Positions 1 to 64,000 of a stretch of DNA of 64,000 nt are shown piece by piece (the first letter of the stretch is position 1; the number at the start of each line of letters is the position of its first letter). The DNA is taken from the NCBI GenBank assembly GCA_964016885.1, contig OZ024746.1:73966001-74030000 (forward strand), given 5' to 3'. A program made the position numbers and the translations under genes. This DNA is from Eledone cirrhosa (lineage: Eukaryota). The notes below the pieces were generated by a model that was given only the letters and a program-made list of their open reading frames with translations, had not been told where the DNA came from and searched no databases.

Positions 1-702
1 TTCTTATGTCCCGATTTTAACTCTAGCATATTGTCTTCTAATCTAACACATCATTCTTTTGTTGTTCATATTTTCTGTTATATTACCTTGATTCCAGCTT
101 CATGTATGTTTTAACGACACTGAATGAGGCTCAATTGATAATTTTATAGACACACTGTTTATGTTTCTTTTTACTTTCATAACGAATTCTAGTTATGAAT
201 AAGGTATTATAAAAATTTCCAATTCATTAATGAAGATATTGGATAATGTTAGACTGGGAACATCCAAGACAAGCACATTTGTAGTTTTATAGTTGTTGCT
301 GAGGTGCAGCATTGATCGTGTAGAATTGATGGAAGACATTTCAACTATCTCTTCTTTCTATATAACTAAGACTTTACTTCCAAATCTATCCTTTTCTATA
401 TAGATGCTAATATGTGAATTGAGGGAAATGTGACTGCTATTTCCAGCAAATGAAGCGACTTTATAGATAGGCTGCTTCTTGAACAATGAAAACAAACTTC
501 GCCAAGTTATATATTTATATATATAACACTGTAGCTCTTTGGAATGCACAACGGAATTCAATAAGACGAAAGCCTATTGTAAAAACAAGAACACGCATCA
601 CCTGATATCGTTCGAATTATAACAGTGTTATGCGTCCTACCATAGCTATGTAGATAGCAGTATATATATAAAAATATATGTGTATATATATACCCCCCCC
701 CC

Positions 703-808
<106 letters not shown>

Positions 809-1469
809 TATTTACACGTGTGGTATGGACGTAAGAAAAATAAATACAAAGACCACTGTTCATGAGCGTTACGGATAATATGTAGTCAGTATATCCTGTG
901 ACATATTTGGTGAGGAGTGCGATTTTGGACACCTTGCTGGAGGTAAAGCAAAACCCGTAAAAGTGTGGAGGAACTCTTTAGAATCAAGGGCTAACCAATA
1001 CCTAAGCTGTCTTGTTCACTGGGTTCGTGGCAAACTTTTGCATCAATCCTTTATTATCAACATTTCTAAAAAGTGTGACAGGTCCAATACAAACCTTTAC
1101 AGCTATAAACAATTCATTTGTATGGATAGCTCAACAGCTCTACCAGTTCTGTCTATTTGATATCCCACCATTAATTCAAAGCCCACTGACGAAAGAGGAA
1201 AGGAGTCCATAGCTAGAGCTCTACACGGTGCGACCACCAGGTGATGGCCGTTCATGCATAAATTATGAGCAGTTTGTGCTGTTCGTGTGTTCTGATGAGG
1301 ATAAAGCAAGTCTCTTTAGACATAGCACTGCTTTCTCTACGCAGGGAGGAGGTGGTAAAAGGGTAAAAGGAGCCCTAAACAAATGCTTTCTCGATTGTTT
1401 TACTAAGAAACAGTCAACTGCGGCATTCTGGTTATCCAACTATGCCACCGAAACAAAACGAATCATTTA

Positions 1470-2910
1470 ACTCTTGGTTCATTGAATTTTAGAACACTCC
1501 GAGACAGCAGCTCAAATCTGGAATGAAGATCAACTCTCCTCTGCAATGCACTTAATATATATTATATCAATAGCTGTACCATAACTGAAACCCGACTTCC
1601 TTGCACATCCCAAATTGAAGAAATATGAGAAGGGTTACACAGTTTTCTGGTCCTAAAAAAGTGAAGAAGTGCATCGTCAATCTAGTGTTGGTTTTATCAT
1701 CAGATCAGACATTGCTAAATCCCAAACATCATTCGCCAAATGCACCAGTGATCGTATCATGATACTTTCTCTGGATCTTGTAAACAACACTTCTGATAAA
1801 CTAGTGAGTTGTTACACCCCAACTCTTTATTCATCTGTGCAGGATCTCGAAACATTCTAGGATCAGCCTCCCACAGCACATTATAATGGGTGATGTCAAT
1901 GCTAGAGTTGGAAATGTGTAACAAACATGGCATGGCCTTCTTCGGTTTAATGGTGACGGACCAAGGAATTTGATCTTAGCATCACTAATAGCTTTGTTCA
2001 ATAACTTGCAAACCATATAGCAACATGGATGCACTCTAAATCCAAGGATTGGCACATGATTGACTATGTTATAAAAAACAGGCGTGGCCTAAAAGATTTA
2101 AAAATACCCCGCCCATTTCATCTCTCGGATCATGCACTGCCTCACAGTTTGTTTTCATGCAATCTTCTCCCAAAAAGTGGTTTTCAGAAGCCACCTATCT
2201 CACCCAAGGCTGATGTGAGTGTTTTCAGACCTACTGATAGGAGGCTGGAACTTTCTGCAAAACTTGGCTCATCCCTCGATGACATTAAGACTTCCTGAAA
2301 AGCGTTCAAAGATGCCACCTGAGTAACCTCCGTAGAAATCTTGGGGTTTCGTATGAGAAAACACCTGGACTGGTTTGATGAAAGCAATTCATGTTCAGAA
2401 CCTTAAAAGTAAGGCGTATAATCTACACAAGCTTTTCATTGAGGATAACCCCCGCCCCAAACTAAAAGGAAAACCTATGAAGATTGTAAGCAGGAGTCAC
2501 AATGCTCACTTAGAGAGATGAAGGATGCCTGGTGGACAGCTAAATCATCTGATAAAAAGGATTCAAGTGCAATTTATAATGAACTGAATGCGGTGTATAT
2601 TCTGAGGGAGAGTAGGTTAAATTCAGTTCTCTTCTCTAGTGTTACAACCCTTTACACAAACAAAGCTGAAATACCCTCGCGATGAAAGGAACACTTTGAA
2701 AAATTCCTAAATGCTCAATCAAACGTAGATGAAGCTGTCGTATCTTTTATTCCAGAAAGGCCACAGATACCCGAATTAGAATTCAATCCAAGCCACTATC
2801 AAGAAACTGTCATCCAATAAAGCTCCTAAAACAGATGGCATCTCACATACAAATTTAAAGTATTGTGGCCAAAGAACAAGTTTGCTGATGATGCTGCAGT
2901 GTTGTAACAT
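1470..2910 (+). mobile_element. Degraded RTE/BovB-like LINE (APE endonuclease, linker and a remnant of the RT), multiple stops and frameshifts
   Basis: Motifs in order across frames: LGSLNFRTLRD, SSVGFII, SDRIMIL, LVSCYTPT, IMGDVNARVG, WMHSKSKDWHMIDYVI, SDH, DWFDE, R*KEHF, NKAPKTDGI, then FADDAA near 2881. These match the APE-RT layout of RTE-clade ORFs. Confidence 0.88.
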
Positions 2911-2930
2911 CCCTCGAAGAGGAACTATAA

Positions 2931-3119
2931 TTAATTGTTTCTACTATTGGCACAAGGCCAGCAATTACGCCACTACATTACTGGTACCATATTTTATCGA
3001 CCCCGTAAGGATGAAAGGCAAAGTGAACCTCGGCGAGATTTGAACTCATACCATAAAGAGGCGTAACTCTATGCTGAAAAGCAGGGCGTCCGACCTTCTA
3101 CTGATACTGCCAATCCCCC
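2931..3119 (-). mobile_element. tRNA-derived SINE (family S1, octopus OK/Meta-like)
   Basis: Reverse complement of the ~190-bp unit at 22700, 22905, 24474 and 63217 (GAGTTCAAATC B-box-like motif; GCCTTTCATCCTTACGGGGTCGATAAAAT core). Confidence 0.9.
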
Positions 3120-3236
3120 AATAAACCGCTTCTAGCTTCTCTGTAAGGCGTTTGCTTTAACAATCAGCATTAAGAAGATTGAGGTGGTACATCAACAATG
3201 TACCGTCTTATGCTTTGTTATTCCTGTTTACCTTTT

Positions 3237-3275
<39 letters not shown>

Positions 3276-3419
3276 CACACACATATATATATATATATAT
3301 AACACACATATATATATATATATATATGTATATCTGTATGTGGTTGACGGCTGAGAGAAAAGAGTACTTAATACCGAAGTAGAGTTTTAATATTCATTTT
3401 ATTGAGGCTAAAAAGGGAG

Positions 3420-3469
3420 TCTTGTTATTCTAGAGTTTCGCCTATTTATCACAGGTTCATCAGACAAGA
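3420..3469 (-). ncRNA. Type I minimal hammerhead ribozyme motif, slightly degenerate
   Basis: Minus strand: tcttgt-CTGATGA-acct gtgataaat aggc-GAAA-ctctagaa-TA-acaaga. Stem I tcttgt/acaaga; single mismatches at the base of stems II and III. Confidence 0.65.
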
Positions 3470-3521
3470 ACCTATATATATATATATATACAGAGAGAGT
3501 GAGAGAGAGAGAGTGAGAGAG

Positions 3522-3585
<64 letters not shown>

Positions 3586-4501
3586 GAGAGTTTCTTATGT
3601 GACTATACTTATACGTATGTAAATGTGTGTATATGTGTATGTTTGTTTCTGTGTGTGTGTGTTTGTGTCTGTGTGTGTGTGTATATGTGTGTTTTTGAGT
3701 TACGTGGTTCAGCCGAGTTACTTCCCTTGAGTCTAACAGATTATTCAGTTAATTGATAGTGCGTTTCCCTGTTGGCGATAAAGAAAAAAAAACACACACA
3801 CACACACATACACAACACACACATACACAGACACATAATCATAGACACACACACACACACAAACACAGGACGAAAGAAATGATAAGCCTATAGCGTTGTA
3901 GTAACTATATTGATAGAATGTACGGAAATACAGCGAGGGAATTAGCTGGAAGTAGTGGGTGACTGTAATGTAGGAAGTTCATTCTTTTTAGATATTTCTA
4001 TCATTTTATGTATCTCGCTTTCCCTTCTCCTCCTAAAGTATTCATTCTCACCAACTCTCTCTCATTTTATGTATTTCGCTTTCCCTTCTCCTTACCTATT
4101 CATACCCACCAACTCACTCCCTCACATCATAGCTCTTCTCTGTCGACCAGCCTCTCTGCCTATCACCCTCTCTCGCTTCCATTCCTTAGCTTTTCCATCT
4201 CTCATCTCAACTTCTTATTTTCATTTCTCTTATATACATTACCTCATTCATTTACATCCTATTTCTTTCTCTGTGTCTCTCTCTCCGTATCCAACTCGCT
4301 GCTACTCTCATACTTATTCGCTCACTCTTTCACTGCATTCGACCATCTCTTTTATCACTATCTATCTCTAGCTAACTCAATTTGTCTGCTTCTCTGACAG
4401 TTTGGGGGCTGGGGTCTGTCATACCCAACTTTTCCACCCTCTTTCTCTGTCTCAGCTTCTCACTTTTACATTCATACTTATTCATTTGGATGCTCACCTC
4501 T

Positions 4502-4595
<94 letters not shown>

Positions 4596-4601
4596 TCTCT
4601 C

Positions 4602-4632
<31 letters not shown>

Positions 4633-4662
4633 AATGAAATAACAGGAGGCTGGACTGGTGTA

Positions 4663-4727
4663 AATACTATGATCATTTCAATGACCGGGTTCCATATGAA
4701 TCCGGTGATGTGATATCATCAGGTATT
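4663..4727 (-). ncRNA. Type I minimal hammerhead ribozyme motif
   Basis: Minus strand: aatac-CTGATGA-tatcacatc accgg attcatatggaac ccggt catt-GAAA-tgatca-TA-gtatt. Stem I aatac/gtatt, palindromic stem III tgatca, AUA cleavage triplet; base of stem II imperfect. Confidence 0.7.
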
Positions 4728-4859
4728 GGAATATAATAAAGGAATATGTAAAAAGCCATGGGTCCGAAAAACCATGGTGAACCAACAAACCTTAAGATAT
4801 ATATATCTCTCTCTCTCTCTCTCTCGTCTGCAACTTCAAACAACTTATGTTTACCGAAT

Positions 4860-5176
4860 TCGCAGCCCAGACCCCTTCTTCCTCCCGTCAGACCTGTGCG
4901 AAATTCCTTCCTTGCTCACATTTCAACCAGGTTTGATGGTCTTTATACTCTCGTTCACGATTTCACCGAATTTATATTCATATAAATCTGGGACTTGTTT
5001 CTTTCTTCATCACTTTCTGTTGCTTAAACCATTTTGTTTGTTTACCCTAGCGTCCCCTTTATTTACGTGTCCCAACGACTTTTTTTAGCCGTTGCTCGCA
5101 CCAACCTGAGGTATATGGCCTTTAAAGCGATGAAATGCCTACGACGGTTGGAAGGCCACTGATGAAGGACAAACTT

Positions 5177-5182
<6 letters not shown>
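4860..5182. repeat. Copy of dispersed non-coding repeat family F1
   Basis: Clear similarity to 9430-9730 (gacctgtgcgaaat...ttacgtgtcccaacgactt...ttagccgttgctcgcaccaacc...tttaaagcgatgaaat); ends in (TA)n. Confidence 0.8.
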
Positions 5183-5220
<38 letters not shown>

Positions 5221-5522
5221 AAACATAAATTATCGAGATTCGCATTTCGGCCCACGATATAACGAAAGACAACCTCCGAGATGTGCGGCAAGTGCTCAAT
5301 GATTCAGATGAACCAGAGCTATAACAAATGTTAAAGGCCAAACACACTGATACGATGGTTAAATAATCATTCGCATAGCCAAAAAAAACGATCAAGTAAT
5401 TCGGGTATTGAAAATTTACCCGGATCCCTGGAAGGTTGGTAAAATCCAGTATATGGGTTTCTGCGGCTCCTAAATCAAGTACCGTCCGCTTACATAAATA
5501 ATGTCAGGCTTCTGGTAAGATG

Positions 5523-5945
<423 letters not shown>

Positions 5946-6452
5946 TTCCATTGTCTATCTGCTCAGCCTCACTTCACCCCCAACCCCCACCTCTATTCAG
6001 TTTCAACTATTTAGTTTCACGTCTAGTCAGACAGTTCTCTCATTTTCTCATTCCCTCTTTCTGTCGTTCTCTCTCTCCCTCCTTCTCCATGTCTCTTACT
6101 CCTTCTCTCTCTATTGTCGCTCCTCAACAATACGGCCATGTGAGTGCTTATATCATTATGCACCATCTAGATGCATCGTTTGCACATATGTGTGAATGTG
6201 TATTTCAGTTTGTTTGCATACAAGTGTTTGCATGTGAAAGTATATATGAATATGAGTATTTATATGGAGATGTATTGATAAGTATATATGTGTATGTATA
6301 TGTGAGTATGTGTGAATGGAGGTTAGCGATATGTTTGTACAGGAATGTGTCTATTTATATAAGCATGTGTATGTGTGTATTTTATATGTGTGTACATGGC
6401 ACAGTACATGGGAGATATATATTAGTTTAACGTTTGAAATTACAGGAAGAGA

Positions 6453-6490
6453 GTCTTATCGTTTCGGACACTAGTTCTTCATCAGAAAAG
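6453..6490 (-). ncRNA. Degenerate very-minimal hammerhead-like motif
   Basis: Minus strand: cttt-tCTGATGA-a gaac tagt gtcc-GAAAC-gataaga. Core boxes are present, stems are imperfect. Confidence 0.4.
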
Positions 6491-7149
6491 TTAGAAATAG
6501 AAGACGAATAGAAAGTAAAGAATGATAAGAGGAAGAAAGGGGGAAAATGAGGAAAATTCTATGATCCTCCCCTATTTTACTAAAAACAACTTGACAGTCA
6601 GCTAACACAGAAAATAGATGTACAACGATGTTGATGATGATATGTGTGTATGTGTGAATATGCTGTCAAAAAAGCAAGAGCTTAGCCATTGATCCCTAGC
6701 TCTCTAATGTATTTACACTCTACTATCCCAAGTATTGAGTACTCTGGTGAATAATGGTCAGGTGTCGATCGCTATAAACAAACCCATCCACGAATATACG
6801 TATATGCAGATCGTGTATACGTATACATATGACTGCGTAAGTTTGTGTTTGTGTATATATATATATATGTACATATACTCAAGTATATATGTAAACATAT
6901 ATACGTACACACACACATACTTGCACGCGTGCATACACACACACACGCACACACACACATATATATATACATATATAAATTATTTCCTATGGAAATAACT
7001 CCTGTCAGACTAGCAGTGTTGTATCATTCGGTTGAAGACAGAAAAGTCATTTCCACCTGAAAAGATTTTTCAAGCGTTTCTATCTAATGTATTGAGTACT
7101 TAGTTTAATTATGGTCTCTTTGCTGAACTTATTTTCACTACTCACTCTC

Positions 7150-7162
7150 TGTATATACATAT

Positions 7163-7248
<86 letters not shown>

Positions 7249-7254
7249 TATGTA

Positions 7255-7340
<86 letters not shown>

Positions 7341-7346
7341 TATGTA

Positions 7347-7401
<55 letters not shown>

Positions 7402-7425
7402 TTATATATATATATATATATACAT
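7150..7425. repeat. (TA)n microsatellite, representative of dozens of (TA)n/(CA)n/(GA)n tracts in the window
   Basis: Directly visible. Similar tracts at about 700-810, 10890-11010, 12030-12215, 21430-21650, 27885-27970, 35900-36000, 42230-42360, 42690-42815 (TG), 58810-58930 and 59670-59760. Confidence 0.97.
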
Positions 7426-7573
7426 GCATCAGTCCATAAATCATTTAATAGGTCAGATAGTTTATTCGTATCCACATAAACTATAAGCAGTAGTCTGACA
7501 TATTAATAGATAAATTCATGAAGACGCATATGATGCACAGGTGGACAAACACACACAAACACACACACACACA

Positions 7574-7611
<38 letters not shown>

Positions 7612-7728
7612 CAGACAGACACAAACACATACATATTTATAATTGTATGCATATGTACTTGCGTATATATTTGTATATGTATATGACATAAACATACAGA
7701 CTTAAAAACATATGCGAATTCATGCATG

Positions 7729-8230
7729 CGTATGTATGTATGTATGTATGTATGTATGTATGTATGTATGTATGTATGTATTTTCTTCTGATTTCATTAT
7801 TTTATAAATGTTTACCAATAGAGAGAGAACCGGTTTCTAACATAGATACAAGACTCTTTCATTGGAATTTAGACAACATCAACTAGGTCGATATGTATGC
7901 ATGGGTGAGTGTGTGTCCCTATTTTTATTTGTGTCTTCATAGGTATGGATATTATTGTATGTGTAAATTTGTATGCTTTGAGTTATATGTGAGCACTTGC
8001 ATATAGTTTGAATCTATATATTGGTTATATGCTGTTACTACATGCAGAACTTTTGGAATGTTTTACATATTCTGACATTTTCATTAATGGATTGTACTTG
8101 AAATTTCTTAAGTCGTGTTCATCCTGGTTCTGTGAAGCCCAGTTTCTCAAGATTTGTACTAAATCAGTTAGAAACATACCCCAGAGCGACAATAATCGTA
8201 AGTATAAACCTGAAGGCATAGTCAGGAAGT
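7729..8230 (-). mobile_element. 3' end of RLE-type (R4/NeSL-like) non-LTR retrotransposon, family A, with (CATA)n tail
   Basis: Minus strand reads ALGYVSN..STNLEKLGF..KFQVQSINENVRICKTFQKF. Its 3' UTR is the reverse complement of 14960-15067 and it ends in (TATG)n at 7729-7781. Confidence 0.8.
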
Positions 8231-8234
8231 TTAT

Positions 8235-8470
8235 TTTTGAATGCCCACCTTCCTGTTGGCAAGGTTGTAATGCAAAAGAAATATTCATTGTTATTTGTAC
8301 AATCATTTATCCTTTGAGTCGTAAGAATGTTTTACAGATGTTGAAGTTACCAGATATCACGTCCATTTGCAACTTAGTAAAGGAGCCATGTTCGTTCTCC
8401 ATGCCATACTTTTGTCGAGGTGGATTGGGTTTATATATCCTGTACCACCAAAAATGTGCAAGTGTATCCA
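8235..8470 (-). mobile_element. 3' end of RLE-type non-LTR retrotransposon, family B (degraded)
   Basis: C-terminus LQMDVISGNFNICKTFLRLKG* is homologous to LQMAAIAGTFKICKTFLRFKG* at 16117; the 3' UTR motif cttgcca.caggaaggtgg is shared. Confidence 0.78.
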
Positions 8471-9123
8471 CGTGCAGGTGTTTGTGAGTGTGTGTGTTCG
8501 TTGAAGTTTTCGTGTGTTGTCGAAGGTGATGATGCGGGTGGTAGAGTGTGTATAAGCTGTAAGTAGTGGTGGTGGTGGTGGTGGTGGTGGTGATGGGGTG
8601 GTGGTGTGGATGGGGGTAGTGGTAGTAGTGTTGGTGATGCCTGCGCGTTCTGATGTACAAACAAACACACACACACACACACACATATAGGTTTCTTGGT
8701 GAGGAGGGTGACTTTGGACATCCTGCAGGACTAAAAACAAAACCTGTCAAAGGGCAAAGGCGCTCTTAAGAGTCAATGGCCATCCAAAATCACCGGGAGA
8801 GATGACCCCTTAGCCTTTGTCAAGGCAGAATTCTAGGAGAAGAAACATTCTGATATAACACCTGCAACTCTGATGGTATCCAATGATGTTGACTTGTTCT
8901 TCCTTTTGGTAAATATCATCTTGGTTAAGAGAGTGGGACTGGCTTTGTGCAGTACCTTTGCTCACTATAAAAGCTTCACGGCACAGGCATTGCTTTATAT
9001 CTGGAGATCTCTCTGCACAAGTCGCTGGCTGGACTAAAAAGTCACACTCGTTCAGCGCATCGGTAGGGGTTCTCCTACATGGATATAAAGTAGTGGCCGT
9101 ACTCGAAAACGAGTTGGCAGCCA

Positions 9124-9164
<41 letters not shown>

Positions 9165-9167
9165 TTA

Positions 9168-9776
9168 TAAAACGATGAAATACCAATGAAGGCTGGAAGA
9201 TCATTGTTGAAGGACTAATATTATTCATATGTAACCCATTTGCAACCACGCAGCACGCGATTTTTTCATATATTTATATATTTTCCTCCGCTGTGACCCG
9301 TCTGTTTCTTTCTTACTGCTTCCCCTTTCTCTGTATCTCTCACTTTCCTTTTACCCTCTCTGCCAGTCACTCTCTCAGTTAGCCTCTTCCTCACACTTTC
9401 ACTCACTCACTCTCTGCTACTCCCTCTCCAACACTTCCTCCCGTTTGACCTGTGTGAAATCCCTTTCTCGCTCACATTTCACCCAGGCTGGATGGTCTTT
9501 ATCTCTCGTCTACGATTTCACAGAACTTAAGTTCATCGATTTCAGGGACTTGACTCCTTCTTCCTCACTTTTCGTTGCATTACCATGTTTGTTTACATGT
9601 CTTGCTTGTTTCACCCTATTTTACGTGTCCCAACGACTTTCTTTAGCCGTTGCTCGCACCAACCAGAGGTATATGTTCTTTAAAGCGATGAAATACCAAT
9701 GAAGGCTGGAAGATCACTGAAGAAGGACTAATTTTATTCATATGTAACCCATTTGCAACCACGCAGCACGCCATTT

Positions 9777-9783
<7 letters not shown>
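9168..9783. mobile_element. Family F1 non-coding element with ~100-bp terminal direct repeats, between (TA)n tracts
   Basis: 9168-9271 is nearly identical to 9680-9783 (gatgaaataccaatgaaggctggaagatca...gcaaccacgcagcacg). Internal parts recur at 4860-5182 and 18184-18376. Confidence 0.75.
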
Positions 9784-9817
<34 letters not shown>

Positions 9818-9826
<9 letters not shown>

Positions 9827-10215
9827 GTGAGTTTTTTTTTATAAAATGAAGAATAACCGAGGTGTCCTACACGAGTGAAACTATAAAGAAAAAAAGATGT
9901 AATCGAAAATGCAACTGGAGTCTTATTTAAAAAAATATATATATATTTATTTGGTTCCTTTACCGGTTTCGCAGTTCTTCTGCTTTTCAAAATTAGAATT
10001 GAGATGGAGGGTCTGTGGTTTTTCTCACATCTGGTTCGTCTTTGAATGTTACTTGTTTTATATTGAAAAAAGTGGCTCGAAACGCCAGGTCTTTAGAGAA
10101 GTAATTTGATTGGTTGGTCAATAAGTTTAATAAATTTCGCGCCAGTTCGCGTTACAAAGTTCTTCAAACAAGGGGGCGGGGACTCAGGTTGTTTTTTCAT
10201 ATATGAGGGTTTCAA
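9818..10215. repeat. Dispersed repeat family F2 (inverted copy at 61408-61819)
   Basis: About 400 bp of colinear reverse-complement similarity, e.g. gaggtgtcctacacgagtgaaa, ggttcctttaccggttt and cagttcgcgttacaaagttctt. Both copies abut (TA)n. Confidence 0.85.
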
Positions 10216-10902
10216 TTTCTTTTTACTTAAAAAAAGGGGCTCACGACGGCTTTTTTTTATATAAATGTAATTTGATTGGTTATAAATGAAATTATGTTTG
10301 TCACGTGAACAAGGTTCATTAAATTTCGCGCTCGTATTTGGGAATTCATTTTGAAGCCTTTTAGAGAATTTTATGACAAGCAAAAGATAATGGTCAAGAG
10401 AAATGGGATGGGAGAATTGTTCTCGTTCAGTGAATATGGTTGGTTCGCTGGGGTGTCAGAATTCAGATTTTCTATTAAAATAAAAAAAGTAAAGATATGT
10501 ATGTTTATTTGTGTGCTTGTGTGTGTGTGTGTGTGTATAGGAAGATGATTCTATTAGTAGAAATGGGGGAGGGAGTGTGTGTGTGTCTTGTTATGTGTGT
10601 GTATGGGTGCTATGTGTGTGTGGGAGTATGGTTAGCATGTTAAGATGAAGAGAATATATATATATATATATATATTGTGTGTGTGTGTGTAGGAAAATGA
10701 TTCCGTTATTAGGAATATTTTTGAATAAACATATTTTCCTTACTTATTCGTATTTGTTCTGTTGTATTGTCATATTTGTTCTGTTGTATATATATATTAT
10801 TAGTACAGGTTAAAGTTTAAGCAAAGAATTTCCGCTTTCACCTTCTTAGCGGATCTTCTGAAACTCGAGCCCTCTTCGGATTTTGGTCTTCGTATATATA
10901 TA

Positions 10903-11000
<98 letters not shown>

Positions 11001-12025
11001 ATATACATGTGAACGTATATGAACGTATGTGTACGTGTGTTGGCATGTAAATTTCTGTGTAAATATGAATGTGTATATGTGTGTCCCTTTGGAAGAATGT
11101 CATATCTGTGTCTTCTCATGCATTATTGTATGTATATAGCTATAAGTACCATGTATATACGAACGTGTGTGTATATATATATATATACGTATGTAGGCAT
11201 TTTTATGTATTTATTCATATATGAACCTATATATGCGTATGACGTTTTTCTTTTTTTCTCTGTGCATATATGTATGTGAGTATGCTTAGATGTTTTCCGC
11301 TAATTTAGCTCGGTTGTCATCGACAGTGAATTTGAGGGCGGGCTGCATGGAAATATATTGGTATCATCATGGTTATTGTTGATGATTTTGTTGTTTTTGC
11401 TGTTATAGTTAGTTTTATATTTGTTTTTGTTTTTACTGTCGTTGTTCAAGAAATGATTGCAATGAAAATATTATATATTTGTTTATTTATTTGATTTTTT
11501 TTTTGTTATTATTCTTGATTGAAATATCTATCGGTCGAATAATTTAGGTTGAAATATGCAATGAGAAAATGAGAAATTCTTCGTTTGTTTGACTTTCTGC
11601 TATCGCAAGAAGTCTGCCACCAGGGAATGATAATAGTGCTACTTTGACAAGCAAGCAGAACACAGTCCGACTCAACCAGTCGGAAAGTTATGGCCGACTG
11701 CGTGTTGACTTCTTTGCCCGCTAGACTTCTCTATTTTCCCACCACCTTCCTACCATTTTTATTTTTATTTTTTGCTTTGCCGTAGAAAGACGTTCGTCTC
11801 CCGGGAAGATTTTCTTGTTCTTATTACTGTTATCATTAAGTTGGTGGTTGGGATGGCGGTGCTGGTAGTGATGGCTGTTTGTTGCGGTTGTTTTGTTGTG
11901 GTTTAGGTAGTGATCGTTCTTGTTTCTTTTGTTGCTTTTTCTTACTAATCTGATACAGCATGCATTTATTCACATACACACTGACACACCCGCACATATA
12001 TTTTGTGCGTATATATGTATGTATG

Positions 12026-12179
<154 letters not shown>

Positions 12180-12390
12180 TAAATATATATATAAATGTAT
12201 ATATATATATATATATTCATATCGGTGCAAATACATATGTAAACACATATTTATGCATAACGTTACTAACTGGCACACCTAGAGATATAGATAGATAGTT
12301 GGAAAATGTACACACATACACATGCGACTCTTATCTATCTACTACACGCACACACTCATACACACACACACACAAACACACACAAACACT

Positions 12391-12424
<34 letters not shown>

Positions 12425-12810
12425 ATACTACACATACACTGAGACACATACATACACATATATATATATATATGCATACATACATATATATATCCATACA
12501 TACACATATATATATACAAAAGAAAGAGAAAGAAAAGAAAGTAAACAAGTGTAATAATAAGAAATAGAAAAACAAGGACAAAGAGAATAAGGCGAAAGTA
12601 TGGAGAGAATGGAGATTGAAAGAATGAGAGAAAGATAAGGTAAAGAAAAAGAACTTTAGAATAGAAGAGTGATATATGCGTAGTGATTGAATGAATATTT
12701 AAAAAAAAATGTATTAGTGAGGTAAGTATAAGTATGTATAAGTAATAGAGCGAGGATCAGAAACGTGGAGATTCAGAATTAAGAGAATTATAAATATATA
12801 TAAAGAGAAA

Positions 12811-12917
<107 letters not shown>

Positions 12918-13019
12918 ACATTAAATATATATATATACACACATATATATATAGACAGAAATATAGATAAGTGGTCAGGTAGGGGTGTAGAGAGATAAAT
13001 ATTTAGTTATTTAGTTAGT

Positions 13020-13057
<38 letters not shown>

Positions 13058-13061
13058 TATA

Positions 13062-13356
13062 TATTTCTTTATTAGCCACAGGGGCACAAAAGAACGGGAC
13101 AAATACAAAGGGGGAAGTTTACATACAATAAAAACGTGTAAAATGTTATCACAGATGGAATTTAAAAGTTAGTCGATTTTCCCCAATAGAGGGAGACAGT
13201 TTATATGGGTAACACATACCCCCGAAAAAAAATGTGCAACCCTCATCTCCAGGAGTACGAAGAGCTTGTACTCCTTTCCTCTCCTCCTCCTTTTCCTCAA
13301 CCTACAGGCTGATATAGAGAGAAGGCCCATTCACTTGGGCCATTCTCGCCACTTTC

Positions 13357-13358
<2 letters not shown>
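13062..13358 (-). mobile_element. 3' end of L1/Tx1-like LINE (ORF2 C-terminus plus 3' UTR)
   Basis: Minus strand KVARMAQVNGPSLYISL* followed by a UTR ending tgtggctAATAAAgaaat, embedded in (GATA)n. Clade assignment is from recall of cephalopod L1/Tx1 C-termini. Confidence 0.55.
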
Positions 13359-13403
<45 letters not shown>

Positions 13404-13987
13404 TAGTCAGATAGATAGGGAGGTAGGTAGGTAGGTAGGTAGCTTTGTAGAGAGAATCTGAGAAGAAATATGACGAGGAAGAAAATGATAGAAAATATAA
13501 AAGTGTAGTGCAGAAAAGAGGAAGAAATCAGAGTGAGTGAGATAAAATGGGAGAGAGAGGGGGAGAATAAATAACGAGAAAAAGAGTGAAAGAGAGAGGT
13601 AAAGAGACACGGAAGAAGCTCTCAAAGAATGCGTTTCTGTTAACATTGTAGATGCCAACATTGATGACATTATTGATACGGATAGCTTAGGGAAAAATAA
13701 ATAGTCTTTTTCTATCGCAAAATTCAATCCTGTACATCGTATTATATGATTTTTAGCCTAAAGTCGATAAGAACATTTTACTTGACGATATGAAAGGCCT
13801 GTTTCAGTGTAAAAGAAGAGTCATCCTGAATGGAAGAAGAGCAGACGACACTGTATTGATTAAGTCTTAAGTAGTCAGGAAGAGGTGTTGTGTACAGGTT
13901 AGCTAGTTAGGTGTCTCTAAGTGAAACACACACACGTACGCACACACACGCGTACGCACACACACACATATATATTATGTATGTGTG

Positions 13988-14025
<38 letters not shown>

Positions 14026-14038
14026 TTCTATACCTTTC

Positions 14039-14106
<68 letters not shown>

Positions 14107-14655
14107 ATATGTATATACATACACACATATACACACATATACACGCACATACACACACACACTTACACACACATACACATATATATAGATAAATAAATAT
14201 GTTAGTATATACTTATATATACGTATACACACAAATTTCTATACCTATTTTTCTATCTATTTATCCACCCATCCATTTATATATCTATATAAATATATAT
14301 ATATGTGCGTGAGTGGGTGAATGTTTCTATGTATGTTTTTGTGTCTATGTATATATACAGTCACACATTGACAAATGTATCACACATATATATATTTATA
14401 TGCACCCATGTATATATAAATACATATATTCATATATACAAACATATATGCATACATATATGCATACATACATTCATACATAAATACATTCGTACATACA
14501 TACATATATACATGCATGCATACATACAAACACACTTACATACATGCATACATAGAAACATACATACATACATATATACATATATACATACATATATATA
14601 TATATACATTCATACATACATACATGCATACATACAAAGATACATACATACAAAG

Positions 14656-14687
<32 letters not shown>

Positions 14688-15067
14688 GCACTGGGATATG
14701 TTAGTAACTGCCTCAATACAAATCTTGAGAAGCTAGGCTTCACAGGAACAGAAAGAACACAACTAGTTAGGAAACTACAAGTACAATCCATTAATGGAAC
14801 AGTAAAAATATGTAAAATATTCCAACAATTTTACATCTAATAACTGCATATACACATGTACAGATACAAAGCATATACACATGAACACATACAACTCAAA
14901 ACACCGACATCCACACATACAATAACATCCATATCTACACATACATACATACATATCTACCTAGTTGATGTTGTGTAAATTCCAATGAGAGAGTCTTGTG
15001 TCTATGTTAGAAACCGACTCTCTCTCTCTATTGGTAAAACTTTGTGAAATTATAAAACCAGAAGAAC
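14688..15067 (+). mobile_element. 3' end of RLE-type non-LTR retrotransposon, family A
   Basis: ALGYVSNCLNTNLEKLGFTGTERTQLVRKLQVQSINGTVKICKIFQQFYI* followed by a UTR and a (CATA)n tail. Its first ~80 bp recur at 15519-15597. Confidence 0.82.
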
Positions 15068-15596
15068 ATACATACATACATACATACATACATACATACA
15101 AACACACTTATATACATGTATACATAGAAACATACATATATACATACATATATACATATATACATATATACATATATACATATATACATGCATACATACA
15201 TATATACATATATACATTCACACACACATACATGAATACATACAACCATACATACATACAAACATACATACATACAAACACATTTACATACATGCATACA
15301 TAGAAACATACATATATACATACATATATACATAGATACATATATACATACATATATACATATATACATTCATACATACATACATGAATACATACAACCA
15401 TACATACATACATACATATATACATATATACATACATATATACATATATACATTCATACATACATACATGCATACATACATACATACATACATACATACA
15501 AACATATATACATATATATGCACTGGGATATGTTAGTAACTGCCTCAATACAAATCTTGAGAAGCTAGGCTTCACAGGAACAGAAAGAACACAACT

Positions 15597-16200
15597 GCGA
15601 AAGAATGTCATCTCGCTACTACCTCCCCATGAGACACGATGGGATAGCTAGAACCATCTGGAACGCACTTCGGAAAACAAAATTAACAACAAACGAGGAA
15701 GAATATATTGAGACAGATGGCACTAAGGAATACTGGTGGAACCTGAAAATAAAAACTGCCACCAAATTAAAGCACAACCGGCCTGATATTGTTGTTTGGG
15801 ACCACACATTGAAAACGTGTTCTGTTGTGGAGATCAGCTGCCCACTTGATGTAAACGTTGTCAGAAAAATACAGGAGAAGGAGAACATCTACGGACCATT
15901 GATGAGGAGTTTACAAATCCAGTATCCAAGATACACCTTTAGCTTCATACCCATCATTATTGGAGCTACGGGTTATATGCCAACCCGCTTGGACCAAAGT
16001 ATGACCGAACTTGGATTTGCGGACAAAAAGCGCAGCTCCCTAATTCATAGTCTGCAAATGGCTGCGATAGCTGGCACCTTCAAAATTTGCAAAACATTCT
16101 TGCGATTCAAGGGATGACAATTTCTTTTCTTTTACAATCTTGCCACCAGGAAGGTGGCCGGTCAAAAAGAATATACTCGAAATTAAGAGAAAGAGATAAC
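15597..16200 (+). mobile_element. 5'-truncated RLE-type (R4/NeSL-like) non-LTR retrotransposon, family B; open frame 15605-16117 encodes the restriction-like endonuclease domain
   Basis: RHD..., KHNRPDIVVWD, VVEISCP, QEKENIYGPL and FIPIIIGATG are the RHD / PD..E / KxxY-type motifs of RLE domains; followed by a UTR and (CATA)n. Confidence 0.92.
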
Positions 16201-16273
16201 ATACAAACATACATACATACATACAAACACACTTACATACATGCATACATAGAAACATACATACATACATACA

Positions 16274-16307
<34 letters not shown>

Positions 16308-16410
16308 CATACATACATACATAAATACATATATACATTCATACATGCATACATATTTACAAACAAACATACATACATACAAACACACTTACATACATGC
16401 ATACATAGAA

Positions 16411-16443
<33 letters not shown>

Positions 16444-16729
16444 CATACATACATACATAAATACATATATACATTCATACATGCATACATATTTACAAAC
16501 AAACATACATACATACAAACATACAAACATACATACATATACACACACAGAATGTATAAGATATACATGCAGTTCTGTTTCATATAGAATATTTCCAATG
16601 CTACGAATGTTGCAATTTCCCTACGGTGCGACCGACATCTTGGTCAAAGTAAGCTCCCTGCAAGAACGGATTTCACACCTTATCTATATGCTTTTATGCC
16701 CAACAACAACACACTAATACAACTAGTAT

Positions 16730-17512
16730 GATCACCACCAGCACCAAGAATACTCCCCGCCAGCAGCAGCAGCAGCAGGAGCAGCAAGCAGCGATACCAC
16801 CACCAGAACCCCCCACCCCACACCCCACCAATGCCACCACCACTGCCAGCAGCACGCAGCAGCACTACCACCACTATCAACAGCAGCACCAACACCACCA
16901 TCACTACCAGCGCCAGCCAGCACCACCAGAACCAGCACCAGCACCAGCACCAGCACCAACACCAACACCAGCACCAGCACCTCCCCCCCACTGCCGCCAC
17001 CAACTCTACCACCACAACCAGCACCAGCACCACCACTACGACGAACCCCACCACCACCACCACTACCACAACCACAACCAGCACCAGCACCAGCACCAGC
17101 ACCAACATCAACATCAAACCAGCACCCGTCCCCCACTGCCGCCACCAACTCTACCACCACAACCAGCACCAGCACCATCACTACGACCAACCCCACCACC
17201 ACTACCACAACCACAACCAGCACCAACACCAACACCAGCACCAGCACACCGCCACTGCCGCCACCAACTCTACCACCACAACCAGCACCAGCACCACCAC
17301 TACGACCAACCCCACCACCACTACCACAACCACAACCAGCACCAACACCTACACCAGCACCAGCACACCGCCACTGCCGCCACCAACTCTACCACCACAA
17401 CCAGCACCAGCACCACCACTACGACCAACCCCACCACCACTACCACAACCACAACCAGCACTAGCACTACAACCAACACCAGCACCACGACCATAATCAC
17501 TACCAACAACAA
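16730..17512. repeat. CAC/CAG-rich low-complexity tract with a ~119-145-bp higher-order unit (4 copies)
   Basis: The unit start ccactgccgccaccaactctaccaccacaaccagcacc recurs at about 16988, 17133, 17252 and 17371. Confidence 0.9.
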
Positions 17513-17582
17513 TACGCTGAAAATAATAAAGTAATAATAACGATATAAACATTATAAGCAGTGATGATTTCTATAAATTATA

Positions 17583-17680
17583 ATGCTTTCTTTATTAACC
17601 ACAAGAGTCTACATAAAGTAGACATTAAGGACAGTACAGGACAATACAGGGCGGTACAAATGGGCATTTCTGCGTGTAAA
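17583..17680 (-). mobile_element. Short 3' UTR remnant of the L1/Tx1-like LINE
   Basis: tttctttattaaccaca... resembles the terminus at 13062 (tttctttattagccaca), with AATAAA on the minus strand. Confidence 0.4.
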
Positions 17681-17911
17681 AAACAAGAAACAGAGGATGT
17701 AATAATAGAACAATGAAAAAATTATAATATTAACAATCCACCAACTTAGAAGAATCATGTTTTTCATATGTAAAAGAATAATTTGAAGAAAGAAGAAAAT
17801 ATTTTAAAATGTAAGAAACAAGGAAGAATAAGAATAAGAAAAAAGAATAAGAAAAAAGCGGAGCAGTATAGAATAAAGGAAGTAAAGATAGAATATATAT
17901 ATATATATATA

Positions 17912-18030
17912 GGAACAAGTAAGACCCCGACGGGTGTTCCTTACTTGTTCCTATTACCCACTCTACTACTCTAAGTATTGAGTACTTTGGTGCGTTATGG
18001 TCCATTTGGTTCCTTACCACATTCCCTTCG
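17912..18030. repeat. Dispersed repeat family F3 fragment
   Basis: ttcctattacccactctactactctaagtattgagtactttggtgcgttatggtcc...ccttaccac is the reverse complement of 35278-35355 and 42370-42450. Confidence 0.75.
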
Positions 18031-18125
18031 TTATATATATATATATATATAAATTTCTTTAGTAAAAAAGAACGGTGAAAGCTTCTATTTCTATTTTCAA
18101 ACTCGCTCGCTGTTTCAAAACAAAC

Positions 18126-18167
<42 letters not shown>

Positions 18168-18183
18168 TCCTATATATATATCT

Positions 18184-18376
18184 CCGCTGTGATCCGTCTG
18201 TTTCTTTCTTACTGCTTCCCCTTTTCTCTGTATCTCTCACTTCCTTTTACCCCCTCTAACAGTCACTCTCTCTGTTAGCCTCTTCCTCACACTTTCACTC
18301 GCTCACTCTCTGCTACTCCCTCGCCATCACTTCCTCCCGTTTGACCTGTGCGAGATTCTTTCCTTACTCACATTTC
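18184..18376. repeat. Family F1 copy
   Basis: Near-identical to 9286-9480. Confidence 0.85.
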
Positions 18377-18809
18377 GCGTGTGAAAAATCTGACAGATTA
18401 ATAAGCAGGGCTGGGGACGATTATTCAAGACCTGAGAGTACCTTAATTATTGACGGACGTAAGAATGAAAACTCAATACCGAAATAGAGTTTAAATATAT
18501 TAATCCCGTAGGAAAGGGCACATAGTATAATTTGTTTAATTATATATATATACAGTGGCGGTGTAACTAGTGTTTGTCTGTTTGTCTCCTTCCAATAATC
18601 ATATTTCCTCCCCAAACTACCAAAAAAGCACACACCTATTTGGATATGCGCTACAATTTATGTACATGTTATGTTTATCGCAAATCGAAGTTTTTCTTAA
18701 CCATTTTAGAGTGTAAAGAGTTAACTTAATCACAACAACTAAATTGTCCAAATTTGCCCCCTCCAATTCAGAAATACTTCCACCGGCCCTGCATATAGTA
18801 CATATGAAG

Positions 18810-19535
18810 CAACAGTAAGTGAATGTGGAATATACAGTGTATTGTTAAGGTAGCGTATGCGTATGTGGAAATAGAATAAGTGAATGTGGTACATTATGTA
18901 TATATCCTTACGGGGTCGATAAAATAAAGTACCAGTAATGCACTGGGTAATTGCTGGCCTTGTGCCTAAAGTAGAAACATTTATGTATATGTACGTGGGA
19001 CATTGCATAAATAAGTGTATGTATACATAAGTATATGACAAGGAGTCCTAGATGGTTGTCTAATGACTGACACATATAAAAACAGTAAAAGAAAATTATA
19101 AGTGTATATTGAGAATATATATAAGCGTATGTGGGACACAATGCAAGTTATACGGGACATAATATGGCAAAGTGTCAAATATATTGTAGGGGTATGTAGT
19201 ACATTGTGTAAGTATATGTGAGGCATAATGTGAATTTATGCAGACCATCGAGTAAGTGTACAGTATATGGGACATGGCATAAGTGTATGTTAGCATTAGT
19301 ATAAGTATATATTGGGTATAGCATAAAAGTATATGGTTGGTACATACTTTAAGTGTATGTGGGACATAATGTGTTTGCAGGATATAATAGAGGTGTACGT
19401 GTGATACAGTGTAGGTACATGTGGGATACAGTGTTTGTAGGACACTAGGTACGTGTACGTGGGATATTGCGTAAGTGTTCATAAGTCATATTGTAAGTGT
19501 ATATAGGACATAGTGTAAGAGTATGTAGAACATAA
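18810..19535. repeat. Degenerate ~20-22-bp minisatellite (approximately gtgtaagtgtatgtgggacata) interrupted by a SINE S1 3' fragment at 18904-18981
   Basis: Recurrent gtatgtgggaca / gtatatgggaca / gtacgtgggata motifs; SINE core atccttacggggtcgataaaataaagtacc. Confidence 0.65.
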
Positions 19536-19622
19536 ACCTCATTACATCGTTAAACACTTAAAATTCATCTTCATAAGGTGCGTTAAAAATAGTTTCACTC
19601 AGCCATACATATACCTTCTCAG

Positions 19623-20042
19623 TCTCTGCCATAACGTCATTCTCTCTTTCTTTTTCTCTCTGTCATAACGTCATTCTCTCTTTCTTTTTCTCTCTGTCAT
19701 AACGTCATTCTCTTTCTTTTTCTCTCTGTCATAACGTCATTCTCTTTCTTTTTCTCTCTGTCATAACGTCATTCTCTTTCTTTTTCTCTCTGTCATAACG
19801 TCATTCTCTCTTTCTTTTTCTCTCTGCCATAACGTCATTCTCTCTTTCTTTCTCTCTCTGTCATAACGTCATTCTCTTTCTTTTTCTCTCTGTCATAACG
19901 TCATTCTCTCTTTCTTTTTCTCTCTGCCATAACGTCATTCTCTCTTTCTTTTTCTCTCTGTCATAACGTCAATCTCTTTCTTTTTCTCTCTGTCATAACG
20001 TCATTCTCTTTCTTTTTCTCTCTGTCATAACGTCATTCTCTC
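19623..20042. repeat. Minisatellite, 13 copies of a 32-34-bp unit tctctgtcataacgtcattctc(tc)tttctttttc
   Basis: I counted 13 occurrences of cataacgtca. Confidence 0.95.
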
Positions 20043-20213
20043 TTACACTCACTCTCTATCATAATATCATCGTCCTTCAACCTCACTCTCTCTGTCTCTA
20101 TCTATGTATCCAATGGTCAACTCAGTCTACATATGATTATATTTTTCTCTTCTATTTACATCATTTCGTTTGTCTCACGTTCAGAGTTATCTCCCTCTCC
20201 CTCCTCGTCCCCG

Positions 20214-20405
20214 TTCTTCTTCTTCTTCTTCTTCTTCTTCTTCTTCTTCTTCTTCTTCTTCTTCTTCTTCTTCTTCTTCTTCTTCTTCTTCTTCTTCTTC
20301 TTCTTCTTCTTCTTCTTCTTCTTCTTCTTCTTCTTCTTCTTCTTCTTCTTCTTCTTCTTCTTCTTCTTCTTCTTCTTCTTCTTCTTCTTCTTCTTCTTCT
20401 TCTTC
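20214..20405. repeat. Perfect (TTC)n, about 64 units
   Basis: Directly visible. Confidence 0.97.
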
Positions 20406-21437
20406 GTGGCAAGTACGTACACAGTGTCTTATATTGGCTTCAAAGGTTCTGCTGCCAAACGCACACTCATACATACTTATGATAATGAACACACGAAATC
20501 GCTCATATACACATACATACGCGCACACACACACATACACACACACACACCACACACACATACATACATATATATATATATATAGGACTACATTTACACA
20601 TTTCGACGGGAATCTCCTCATACTGTCAACCTTTCGTGTATACGAACTAAGTACCACAACCACATACACACACAACCACACACACACACACATTCACATA
20701 GACATGTACAACTGCAAACATATACATGAACGTCGTAAATAGCCACGCCCTCAGAAATGCATCACACATACATACTTGAGCACACAGTAGAACACGCACA
20801 CATAGATCCACAGAAACACAAAGGAATACACGCAAATGCAAACACACAAATAAAACTATGTTTACACTCACATATCATCATACATGGTGACGCCCTAATA
20901 TATATATATATATTAAAGCCCAATAGCACACACTTACACACGCACACACGCACACAGACATACAGACATAAATATACATACACACATATGCAAATATGAA
21001 TACAAACGTTGAGAAACGTGCGTACAACCAACAACGTAATTACATATGCTCCCACAAACAAACGCAAACTCGTATACAAGTACGTTTACAAACGTACACG
21101 AATATGTATAGACAACCACGTATATACATACGAACAAAGACAAACTCACACGCATACATATTCTATAACTACAGAGCTTTATATCAATGTAATCTTCTTT
21201 TCACCTAATCGACTTCTCATCCAGTTATCTGCTAAAATGCATGGCTATTTTACCAAACCGGATTAAAGGCGGAGATTTGTCCCTAATTAACCATGAATTA
21301 CCGATAGCTTTTATCGGACTTAGTATAAAACCCGCGAAAACTTTCAATAGTATTGCAAAAAAAAAAAAGAAAAGGATAAAGAAGAGAAATTAGACGTCTT
21401 CGTTGTATTATATCGGAAATATGCAATACTATATATA

Positions 21438-21473
<36 letters not shown>

Positions 21474-21506
21474 TAAGAACTATCTCTAACATATTTATGA
21501 AGATAC

Positions 21507-21589
<83 letters not shown>

Positions 21590-21933
21590 TAAGAACTATC
21601 TCTAACATATTTATGAAGATACGTATATATATATATATATATATATACGTATCTTCATAAATATAAAAAAAAGAATGCTTGCATATGTGAGATAGATAAG
21701 CCTACCATATATGTATGTTTGCTTATTTATGTATATAAAGGTTTTGAATATTACCGATAGAATTAATTAAATTATATTTTATTACAAATCTTGTTATTCA
21801 CTTCACAAACAGAAATAAGAACACACACAACCTCAAACACGAGCTCTCATACACTTAAACACAAACATGTTTAGGCATATACACATAAATATATATATAT
21901 ATGCATATATATACACACACACAGACACACACG

Positions 21934-21998
<65 letters not shown>

Positions 21999-22162
21999 GT
22001 GTGTGTCTGCATAAATATACACTTATATGTATATTTATATTGAGAACTATTGAGACGTCCATATGCATTTCAAAGCATTCCTATTAATAGTTCCATAGAT
22101 ATAACTAAGAGTAAAGATAAGAAGAAGGCTGCCAAGCAATGCATCGTTGGATGTAGAGATGT

Positions 22163-22305
22163 TTATTCGATTAAATTGAACTTCACTACTTGACGACGAT
22201 TTACTTTATCGACCTCGTAACAATGAAAGGAAAAGATCTTGCCGGTGGGATTAGAACTCAGAACGTGAAGAGGCTCAACTAAACATAACGAGGCAACCTT
22301 CGTAC
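22163..22305 (-). mobile_element. Old diverged SINE related to S1
   Basis: tttatcgacctcgtaacaatgaaaggaaaagatcttgccggtgggattagaactcagaacg aligns to the reverse S1 core. Confidence 0.65.
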
Positions 22306-22330
22306 ACACACCTCCTCCTCCAGCTATTAT

Positions 22331-22451
<121 letters not shown>

Positions 22452-22695
22452 ACTACCATTAGTAGGGGAACAAGACCCCAATTCCCTTACACTGCAAGCA
22501 ATCAGCTACAAGTTATGAACATTATCAAAAATATGTGCCCCCATATTCCCAGAATTTCCCAAATGTACAAGAATCTGTCAGCCTTTGGAAGAATGTTGAT
22601 GTGTTGTTTTTTACCAATAATTTATCTCTTAGAATTTTCAAGACCACTCTTTATCTACTCCACTATTTACATAATATTATATTTATTTAATACAA

Positions 22696-23090
22696 GAGAG
22701 GTGGATTGGCAGTATTGGTAGAGGGTCGGACGCCATGCTTTCCAGCATAGTTACGTCCCTTTACGATCTGAGTTCAAATCCCGCCGAGGTTGACTTTGCC
22801 TTTCATCCTTACGGGGTCGATAAAATAAAGTACCAGTAATGAACTGGGTAATTGCTGGCCTTGTGCCTAAAGTAGAAACAATTATATTTATTTAATACAA
22901 GGGCGGTGGATTGGCAGTATTGGTAGAGGGTCGGACGCCATGCTTTCCAGCATAGTTACGTCCCTTTACGATCTGAGTTCAAATCCCGCCGAGGTTGACT
23001 TTGCCTTTCAACCTTACGGGGTCGATAAAATAAAGTACCAGTAATAAACTGGGTAATTGCTGGCCTTGTGCCTAATGTAGAAACAATTAT
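22696..23090 (+). mobile_element. Head-to-tail dimer of SINE S1 (205-bp period)
   Basis: Two near-identical units, bounded and separated by attatatttatttaatacaa at 22676-22695, 22881-22900 and 23086-23105. Confidence 0.95.
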
Positions 23091-23322
23091 ATTTATTTAA
23101 TACAATATTATTTCAGCCTTTTCACCAATTACAATAACCTCCTCACGTTATTCTTTCAGAGAACCGTCAATTCTTAGCACTATGTACAGCCATTGTGCAA
23201 TGCTATCTATATGTAGTTGAGACACAGAACATGAATTTGAGAGTCGTATAGCCAACTAAACCAACCTGGATATCATGCTAAACATATCGGTTAATCTAAT
23301 CCATCTACTCATAATAACGTAA

Positions 23323-23503
23323 TAATTGTTTCTGCTTTTGGCACAATGCCAGCAATTACCCCAGTACATTACTGGTGCTTTATTTTATCGACCCTGTAAG
23401 GATGAAAGGAAAAGTTAACCTCGGTGGGATTTGAACTCAGACCGTAAAGGGCCGTAACTATGCTAGAAAGCATGGCGTCCGGCCCTCTACCGATAATGTC
23501 AAT
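23323..23503 (-). mobile_element. SINE S1
   Basis: Reverse complement of the S1 unit. Confidence 0.92.
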
Positions 23504-23522
23504 TTTTTTTATTATTTAAAAA

Positions 23523-23709
23523 TAATTGTTTCTACTTTTGGCACAAGGCCAGCAATTATCCCAGTGCGTTACTGGTACTTTATTTTATCGACCCCGTAAG
23601 GATGAAAGGCAAAGTTAACCTCGGCGGGATTTGAACTCAGAATGGTAAGGGCCGTAACTCTATGCGTCAAAGCATGGCGTCCGACCCTCTACCCATACTG
23701 CCAATCCAC
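23523..23709 (-). mobile_element. SINE S1
   Basis: Reverse complement of the S1 unit, full length. Confidence 0.93.
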
Positions 23710-24473
23710 AATGCCATAATAATAACATACATACACTGGAAATTATGTCAGCATAAGTAATAGAAATGAGGTCGTACAAACATATATCTCAAACGGTCAT
23801 TCATAAAAAACTGACGATTCTTTGGATCATAAGATTTCAGAAATATACGGAAAATACCAGAAGTATACACAAAATTCGTATCCGTATAAGATAGCATCTC
23901 TTTTTCAACCATATATTTCTGTGTGTATGTCTGAATGTAGACGTAACATACAGGTTTCCTTATATTCGTTTTAATAGCTACTGCCTCCAACTCACAACAC
24001 TGTCAACCTTGATAATGTAACAGGAAAAACTCTGTTTGCCTCATTAGTTATTACTTCTAAGGATAAGATTATACGGTCACGAGACCAAAATTCTTCCCTT
24101 TTTGTCAAAATTGGTATCATTAAAAAAACCCTCGAATCATTAATTCAAAATCTATATTTTGAATGATCCATTCGAAACAATTTCACGAAACAAAAAAAAA
24201 AAAAAAGATATAAATTGTTGTATACTCAGTCACTGATAAGACTATAGACATCGTTATTTGAATTTATAAATCAATTTATTTCCTTTCAGGTTTTAAAAAT
24301 GATCTTAAGATCTGACTAACAAATGCATTTCTGTCGTCTTGCGCTTGATATGTATGATGTAAAATCCGTTGATTTTCATTGTATCTTCTCCTTGGAAGAA
24401 ACATTTCAATATTCAGTTTAGAGTGAGAGGGGAGAGAACGGTAGAGGAGAAAAGCAAATATATTTCATATTAT

Positions 24474-24656
24474 TTGGCAGTATTGGTAGAGTGTCGGATG
24501 CCATGCTTTGGCGCATAGAGTTACGGCCCTTGCCATTCTGAGTTCAAATCCCGCCGAGGTTAACTTTGCCTTTCATCCTTACGGGGTCAATAAAATAAAG
24601 TACCAGTAATACACTGGGTAATTGCTGGCCTTGTGCCTAAAGTAGAAACAATTATT
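24474..24656 (+). mobile_element. SINE S1
   Basis: ttggcagtattggtagag...gagttcaaatcccgccgagg...agtagaaacaattatt. Confidence 0.93.
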
Positions 24657-24854
24657 AATATATATAAAAGTCATGCTATAGAAAGAGTGAAAAAATTTAA
24701 CAAATGTAACAAAAGTACTAATAGGTCTAGATACTGAAATGATGCCAATTGATACATCGAATACACAAATTAGCAGATATTTCATGTCATAAACAGCTGT
24801 CCCTTAATGACATCAAACCTTATGCGATATGTGGGCCTATGCCAAAGTAATAGA

Positions 24855-25036
24855 TAATTGTTTCTTCCTTTGACACAAGGCCAGCAATTATGCTAGTGCA
24901 TTACTGGTGGTTTATTTTATCGACCCCGTAAGGATGAAAGGCAAACTTTAACTCGGCGGGATTTGAACTCAGATCATAAAGGGCCGTAACTCTATGCTGC
25001 AAAGCATGTTTGCCAACCCTCGACCGGTACTGCCAA
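24855..25036 (-). mobile_element. SINE S1
   Basis: Reverse complement of the S1 unit. Confidence 0.92.
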
Positions 25037-25707
25037 AACAATAGAGAATGACATTCTGTACAAAGAATTGCCATACGACATAAAAACAAATAATATATAT
25101 ATATATATATTGCTGATATTGCGTATATCTATACATTCCAGCATAAGGGATATTGGTTGACTATTCACGTCAAATATGTATTTAATTCAAACACACCACA
25201 CTTAATATAGCAGTTTGGGAGAAAAAAAACAGAGTTATGTACCCTTGAGTTATGTGCTACACAGTAAGAGTGATCATTTAATTTAAAAGAAGTTTATAGT
25301 CATATGCTTCGAAGCCTACAGCTTTTCCATCTTGATGACAAATTTAAACTTATACATTAATATTTGTCACACATGATTATAGTATGAAATGTTTAAGTAA
25401 TATTTAAGTCTAGAAAAGCTCAGATTTTCAGACAAAGAAACAGACGAAAGAGTATTTATTCTGCAAGTACTACATGTAACTGGAAGTGTGGAAATTGCAA
25501 GATATTTCCTTCCTGAAATTCCGAAATATAATTGAATACTTTTAATGTTATCTAAATTCATAGTAAACATTTAAAGAAAGACATTTTAGATCCATATATC
25601 CGTACATAGGCATTCATATTGACATATATATATATTCATACATCCATAGAAATATAGTATATGCAAGCATACATACATACATACACACACATATACATTT
25701 ACACACT

Positions 25708-25754
<47 letters not shown>

Positions 25755-26722
25755 GCACGTAGACACACACGCACACACATACATACTTACCTAAATACTT
25801 AGCTATATATACATTCATATATACAAAGACGCATACATACACACTTACCTACCGAAACACATATCTAGATAGCTACCTCCTACCTATATACGTACATGCA
25901 TATATAATGAATAAATAAATAAATAAATACATTAATACACAACAGAAGATATTGAGAAAATACCGTTGCTTGGCATCGTAATCTCAACCCTGTTTGAATT
26001 ATGAACGAAAATGCTGTAAATGATAATAAATAAAAGTAAGAAATATGCTCTAATGAAATATTAAACCAATATATTTTACCAATATATATTATCGATATCT
26101 TTTTAACGCTATATATTACCAATATCTTCAACAGATACAGTTTAGTGATATGATATGCCGATATTAATTTACTATTATGATTTACTGGCATAATTTACTG
26201 ATGTATTTTACAGACACGGTTTACAGGTACAAACCGTCATTTTACCTATTGTATTGGGAGTATAAAGTAATATTGAGATTTTCTGTAGCCACATACCAAA
26301 ACGCTTTACCATTGGGCTGAGGCACTATTGCTTATAATAGGTATCATACGGAGGAAGATTTAAGCCAATGAGGAAAGCATCTAAAAATATGAAGTAAAGT
26401 ACATTCAGATCATGTTTTACCGTCTATTCTAGTACCTTATATACGAAGTGAAGGAATGGTGAGAGCAAGGAAATCTTTGTTTTTACGTTTATTATATAAC
26501 TTTATTCGTTATTGTGGAAAGTCTTTAGCTTTTTACCATGACCGAAGACCCTTAAGTCGCAAGTGATATTTTTATTTCTCTACAGCCGGTTTCGACACTT
26601 TTGCTCGTGGATAATGTCTAGTTATAGAATCGTTAGAACGTTGTGATACACACACAAACACACACACATATACACACACACACACACATACACACACAAA
26701 CACACAGACACACAGATACACA

Positions 26723-27879
26723 CTTCAGAGAGGGAAGATCAACCACCAGTCACATCCTGATGCTCAAGGGGATATTAGAGGGAGCTAGAGCAAAGTGCCT
26801 TCCTGCAGTCATGGTTTTCATTGACTTTAGGAAGGCCTTTGATTCTGTGGACCGTCACTATCTGATGAAGATCTTACAGGCTTATGGAATCTCCAAGAAG
26901 ATAGTGGACCTGATATCACTGCTCTACACCAACACCAAAGTCCAAGTCATTACACCTGATGGGATGACAGAGTTCTTTGAGATACTGGCTGGAGTGCTCC
27001 AGGGAGACACATTGGTTCCATACCTTTTATCATCGCCGTGGACTATTGTATGCGCCTTGCACTGGAGAAACACCAGGACTCTGGCTTTATCGTAACACCG
27101 ACTCAGAGCAGGAGAGTTAAGGCGAAAAAGATATCAGATGCTGAATTTGCCGACGACATAGTTCTGGTGACAAACACAGTAAAGAAGGCAGAAGATTTGA
27201 TGCAGGAGGTGGAGACTGAGTGTGGGGCTGAGAATGAATGAGATTAAGACGAAGTATGTGGTAGAGAATATTCAGAAGCCAGATAAGATTACTAAAGTAG
27301 GCGGGAAACCGCTAGAATTGGTTGACGATTTGCTGTATTTGGGAGCCAAGATTGGGAATACAGAAGATGATGTGGTCAAAAAGAAGAGGAAAGCCTGGGC
27401 GGCGTGCCACAGCTTGAGATCGGTGTGGAAGTCGGACCTTCGTAAAGATCTGAAGATCCGTCTCTTCGTTGCTGTAGTGGAGTCTGTGCTGCTGTACGGG
27501 TCTGAGACTTGGACACTGACCAAGAAACTCACTCAGATGGTGGATGGGTACTACACGAGAATGCTGAGGATGGCTCTGAACATTAATCAGAAGAACTCAG
27601 AGTTGTATGGGAGCCTCCCAAAAGTCAGCTCAAGAGTGACACAGAGGTGACTGAGGTTAGCTGAACATGCTCACCGACATCCAGAGTTGACACTGCCATC
27701 AGTGCTCCTGTGGGAGCCCCTGCATGGACACACTGGAAGATGAAGACCGAGGTTAACATATGTTGATGCCCTAGGGACAGACACTGGTCTCTTGGAGATG
27801 CAGGACATGGCAGCGATGATGAGGGACAGAGACCGCTGGAAAGAACTCGTCCATGGAACTCGGGAGTTTTACCCGCCTA

Positions 27880-27882
<3 letters not shown>
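26723..27882 (+). mobile_element. 5'-truncated RTE-clade LINE, RT domain to 3' end (frameshifted)
   Basis: FREGRST, FIDFRKAFDSV, GVLQGDTL, EFADDIVL, GLRMNEIKTK, LLYLG, VESVLLYGSETWTL; sits between (CA)n and (TA)n tracts. Confidence 0.95.
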
Positions 27883-27955
<73 letters not shown>

Positions 27956-28777
27956 TATATATATATAATAAAGAGAGACAAACAGAGATATATACATATA
28001 TGCGTTCAACTGACAAGGGTCGTAAACCGCCAGGGTGAAGAAAATACTAACTAAGGATAATTACGGCGGTTCGCAAGACTCAATTAGTATGTTTGATATA
28101 TATATAATTAATAAAAAAAAAATGTTCGCTCTACATGGTTGAATACAATAAATGTAATCTGAGTTTTTTTAATATTAATAATAATATTCGATTCGTTTGC
28201 AATTATGCAAACAACCTCTTTTTTAAACCCATGTCAGTAGAACGAACCCCATTCTTGCTCTTGTGTAAACATTAGTGTCTGCAGTTCTGTTTTGCATGCC
28301 AACACAAGAGCACACTTATTAATCTATATAGATATTTATATACTTACAACCTGTTGCAATATAATAAGATACATTGTACTTACAACCATAATTCTTCATA
28401 TAATCTAATTGATTATATATATAATATTATAACTCATAATATAGCTAAATATTTTTTTTTAAATTCTGAAATCATATTCTACCATTCCTACAAATGGTTA
28501 ATTCTTTTTAAATTCACGTAAATACAAGCTATTCCTTCTTTCTCTCTCTTTTTCCTACACATACATATATATCCTAATAATTATTTAAATCTACCTAGCG
28601 TCTAAAAATAACGTTTTATTTCAGCCCTATACCTCAACCTCATTTGCATATTCATCTTAATAATTTGAAATATTTGACTTTTACTCTCTTTCCCTTCTTT
28701 CCTTTTACCATCAAGGAAAAACTTGAACCTTTAAGATCCCCTCCCCGGATATGTCAATATTTATGAAACAAACTTTG

Positions 28778-28833
28778 TATTTTATCTGATGAGAGCGTAC
28801 CAAAGTTTCGGTACCCTTGAATATAATAGAATA
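28778..28833 (+). ncRNA. Degenerate hammerhead motif (family F4)
   Basis: tattttat-CTGATGA-gagcgtacc aaagtttc ggtaccctt-GAA(deleted stem III)tata-atagaata. Flanks match the 34737 copy. Confidence 0.5.
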
Positions 28834-28974
28834 AATATGGTTTTATAAATATAGTTTCCATTTATTAATATCATATACATATATATATAGTGAAAAATTG
28901 AACGGGAACAAAACAGAGAGGCAGTACGAACAAAGGTTTATTAGTTTCACGCTCTTGAGAGTGGGGTGGTGGTG

Positions 28975-29008
28975 GGGAAGGACGTTTCGGGCATAAGCCC
29001 TTCTTCAT
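28975..29008 (-). ncRNA. 5'-clipped minimal hammerhead-like motif
   Basis: Minus strand: (TA)n-TGAAGA-a gggc ttat gccc-GAAAC-gtc-cttccc; the first C of the core and the stem I 5' arm are replaced by the microsatellite. Confidence 0.45.
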
Positions 29009-29543
29009 ATATGTATATATATATATATTTCGCAACGTTCTTACATAAAGCTCTTTGCAGTTCTGACTTATTTGAATATGTTGCTCATCAGTAAATCTCA
29101 CAGTTAAACAGTTAAGTAAAATGTAGTTATAAGCAGCCCATTATCATTGATTTAGAAAATAGCTAATAACAGCTTTTATGCTTTTTCTCCGTGTTGATAT
29201 TGACAATGATTTTCAATAAATTATCATTATGTTAGTCAGGTTATCGATTTAAACCTACATATGATTTACTATTTAGCAGCTAATAATCTTAAACAGCTCT
29301 CACTTGTATTTGATATCTTTAGTCAGTTGAGCCTCTCTTTGTGCTTGATTTGAATATTTTATTTCTGGTTAGTCGTTAACTTAATTTTGTAGATTATTGC
29401 TTTCGATGTATAGCGAATGGTTATCTATAGCTGACGCGTATTCCATAACACACACATATCGGGCCGTTTGTTTACAAAGGAATCGAATATTATCATTAAT
29501 ATTCGATATAACCCATACGTACATATGTATATGTATATGTGTG

Positions 29544-29608
<65 letters not shown>

Positions 29609-29706
29609 GTGTGTGTGCGTCTGTGTGTGTGTGTGTGTGTGTGTATGTGTGTACGCATGCATACATACTTTATGTATCAGCTGTGTTAGGGTGAGAAATA
29701 AAATTC

Positions 29707-29742
<36 letters not shown>

Positions 29743-31067
29743 CAAAGGCATGTCTCTCTGGTTAAGATCTCTTTGCAACCTCATAGTTTTGTTTTCAGAT
29801 TCAGTGCCTGAAAATTTGGGCAGTTGTTCCTCCAATATATCAAGTTTATCAATGCTTTGTGAATTAAAAGTAAAATTAGATAAACTAGTCATAGCATTTA
29901 TTAAGGTAACTAACGTAGCCTTTACCTTCATGTATTATTGAGAATACATATGGTCACAGACCATCCACACATGAAATTTCTGTCTGTTTTCCAAGCACTG
30001 TGGATCCAGGGTCATATCGAAGATAACATGTGTTTAGAGAGATTTGGTCGCTCTTTGTATCAGGTGAACGCTCAGTCAGATGCTCATACAGGGAAGATTC
30101 AAACAGGGCACACCTGCACTAAATCTCATTCCAGCCGTGACTATCCCATTCATTTCCGTGAACAGGTACGCATGATCACATTATCAAAACTGGTCCTTTT
30201 ACAAGCAGTAGTGTCTAATTTGAGAGATTTTGGCTGCTATTTCTGATAGAGGGAAAATTATGTAGAGGTTCTCTCATTGACTTCCTCTCTTGTCGTCTAA
30301 TATATGAGTGGTAAGTTAGGTAGTTGGTGTGGTTTTAGTATTATACAGGATACTAGTGTATATGAAAGCATATAAATATGATTATATATGATAAACATAC
30401 ATATCACGCTGTAGGTATTTTAAGATGTGGTCATGTCACAGTTATTTTGAATTACACTATGTTAGTTCAACTGCAAATTAAAACCAACCCATCAAACCTG
30501 CATTATATGCAAATATGCAACTCCATAAATATATTATTTGCAAAAATCTCTATATAGGTTATCAGCCTATTTGTCTCTGTATCTATCCAATGATTAAACA
30601 TCACTGAAGATGAATTAATTAATCCTGAAATACTATTGTATATAGAGTTAGTACTCTTTTCGAGGGGTAGCTGTGAAATGATCACAGCTTAAAATACCCA
30701 CAGTGAGACTTATACATGTATATCTAAAAATATTATTTATGTTTTCATATACACCTCTATTCTGAATCATGCTCTGTTAGTACTATTCCGAATATATATA
30801 TAATATATAATAAGATTTAAGTTTGGCACTAATAAAAAAATATATTAATCACTGCTATGATTTTGAATAAACAACCTCACTAGCATCAAACCAAGCATCC
30901 CACCCCCACTTATATATATATATATATATATTTAGTGAAAGAGTGAAGAATAACATGGTCAACAGTACAACAAGTGCTTTATATACAGTACTAACACTCA
31001 ATTCATATACAGTATTAACTCTCAATTTTAAATACAATGTATGCCTAATCAAATCATCAGAATAACT

Positions 31068-31178
31068 GTTATTCCGATGATTTGATTAGGCATACATTGT
31101 ATTTAAAATTGAGTGACACAACTTCAAGTGATTAGCAATTTTTAGACACCCTAATCAATGAAACAATTGTTAATAGTG
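31068..31178 (+). ncRNA. Hammerhead motif with a long stem II insertion and a mutated core (CCGATGA), inside a fold-back repeat at 30934-31228
   Basis: gttatt-CCGATGA-tttgattagg...cctaatcaat-GAAA-caattg-TT-aatag. The inverted copy at 31054-31066 keeps CTGATGA. Confidence 0.6.
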
Positions 31179-31532
31179 TAAATAAAACCCTTTTTGTACT
31201 GTTGACCATGTTATTCTTCACTTTCACTATTATTACTCCAAGATTAATCTGCATAGGAATTCCCGAGAACTCGCAAACTCGCTACCTAAGGAAACCTCTT
31301 GTTGAACGCCGTACGCTAAAACTATCCACAATACGGAGTACTCACAACCTCTAACTGGATTACCTATAACGATAATTTGTTATCCCATATATATATATAT
31401 ATATATATATATCATAAAACATGTCTATAGAATCACAAGATAAAATATATACTATTTCCTCTCCCAATTAGCATAATTATAATTAACTATATAAAAAATC
31501 GAATAGACCAGGCTATACGAATGAGGCTTCTA

Positions 31533-31629
<97 letters not shown>

Positions 31630-32986
31630 GTATATATATATATATGTATATACTGGACGCCTCTATCTATTATATACATGCTCCTCTTGTTTTAAAGCTT
31701 TCCGATGTTGCTCTATAACTAGTATTTAAGGAAAACAAAATCACTCCTCTTTTATAAGGCTCTCTTAATATATGGAATTTGTATTGTTACATCGTAGACA
31801 TTTTAGTCTTCAACATAACTTGATCACAGATTTTCTGATATTTAGACATGTAGATATTCAGAAATTCCGTCTATATTTTCTGATGGTATTCACCTTTTGA
31901 GGCCATCTAATGTATTCTTAAGATCTTACTTAAAAACAGTGTTACATATACAGTCCAGGAAAAAAAGATTTACTCATACCCTTATTTTCAACCAATATCT
32001 GATGTTTACGTAACTTTTAGACAACAGCATCTTTGCTAGACAGTAAATAAACGACAAAAATTACGAGACATTATACAATAAATGAATGTAACACTATTAC
32101 TGCCAAGCGACGGTGAAGGCATACACGAACCGTCCAACTTTTATTTCATTATCGATTCTGCTCGTTAGATTGTCAGTGACGGTTGATGGGCATTGGACAA
32201 TGATGAATAATTGGGAACGAAATGAGGGAGAAATATGAACAGAGAAAAATTATCGACAAGCTGTTTGGTTTATTAAACACAGCACTTGTCACCTCCAACT
32301 GATATTGCCGTTGCTGTAATTATTATGGTTATTTGTGTTAGTGCTGTTGGTATAGTGATATTAACTGATGTAATTGTTGTTGTTGTTTTTGATGATATTG
32401 ATGTTGATATTACTGATATTGCTATTGATGGCTTTTGGTAGAAGTGTTTTTTTTTTATTTGTTTATTCGTTTGCTTTGCATTGTTTGTATTTTAGTTTGG
32501 TTGTAGTTTTCATATGGGTGTATGCGTGGCTGCAAGGGAAAGAAGTCTCTTCCCTTCGCACCTTGATTATCTGGCCGTGAATAATAAAGACCGCAGAGAT
32601 TTGGAACAACATCCAAGTAATTCAGATGGTGCAGGAGGTGTGTCCTAAGCAACAGTCTGGAAGAAAAGGCACGATCAGCTCCCTGTTATCTCTCAGCAAA
32701 TCTAGCCACAATGGAGACTATCAAAGAGATTTGGAGGTGGGTAGCTGGTGGTGCATGATGGGTAGGTGGTGGTTGATGAGGGAGAGGGTAGGAGAGAGTG
32801 CATGTTGAGGAGGGTGAGAAGGCGGTCGTGAAAATAGAAGGAAAAAAAAGGAGAGGGGGACGAAAGAGAATGACAGGGAGAGGTCGGGATGGAGGGCAAG
32901 AGGATGGTGATTGAACGAGGGGAGATGTAAATGAGATTAGAAGAAATGATGTGGAAAGGGTGGTGGGGAAATTAGTGGGGAATCGA

Positions 32987-32987
<1 letters not shown>

Positions 32988-33047
<60 letters not shown>

Positions 33048-33350
33048 TTAATGATATTAATGATAATAATGATAATAATAATAATAACAACAAAAAATAT
33101 TGAGAAGTAAAAGAAGAGAAAGTAGAGAGAATATAAGGGGTATGGAGAGACGTAAAAGAACATTTAAAAGAAGAATAAAACTAATAAATAGTGGTACTAT
33201 CATCATCATTAATATCATCCCATAATCATGATCAGCTCCCACACCAGCAATAATTGTAGTAGTAGAGGTAACATTAGTAATAGTAGAAGCAGTAGTAGTA
33301 GAAACAGCAGTAGCAATAGCAGTAGTCGTAGTCATAGAAGTTGCAACAAC

Positions 33351-33393
<43 letters not shown>

Positions 33394-33403
33394 ACTCCAA
33401 CAG

Positions 33404-33493
<90 letters not shown>

Positions 33494-33499
33494 CGCCAT

Positions 33500-33550
<51 letters not shown>

Positions 33551-33626
33551 CACCACTACTACTACTACTACTACTGCTACTATTACTACTACTACCACCA
33601 CCGCCACCACCGCCATCACTACTACA

Positions 33627-33687
<61 letters not shown>

Positions 33688-33688
33688 G
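32988..33688. repeat. (AAT)n, (TAG)n and (CTA/CCA)n trinucleotide tracts
   Basis: Directly visible; explains the poly-T, poly-V and poly-L ORFs. Confidence 0.95.
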
Positions 33689-33960
33689 ATAAAGACGAAG
33701 ATAAAAACGAAGGAACAGAAAAGAGATTGAGATAAAGCAGACAAAATTATAAGGGAGAATAAGATGCGGGAGAAGACGAAGAAGATGAAAAAGTTAATCC
33801 AAAAAACAAAAAACAAAACAAAACAGAAACTGTATGAGATAAGGTGAGAATGTTTGGTTTGGATTATTTCTGTTTTATCCAACAATATACAGCAGCTGTC
33901 CTGGGATAAAGTCTATTTCATCTCTTTAGAATCTTACATAAAACCACGCAAATATCTGTT

Positions 33961-34018
<58 letters not shown>

Positions 34019-34135
34019 CATGTACGTATCTGTTTGCGTGTATGTATTTATTTGTTTCTATTACTTCTGTATTGTATTTATTTACTTTGTTCTTAACTCT
34101 GTAGCGGAGATTCATTTGGTCTCCTAGTTAGAATT

Positions 34136-34400
34136 TTAGTCTACAACTTCTGCTTTACCTTTTACGTGGTTTTGTCTTTGCGTGCCATTGTTCTCCACGC
34201 TCCACATATGAAGTATTATCTTCGTTTTTTTCGTTCATCGCCAGAGAACGTCTCTATGCACCACCTAAGAGAACATTAGTCTACGACCTCTATTATACCA
34301 TAAACGTGATTCTGTCTTTGCGCGTAATTGGTTTTCACCGTTCCTATTAATGACGTATTATTCGTTTTTTCCCGTTCTTAGCCAGCGAACGTTTCCACAA
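34136..34400. repeat. Diverged tandem duplication, ~140-bp period
   Basis: ttagtctac.ac...acgtg.tt.tgtctttgcg...gtatta..ttcgtttttt...gccag.gaacgt occurs twice. Confidence 0.7.
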
Positions 34401-34553
34401 ACCAAAGTATCGTCTTCCTGTCTTCCTCCGGTTGCAACGTTTTTTGAAATATCCAGTTCTGCGTTTACAGATTGACTTTGTTAGTTTCAGAAGATCCCGT
34501 TAAGGGTGAAAGCAGCGATTATTTGCTTAAACTTTAATCTGTTATTTTAATAA

Positions 34554-34612
<59 letters not shown>

Positions 34613-34736
34613 TTCTATTTAAATTGTTGGGATACAACAAGCAAATATTTTTATAACTGATATAAAGCACCCAACAAATATTTGGAGTAAAAATACGATA
34701 TTAACAAATGGAAACTATAAAAACTGATCTATATTA

Positions 34737-34801
34737 TATTTTATCTGATGAAAGCACACCATAATTTAACTTGGTGTCCTTGAAATATGTATAATGAAAT
34801 A
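34737..34801 (+). ncRNA. Type I minimal hammerhead ribozyme (family F4), intact core
   Basis: tattttat-CTGATGA-aagcacacca taatttaact tggtgtcctt-GAAA-tatgta-TA-atgaaata. 8-bp stem I (one GU), 9 of 10 pairs in stem II, AUA triplet. Confidence 0.8.
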
Positions 34802-35204
34802 AATATGGTTTTATAAATATAGTTTCCATTTGTTAATATCGTATATATATATATATATATATATAAACAGTGGAAGCTTAGTAAAATCAAAGCTTTGTCT
34901 GTGGCCAAGCTAACGACCCACATTTATGAATGAGCAGCAAAGCACTCAATAAGGTAGGCCCTTAGAGTAATAACATACGTTTAGATAGCTTGATAAATTG
35001 AAAATTGCGACAGGCAGACCTAGCCACATAATACCAAACCCAACGAAGAAAATAATCAGGTTAAACAACTGACCTGGACATATCGAACGATATTTTGCAA
35101 TACGTTCGATAGGTTTCTATGAATACGAAATCATCCATCCAGCTTACGTAACATGCAAGCCTGTGGTATTACATGATCGAACTAGGATCCACGTCGTCAA
35201 CAGG

Positions 35205-35278
<74 letters not shown>

Positions 35279-35634
35279 AAGTGTGGTAAGGAACCAGGTG
35301 GATCATAATGTACCAGAGTACTTGATACTTAGGGTAGTAGAGTGGGTAACAGGAAAAGAGTCAGGACTCCGACGGCTGAGGTCCGGCCGTTTCAACAGCT
35401 AGATCTGACCTCAGATCTAGAGTTCAGATCTAGATGTCGAAACGGCAGGAGCTCAGCCGTCGGGGTCCTGACTCTTTCCCTATATATATATGTAATATAT
35501 ATATATATATGTAGGAGGTGAGTTTTATTGTAGCACAATAAAGCAATGCAAATATCGGATAAGTAGCACTCTACAGTTAGTAGGACTGGAGTATAAATAA
35601 TATAAGATCAAAAGATGGTTAAAAGAGTTCCAAG

Positions 35635-35705
35635 TATTTTATTATGCGCATTTCAAAAACAAATATAATCATGTGATGATATCTGCGTTTTCATCAGATA
35701 AAATA
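35635..35705 (-). ncRNA. Type I minimal hammerhead ribozyme (family F5), intact core
   Basis: Minus strand: tattttat-CTGATGA-aaacgcagatatcatc acat gattatatttgttttt-GAAA-tgcgca-TA-ataaaata. Perfect 8-bp stem I and palindromic stem III. An inverted 5'-clipped copy lies at 35798-35860. Confidence 0.82.
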
Positions 35706-35889
35706 GGGATACATGATATGAAACTTAAAAAAAACACTTGTGAATAGTGAAGTGTTAAATCAACATATGTTGATTTAAAACTTCACTATCCACAAGTTTG
35801 ATGAAAACGCAGATATCATCCCATGATGATATTTGTTTTTGAAATGCGCATAATAAAATACTTGGAACTCTTTTAACCATCTTTTGATC

Positions 35890-36004
<115 letters not shown>

Positions 36005-36445
36005 AGGGATTCAATTAAAAACTGGTTAAACTATTACTCACGAGAGTACTCATTACTTAGGGTAGTAAAGTATGGTTATATGAATATATATATATATTTT
36101 CTGATACTCTACGTGTGAGAGAGTGTGACTGCATGTATATACATATATATATATATATAAATGAAAAGTATAGAAATTATTGTAGCAAGAAGCCAACAGT
36201 ATTCCATAATATATAAGTGACTATAGTGTCAAAATGGAAAAAATAGTTAACGTAAGATGTGGGAAAATAATTCAAACTCAATTCAAAAAGAATCAGGATA
36301 TAGATTCATCCACATATTCATTCACCAGCCCTGTCTCTACATGTGCGTTTTTCTTCATAATTGCGCATGATGTTGAAGTAGCCTGCTTTTAAATTCCCTT
36401 TTTGGCATATTATAAACAGTGGACCTTTGGTTATCGAGTCTTTGA

Positions 36446-36523
36446 GCTCTGCTGATGATCGACTCCAACCGTGACTATCTCCACTGAAAGTTTCGTGAAA
36501 TAGTCTTTAAGACTATACAGAGC
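36446..36523 (+). ncRNA. Type I hammerhead motif with a full stem III, inside 62-bp inverted arms (36235-36296 / 36619-36680)
   Basis: gctctg-CTGATGA-tcga...ttcgt-GAAA-tagtc tttaa gacta-TA-cagagc. Stems I and III are perfect, stem II is eroded. Confidence 0.72.
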
Positions 36524-36685
36524 ATTTGTAGATTTTCCAAATTGAAGGATGAGTATTTTAAACTTTATTTTATTCTGAGTTAAGGCTCTATTGATTTTTC
36601 CCTGGATTTCACCAAATTCTGATTCTTTTTGAATTGAGTTTGAATTATTTTCCCACATCTTAAGTTAACTATTTTTCCACTCAGC

Positions 36686-37320
36686 TATGTTGTCTGTCCA
36701 CCGTTTCCCCTATCTGCACCGCTTTATTTTTCCCCGCTCTGTTCCTTGGAGAATTGTCTTATGCCCATACCATCTCAACTTTCTCTTCTGCACCGTGGTC
36801 AGCAGATATTCAAAGTGGCTCATGTGCTGGGTGATTCTTTGCGGACCTCCTCGTTCCTGTTTGTTCTGTGTAGAAGATTCTGAGGATTCTTCTAAAGCAT
36901 CTCATCTCCACTATTTGGATCTTTCTTTGTAGCTCAGTGGTCAGGGTCACGTATGCGTATAGAAGGATGGATAGGAGCAACGCACATAGGAGTTATATTT
37001 TGCATCTGAGAATGATGTTTTTGTCTTTCCAGAGAGGTTTCAGCTTAGCAGGTGCTGTGGCTGTGAGAGCACTCCTTGCAAAGACCCTGACTTTGATCCG
37101 TCTTGCCTGATGATGGCGCCATGATACTTGATCTACGCCACAGACTCCAGCTCCTGACCACTGACTGTGATCCTTCTCCCTATTGGCTTTGTTGAGTTTG
37201 TCATCAGCTTGGTTTTCACTGTGCTGATCTCCATGCCGTGACTAGCAGAAGTTACGTCCAAACGGTTCACCAGCTCGGCGAATTCTTCATTTCCAACTAG
37301 ATCGTCCATGTTATCGCGTA
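36686..37320 (-). mobile_element. Degraded 3' part of an RTE-clade LINE
   Basis: Minus strand DNMDDLVGNEEFAELVNRLDVTSASHGMEISTVKTKLMTN ... LKPLWKDKNI ... EMRCFRRILRIFYTE ... KRWTDNI; RT/thumb motifs of RTE elements. Confidence 0.88.
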
Positions 37321-37677
37321 CAGCTATTTTGTGGTCACCTCAGAGAAAACTAGTCCCGTTGAGGGAGTCTCTTGATAAGCTTAAAATCTCACAGCTAAAG
37401 TGCGATTTAAATGCTCTTGCTGCAGAGCACCAGTCAGTCTGCAATCGGGACTAAGAGGAATAATTGGGTAAACTGTTGTCTAATTTTTCTTTACACTTAT
37501 ACTTGTATTTAGCTCGGATTAATTGATTATTTATTTAGTTAATACTTCTGGTCTATGAGGAAAGTTAGGTAAATTTTGTCTGTTTGTTATTCACACACAC
37601 ACACACATATATATAAATATATATCCATACATGGATACATATATACATCATAGATACATGAACGTTCATACATACAC

Positions 37678-37760
<83 letters not shown>

Positions 37761-40384
37761 CACACACACACACAAACATACATACATACGTATGCACATC
37801 ACTAACATGCACATAAACGCTTCTCAAACTCTCCCTCTTTATTCTCCCATTTTATTCTATCTCTAATAATCTTTCTTCCTTTTTGTTTTCTTCTTTCCTT
37901 CCGTCCCCTTTTCCATTTCATCTCTTTCTCTACTATCTTTGTTATATATTTCTACCTCTGTTATCTCATTCCATTCTTGTTTTCTCTCCTCCACAACTTA
38001 CTTCCTGCTCTCCATGTATACGTTCCCGCTGTTTTGTACATCCTCTTCTTCCCTCTCGCATATTTTCTCTATTTCTTTCCCCTCCTATATTCTCTCTCTT
38101 TTCATTTTTAAACAAACCCCTCGCAATACTTCGCTCACTCCACCCACGCAATTTCACAAATCAATGTTAATATCTCTCTGGGGTGCATATGTTTGGCATT
38201 GGGAACCATATTTTTTAAAGCATCGTTGAATAACTAATTACTGAAGTCCTGGTATTGGCACATATTGTAGTAGCAAAGGTGGTAGGGGTGATACTGATGG
38301 TAATAGTTGTGCTGTCACTCGTAGTGGATGTCATGGTTGTGGTATTAGTGTTGTTATTGTGGCTGTTTAGTCCTAGGATATTCATGACCTAGTAAATTTA
38401 TTATTAAAGAAGTTTCACTCAAGACACCCTTGTGCTTCCTTACTCACTGCGGTCATTTTAATGAGAAGAGGAGAGAAAAGGAGAGCTATCCTTATAACTA
38501 CGAGTAAGATGTTTTCGAATCAACACTTTGAAAAATACGAAATGTTTGATTTTACAAGGAAAAAATATGAAATTAGATGTAAATAATTAAGGATATGAAT
38601 GAATTCGACGCACACATTTTTTATGTTTTACAAATATCTTCACTTGCAGGAACCACAAATTTAAATGAAATATTTTTATTGTCCCTAGAAAAATAAATGT
38701 TTCTTAAAAGGGATGCTTAGTTAGATTTTCTTTCTTTTGTCATTGTATTTCTTTTTGTCAGCATATATATTTTTTTATCACAACCACCATCAGCAATATC
38801 ATTTAAAACTTCGACGGGATATATTGTCCACACTGCCATTGTATCTCACAATCTTAACTTTATGAATTACAGATGGTTTTATAAATCTGCTGAACTAACC
38901 AGAACTTCTAAAAAATATTTTGCGAATTCGTCCTTTCAGTTTTGTTTTCTTCTTTTCTTTTTTCACTGTACTACTGCACTTAAACTGTCAATCTTCGTTC
39001 TGATGGTTGCTCGCCTGAAAGAAATGTGCTTTTGATTGTGATCTTTGATCGAAATTGATGAAAGATATTTTATTTCAATCATTATTGTGCTTCATACTAG
39101 CTGTATAGAAATTCGATGATGAAGCAACTCTTTGTTCTTCTTCCTTTCTTTTTTTTTTTTTTTTAATAAAGCTTGTGTTCTGAATATTACGCTCTGCTGA
39201 ATCTCCAATAGCTGATCTGGGCCTTTTTCTTCTTTTGTACCCATTTTATCCTTGCTAATTATCGGTAATTTTTCTTCCAATCCAATAACTTCCACCTCCT
39301 TGGCAGTTTCATCACTTGCCTTAGCGATGTTAACTTGTTGAGAACATTGAATAGTAAATTGAGGGTTTCGAAGCATACTTTTGTAAAATAATGTACAAAG
39401 TTTATTCTAGGAGTCAAAAATACTAAAACATTGCTGAATATACACTCATATTGTACACTATGTAGATAGATGGTATATATGGCTTGTAGGAAATTATACA
39501 GTACAAAAATATATTTTTTTCATTTATTATACATAATATGAACCACAGTTTTGAAATGTCTGATGCAAAATTATCAATCAAATAAAATCAAGAAACACAG
39601 TGACAATGAGTATCCCTGTCAATTATCAATTTGACACCACTCACTAGCATATATCTTTATCGGTTAGAGACCTACAGATTAAGAATCTAACCACGTCATA
39701 GAGGAAGACTTAAATATATTATAGTGATATGACATTTATTATCAGGACCATGATTTATATCTGCTACTCTATGAAATCTGCCTGATATAATCTGAAGTAG
39801 AACAGTTATGATGATTAATTTAGTTATATATTCTTACATTCTCTATGAAAAAACAAACAAAAACATATATATATATATATATATATATATACATTGTTAT
39901 ACTTGGGGAGGGTCATATTGTAATAATATTGCCAGAAATAATAACAGAAACACACTCAATGTTTCGCTTCTGTATCTTTAATATTTCAATAGTTAATTTA
40001 TTTGGCAATCAACGTTTATCATTGATTGATCAACGGTTAAAAATACAGATATAAATATATATATATATATATAGTCTATCGAAGTGTTCTTTCGTTGCAC
40101 ATCTGCAACATCATCAGTGGTACTATTATTATCAAAAACCTTGCAAAACAAATATATATATATATATATATAAATGTAAGTATGTATACGTACATACATA
40201 TATGTATACAGACGTACAGTAGTATGTACATATACATACATGCACACATATATATATATGTACGTATGGTTTACCGAACATTTATTATAATGTTCGATTT
40301 GTTTGTAAACAAACAAACAGCCCGAATTACGCCGTACAGTGTTCGGCAACCATCGTCGCCTTTTTTTTCAACACTGACACAGGA

Positions 40385-40427
40385 ACGATGTACTAGTTTC
40401 AAGCTTATTAGCTATCGTCAGCATCGT
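40385..40427 (-). ncRNA. Type I minimal hammerhead ribozyme (family F6, copy 1)
   Basis: Minus strand: acgatg-CTGACGA-tagct aata agctt-GAAA-ctag-TA-catcgt. 6-bp stem I, palindromic actagt stem III, GUA triplet. Confidence 0.85.
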
Positions 40428-41114
40428 ATACCTTCTTGCCAGATGGTTGAACGTTTGAAAGTATATACTTTCCTTATGCATATTAACGGGTGAGCAACCT
40501 AATTTGCATATCGAATGAGTTAGTCGGCCGGTCGTACCGAAAACGATAAATGGTAAAGAATGAAACGAAATATATATACACATACTACTGCACGTCTGTA
40601 TACATATATGTATGTACGTATACATACTTACATTTAAGTATCAGCCGTACTAAGAGTGAGAAATGAAATTTTGTTTCATTATTTTCCTTATATATATATA
40701 TATATATATATATATTACTATAAATAATAACTTAGAACATCGAGTTACACCTAAGGACGGACTGAAGTGACAGAGGCTACTACGAAGAGTTGTACTTCAT
40801 ATCTCACAATTTCCAGCAATAAAATAACATTTTGCGCCTCTCCTCCTTCTCATTAATGATGCAGTGTTTCACACTTACATGTCTTCTAAATGACTAAGAC
40901 CAACATGGAAAGGCCATCACACTGACAAAACCCCAGTGTAACACGTATCAACATCGGTGACCAAAATATCGGAAAAACTCCAACTTATACTACAAAGTAT
41001 CAGTTAAGAAATTACAGACGTATGGTTTAAATTCGGCATGGTATCTCATGCTTCGGAGGAGACCATTCCATGTGCAAATCCCATGGTCATTCATGGGCAA
41101 AGGGAACCTTCCTT

Positions 41115-41196
<82 letters not shown>

Positions 41197-41427
41197 TATG
41201 TGTGTATACGTACATACATATATGTATACAGACGTACAGTAGCATGCATATATATATATATATATATATACATACAGGTACACATACATATATGCACGTA
41301 TCAGTTTAGCGGACGCTTATTATAACGCCGCTTTGTTCGTTTGTAAACAAACTGAACAGCCTGAATATTTTTGCCGTACGGTGTTAAGGCAACCACGTCA
41401 CCTTTTTTGTTCAACACTGACACAGGA

Positions 41428-41470
41428 ACGATGTACTAGTTTCGAGCTTGTTAGCTATCATCAGCACCGT
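41428..41470 (-). ncRNA. Type I minimal hammerhead ribozyme (family F6, copy 2)
   Basis: acggtg-CTGATGA-tagct aaca agctc-GAAA-ctag-TA-catcgt; the stem I change keeps a GU pair. Confidence 0.83.
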
Positions 41471-41837
41471 ATACCCATCTGCCAGATAGTTGAACGTTCG
41501 AAAATATATACTTTCCTTATGAAAATTAACGGCTGAGCAGCCTAATTTGCATATCGAGTGAGCTAAGTCGGTCAGGCATACCGAAAACGATAAGTTGAAA
41601 TAAAATGAAAACGAATGTATGTACGTATACACACATACTTACATTTAAGTAAGTGCCGTACTAAGAGTGAGAAATGAAATTTCGTTTTCATTTTATTTCA
41701 ACTTATATATATATATATTTATAAATGGAATAGAATGAAACGAAATTTCATTTCTCACTCTTAGTACGGCAGTTACTTAAATGTAAATATGTATGTATAC
41801 GTACATACATATATGTATACAGACATACAGTAGTATG

Positions 41838-41911
<74 letters not shown>

Positions 41912-42060
41912 CATGCACACACATATATATATATGCACGTATCGGTTTACCAAACATTTATTATAATGCTCGGTTTGTTTGTAAACAAACAAACAGCCCG
42001 AATTACACCGTACAGTGTTTAGGCAACCACGTCACCCTTTTGTTCAACACTGACACAGGA

Positions 42061-42103
42061 ACGATGTACTAGTTTCAAGCTTATTAACTATCATCAGCAT
42101 CGT
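42061..42103 (-). ncRNA. Type I minimal hammerhead ribozyme (family F6, copy 3)
   Basis: acgatg-CTGATGA-tagtt aata agctt-GAAA-ctag-TA-catcgt; the stem II change keeps a UG pair. Confidence 0.83.
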
Positions 42104-42230
42104 ATACCTTCCTGCCAGATGATTGAACGTCTGAAAGTATATACTTTCCTTATGCATATTAACGGCTGAGCAGCCTAATCTGCATATCGAGTGAGTTTAG
42201 TCGGCCGGGCGCACCGAAAACGATAAGTAG

Positions 42231-42271
<41 letters not shown>

Positions 42272-42274
42272 ATT

Positions 42275-42363
<89 letters not shown>

Positions 42364-42686
42364 CAAAGAGGGTGTGGTAAGATACCTGGTGGCCATAACG
42401 CACCAGATTATTCAATATTTAGGGTAGTAGAGAGTGGGTAATAGGAAAAGTGTCAGGACCCCGACGGCTGAGCTCTGGCCGTTTCGAGAGCTAGATCCGA
42501 ACTAAGCCACCATTATTAAGTTCAGCTAGATTCCCGCCGTCCTAATACTCGTGGCTTAGTTCGGATCTGGCTGTCGAAATGGAACGGCCAGAGCTCAGCC
42601 GTCGGGGTGCTGACACTTTTCCTATTACCCATTGATTGATAAGCTCAATCGATCTTGCCCGACTCTGGATATATATATATATATGT

Positions 42687-42816
<130 letters not shown>

Positions 42817-43000
42817 ATGTTTGTCGTTGACACTTAGATATGACTTCGTCACACACATAAAATGCAGAAAAGAAGAGATGAACATTCACTCTTGTGCTGT
42901 AGAACATAATCTAGGAAAAATATAATATTTTTAAAGTAGGAGAGGTAGATTTTCTGTCTTTGGCAACTGTGGCAGATAGGGTCCTGCTGAGGATAAGGAT

Positions 43001-43052
<52 letters not shown>

Positions 43053-43073
43053 CAGCAGCAGTCGTAGTAGTTA

Positions 43074-43110
<37 letters not shown>

Positions 43111-43899
43111 TATAGTAGTAGTAGCAGCAGAAGTAGTAGTAGCGGCAGCAGCAGCAGTAGTAGTAGTAGTAATATAATAGCAGTAGCTATAATAGTAATA
43201 GATGTGGTGGATGTAGTGGATATAGTAAAATTGCTAATGTTATTATTGTTGTCTTTGCTGTAGTTGCTGTTGATGTGAGATGTTGTTGTTGTTGTTTGTG
43301 TAATAGTGGTGATGGTGATGGTTCTTGTTGATGATATTTTATTTTTATCAGCACATTCATCGTCGAGCTGAACACCAACATCAGTAACATGTCTATCAAC
43401 AGCATCATTTCGATTGTGATGAAGCTAGCTTATCTCTAATATTGCAGGTTGTGTTGCAGATGTGTGTGTGTTTGTGCTTGTATGAGTGTGTGCATGCGTA
43501 TGAGTGAATCTATGTGCATGTATGTGTATGTTTATGTTTGTGTGTGTATGTGTTTCAGTATGTATGCGTATGTTTGTGTGTGTATGTGTTTGTGTATGTA
43601 TGTGTATGATTTTGTTTGTGTTTATGTGCTTGTGTGTGTGTGTGGAGTGTTACGATCTCTATCACTTGTTTAATCATTGGAGGTCAGCAAAGCAAGATAT
43701 TTGTGTGATTATTGATCCAAACAGGTTTTCCTGATTATGCCTGATATTGAAAACACACAGCGACGATGACAACTTGAAATATTCATGACCGTGTAATAGT
43801 AAATATTATCAAGTTACGACTGCTTTCCTCTTTTCTCGACCAAATATGGCCGTACTCAGAGTAGTATGTATAAATATTCGTAGACTGATTATTGTTTTA

Positions 43900-44580
43900 A
43901 AGACTTCAGGTTACTAGACATAGATGTTATAGCCATGAACGAGATCAGAATTTCCTACACACTTAAATCGCATCTGTATTCGAGGTTAGCAAATTGTATC
44001 CATAATGCAGCCGGGCTAAATCAAATAGAACTAGGTTAGTATTGTTTACAAAAGGTTTGGATCTCGCGGCACGGACAATTTTTGTAGACCCGAACGTTAT
44101 GTTAGTGAAGCTAGACATAGGTAACAGTAAAGTTGGTTCATACTGTCTTGTGCCGTCCTGTGACCCGAACGAGACAAGGCTGCCGGATTCTGTCAGATGT
44201 ATAATCATTCTTGGGAACGTACCACGCATTTTGATACATCTCAATCTCTTGGAAACATCTGACGTTAGTGGAAGACTAGAATGGTTTTTAGGTACACACT
44301 CGTGTTGTGTGGTATTAGATGACAGAAGAAAGATATGGAGAGTAAAAGATCGAAAAGCGATTGGGGCATGGTTAAAGAGTTCGCATTGTAATCATTATGT
44401 GTATGTTTCAATCTCAATGCGTGGCATCTTGGACAAGTTTCATTTAACAGAACCTAGGGTCTGTTCATATCTCGTGATAGAAATTTGATAGAAATTTTGG
44501 AAGCCCATCGGGTGGATTGTTTCTATAATTCAAAGGGCTATCTTTGTCAGACATTGTGTCAATCTGGATGTTTTGAGTAT
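43900..44580 (+). mobile_element. Highly degraded L1/Tx1-like LINE APE endonuclease region
   Basis: LDIDVIAMNEIR (APE D-x-x-x-x-Q/N-E motif), RTIFVDPNVMLVKLDI and RLEWFLGTHSCCVVLDD resemble the APE N-terminal half; stops are present. Confidence 0.55.
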
Positions 44581-44607
44581 TATGTTAAGGGTACATGCAT
44601 CTGAAAG

Positions 44608-44940
44608 CCCGTGGCCTAGTGGTTAGAGAGGTGGATTCACAATCGCGAGGTTGCCAGGTGGATTCCAGGTCCGAGCGATGCATTGTGCCCTTGTGCAAGA
44701 TACTTTATTTCGTGTTGTTCCAGTTCACTCAGCTGTAGAAATGAGTTGCGACGTTACTGGTGCCAAGCTCTATCGACATTTGCCTTTCCTTGGAAAACAT
44801 TGGTGGCATGAAAACGGGTGACTGGTATGCATGGACAACTGCTGGTTTTCCACAAAAATACTTTGCTCGATCTTGTGCCTCGGAGGGGAACTTTCTAGGT
44901 GCAAAACGCATGGTTTTATTCATGCTCGAATGGATTTTTA
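44608..44940 (+). mobile_element. tRNA-derived CORE-like SINE (family S2)
   Basis: A-box-like tggcctagtgg, degenerate B-box ggtggattcc, then cccttgtgcaagatactttatttc...ccagttcactcagctgtagaaatgagt. Its tail resembles 41048-41110. Confidence 0.75.
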
Positions 44941-45997
44941 CAATTTTATTTCACATGCATCTGCGGAATACTCAGCCATTTAACAAGCAGGCTGTTCCAT
45001 CGACTGAGTAGATGAGGCATTCATCGTGGAAACTGACGTAGGTCCATGAAGTAAAATTCTAACACAGTAGCATTGCAAGCAAGCGTACACACATGTATTA
45101 CATATATGACAGGTTTCTCAAAAGTATTGAGGTCTCAATATTATTACAGTACTATACACAGTACATTTCATGTGGTAATCTTCAATAGTGACAATGTACA
45201 ATACACCACAGGAGTGGCTCCTTCATAGCAAAAGATTCCCATTTCATTCTTTTTACTGGTTTCGGTCAATAGATAGTGGCCATGTTCGGGTACTGCCTTG
45301 GGATTTTAGTCGATCATATCGATCAAAAGACTTGTTTTGTGAACCTCCCATCGGGATATAAACAAACAGTAAATGTAAACAGAAGTACACGCGCATCTCC
45401 TAAATTTCACTCACGAAGCAAGAATCCTCCACTCCGCCTATGGGACAACAAATTTCCACTCGAAGAAGAAATTAATGTTTCTCAGTTAACATTCGCGTAG
45501 GATGTGTTAACAGAAAGTATATTAAATATATTTCTCACTTCTGACAGACATTATTATTTATGATGTCTAGAATAATTTACGTTGGACATTTTGTCAATAA
45601 ATTATGTGTAGTTTAGTGGTACCTATTTTTTGTAGGTAAGTTAAATTATACTGTATAACATTTGGGAATTTTGTGGCAAATAAAAACAAATGCATATGAT
45701 AAAAGTAAAATCATAGTACATAATTTCTTTGGAATATATTTTTCCTGACTTTAAACCGATATAAAAACGGACAACCAGCGAACACCTAAAAGATTTCGCA
45801 ATCTTTAGGGAATAGCACCCACGTCTTCCTCATATCACACTCTACTATTCTAGGATAGTAAATATCTAAAAAAACGTGTATATATGTATATATATTATTG
45901 GTGGGAGAGAAGTTATATGCATATTACACTCCTCAGCTCCTCGGGAGTACAAATTGGACGATTAAGTTATCGACCGTAGATATCAGTCATATATAAA

Positions 45998-46325
45998 GAG
46001 TTACATAAGAACTACCAAACAACTACAAAAGAGAACCTCCATAATATAAATGAAGATATAAATATCATAGTAAACAAATTAAACCCAGAGAGACATATTA
46101 AACATTACACCCTCAAGACACCCAGTTTTAAATTAAAGGACCATAGGTTGACTTTAATAATAACCCCTCAAGCCGACTTATTTTCCTGTCCACCTCGGAC
46201 ATAGGTAAGATCAGTAAACACATTTTAGATAGAGTAATCCCTTTGAAACAAAAACTTAGCTTAACATTGTGGGACAACACTGAAGAAGTATTGAATTGGT
46301 GTAGCAGTCTCCAAAATAAAATCTC
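45998..46325 (+). mobile_element. Penelope-like element (PLE) reverse-transcriptase N-terminal fragment, frameshifted
   Basis: ELHKNYQTTTKENLHNINED..., LKDH / DFNNNPSSRLIFLSTSDIGKISKHILDRVIP...LWDNTEEVLNW matches the PLE pattern LKDHKxxFxNNPxCRLINPxKSxIGKISKxILD as I recall it. Confidence 0.8.
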
Positions 46326-47203
46326 TTAAACAGGGCCCTAATTATGGCACACATTAATATAGATCTATGAAAATAAAAGAACATAGATTCAATCAGATAA
46401 ATAGATACACACTCAATATTTCTTAACAGTACTCTTCATACAACTGAATTAATAAACATCATTCTAACTATATAAAGAAAAACAATAACAAAATTCCACA
46501 TAAATAAACTGGTAGCACCACTTTGTCTTGTACTTTCCAAGTAACAAGGACTTATACCAATATCATAGTAGAATAATATTTTATATCGATTATGTCTTCG
46601 ATATCGTTTCATAATTAAGATTATATATTTATTGCCATAAAGATAAAAATAATAATCTTAACCCAGGATCAGAAATTTGGGTGAGTGAACAGTCTATTAT
46701 GTCGATCACAGTATTTAAATTGTACATTATGTTATCAACATCAGAAAAATGAAAAGAGATTGTTAACTTCTTTGAATTTGAGCTCAGAATTTAAAGCACC
46801 GGATTATAGATTTCAAAGATCTACTAGCTTCAGACATCAGTGTGAGTACTACCTATATATAGTTTATATAATATCAAGAGTCAGAAGCTACAGAAAATTA
46901 CAATTTCAAAAGAAATTATGTTTTTATGGTCCTCTATATACAATCTTATATTTTTTTAAATAACTGTATATTTTCCACAGGTAATGCTCTCATATATGAA
47001 TAAGACGCACGTAAATCATAAATACATACGAATACAACACACAAAAAGCGAACGAGTATATCTATATAAGTATGTGAATATGTGCATTTCCGCATATTTA
47101 TAGTTACTATAGATTAATAACTGTATGTGTATGAATACATTTTTTAAAAGAGCATTACAATTACATGCTCATACAATAAAGCCATATATATATATGCACG
47201 AGT

Positions 47204-47277
<74 letters not shown>

Positions 47278-47829
47278 ACACACACACCCACACACACACA
47301 CACATATATATATGTGTGTGTGTGTATGTGTGTTTATTCTATCTAGTTGAAAATTGAATAAATAACTAAGTATAAAATTCACATGAATATATGAAAACAT
47401 ACATTCAGTGACATTTCAAAGCGTTCCTTATGCAATCGACAGAAATATTAAATTATGTGTTTACCTATTACAACTTCAGTAAATACGGGACAAGTTTTTG
47501 AGGAAATGTTATTAACATATTAATACCCAATTTTAGAGATTAGAACACGTTAAACAATTATTTCGGTAATATGACTCATATAGTTTTTTCTTCTGTATTA
47601 TATAACTATATTATTAATACATGAACATATACTTTCGATTCCATCCCGCAAAAAAAACAAAACAAAAATAAGCAAATTAAAAGTTACTACCAGTATTGTG
47701 GTACACTGTTGTCAAAAGTTATAGTATGAGAGGGATAAAATGTGTTGGTAGAGCTTTCTTGGACCCCTAGTAAACGAACTTCTCCGAAACGCGTTCAGTC
47801 CTTGTACACCTCTGACGTATGAGTATATG

Positions 47830-48131
47830 TTGAATAACTGTTACAACGTACGGGAGTGGTCCGACGATCAAATGAGTTTATTGTGAACATTTCCTTGGCT
47901 AGAAATAGCAGGTCGAATTTCTTTGTATGCTTGAGATGTTAAAGGAAAATTTTGGCAGGACACGGCTGGAAACTTTGCGGACACGCATTGAATAACTGTT
48001 ACAACGTGCGGGACTAGTCCGACTATCAACGGAGTTTATTGTGAAAATGTTCATGGCTAGAAATAGGAAGTAGACTTTCCTTGTATGCTTGCGATGTTAA
48101 AGGGCATTTTTGGCAGGAAACGGTTGGAAAC
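47830..48131. repeat. Diverged tandem duplication, 158-bp period
   Basis: ttgaataactgttacaacgt...tggctagaaatag...gatgttaaagg...tggaaac at 47830 and 47988. Confidence 0.85.
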
Positions 48132-48520
48132 GTTACGGACATATGGTTCTTCAAGAGCCTAACTCTCTTGAAATTCTTAAGAAAGTGTAGTTTAAAGAAA
48201 GAGGTGCTTCTCTCCAATGAGTTTTAGACTGGCAAAATTAGCTGCGAGAAGGTACTTGACTTAGGGCGTCTGGGTATTCCGGGTTGTATGATCGCAGGTC
48301 TTGAATGTAATTCTCCCTTCAACATTTTTGTGATTCTCTTTACGACCGCTCCCATGACTTTACGAAGTTTCAGGGCCCAAAGATGAAAGATAGTCATCTG
48401 TCAATATAGTGTTGTTATATGCCAAAGTATTGTTGACAAAGTATTGTTGTTATTTACACTAAAATATTGTTATATAAACAGCTTTCACATTAGTGTTGTT
48501 TTATTTACAAAACTGATCGG

Positions 48521-48817
48521 AGGCAGATTAGTAGAATCATTAGAGCGTCGGGGAAAATGCTTTGCAACATTTACTTTCAACCCTTTACAATTGTAACAAT
48601 TACCGGTAGACATTTCTAATGGAATGCACTGAAGTTCAATCATTTATTGAACATTTTTGAGACATTTTCTAAAATTATTAATTGCTTCATTACCAGAGTT
48701 CAAATGCGATTGAGATCAGCTTTGCCTTTCGGTCTTCTGGGATTGATAAAATAAAGTACCAGTAATATACTATGGTCGATATAATTGAACCTCCCTTCCA
48801 CGCAAATTGCTGGCCTT
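48521..48817 (+). mobile_element. Old S1-related SINE with a ~110-bp internal insertion
   Basis: Head tagtagaatcattagagcgtcggggaaaatgcttt; body gagttcaaat...ctttgcctttc...gataaaataaagtaccagt...aattgctggcctt. Confidence 0.7.
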
Positions 48818-50048
48818 TTTATTTACGCATTCAAATTAATGTTATGATCTTACAAAATTCCCTAGCTCTTAGATATTTGTATTCATATATATATTTGCCA
48901 AATGATTTGGCAAATATATATATGTACACAGCACTCAAAATATTTTTGGAAACAGTGCATAATGTTATTGTTATTATTCATACAACATTGAAATTAATGT
49001 TGTACACAATACTTAAAATTATTGCTTTTATATACACAACATCCAAATTATTAGTATTTACACTACTGACAAGCGAAATACAGCAGTTAAAAATAAGATC
49101 AGAAAAGTAGAAAGAAAAACAAGGGTAAAGAAATCCCCGTTCTTTTTGCAAATGAGTCTAAATATTCGCCCCTCAATTTAAGATGTTTTCCGAATAGCCT
49201 AAGTAAGCAATTCTTGTAGCTTGAAATTTAGAAGAAAACATTAAAACAACAACGTCAACAACAAACGCAACAGTAACAAAAATGACAATCTCAATATCGT
49301 TATCAACATTAAAATATAACTACGAAATTTAGAACAGAGCCAAAAACAAAAATACAAGAACAGCGATAACAACACTATTCGTTGCTCTTTTAAATTTGGT
49401 TCGTCTGGAGTGAAAATAAGTAAAAGAAATGCCAGTTCTATTGTTTATTATCATGCCTAATCTAGCCCCACAAGTAAAAGATTTCAGTTGTTAATCATTG
49501 TTTAGATAAAGCCAATCTTCTTTCTATTAAGCATGGACCACACCCCTTAATGTTTGATAGACGCTAACTGGTTTTAATGACGACTGACCTAAATCTGGCA
49601 ATTTTATCAAACCTTCTCTTCGCTTTAGCTTCCGTTTAAAAGCCAATAAAAGATAAAGAGTTCTCACGCTCTTATATATATATAAAAGAAAAAAAAAGGT
49701 TCCACGTAAAAGCAGTGATGATGGAGGCGTTGGGAAAGATTGTGAAAATCTTTAAGAGAGTCTACTAAAATCATGACTTGTGTCAACTAATCATTTTGTC
49801 TCCGTGTGTTCGTTTGCGAGTATATGCGTGAAAGCATATATATATATATACATGTATATGTATTCCACTATATTTAAGAGTACTTCCATTCCTCGCACAC
49901 ATACACACCTAAACACAGATACGTAACACATATACAGATATAAGTGAGTGTGCATCGTTATAACATGAATCTATTTATAAATATGTGACACACACACACA
50001 CACATGCACACATACACAGACATATATATATATATGTATATATATTTA

Positions 50049-50094
<46 letters not shown>

Positions 50095-50149
50095 CATAGA
50101 TATACGTGTGTATATATATATATATATACATATACAGACATACATATAC

Positions 50150-50200
<51 letters not shown>

Positions 50201-50643
50201 TAGATAGAGATAGACACATAATACATACATATATATGCATGTATGTGTACAAATACACACATATATGTATATATAACTAAAAAGAAAAGTTAACAGCCCA
50301 AAACGATGACATTGATATAAGTGATAAGTTATAAGTTAAGTTGAGGACGATAATGCGATAAGGCCTGTTTTCCGGTAGCAATTAAAAGCTGTGATCACAT
50401 GTTGTTTTCTAGAGGAGCTAACGAGATTTAATGGAAATATTTTCTAGTGACCTGATATCATAACATATTAACGCTGATAAACATTAAAAAACACCTAAAT
50501 ATCTAGGTTTTTGTTTTGTTTTCTCTTTAAACCGCCTTTTCAAACTATATAGTTTTCTATTTGTTGCAATCTTAACTTAGTCAACACATTTTTCAAGTCA
50601 TGATGAGTCAGAAAATTGATGGTTACGTACATACAGACACCTC

Positions 50644-50700
<57 letters not shown>

Positions 50701-50816
50701 CTTTAAAGAATTAGCTTTTAAATCCTTCAACCAATGACCTACACCCATCCCAATCCCCACCCTCACCTACCACCAGATAAGGAAAGACATAAATACTACC
50801 ATTTACTTGGACAGCC

Positions 50817-50867
50817 AGCTTCCTGATGATTTCTCACGAATGAAACAGTTCTAGTCCTGTAGAAGCT
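50817..50867 (+). ncRNA. Type I hammerhead ribozyme motif between (TA)n tracts
   Basis: agcttc-CTGATGA-tttc tcac gaat-GAAA-cag ttctagtc ctg-TA-gaagct. 6-bp stem I, 3-bp stem III, GUA triplet, weak stem II. Confidence 0.75.
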
Positions 50868-50879
50868 CTTCTATATTAA

Positions 50880-50928
<49 letters not shown>

Positions 50929-51145
50929 GATAAATTCACCAATCAATGGGAGGGTCTAAACCGTATGAAGAACTCAATGTAATCCGTATGTAGAAGATGC
51001 CGTGAAGCAAAGTTTAAAATACAACATTTTCAATGATATAATTCATTGGATACAGAGTTAAAAATAGAAATATTAAAACAATGAAATTAAACAAAAAACG
51101 ATTAATTCATAGTAAAACTCATTATTTTACGATCGTTTCTGGTGG

Positions 51146-51278
51146 TTATTTCTGAAGACGGCGGGTAGTGAAGACGTATGTATATTTTTTTACTATGATA
51201 TTTTGTAATATATTTTACACAGATCAATAATAGAATTGACATACGGGGAACTACCCCCCAGAAACGATCGTAAAATAA
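51146..51278 (+). ncRNA. Type I minimal hammerhead with a ~100-nt stem II, inside 72-bp inverted arms (51071-51142 / 51259-51330)
   Basis: ttattt-CTGAAGA-cggcgggtagt...actacccccca-GAAA-cgatcg-TA-aaataa; palindromic stem III, GUA triplet. Confidence 0.78.
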
Positions 51279-51324
51279 TGAGTTTTACTATGAATTAATC
51301 GTTTTTTTGTTTAATTCCATTGTT

Positions 51325-51435
<111 letters not shown>

Positions 51436-51449
51436 ACATAAGAAACGGA

Positions 51450-51631
51450 GAATCAGTGTTGCGACCAATAAAATTTATTAGACATATTACAAGCTTTTCT
51501 CTGGCGACCAGCTCGAGGCACGACCGGTGTAATGTTCGAACCTGACTCTGAAATCGCAAGGTGCTCTGAAAGAGCATCGAGTGCTCAAACGGCCTGACGC
51601 TTTAAGAATCCCACACCAATTATATATATAT

Positions 51632-51669
<38 letters not shown>

Positions 51670-51792
51670 TTGTTTATATATATATATATTTTTTTTTTTT
51701 TAAATATATATATATATGTATGTGTGTGTGTGCTTATATATATGTTTGTATAAATATATATATATATATATTTATACAAACATATATATAAG

Positions 51793-51826
<34 letters not shown>

Positions 51827-52744
51827 AAATATATATATAAACAAATATATATATAGGCATAGGTTAAGTTTAACGTCCTCGAAAATGAAACTAGGTTTTC
51901 TGACAAGTGAATGTGTTTGTTTTGTTTTTTTTACAATGAAATTTACGATACAGTCTTTGTTTATTTACAACAGGTCTCTATAGTGATATGGTGTTAATTA
52001 GTATTGCGTGTGTGATTATTTTCTCTTATATATATATGTGTGGGTGTGTATATGTGTGTATATATATGTGTGTCTGTATGTATATATATGTGTGTGTCTG
52101 TATGTATATATATATGTGTGTTTGTATATATATATATGTGTTTGTGTCATCATCATCGTTTAGATGTTTTTGTAATATCTTGCCAAAGTTGGCACCAACT
52201 ATAAACAAATTAAGGCCGGGTCATAAGAAGGACAGAGAATGATAAGGGATTTGGGTAAAAACATGTAAACGATGATGATGACACAAACACATATATATAT
52301 ACAAACACACATATATATATACATACAGACACACATATATATACACACATATACACACCCACACACATATATATAAGAGAAAATAATCACACACGCAATA
52401 CTAATTAACACCATATCACTATAGAGACCTGTTGTAAATAAACAAAGAGTGTATCGTAAATTTCATTGTAAAAAAAAAAACAACACATTCACTTATCAGA
52501 AAACCTAGTTTCATTTTCGAGGACGTTAAACTTAACCTATGCCATATATATATGCTATATATAATTGGTGTGGGATGCTTAAAGCGTCAGTAAGCGGTAG
52601 GCCGTTTGAGCACTCGATGCTCTTTCAGAGGACCTTGCGATTTCAGAGTCAGGTTCGAACATTACATCGGTCGTGCCTCGAGCTGGTCGCCAGAGAAAAG
52701 CTTGTAATATGTCTAATAAATTTTATTGGTCGCAACACTGATTC
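51450..52744. repeat. ~1.3-kb inverted duplication (palindrome) with a ~65-bp spacer
   Basis: 51450-51625 mirrors 52560-52744 and 51853-52185 mirrors 52250-52550 at high identity; the arms differ mainly in microsatellite length. Confidence 0.95.
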
Positions 52745-53647
52745 ATATATATATTTATATATATATATATATATATATATGCCTGTATAAATATATGAGT
52801 GGGGGGTGTGAGTGTCTGTGTATGTGTGTGCCTGCGCGCGTCCTTCTATGTATGAATATGTGTTGAATAAAATAATAGAAACCGCCAAACCTTCTTGTAT
52901 AATGACATTTAACGCTTGATTAACCTTAAATGAACATTCAGTTATTGATAAGACATATTTATGTGTCTAACCCTATCTATTTGATATATGTAACTATTTT
53001 CTTATTTCCCTATTTTCGGATTAAGCTATCTTTTTATACTACTGTGATGATGGTTTGTCAACTTTTTAGTGAGGTCTGCTTATAGGTGTGGGATTATCAG
53101 TAGATGATGCGTGAGGGAATTCTAGGAAAATCAAATATGCGGCGAGTAGTATCTTCCTCAGCCTATCAAATTCTACTTCAAACATATAGCCACATTTTTT
53201 TTTGTATAAAGCTGAAAGAATTTCCCAACGCCAATTCGATGGGAGTTAAAAGTTGGTATAATCACACATTTCTCCATCTCTCTTGATGTCTGAAAATCAT
53301 GGAAATTGTGAAACCAGTAAAGTCATCAATTATTGTATATAAACCGTCTTAAAGACTCTAATTGCATTTTCAACTTCTTTTTCCTACATTTTCACCCCGT
53401 GGGACATATTAAATAAACGTTATCTTCGAATAAGACAGAACAAAGGAGTGACACAAAATAAAAACCCAGTCACTGAGAAGGTTACAGAATGTGTGACGAA
53501 AAAACTTTGACAATATGTAAACAACCATCCGGTTATCGAACTAACCAACCAACCAACCAACCGGAAATTTATCAATAAATTGAAGTAAAAGCCAACAGGT
53601 GCGTGTGTTTTTATTAGCAACCTGACCCTCCCGAAGTATAACACACA

Positions 53648-53742
<95 letters not shown>

Positions 53743-53948
53743 GGGATGTAAGGTTCTATACAATACAGTGGTTATAGAGAAAAGGTGAAGTTGGAAATAG
53801 CACGGAATATATATATATACAACAGTTCTATTTAAATTGTTGGGATACAACAAGCAAATATTTTTATAACTGATATAAAGCACTCAACAAGTATTTTGAG
53901 TAAACATACGATATTAACAAATGGAAACTATATTTATAAAACCATATT

Positions 53949-54013
53949 TATTTAATTATACATATTTCAAGGACACCAAGTTAAATTATGGTGTGCTTTC
54001 ATCAGACAAAATA
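53949..54013 (-). ncRNA. Type I minimal hammerhead ribozyme (family F4)
   Basis: Reverse-complement copy of 34737-34801 with an identical core and stem II, within a family copy at 53826-54050. Confidence 0.75.
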
Positions 54014-54157
54014 TAATATAGATCAGTTTTATAAATAAATATTGACATACCCTTAAAAAATGCAACCATTACTGTTGGAAGCTTCCGGATAGTGGAGTTG
54101 TTTACTTGAATCTATTTCTGGCGGGGATCGCTTTGGAAAATTAATTGTCCTTGAGTT

Positions 54158-54237
54158 TGTCTCCTGATGAGTTCGATACTCGAGATTTATCCTTTATAGG
54201 ATATCTCAAAACGCGAACGAGACCCAGGGTAGAGACA
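54158..54237 (+). ncRNA. Type I hammerhead motif with one core substitution (GAGA for GAAA)
   Basis: tgtctc-CTGATGA-gttcg...cgaac-GAGA-cc cag gg-TA-gagaca; all three stems pair. Confidence 0.7.
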
Positions 54238-55164
54238 TAATTACGATAAGAATGTACTCATTTCTTCTAACTTTAAATTTATACCTAATTGTGTATGGTT
54301 GACGGTATATTTAGTCAGTATGGTTGACGGTATATTTAGTGTCTAGCAACCATCGTTGCTCGTTTGTTCAACACTGACAAAGGAACGTATACCTTTGTCA
54401 GTGTTGAACAAACGAGCAACGATGGTCGCTAGACACTACGGCTTAATACGGGATGTTTGTTTACAAACACACCGAGCATTATAATAAATGTTCGGTGAAT
54501 ACATACGTACATATATATATATGTGTGCATGTATGTATATATATATACATACTACTGTACGTCTGTATACATATATGTATGTACGTGTTCATACTTATAT
54601 TTATATATATATATTTGTTTTACAAGGTTTTTGATATGAAATCGTGTGTCGAAATAAATATTGTTATACTTGGGGAGGGTCATATTGTTGTAATAATATT
54701 GCCAGAAATCATAACAGAACACACTCACTCTTTTATCTGTATCTTTTATATCTCCATATTTAATTTATTTGGCAATCAGTGTTTATCACTGATTGACCAA
54801 CGGTTAAAAATACAGATATAAATATATATATAGTCTAACAAAGTTCTTTCGTTGCTATTATCATGTTCCCTCATATTGTATTGTAATATTTTCGCCATTT
54901 TTCCACAAAAATGGCGTAAACATTACAATACAATAGGAGGGAACATGATAACAGTACCACTGATGATGTTGCAGAAGTGCAACGAAAGAACTTTGTTAGA
55001 CTATATATATATATTTATATCTGTATTTTTAACCATTGGTCAATCAATGATAAACGTTGATTGCCAAATAAATTAACTATGGAGATATAAAAGATAGAGA
55101 AGCAAAAACCAACCAAACAGTGAATGTGTTCTGTTATTATTACAACAATATGACCCTCCCTAAG

Positions 55165-55198
<34 letters not shown>

Positions 55199-55386
55199 TA
55201 TATATATATATATATATGTATGCATGTATGGGGAGTGTAATGTGAAGTTACTGTAGGTTACACCAGGTGATCAGGGGGTGTAACGTGAAGTTACTGTAGG
55301 TTCACCCAGGTGATCACTCGATGTTTAGATTCACGTCTGTAGCGAGGTGTTGAGTTATATATTATACATTATTTATATATATATAT

Positions 55387-55537
55387 ATGCTTTCCAGCAT
55401 AGTTATGTCCCTTTACGATCTGAGTTCAAATCCCGCCGAGGTTGACTTTGCCTTTCATCCTTACGGGGTCGATAAAATAAAGTACCAGTAATGCACTGGG
55501 TAATTGCTGGCCTTGTGCCTAAAGTAGAAACAATTAT
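55387..55537 (+). mobile_element. 5'-truncated SINE S1 within (TA)n
   Basis: Near-identical to 22735-22885. Confidence 0.92.
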
Positions 55538-55569
55538 TTATATATATATATATATATATACTGTTACTT

Positions 55570-55610
<41 letters not shown>

Positions 55611-55614
<4 letters not shown>

Positions 55615-55885
55615 CCAGGGTCTTTTCATTCATACCGGATAAACCCCTCTCTGATTGACCTCCATCGTTTTTTGGGTATTGGTCATGTCAGGGGTGTAGC
55701 CATACTCACCACGCTTGGTCAATTGTGGGTTGGTGGGGCTATTTAACCCATAGCTGGATAAACTCATTTTTACATCTGAGTAACTGGAGTTACGTGAAAT
55801 AAAGTGTTTTGCTCAAGAATGCAACGCAAAGCCTGGTCCAAGAATCGAACTCACAACCTCAGGATTGTAAGCCGGAAACTCTAAC
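55611..55885 (-). mobile_element. tRNA-derived CORE-like SINE with a different tail from 44608
   Basis: Minus strand gttagag...gagttcgattc B-box, cttgagcaaaacactttatttcacg..ctccagttactcagatgtaaaaatgagt. Confidence 0.7.
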
Positions 55886-57287
55886 GACGTTTATGTATTG
55901 TTTTGCAAGATTATTGATGTCAAATAATGTGTTGAAACAGATGCAGTTATATTTGCGGATGTTCACGTTAGCAATATTGCCAATAAAAACATACGCACTA
56001 TTTGATTTTCATTTCCTTTTTTATTATTAGTTACGAGTTAGTTCCTTATCTTACGTAATTGTCAAAGTAATTTCATTACACATTCAATGACCTCATCAAT
56101 GACTGGTTTTCTCTTCGTCTCCTCTTCTTCCTTGTCTTATTTTGTTTACTTCATCTTTTCTATACATAAATATAAAGTGACACGGATTAATACAATGACG
56201 TGATATATATCAGTCAATCTAGACACGTTTAATTGTAGATGTATAAAGACTAATCAATTAGGGTGGGGGTATGTATGGTCTGTATCTTAGAGAGGTAAGT
56301 TCAATCCTGTATGCGGTGGTGGTGCAATTTCTTGTATTTATAACTATTTTTGTTTAAATGAAACATAAAGATGTTGTTTAACTTGGTTGCAATTAGGAAT
56401 AGACTGATGTGGAAATTATTCCGACTTCGACAATTACCTCGGACACTAATATGGAATGCACAAAGGAAAGTTTTGCAGTCCCATCCGGTGGCAATAGATG
56501 CAAGCAGTAATACCATTTCTACCAGCTCAATAACCACTTAAACAAACAACACCAATAACACCACTACTTCCACTGTTGTCAATAGTGGTCGCGTGAAATA
56601 ACCTCAGCAACACAATTGATTCATAATAGAGATAGAATAGGTTTGTAGCAAAATCAACTGAAACAACAACAAAAAAGCTAGCTCACTTGCTAGAGGCACA
56701 TATGAAAGCAGGCCTTCCTCAAATGAATACAGGCTAACATGAGAGAGGCTAAATATATACAAAGAGACTTCCTCTTAAAGACGGACATAAGCTGGAAGAA
56801 CTCAAGGCTTGAGAATTTCTTCCTAGTACAGAAAAACAAAACACTACCTATGTGAAATGTAAACTATGCTATTCCTGCAAGTGCCTACAATTCAATGAAG
56901 TCCAGCATCATATGAAAAAGCACTTCATTTCCAAATTCTAGTTGGGAGTGAGAGAGGAAAGACTTTACAGGTTTGGTAATCTTTACTTAATTGCAGTCCA
57001 TTATAGTAGTACTCTTTCACCAATCCTCGTCGTTTTGACTCTTAATCCTCTATTGCAGAAGTTAGACATGGCGAAGAGCATTCCGCTTCAATTATAACAT
57101 AGTTGTTACATACCTCAATATGTGCACTACGTTACAGATATTCTGTTGGATTTCTCTAGGTGGAGAGGAATGAAGAATAGGTTACAAACAGGGCAGTTAG
57201 CCTCATCCAGAGACTAATCCTCCACGGGGTGAGTGCATGAATGCACTGACTTTGTGATTCCTAGTTTCTGAAGCTTATATCTTAGAC

Positions 57288-57598
57288 CATAGGTTCTCAA
57301 CCTTTTTTTTGCCAACGGCACACCTTGGAACACATGAAAAAATAGCGGCACACCTAGCTAAATATATATGAAAAATATTTGAATTTTGCAAAACAAAAAA
57401 ATGGCAAGTCATAGACGACATACAATCATAGACACGGACTAGTCATAAGCGCATAGAATGACTCAAACTAAATAAAGAAAAACACAGCTATGAACTTACT
57501 TTCGCATTTTCTTAGTGTGCCGTTGAAAATTTCGCGGCACACTTAGGAAGATGCCGCAGCACACCTGTGTGCCGCGGTACACTGGTTGAGAATCACTG
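57288..57598. mobile_element. Non-autonomous hAT (Charlie-like) DNA transposon / MITE
   Basis: TIRs cataggttctcaacc / ggttgagaatcactg; 8-bp TSD tcttagac at 57280-57287 and 57599-57606; subterminal cggcacac repeats. Confidence 0.92.
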
Positions 57599-58223
57599 TC
57601 TTAGACCATGCTCTATCTGACCAGATTAGAGTATCTACTCTTTTCTTCTACTAGAGGGGACGTATTTAACTGTTCAGAAGGTTCGTTTGCTGCTAATTCC
57701 CATTTCGTGTAGGTGCTGTTGATGATCAAGCATCTGCTATAAAACCGACGTATTTTGTGATGCAATTTATATTGCCACTCAGCTCATTGATGAAAATTCG
57801 GCTTCAGTAAAGTGAAAAATGATGCATGGAGAGTGGCACAGCCGTTATTCGCATTATTGAGTTCTCGTGTGTATGGTAGATTCAATTGTCAAAACTCCGT
57901 GATCAACATACTACATTTCTATAGCTGAGACGGTCATATACCCAAATATCTTCGACTTCCAATCGACTGTAATAAATGACGAGCCCTAACAGTCTGTCGT
58001 GCTTCTCACAGAAGATTGTTAAGAAAACTAACTCCAATAGGGATTTTAATATATTACTGGACATTTTCATTTTCAAGTCTAATTTGCACGCCATTGTAAG
58101 TTCGGAACTCAGCCCGGTTATTTAAGATATTTGTTATACAAAATACAGTTTGTTTGGTAAATTAGAGGGATACATCCTAGTTCCTTAACTATCCATGGGA
58201 TGATTTGTTTGGTACCACTGTAC

Positions 58224-58274
<51 letters not shown>

Positions 58275-58625
58275 TCGTATATTGCTTTCCGACATAAATA
58301 TGTGATTCTTATATGAAAAAAATATAATAGATATATCAGGAAGTTTTGTTAACAAACATACTTTTCTGTAGATTATTTTTATATATTTGCCATTTGAAAT
58401 ATTTCCAGAGCTATTTTATTGTCTGTAACGAAATTTCTAATCTTTGATAGTTTTGTAATAAATTTCCAGCATTCGTTTATCTTTGTTTATCATTGTTTCT
58501 AAGTTGACTTCATAATTTATTTAATTATTCATTTAGTTCTTATTGTTCTATTTATCTGCCGATTGCTGTTTAATCGTCTTTGTAAGCACACACACAGGCA
58601 CACATACACACACAGACACAGACAC

Positions 58626-58670
<45 letters not shown>

Positions 58671-58672
58671 TG

Positions 58673-58721
<49 letters not shown>

Positions 58722-58807
58722 ATGTGTATGTGTGTAAATACATACAAATGAAATGAAAGGAATATATGTGGCAAAGAAAGATGATTGCGATAACAATGAT
58801 AAGAGCA

Positions 58808-58896
<89 letters not shown>

Positions 58897-58900
58897 TATG

Positions 58901-58931
<31 letters not shown>

Positions 58932-59478
58932 GTATGTGTGTCTGTGTATGTGTGTGTGTGTGTGTGACCTTAATGTGACCTCAATCATCATACTTACGAT
59001 GAGGATACTGCCACTACTGATGACAATGTTGAAGTTGATTATAAGAGAAAAGATGGAATAATATTTGTTTGTTTGTGTATGTATGTGCCGATGTGTGTGT
59101 GTGTGAATGTGTGTGTATAAGTGCCTGAGAGAAAGAGAGCGATAGAGTGAGAGACGTGTAGACAGGGATGTAAGAGAGAAAGCAACGAGGAAAGGCAGAT
59201 TCACTTATCAAATCTATATATATATATAGGAACAAGATGACAATCAAAATACTGACATTTTGCAACACATTCATTAAATAGATAAATAAATAATATACAT
59301 TGAAACTTAAGCGATATAACAGCTGGACATCACTTGAATGATAAGAAACATGAAGGTCAGTCTATTATCGGAAATTGGTTATGGAGACTCATTTAGATAC
59401 ACAAACGGAAGCGTTTCTTTGTAGTCGCCGTACGCCTCGCAGTCGCTCATATATGAAAGTATTTGTTCTAGAAACTCA

Positions 59479-59538
<60 letters not shown>

Positions 59539-59671
59539 TATATATATATATATATGCATATATATATAGAGAGAGAAAGAGAGAGACAGAGAGAGTCAAG
59601 CCCATTGCCGTTTGAAAGACGCAATGGCTGATATCCTAAAGTGTGACACCAGGATCCATCAGATTCGTGGG

Positions 59672-59766
<95 letters not shown>

Positions 59767-61407
59767 AATAAAAAATGAAATTTCGCTCCAGATGGCTGAA
59801 TACAATAAATGTAATCTGAGTTTTTCGAAATGAGGCTTGTCTGTATAATTGCAAACGAATCGAATGTTATTATTAATATTCGAAAAACTCAGATTACATT
59901 TATTATATATAATAAAGAAAAGCCACGAATTATTGACCTTCAATCATAACACCCTTTCCTTGGTGGGTCAGCAGTGGTAGCCAAATTACTGTCTATCTTC
60001 GTAGGGAACAGGTCGTAGGGAAGAAATTGTGCCGGATAGGGATGTTACAGATAGGAAGAAAAAGTTTAAACAATTTCCGTTCTGAAAACAATACAGAAGT
60101 CGGAGATTAGGAGATGAGATACTCCCCGAAAAGCGGTTGAATTTCAAAATACATTACGATAGAGAAAGATGGAAGTTATGGGTGACAGAATAAAAAGAGT
60201 TATGGGATAAGGAAAGAGAAAGAAAAAGGGAGAGAGAGATAAGTAGGGATGAATAGCCGAAGTGATGTGACATAAAAAAGCCACCGAATATATTTCATCG
60301 AGGTCCGGCTATTACTCACTTTTTCAATTACATAATTGGCTTGCAAGTGAGAAATTGCAATCTATCATTCAGAATTTACACAATAGTTAATTATTAAGTA
60401 ATGTTTTGGTAATGATAATTCAGTATCAAATTCTTGGACGGATTTCGTTTCTGCGCAGCATTCTCTCTACAACAATTATTAAATGTGTTAAATGCAGAGA
60501 ATTTCTTAATATCAATAGATATTATGCAATGGGTTGCAGCGCATCTCCAGCAGGGTTGCCTTCGCAAAGTGAAGAAATCTACCCAGAATTTTAGCCTTGC
60601 CAACTCTAACAGTGCAATAATGTCGTGAAACGTGACCCCTAAAAAAGAGGAAGACCGCTGTTGAGAACAAAAAAATAAAAATAAACACGTTTTGGTTGAT
60701 TGAATTAAAAGACTGGAATTCTCTCAAAAAGTACTGAACCTATTTTAAACGTGTATACACATGAGGGTCGAATTGCAATATAAAATCGAACAACTAATAT
60801 GAAATAGAAATGTTCAACTTACACAGAAAGCAAGTCAGCGAAACTGAAAGTAAAAATACAGTTTACGAACGTCACCGACTTAATACATACATACATACAC
60901 ACACGCACACACACACACACACACACACGCAGACGCACGCACGCACATAAACACACACACACACACACACACATACACATACACACACACACATATATAT
61001 ATATATCAAAGTGACTATAGATTCTGGTAAAATGTCTTCCAGTTAGAGTTTTACCTCGCTAAATTTCCGCTCGCGTTAAATAGAATTTGGATAGGATTTT
61101 GTCAGCGGTATTGATTATACCCATGTCAACTCTGATCAAGCAGACCTTCGATTCAAAATATTCCATATGATGGTAGTTATCTGTGATTCAACGGAGATGT
61201 GGGTGTTATTTCTAGCCGTGTGAGCCTCCGCTTAGAGTCTTCGTTGTTGCGAAATAATTCTCACTAGTGAAGTGAAATATCTCTACCCAAATGATCTTAT
61301 GACTGTAACGGCGATTTATAAGTATTTTTTTCTTATAGTAGTTTTTTATACTGAATGAACAATCGCCTCTTATATATATATATATATATATCAACCAACC
61401 AAAGTTC

Positions 61408-61819
61408 ACTCATATATGAAAAACAATCTGCCCCCCCCCCCCTTTTTTTTGAAGGCAAATATAATAAGAACTTTGTAACGCGAACTGACGCGAAATTTAT
61501 TATACTTATTCACATGACAGTCATCAACCAACCAAATTACTTCTCTAAAACCTACCATTTCGAGCCACTTTTTTCCATATAAAACAGAAGTAACATTCAA
61601 ACACCAATCAGATGAGAGAAAAACCACAAATCCTCCATCTGAACTCTACTTTTGAAAAGCACAAGAACTGCAAAACCGGTAAAGGAACCAAATAAATATA
61701 TTTAAAAAAAAAAGACTTTAGTTGCATTTTCGATTTCATCTTTTTTCCTTATACTTTCACTCGTGTAGGACACCTCCGTTTTTTTTTCATTTTGTATAAA
61801 AAACCTCACTTTCTAATAT
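61408..61819. repeat. Family F2 copy, inverted relative to 9818-10215
   Basis: Colinear reverse-complement similarity to 9818-10215. Confidence 0.85.
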
Positions 61820-61865
61820 ATATATATATAATATAAAATCAAAAGATGGTTAAAAGAGTTCCATG

Positions 61866-61936
61866 TATTTTATTATGCGCATTTCAAAAACAAATATCAT
61901 CATGGGATGATATTTGCGTTCTCATCAGATAAAATA
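61866..61936 (-). ncRNA. Type I minimal hammerhead ribozyme (family F5), in an element at about 61835-61995 between (TA)n tracts
   Basis: tattttat-CTGATGA-gaacgcaaatatcatc ccat gatgatatttgttttt-GAAA-tgcgca-TA-ataaaata. Confidence 0.83.
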
Positions 61937-62023
61937 GGGAGACATGATATGAAGCTTAAAAAACACTTGCGAGCACTGAAGTGTTAAATCAACACACATA
62001 TATATATATATATATATACGTAT

Positions 62024-62092
<69 letters not shown>

Positions 62093-63216
62093 TTTCTTAC
62101 TTACAAGCTTACTATCTAATTGAATGAGTGGGTAGTGACCGGAGCTCGCTTAAACAAATTCGATGACCTTCGTAAACTGTGTGTATATAAACTGTGTGTA
62201 TATAGCCATGTTTATGAACAATAACGTATTGAAAGTATGCTACTGTTTAAAATTAATCAGCTAGCCAGGTTCTATTCACGAATCTGATTTACTTGGCCAA
62301 TAATATATTTGGGAAAGAAACGAGATCCGTCTATGAGTTTGATACTGAAGTATCATTACCAAAAACATTACCATCTTACTTACTAATTAACTATTGCATA
62401 CATTCTGAATGATAGCTTGCATTTTCTTGACAAGAATCGGAGTTACGAACAGACGATTATGTGAACAGATAAATACATAACTATACACTTTCAGGTAGAA
62501 ATATAGCTGCTATTTCTGAAAGTGTGGGTGACCTCGTACATGCTTTCTTATTGGTCCGTATCCTATTACGTTTTTAATATAAGAGGGCCTATAATGATGG
62601 GAAGACATAAATCATAGATATATTATTTCAGAGTTCGACACTGACTAGTAAAGTTCAATTAGCTGCATCCTATGGCTTGGTTATGGACATTGCTAAGAGA
62701 AGTCCACCTCAGGGAACTTGGCAGTAATTCTGACAACAAATGTTTGTTCGTTATATCTGTTTTATTTTCCCATAAACTTTACATATATATGGTTTCACCC
62801 TATAGGTTTTCAAGTTTTTCTTTAATGTTTGTTACCCTACGATAAAATCGTTTCATTCTTATGAAATGAAGTCTACAACATGTGGTTTGCCACCGTCGTC
62901 AGTAAGAAATGGGGATAGTTTTTCGCTTAGATTTCACTTTAAATACGCAACTATAAATAGAAAATATATGAAAATTCCCATTCTTTGCACATGTGTTGTC
63001 GGTGTAGTATATATATTTTTTATCTTTCCCAGCATTTCCCAAATTTAATTGCTTTATCAGCAGAGCTCACACATTTTACTCCTAATTTTTGTCTCATGAA
63101 CATTCTACATATTGTCTCAGGAATCTTTTTTAATGCGATCTTCTATTGCACTATCGAGCGCTGCAGGTCTATGTGCCCTGAGTACATGTCGTAGTTTATT
63201 ATTTTATATTTTCTAC

Positions 63217-63400
63217 GGTGGATTGGCAGTATCGGTAGAGGGTCGGACGCCATGCTTTGATGCATAGAGTTACGGCCCTTGCTATTCTGAGTTCAAATCC
63301 CGCCGAGGTTAACTTTGCCTTTCATCCTTACGGGGTCGATAAAATAAAGTACCAGTAATGTACTGGGTAATTTCTGGCCTTGTGCCAATAGTAGAAACAA
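63217..63400 (+). mobile_element. Full-length SINE S1 with a 20-bp target-site duplication
   Basis: attattttatattttctacg at 63198-63217 and 63400-63419. Confidence 0.95.
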
Positions 63401-64000
63401 TTATTTTATATTTTCTACGATCATCAAAGTAATCTGCATAATTCAGTACTTGGGAGAGTTATATTCTGTCTGCCGTGAATTTTCGTCCTAGAATGTTGGT
63501 TATATATGTCATAGGAATATATCAGTTACTAATTAGTCCCAAAACATCTATCATTAGAGTAATTTTCTAGGTTTAGTTCACATACTATGGTTATCACGGT
63601 TTCAAAGTCTTTATTTTGGGATATTTCCTCTATTTCTTCGAAAGAAACATTTCGCATCGATTGGGAGGCATTTCGTTTCCAGGTGAACGTTTGGCAGCAA
63701 TATCTGGTAAATTGCTCCTAATCTTACTGCTTTCGTATACTCGCATGTCTCAAAATTTAATCACTTTGTCATTTTGGTGTATATTTACACCACTTCGTTT
63801 CTTATGTTAGTTAATAATGCTGGCTTAACTAACCAAATATAGAGGCACCATACCCGTAGTACTTTTGTTGGATGAAAACTGAAAAGCATGAGGTAATGTA
63901 GTTGTGTCTCCTCCAATGCCTTGTATCGTGCAGTTATTTGATGTTTGATTTTTTACAAGCTTTTGGAAGTTTCTGGTGAGAATTCTTTCATTCTTTGTCA

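What the first reader, a model, noticed from the sequence alone, without database searches (positions are those of the whole stretch)
40170..42230. Retrozyme-like family F6: three co-oriented units, each with an intact HHR at the tip of an extended imperfect hairpin
Seen: a ~500-bp ORF-less unit occurs at about 40170-40680, 41195-41700 and 41770-42230. Each carries the same minus-strand HHR, with substitutions limited to the core N position, the loop, GU-compatible stem positions and the unpaired base closing stem II. The HHR flanks are themselves partly complementary (ttcaacactgacacagg versus cct..tgccagatggttgaa), extending stem I. The first unit also has ~60-bp inverted arms (40175-40235 / 40575-40632). 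HHR spacings are 1043 and 633 nt. Inference: a minus-strand transcript would be cut into defined RNAs that could circularise, as described for retrozymes.
Basis: partly seen in the sequence, partly recalled or inferred. Interest (0 to 1): 0.75.

Follow-up and report, generated by a model that had tools for sequence, protein, structure and literature searches.

The report
Penelope-inserted hammerhead retrozymes, U6-type promoter
These are three separate insertions of a very abundant non-coding repeat that carries a predicted self-cutting RNA just behind a motif matching the host's U6-type gene promoters, and that is likely copied from small RNA circles by Penelope-type jumping genes; the cluster itself is ordinary, but the family makes an open question about such elements testable.

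Summary
The three minus-strand type I hammerheads are real (spacings 1043 and 633 nt confirmed). They are not one array. They are three independent, (TA)n-flanked insertions from two subfamilies, separated by single-copy DNA or a TA tract, so 633 and 1043 nt are not monomer lengths. The family has 23,919 exact ribozyme-core matches in the 3-Gb genome. True head-to-tail monomers are 420-433 and 466-538 nt. Insertions are two divergent arms; in 19 of 19 classifiable cases a ~55-60-nt tail sits at exactly one end, the Penelope-element signature. One array alternates A-B-A-B, as a dimeric circle would give. A sister family keeps the hammerhead through compensatory changes. A box 81-89 nt upstream of the ribozyme matches the -78 element of five host U6/U6atac/MRP genes, though its TATA spacing is about 5 nt shorter. 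No RNA data were available, and no autonomous partner was found. Verdict: a non-LTR retrozyme family with Penelope-type insertion and a likely built-in promoter. This scan has already noted the same family type and features on other DNA of this genome.

The parts
40173..40688 (-). Unit 1 (subfamily A): two-armed insertion in (TA)n. Sense arm 40571->40173 ends without tail; inverted arm ~40572-40688 carries the tail.
40386..40426 (-). Type I hammerhead of unit 1: 5-bp stem I, U.U-closed stem II, stem III of two pairs with a palindromic 4-mer; predicted cleavage after 40391
40495..40510 (-). U6/MRP-type upstream box of unit 1, 89 nt before the ribozyme core; TATA-like element at about 40468-40461
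40725..41050 (.). Single-copy spacer between units 1 and 2; not part of the element
41194..41703 (-). Unit 2 (subfamily B): sense arm ~41615->41194 without tail; inverted arm 41616-41703 with tail bearing B-specific variants
41429..41469 (-). Hammerhead of unit 2; predicted cleavage after 41434
41538..41553 (-). U6/MRP-type box of unit 2
41723..42230 (-). Unit 3 (subfamily A): single arm ending with the tail at ~41723; internal TA tract expanded; 5' end in (TA)n
42062..42102 (-). Hammerhead of unit 3; predicted cleavage after 42067
42171..42186 (-). U6/MRP-type box of unit 3 (one substitution in the octamer-like part)
41723..41780 (-). Tail (~55-60 nt, ends in a hairpin and a T-rich tract); present at exactly one end of two-armed insertions, and joins to the next monomer in true arrays

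Best explanation
The stretch holds three independent (TA)n-flanked insertions of a high-copy non-coding hammerhead repeat whose ends have the geometry of Penelope-element insertions, and the family likely spreads as a retrozyme: transcribed, predicted to cut itself into 420-540-nt monomers that likely circularise, and likely copied back by a Penelope reverse transcriptase/GIY-YIG endonuclease. Shown: hammerhead fold and covariation, copy number, tandem monomers, two divergent arms, tail at one end, a box matching host U6/MRP promoters, and intact Penelope ORFs in the genome. Inferred: transcription starts just upstream of stem I, driven by that box; ribozymes pair through the palindromic stem III; the enzyme primes at the fixed tail site from both sides of a cut in (TA)n and runs round the circle, which rebuilds the ribozyme junction and puts the promoter back in front of the next ribozyme. 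The three window copies are most likely slowly decaying passengers.
For: 23,919 exact core matches, reversed control 0. 29 of 30 close same-strand spacings are 420-433 or 466-538; 11 of 12 close opposite-strand pairs are divergent. Arrays run to 7 units plus an inverted arm with 0-3 differences per 228 nt, against 1-13 substitutions between loci of the same subfamily. L114 alternates A-B-A-B: 9 substitutions between A and B, 0 between like units. 19 of 19 two-ended insertions with both ends classified have a tail at exactly one end (one is a duplicate; 8 more had an unclassified end). Two autonomous RT+GIY-YIG families show the same tail/no-tail ends in (TA)n, as PMC8557442 describes for PLEs. 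55 of 72 innermost arm ends run through the cleavage site and 41 of 72 run past the predicted start, so the template was not a linear cleaved monomer or a start-to-terminator transcript. Stems are 97.5% paired with 6 double-changed pairs in 16 sequences. A sister family swaps the stem III palindrome for another palindrome. The box sits at -77 to -79 in five type-3 genes; the three units rank 2nd-4th of about 128,000 window positions.
Against: The autonomous partner was not found: no sampled Penelope locus had this repeat as its own terminal repeat (50 loci, 30), and none carried the box in its terminal repeat, though only 150 of 10,597 GIY-YIG candidates were scored. Box-to-TATA offset is 42-43 nt against 46-48 in U6/U6atac/MRP (counted by hand). 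T4-T7 runs at the monomer junction should stop polymerase III before the next ribozyme (recalled knowledge). Five of the six double-changed pairs trace to subfamily splits, i.e. few events. Individual copies lose core bases (9 of 420 core letters against 314 of 8335 elsewhere). A-B-A-B can also arise by duplicating a dimer in DNA. No A-to-G strand skew at site level.
Confidence: 0.62

Rival explanations
1. A non-autonomous Penelope-dependent element copied from linear, uncleaved read-through RNA of existing arrays. No circle is needed; arrays grow by DNA duplication and the promoter-like box may be a binding site without start function.
For: Same end geometry. The minimal ribozyme is weak: the isolated motif's minimum-energy fold is not the active fold in any of the three units, and 8 of 9 frog dimers did not cleave in the 2026 preprint. 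Duplicated insertions exist (L118).
Against: Both arms of an insertion share private sequence and arrays are nearly homogeneous up to 7 units. The ribozyme and its palindrome are kept across sister families.
Confidence: 0.23
2. The units are 5'-truncated terminal repeats (pLTRs) of an autonomous Penelope element not yet sampled.
For: PLE pLTRs carry the same kind of hammerhead and give tandem/inverted ends. Only a small part of the genome's PLEs was examined.
Against: In arrays the tail joins directly to the next monomer with no ORF. No PLE protein match lies at the locus. None of 80 PLE loci had it as terminal repeat.
Confidence: 0.08
3. One reading: the three units act together, and 633- and 1043-nt RNAs cut from this locus are functional circles.
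For: All three ribozymes and boxes are intact and co-oriented; a read-through transcript would contain the sites.
Against: Separate subfamilies and separate insertion ends; single-copy spacer; five U4+ runs in each fragment; these lengths are absent among same-strand spacings in the first 100 matches.
Confidence: 0.05
4. A DNA transposon (MITE) with terminal inverted repeats and a chance hammerhead look-alike.
For: Units 1 and 2 have inverted ends.
Against: The inverted arm varies from under 100 nt to several monomers, the two ends differ by the tail, copies form tandem arrays, and stems covary.
Confidence: 0.02

Closest known systems
Metazoan non-LTR retrozymes (Cervera and de la Pena 2020, PMC7229834: passages, section 14 and Discussion read; Li, Clavereau and Pollet 2026, 10.64898/2026.07.22.740005: parts 1-3 of 5 read, supplements closed)
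   Same: Non-coding, AT-rich, tandem monomers of a few hundred bases with one type I hammerhead each; U.U-closed stem II and short stem III like the axolotl Amex2 motif; co-occurs with PLEs.
   Different: Monomers reach 466-538 nt. The passages read report neither two-armed insertions with a one-sided tail nor a promoter box. Expression and circles were shown there and are untested here. This locus is not a tandem array.
EN+ Penelope-like elements and their pLTRs (Craig et al. 2021, PMC8557442: passages read; review PMC6765202: passages read)
   Same: Partial tandems, inverted 5'-truncated arm, tail at one end, (TA)n targets, palindromic short stem III.
   Different: No ORF. The tail is ~55-60 nt against 30-40 nt quoted. 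Sampled PLEs in this genome do not share the sequence or the U6-type box.
Newt satellite 2 and Schistosoma SM-alpha repeats (seen only as cited in PMC2220036 and PMC6765202; the newt paper PMC308520 was not held)
   Same: Hammerhead repeat with its own promoter, the promoter ending up at the 3' part of the cleaved monomer.
   Different: The newt promoter is described as snRNA-type for polymerase II, the schistosome one as polymerase III. Here the box matches the host's polymerase III type-3 genes and not its U1/U2 box, and the insertion ends point to Penelope enzymes.
Plant LTR retrozymes (described; original paper seen in search listing only)
   Same: Non-autonomous, hammerhead-bearing, circular-RNA model.
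   Different: Type III ribozyme, LTRs, PBS/PPT and 4-bp duplications; the ribozyme here is type I.

Membership tests
Metazoan non-LTR retrozyme | Type I hammerhead in each unit | tested here: met
Metazoan non-LTR retrozyme | Short head-to-tail repeats, dimers to multimers (family level) | tested here: met
   periods 420-433 and 466-538, up to 7 units
Metazoan non-LTR retrozyme | At least two consecutive units at this locus ('active' by Li et al.) | tested here: not met
   three separate insertions
Metazoan non-LTR retrozyme | No protein-coding capacity, low GC | tested here: met
   GC 0.315 over 40001-42000; no PLE protein hit; two TA-driven open frames not scanned against Pfam
Metazoan non-LTR retrozyme | Self-cleavage and accumulation of circular RNA | not testable with these tools
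   no raw RNA runs were offered
Autonomous EN+ Penelope-like element | RT plus GIY-YIG ORF between terminal repeats | tested here: not met
Penelope-type insertion (works like) | Tandem plus inverted arms, 3' ends outward, tail at one end, microsatellite target | tested here: met
   19 of 19 classified insertions; 11 of 12 close opposite pairs divergent
Polymerase III type-3 (U6-like) promoter | Upstream box as in host U6/U6atac/MRP | tested here: met
   scores 21.8, 20.9, 16.8 bits against 13.3-18.2 leave-one-out for the host genes; 0, 0 and 1 of 300 shuffles as high
Polymerase III type-3 (U6-like) promoter | Box-to-TATA spacing as in host genes | tested here: not met
   42-43 nt against 46-48 nt, counted by hand
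Polymerase III type-3 (U6-like) promoter | Transcription start and polymerase identity | not testable with these tools
   needs 5' end mapping and inhibitor tests
Polymerase II snRNA (U1/U2) promoter | Host box at -56 to -58 | tested here: not met
   best scores 4-6 bits, equal to shuffles
MITE | Fixed, symmetric terminal inverted repeats | tested here: not met
   variable, asymmetric arms
Plant LTR retrozyme | Type III hammerhead in LTRs | tested here: not met
   type I topology

The most novel reading that the evidence does not exclude
A self-promoting retrozyme: a host U6-type external promoter, which a normal transcript would leave behind, travels inside the self-cut RNA circle and is put back in front of the ribozyme when a Penelope enzyme copies round the circle (monomeric or dimeric) from both sides of a cut in (TA)n.
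Probability: 0.35. Interest if true: 0.75.

Novelty: new variant of a known kind. Interest (0 to 1): 0.52.

Why it matters
The retrozyme papers read here propose, but do not show, that Penelope enzymes copy retrozyme circles, and the parts read do not say how the repeats are transcribed. This family leaves genomic footprints for both: the one-sided tail and divergent arms point to the enzyme, the A-B-A-B array points to a circular template, and the U6-type box names a promoter. With about 24,000 intact ribozyme cores and young Penelope ORFs in the same genome, each step has a direct bench test. Five searches of the held library found no paper describing this combination; subscription journals and preprint supplements were not searchable.

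Tried and rejected
Rfam gathering search: 0 hits. RNA evidence: no RNA holder listed; only assembled contigs could be laid, which say nothing on expression, strand or cleavage. Editing scars: a raw count looked skewed (A>G 131 vs T>C 62) but was pseudo-replicated; at site level it vanished (singletons 21 vs 24, shared 18 vs 13, p 0.77 and 0.37). U1/U2-type box: looked similar by eye, rejected by matrix score. A T4-free transcript body as a polymerase III sign: not beyond chance (0.53-0.88 of shuffles also lack T4 in this family; 0.15-0.27 in the sister family). Pile-up of 5' ends at the cleavage site: 9 of 72 within -20 to +3, not decisive; 7 of 72 at +45 to +54 near the predicted start is a weak, post hoc hint. 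Candidate partner L101 family: the shared hairpin belonged to a neighbouring insertion, seen in 1 of 30 loci. L102 adjacency: the repeat starts after the PLE's own TA-terminated end. One search used a mis-registered structure string and is void; one search replaces it. Sequence look-up in earlier findings and near-place look-up returned nothing.

Full report
Observation. The window has three minus-strand type I hammerheads with cores starting at 40421, 41464 and 42097 and predicted cleavage after 40391, 41434 and 42067. Stem I has 5 bp, stem II 4 bp closed by an unpaired U.U or U.C, and stem III two pairs around a palindromic 4-mer. Stem I extends into an imperfect hairpin. Rfam does not detect these minimal motifs. 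The core pattern I scanned with is recalled textbook knowledge.

The family. The window lies in a 3.0-Gb genome; earlier scan notes call it cephalopod, which I did not test. A 33-base core pattern matches 23,919 times, the reversed control 0 times; a body pattern matches 21,179 times. The first 100 core matches fall in 58 clusters over 22.5 Mb. Of 30 close same-strand spacings, 18 are 420-433, 11 are 466-538 and one is 850. Of 12 close opposite-strand pairs, 11 diverge. Fetched arrays run head-to-tail up to 7 units plus an inverted arm. The 422-nt monomer folds far better than shuffles (z -7.2), partly because of its TA-rich palindromes.

This locus. Units 1 and 3 are 95% like subfamily A and 91.7% like each other; unit 2 is 91.7% like subfamily B and 84% like the others. 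Each ends in its own (TA)n. The first 320 bases of the spacer between units 1 and 2 are single-copy. Units 1 and 2 each have a sense arm without tail and an inverted arm with tail; unit 3 is a single arm with tail. So these are three insertion events, and 633 and 1043 nt are accidental distances. PMC6765202 (passages) notes that PLEs tend to insert next to earlier copies.

Insertion mechanism. Both outer ends are 3' ends at one of two fixed points about 55-60 nt apart. In 19 of 19 insertions where both ends could be classified, one has the tail and one does not; one of the 19 is a duplicate and 8 further insertions had an unclassified end. PMC8557442 (passages) describes this geometry and a (TA)n preference for PLEs. 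The genome has RT plus GIY-YIG families, one with many ~900-aa open frames, and two families show the same tail/no-tail ends. Penelope enzymes are therefore the likely mobilisers (inference). The partner was not identified: 50 loci and 30 loci showed no sharing of terminal repeats, and only 150 of 10,597 candidates were scored.

Template. From the first 100 body-pattern matches I mapped 72 innermost arm ends. 17 stop short of the cleavage site, 55 run through it, and 41 run beyond the predicted start. A linear cleaved monomer cannot give those; a circle or an uncleaved multimer can. Units within young arrays differ by 0-3 bases per 228, and L114 alternates two variants nine substitutions apart. 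That fits a dimeric circle, but a DNA duplication of a dimer also fits. Other arrays (L118, L122, L123) are more mixed.

Ribozyme constraint. A sister family, found beside a PLE locus and sampled in 20 loci, aligns along its length and keeps the core while changing stems I and II in a compensated way and swapping one stem III palindrome for another. In 16 sequences, 97.5% of 400 cells pair, 6 pairs have double changes, and slid controls give 25-40%. These are few independent events. Single copies decay almost neutrally (core 9 of 420, rest 314 of 8335), as expected if selection acts on the mobile lineage and not on each locus. Pairing of two ribozymes through stem III is predicted at -4.8 kcal/mol and is reported for PLE ribozymes.

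Promoter. Three U6 lineages, one U6atac and the RNase MRP gene share a box at -77 to -79 and a TATA near -30; 14 other U6 hits and 4 other U6atac hits, likely pseudogenes, lack it. A matrix from the five genes scores the three units 21.8, 20.9 and 16.8 bits, ranks 2-4 in the window; the top hit at 28650 is unrelated to this family. The box lies 89 nt before the core (81 in a subfamily with an 8-nt deletion, 88 in the sister family). U1/U2 genes have a different box that the repeat does not match. With only five training sites the matrix is rough, and the box contains the octamer motif (recalled), so it could be a POU-factor site. The TATA is about 5 nt closer than in host genes, and T runs at the junction argue against simple polymerase III read-through. 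I put promoter function at roughly 55%.

What failed. No RNA run was available. The editing signal proposed in an earlier scan note did not hold at site level in 83 copies.

Comparison and verdict. The family meets the sequence criteria for non-LTR retrozymes; this locus does not meet the two-consecutive-unit criterion; circles and cleavage are untested. Internal promoters are known for newt and schistosome ribozyme repeats (citations). Searches found no paper with a U6-type box or this insertion geometry for retrozymes. Earlier notes of this scan report the same on other DNA of this genome; I had reached the two-arm, tail and U6 readings before those look-ups and counted the tail asymmetry after them. 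The cluster is ordinary; the family is a new variant of a known kind. Interest 0.52.

Noticed in passing
window 4722-4668 (-), 34745-34793 (+), 35697-35643 (-), 36452-36517 (+), 50823-50861 (+), 61928-61874 (-): Six further type I hammerhead candidates of other families; some recur near PLE loci.
   Followed up: no
window 54338-54640: Truncated two-armed copy of this family without the ribozyme; both arms begin within about 10 nt downstream of the cleavage site.
   Followed up: partly
window 29466-29710 (-): Fragment of the sister family with its tail, next to (TA)n.
   Followed up: partly
window 28650-28635 (-): Best U6-type box in the window, outside this family; the DNA at about 28430-28320 resembles the flank of a U6-like copy (L220).
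   Followed up: no
window 39900-40130 and 54660-55170; 42420-42660: Two other small TA-flanked repeats with inverted structure beside the units.
   Followed up: no
window 10715-10771: Short match to the end of a PLE protein.
   Followed up: no
L091, L092, L102 (3' region of the PLE): A PLE family with 938- and 844-aa frames has a hammerhead-like motif whose core seems to carry a U-A pair in place of the usual C3-G8 pair (read by eye; the pair is recalled knowledge).
   Followed up: no
L131-L160: A young PLE family with many ~900-aa open frames and a very small hammerhead.
   Followed up: partly
L100:969 (-): A third ribozyme repeat family with the U6-type box 95 nt before its core.
   Followed up: no
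L161-L163, L191-L215, L235, L240: In this genome U6/U6atac/MRP share one upstream box at -78, while U1/U2 share a different one at -57, and both have a TATA-like element near -30.
   Followed up: partly
L118 and L296: Whole two-armed insertions duplicated in tandem with their flanks.
   Followed up: no
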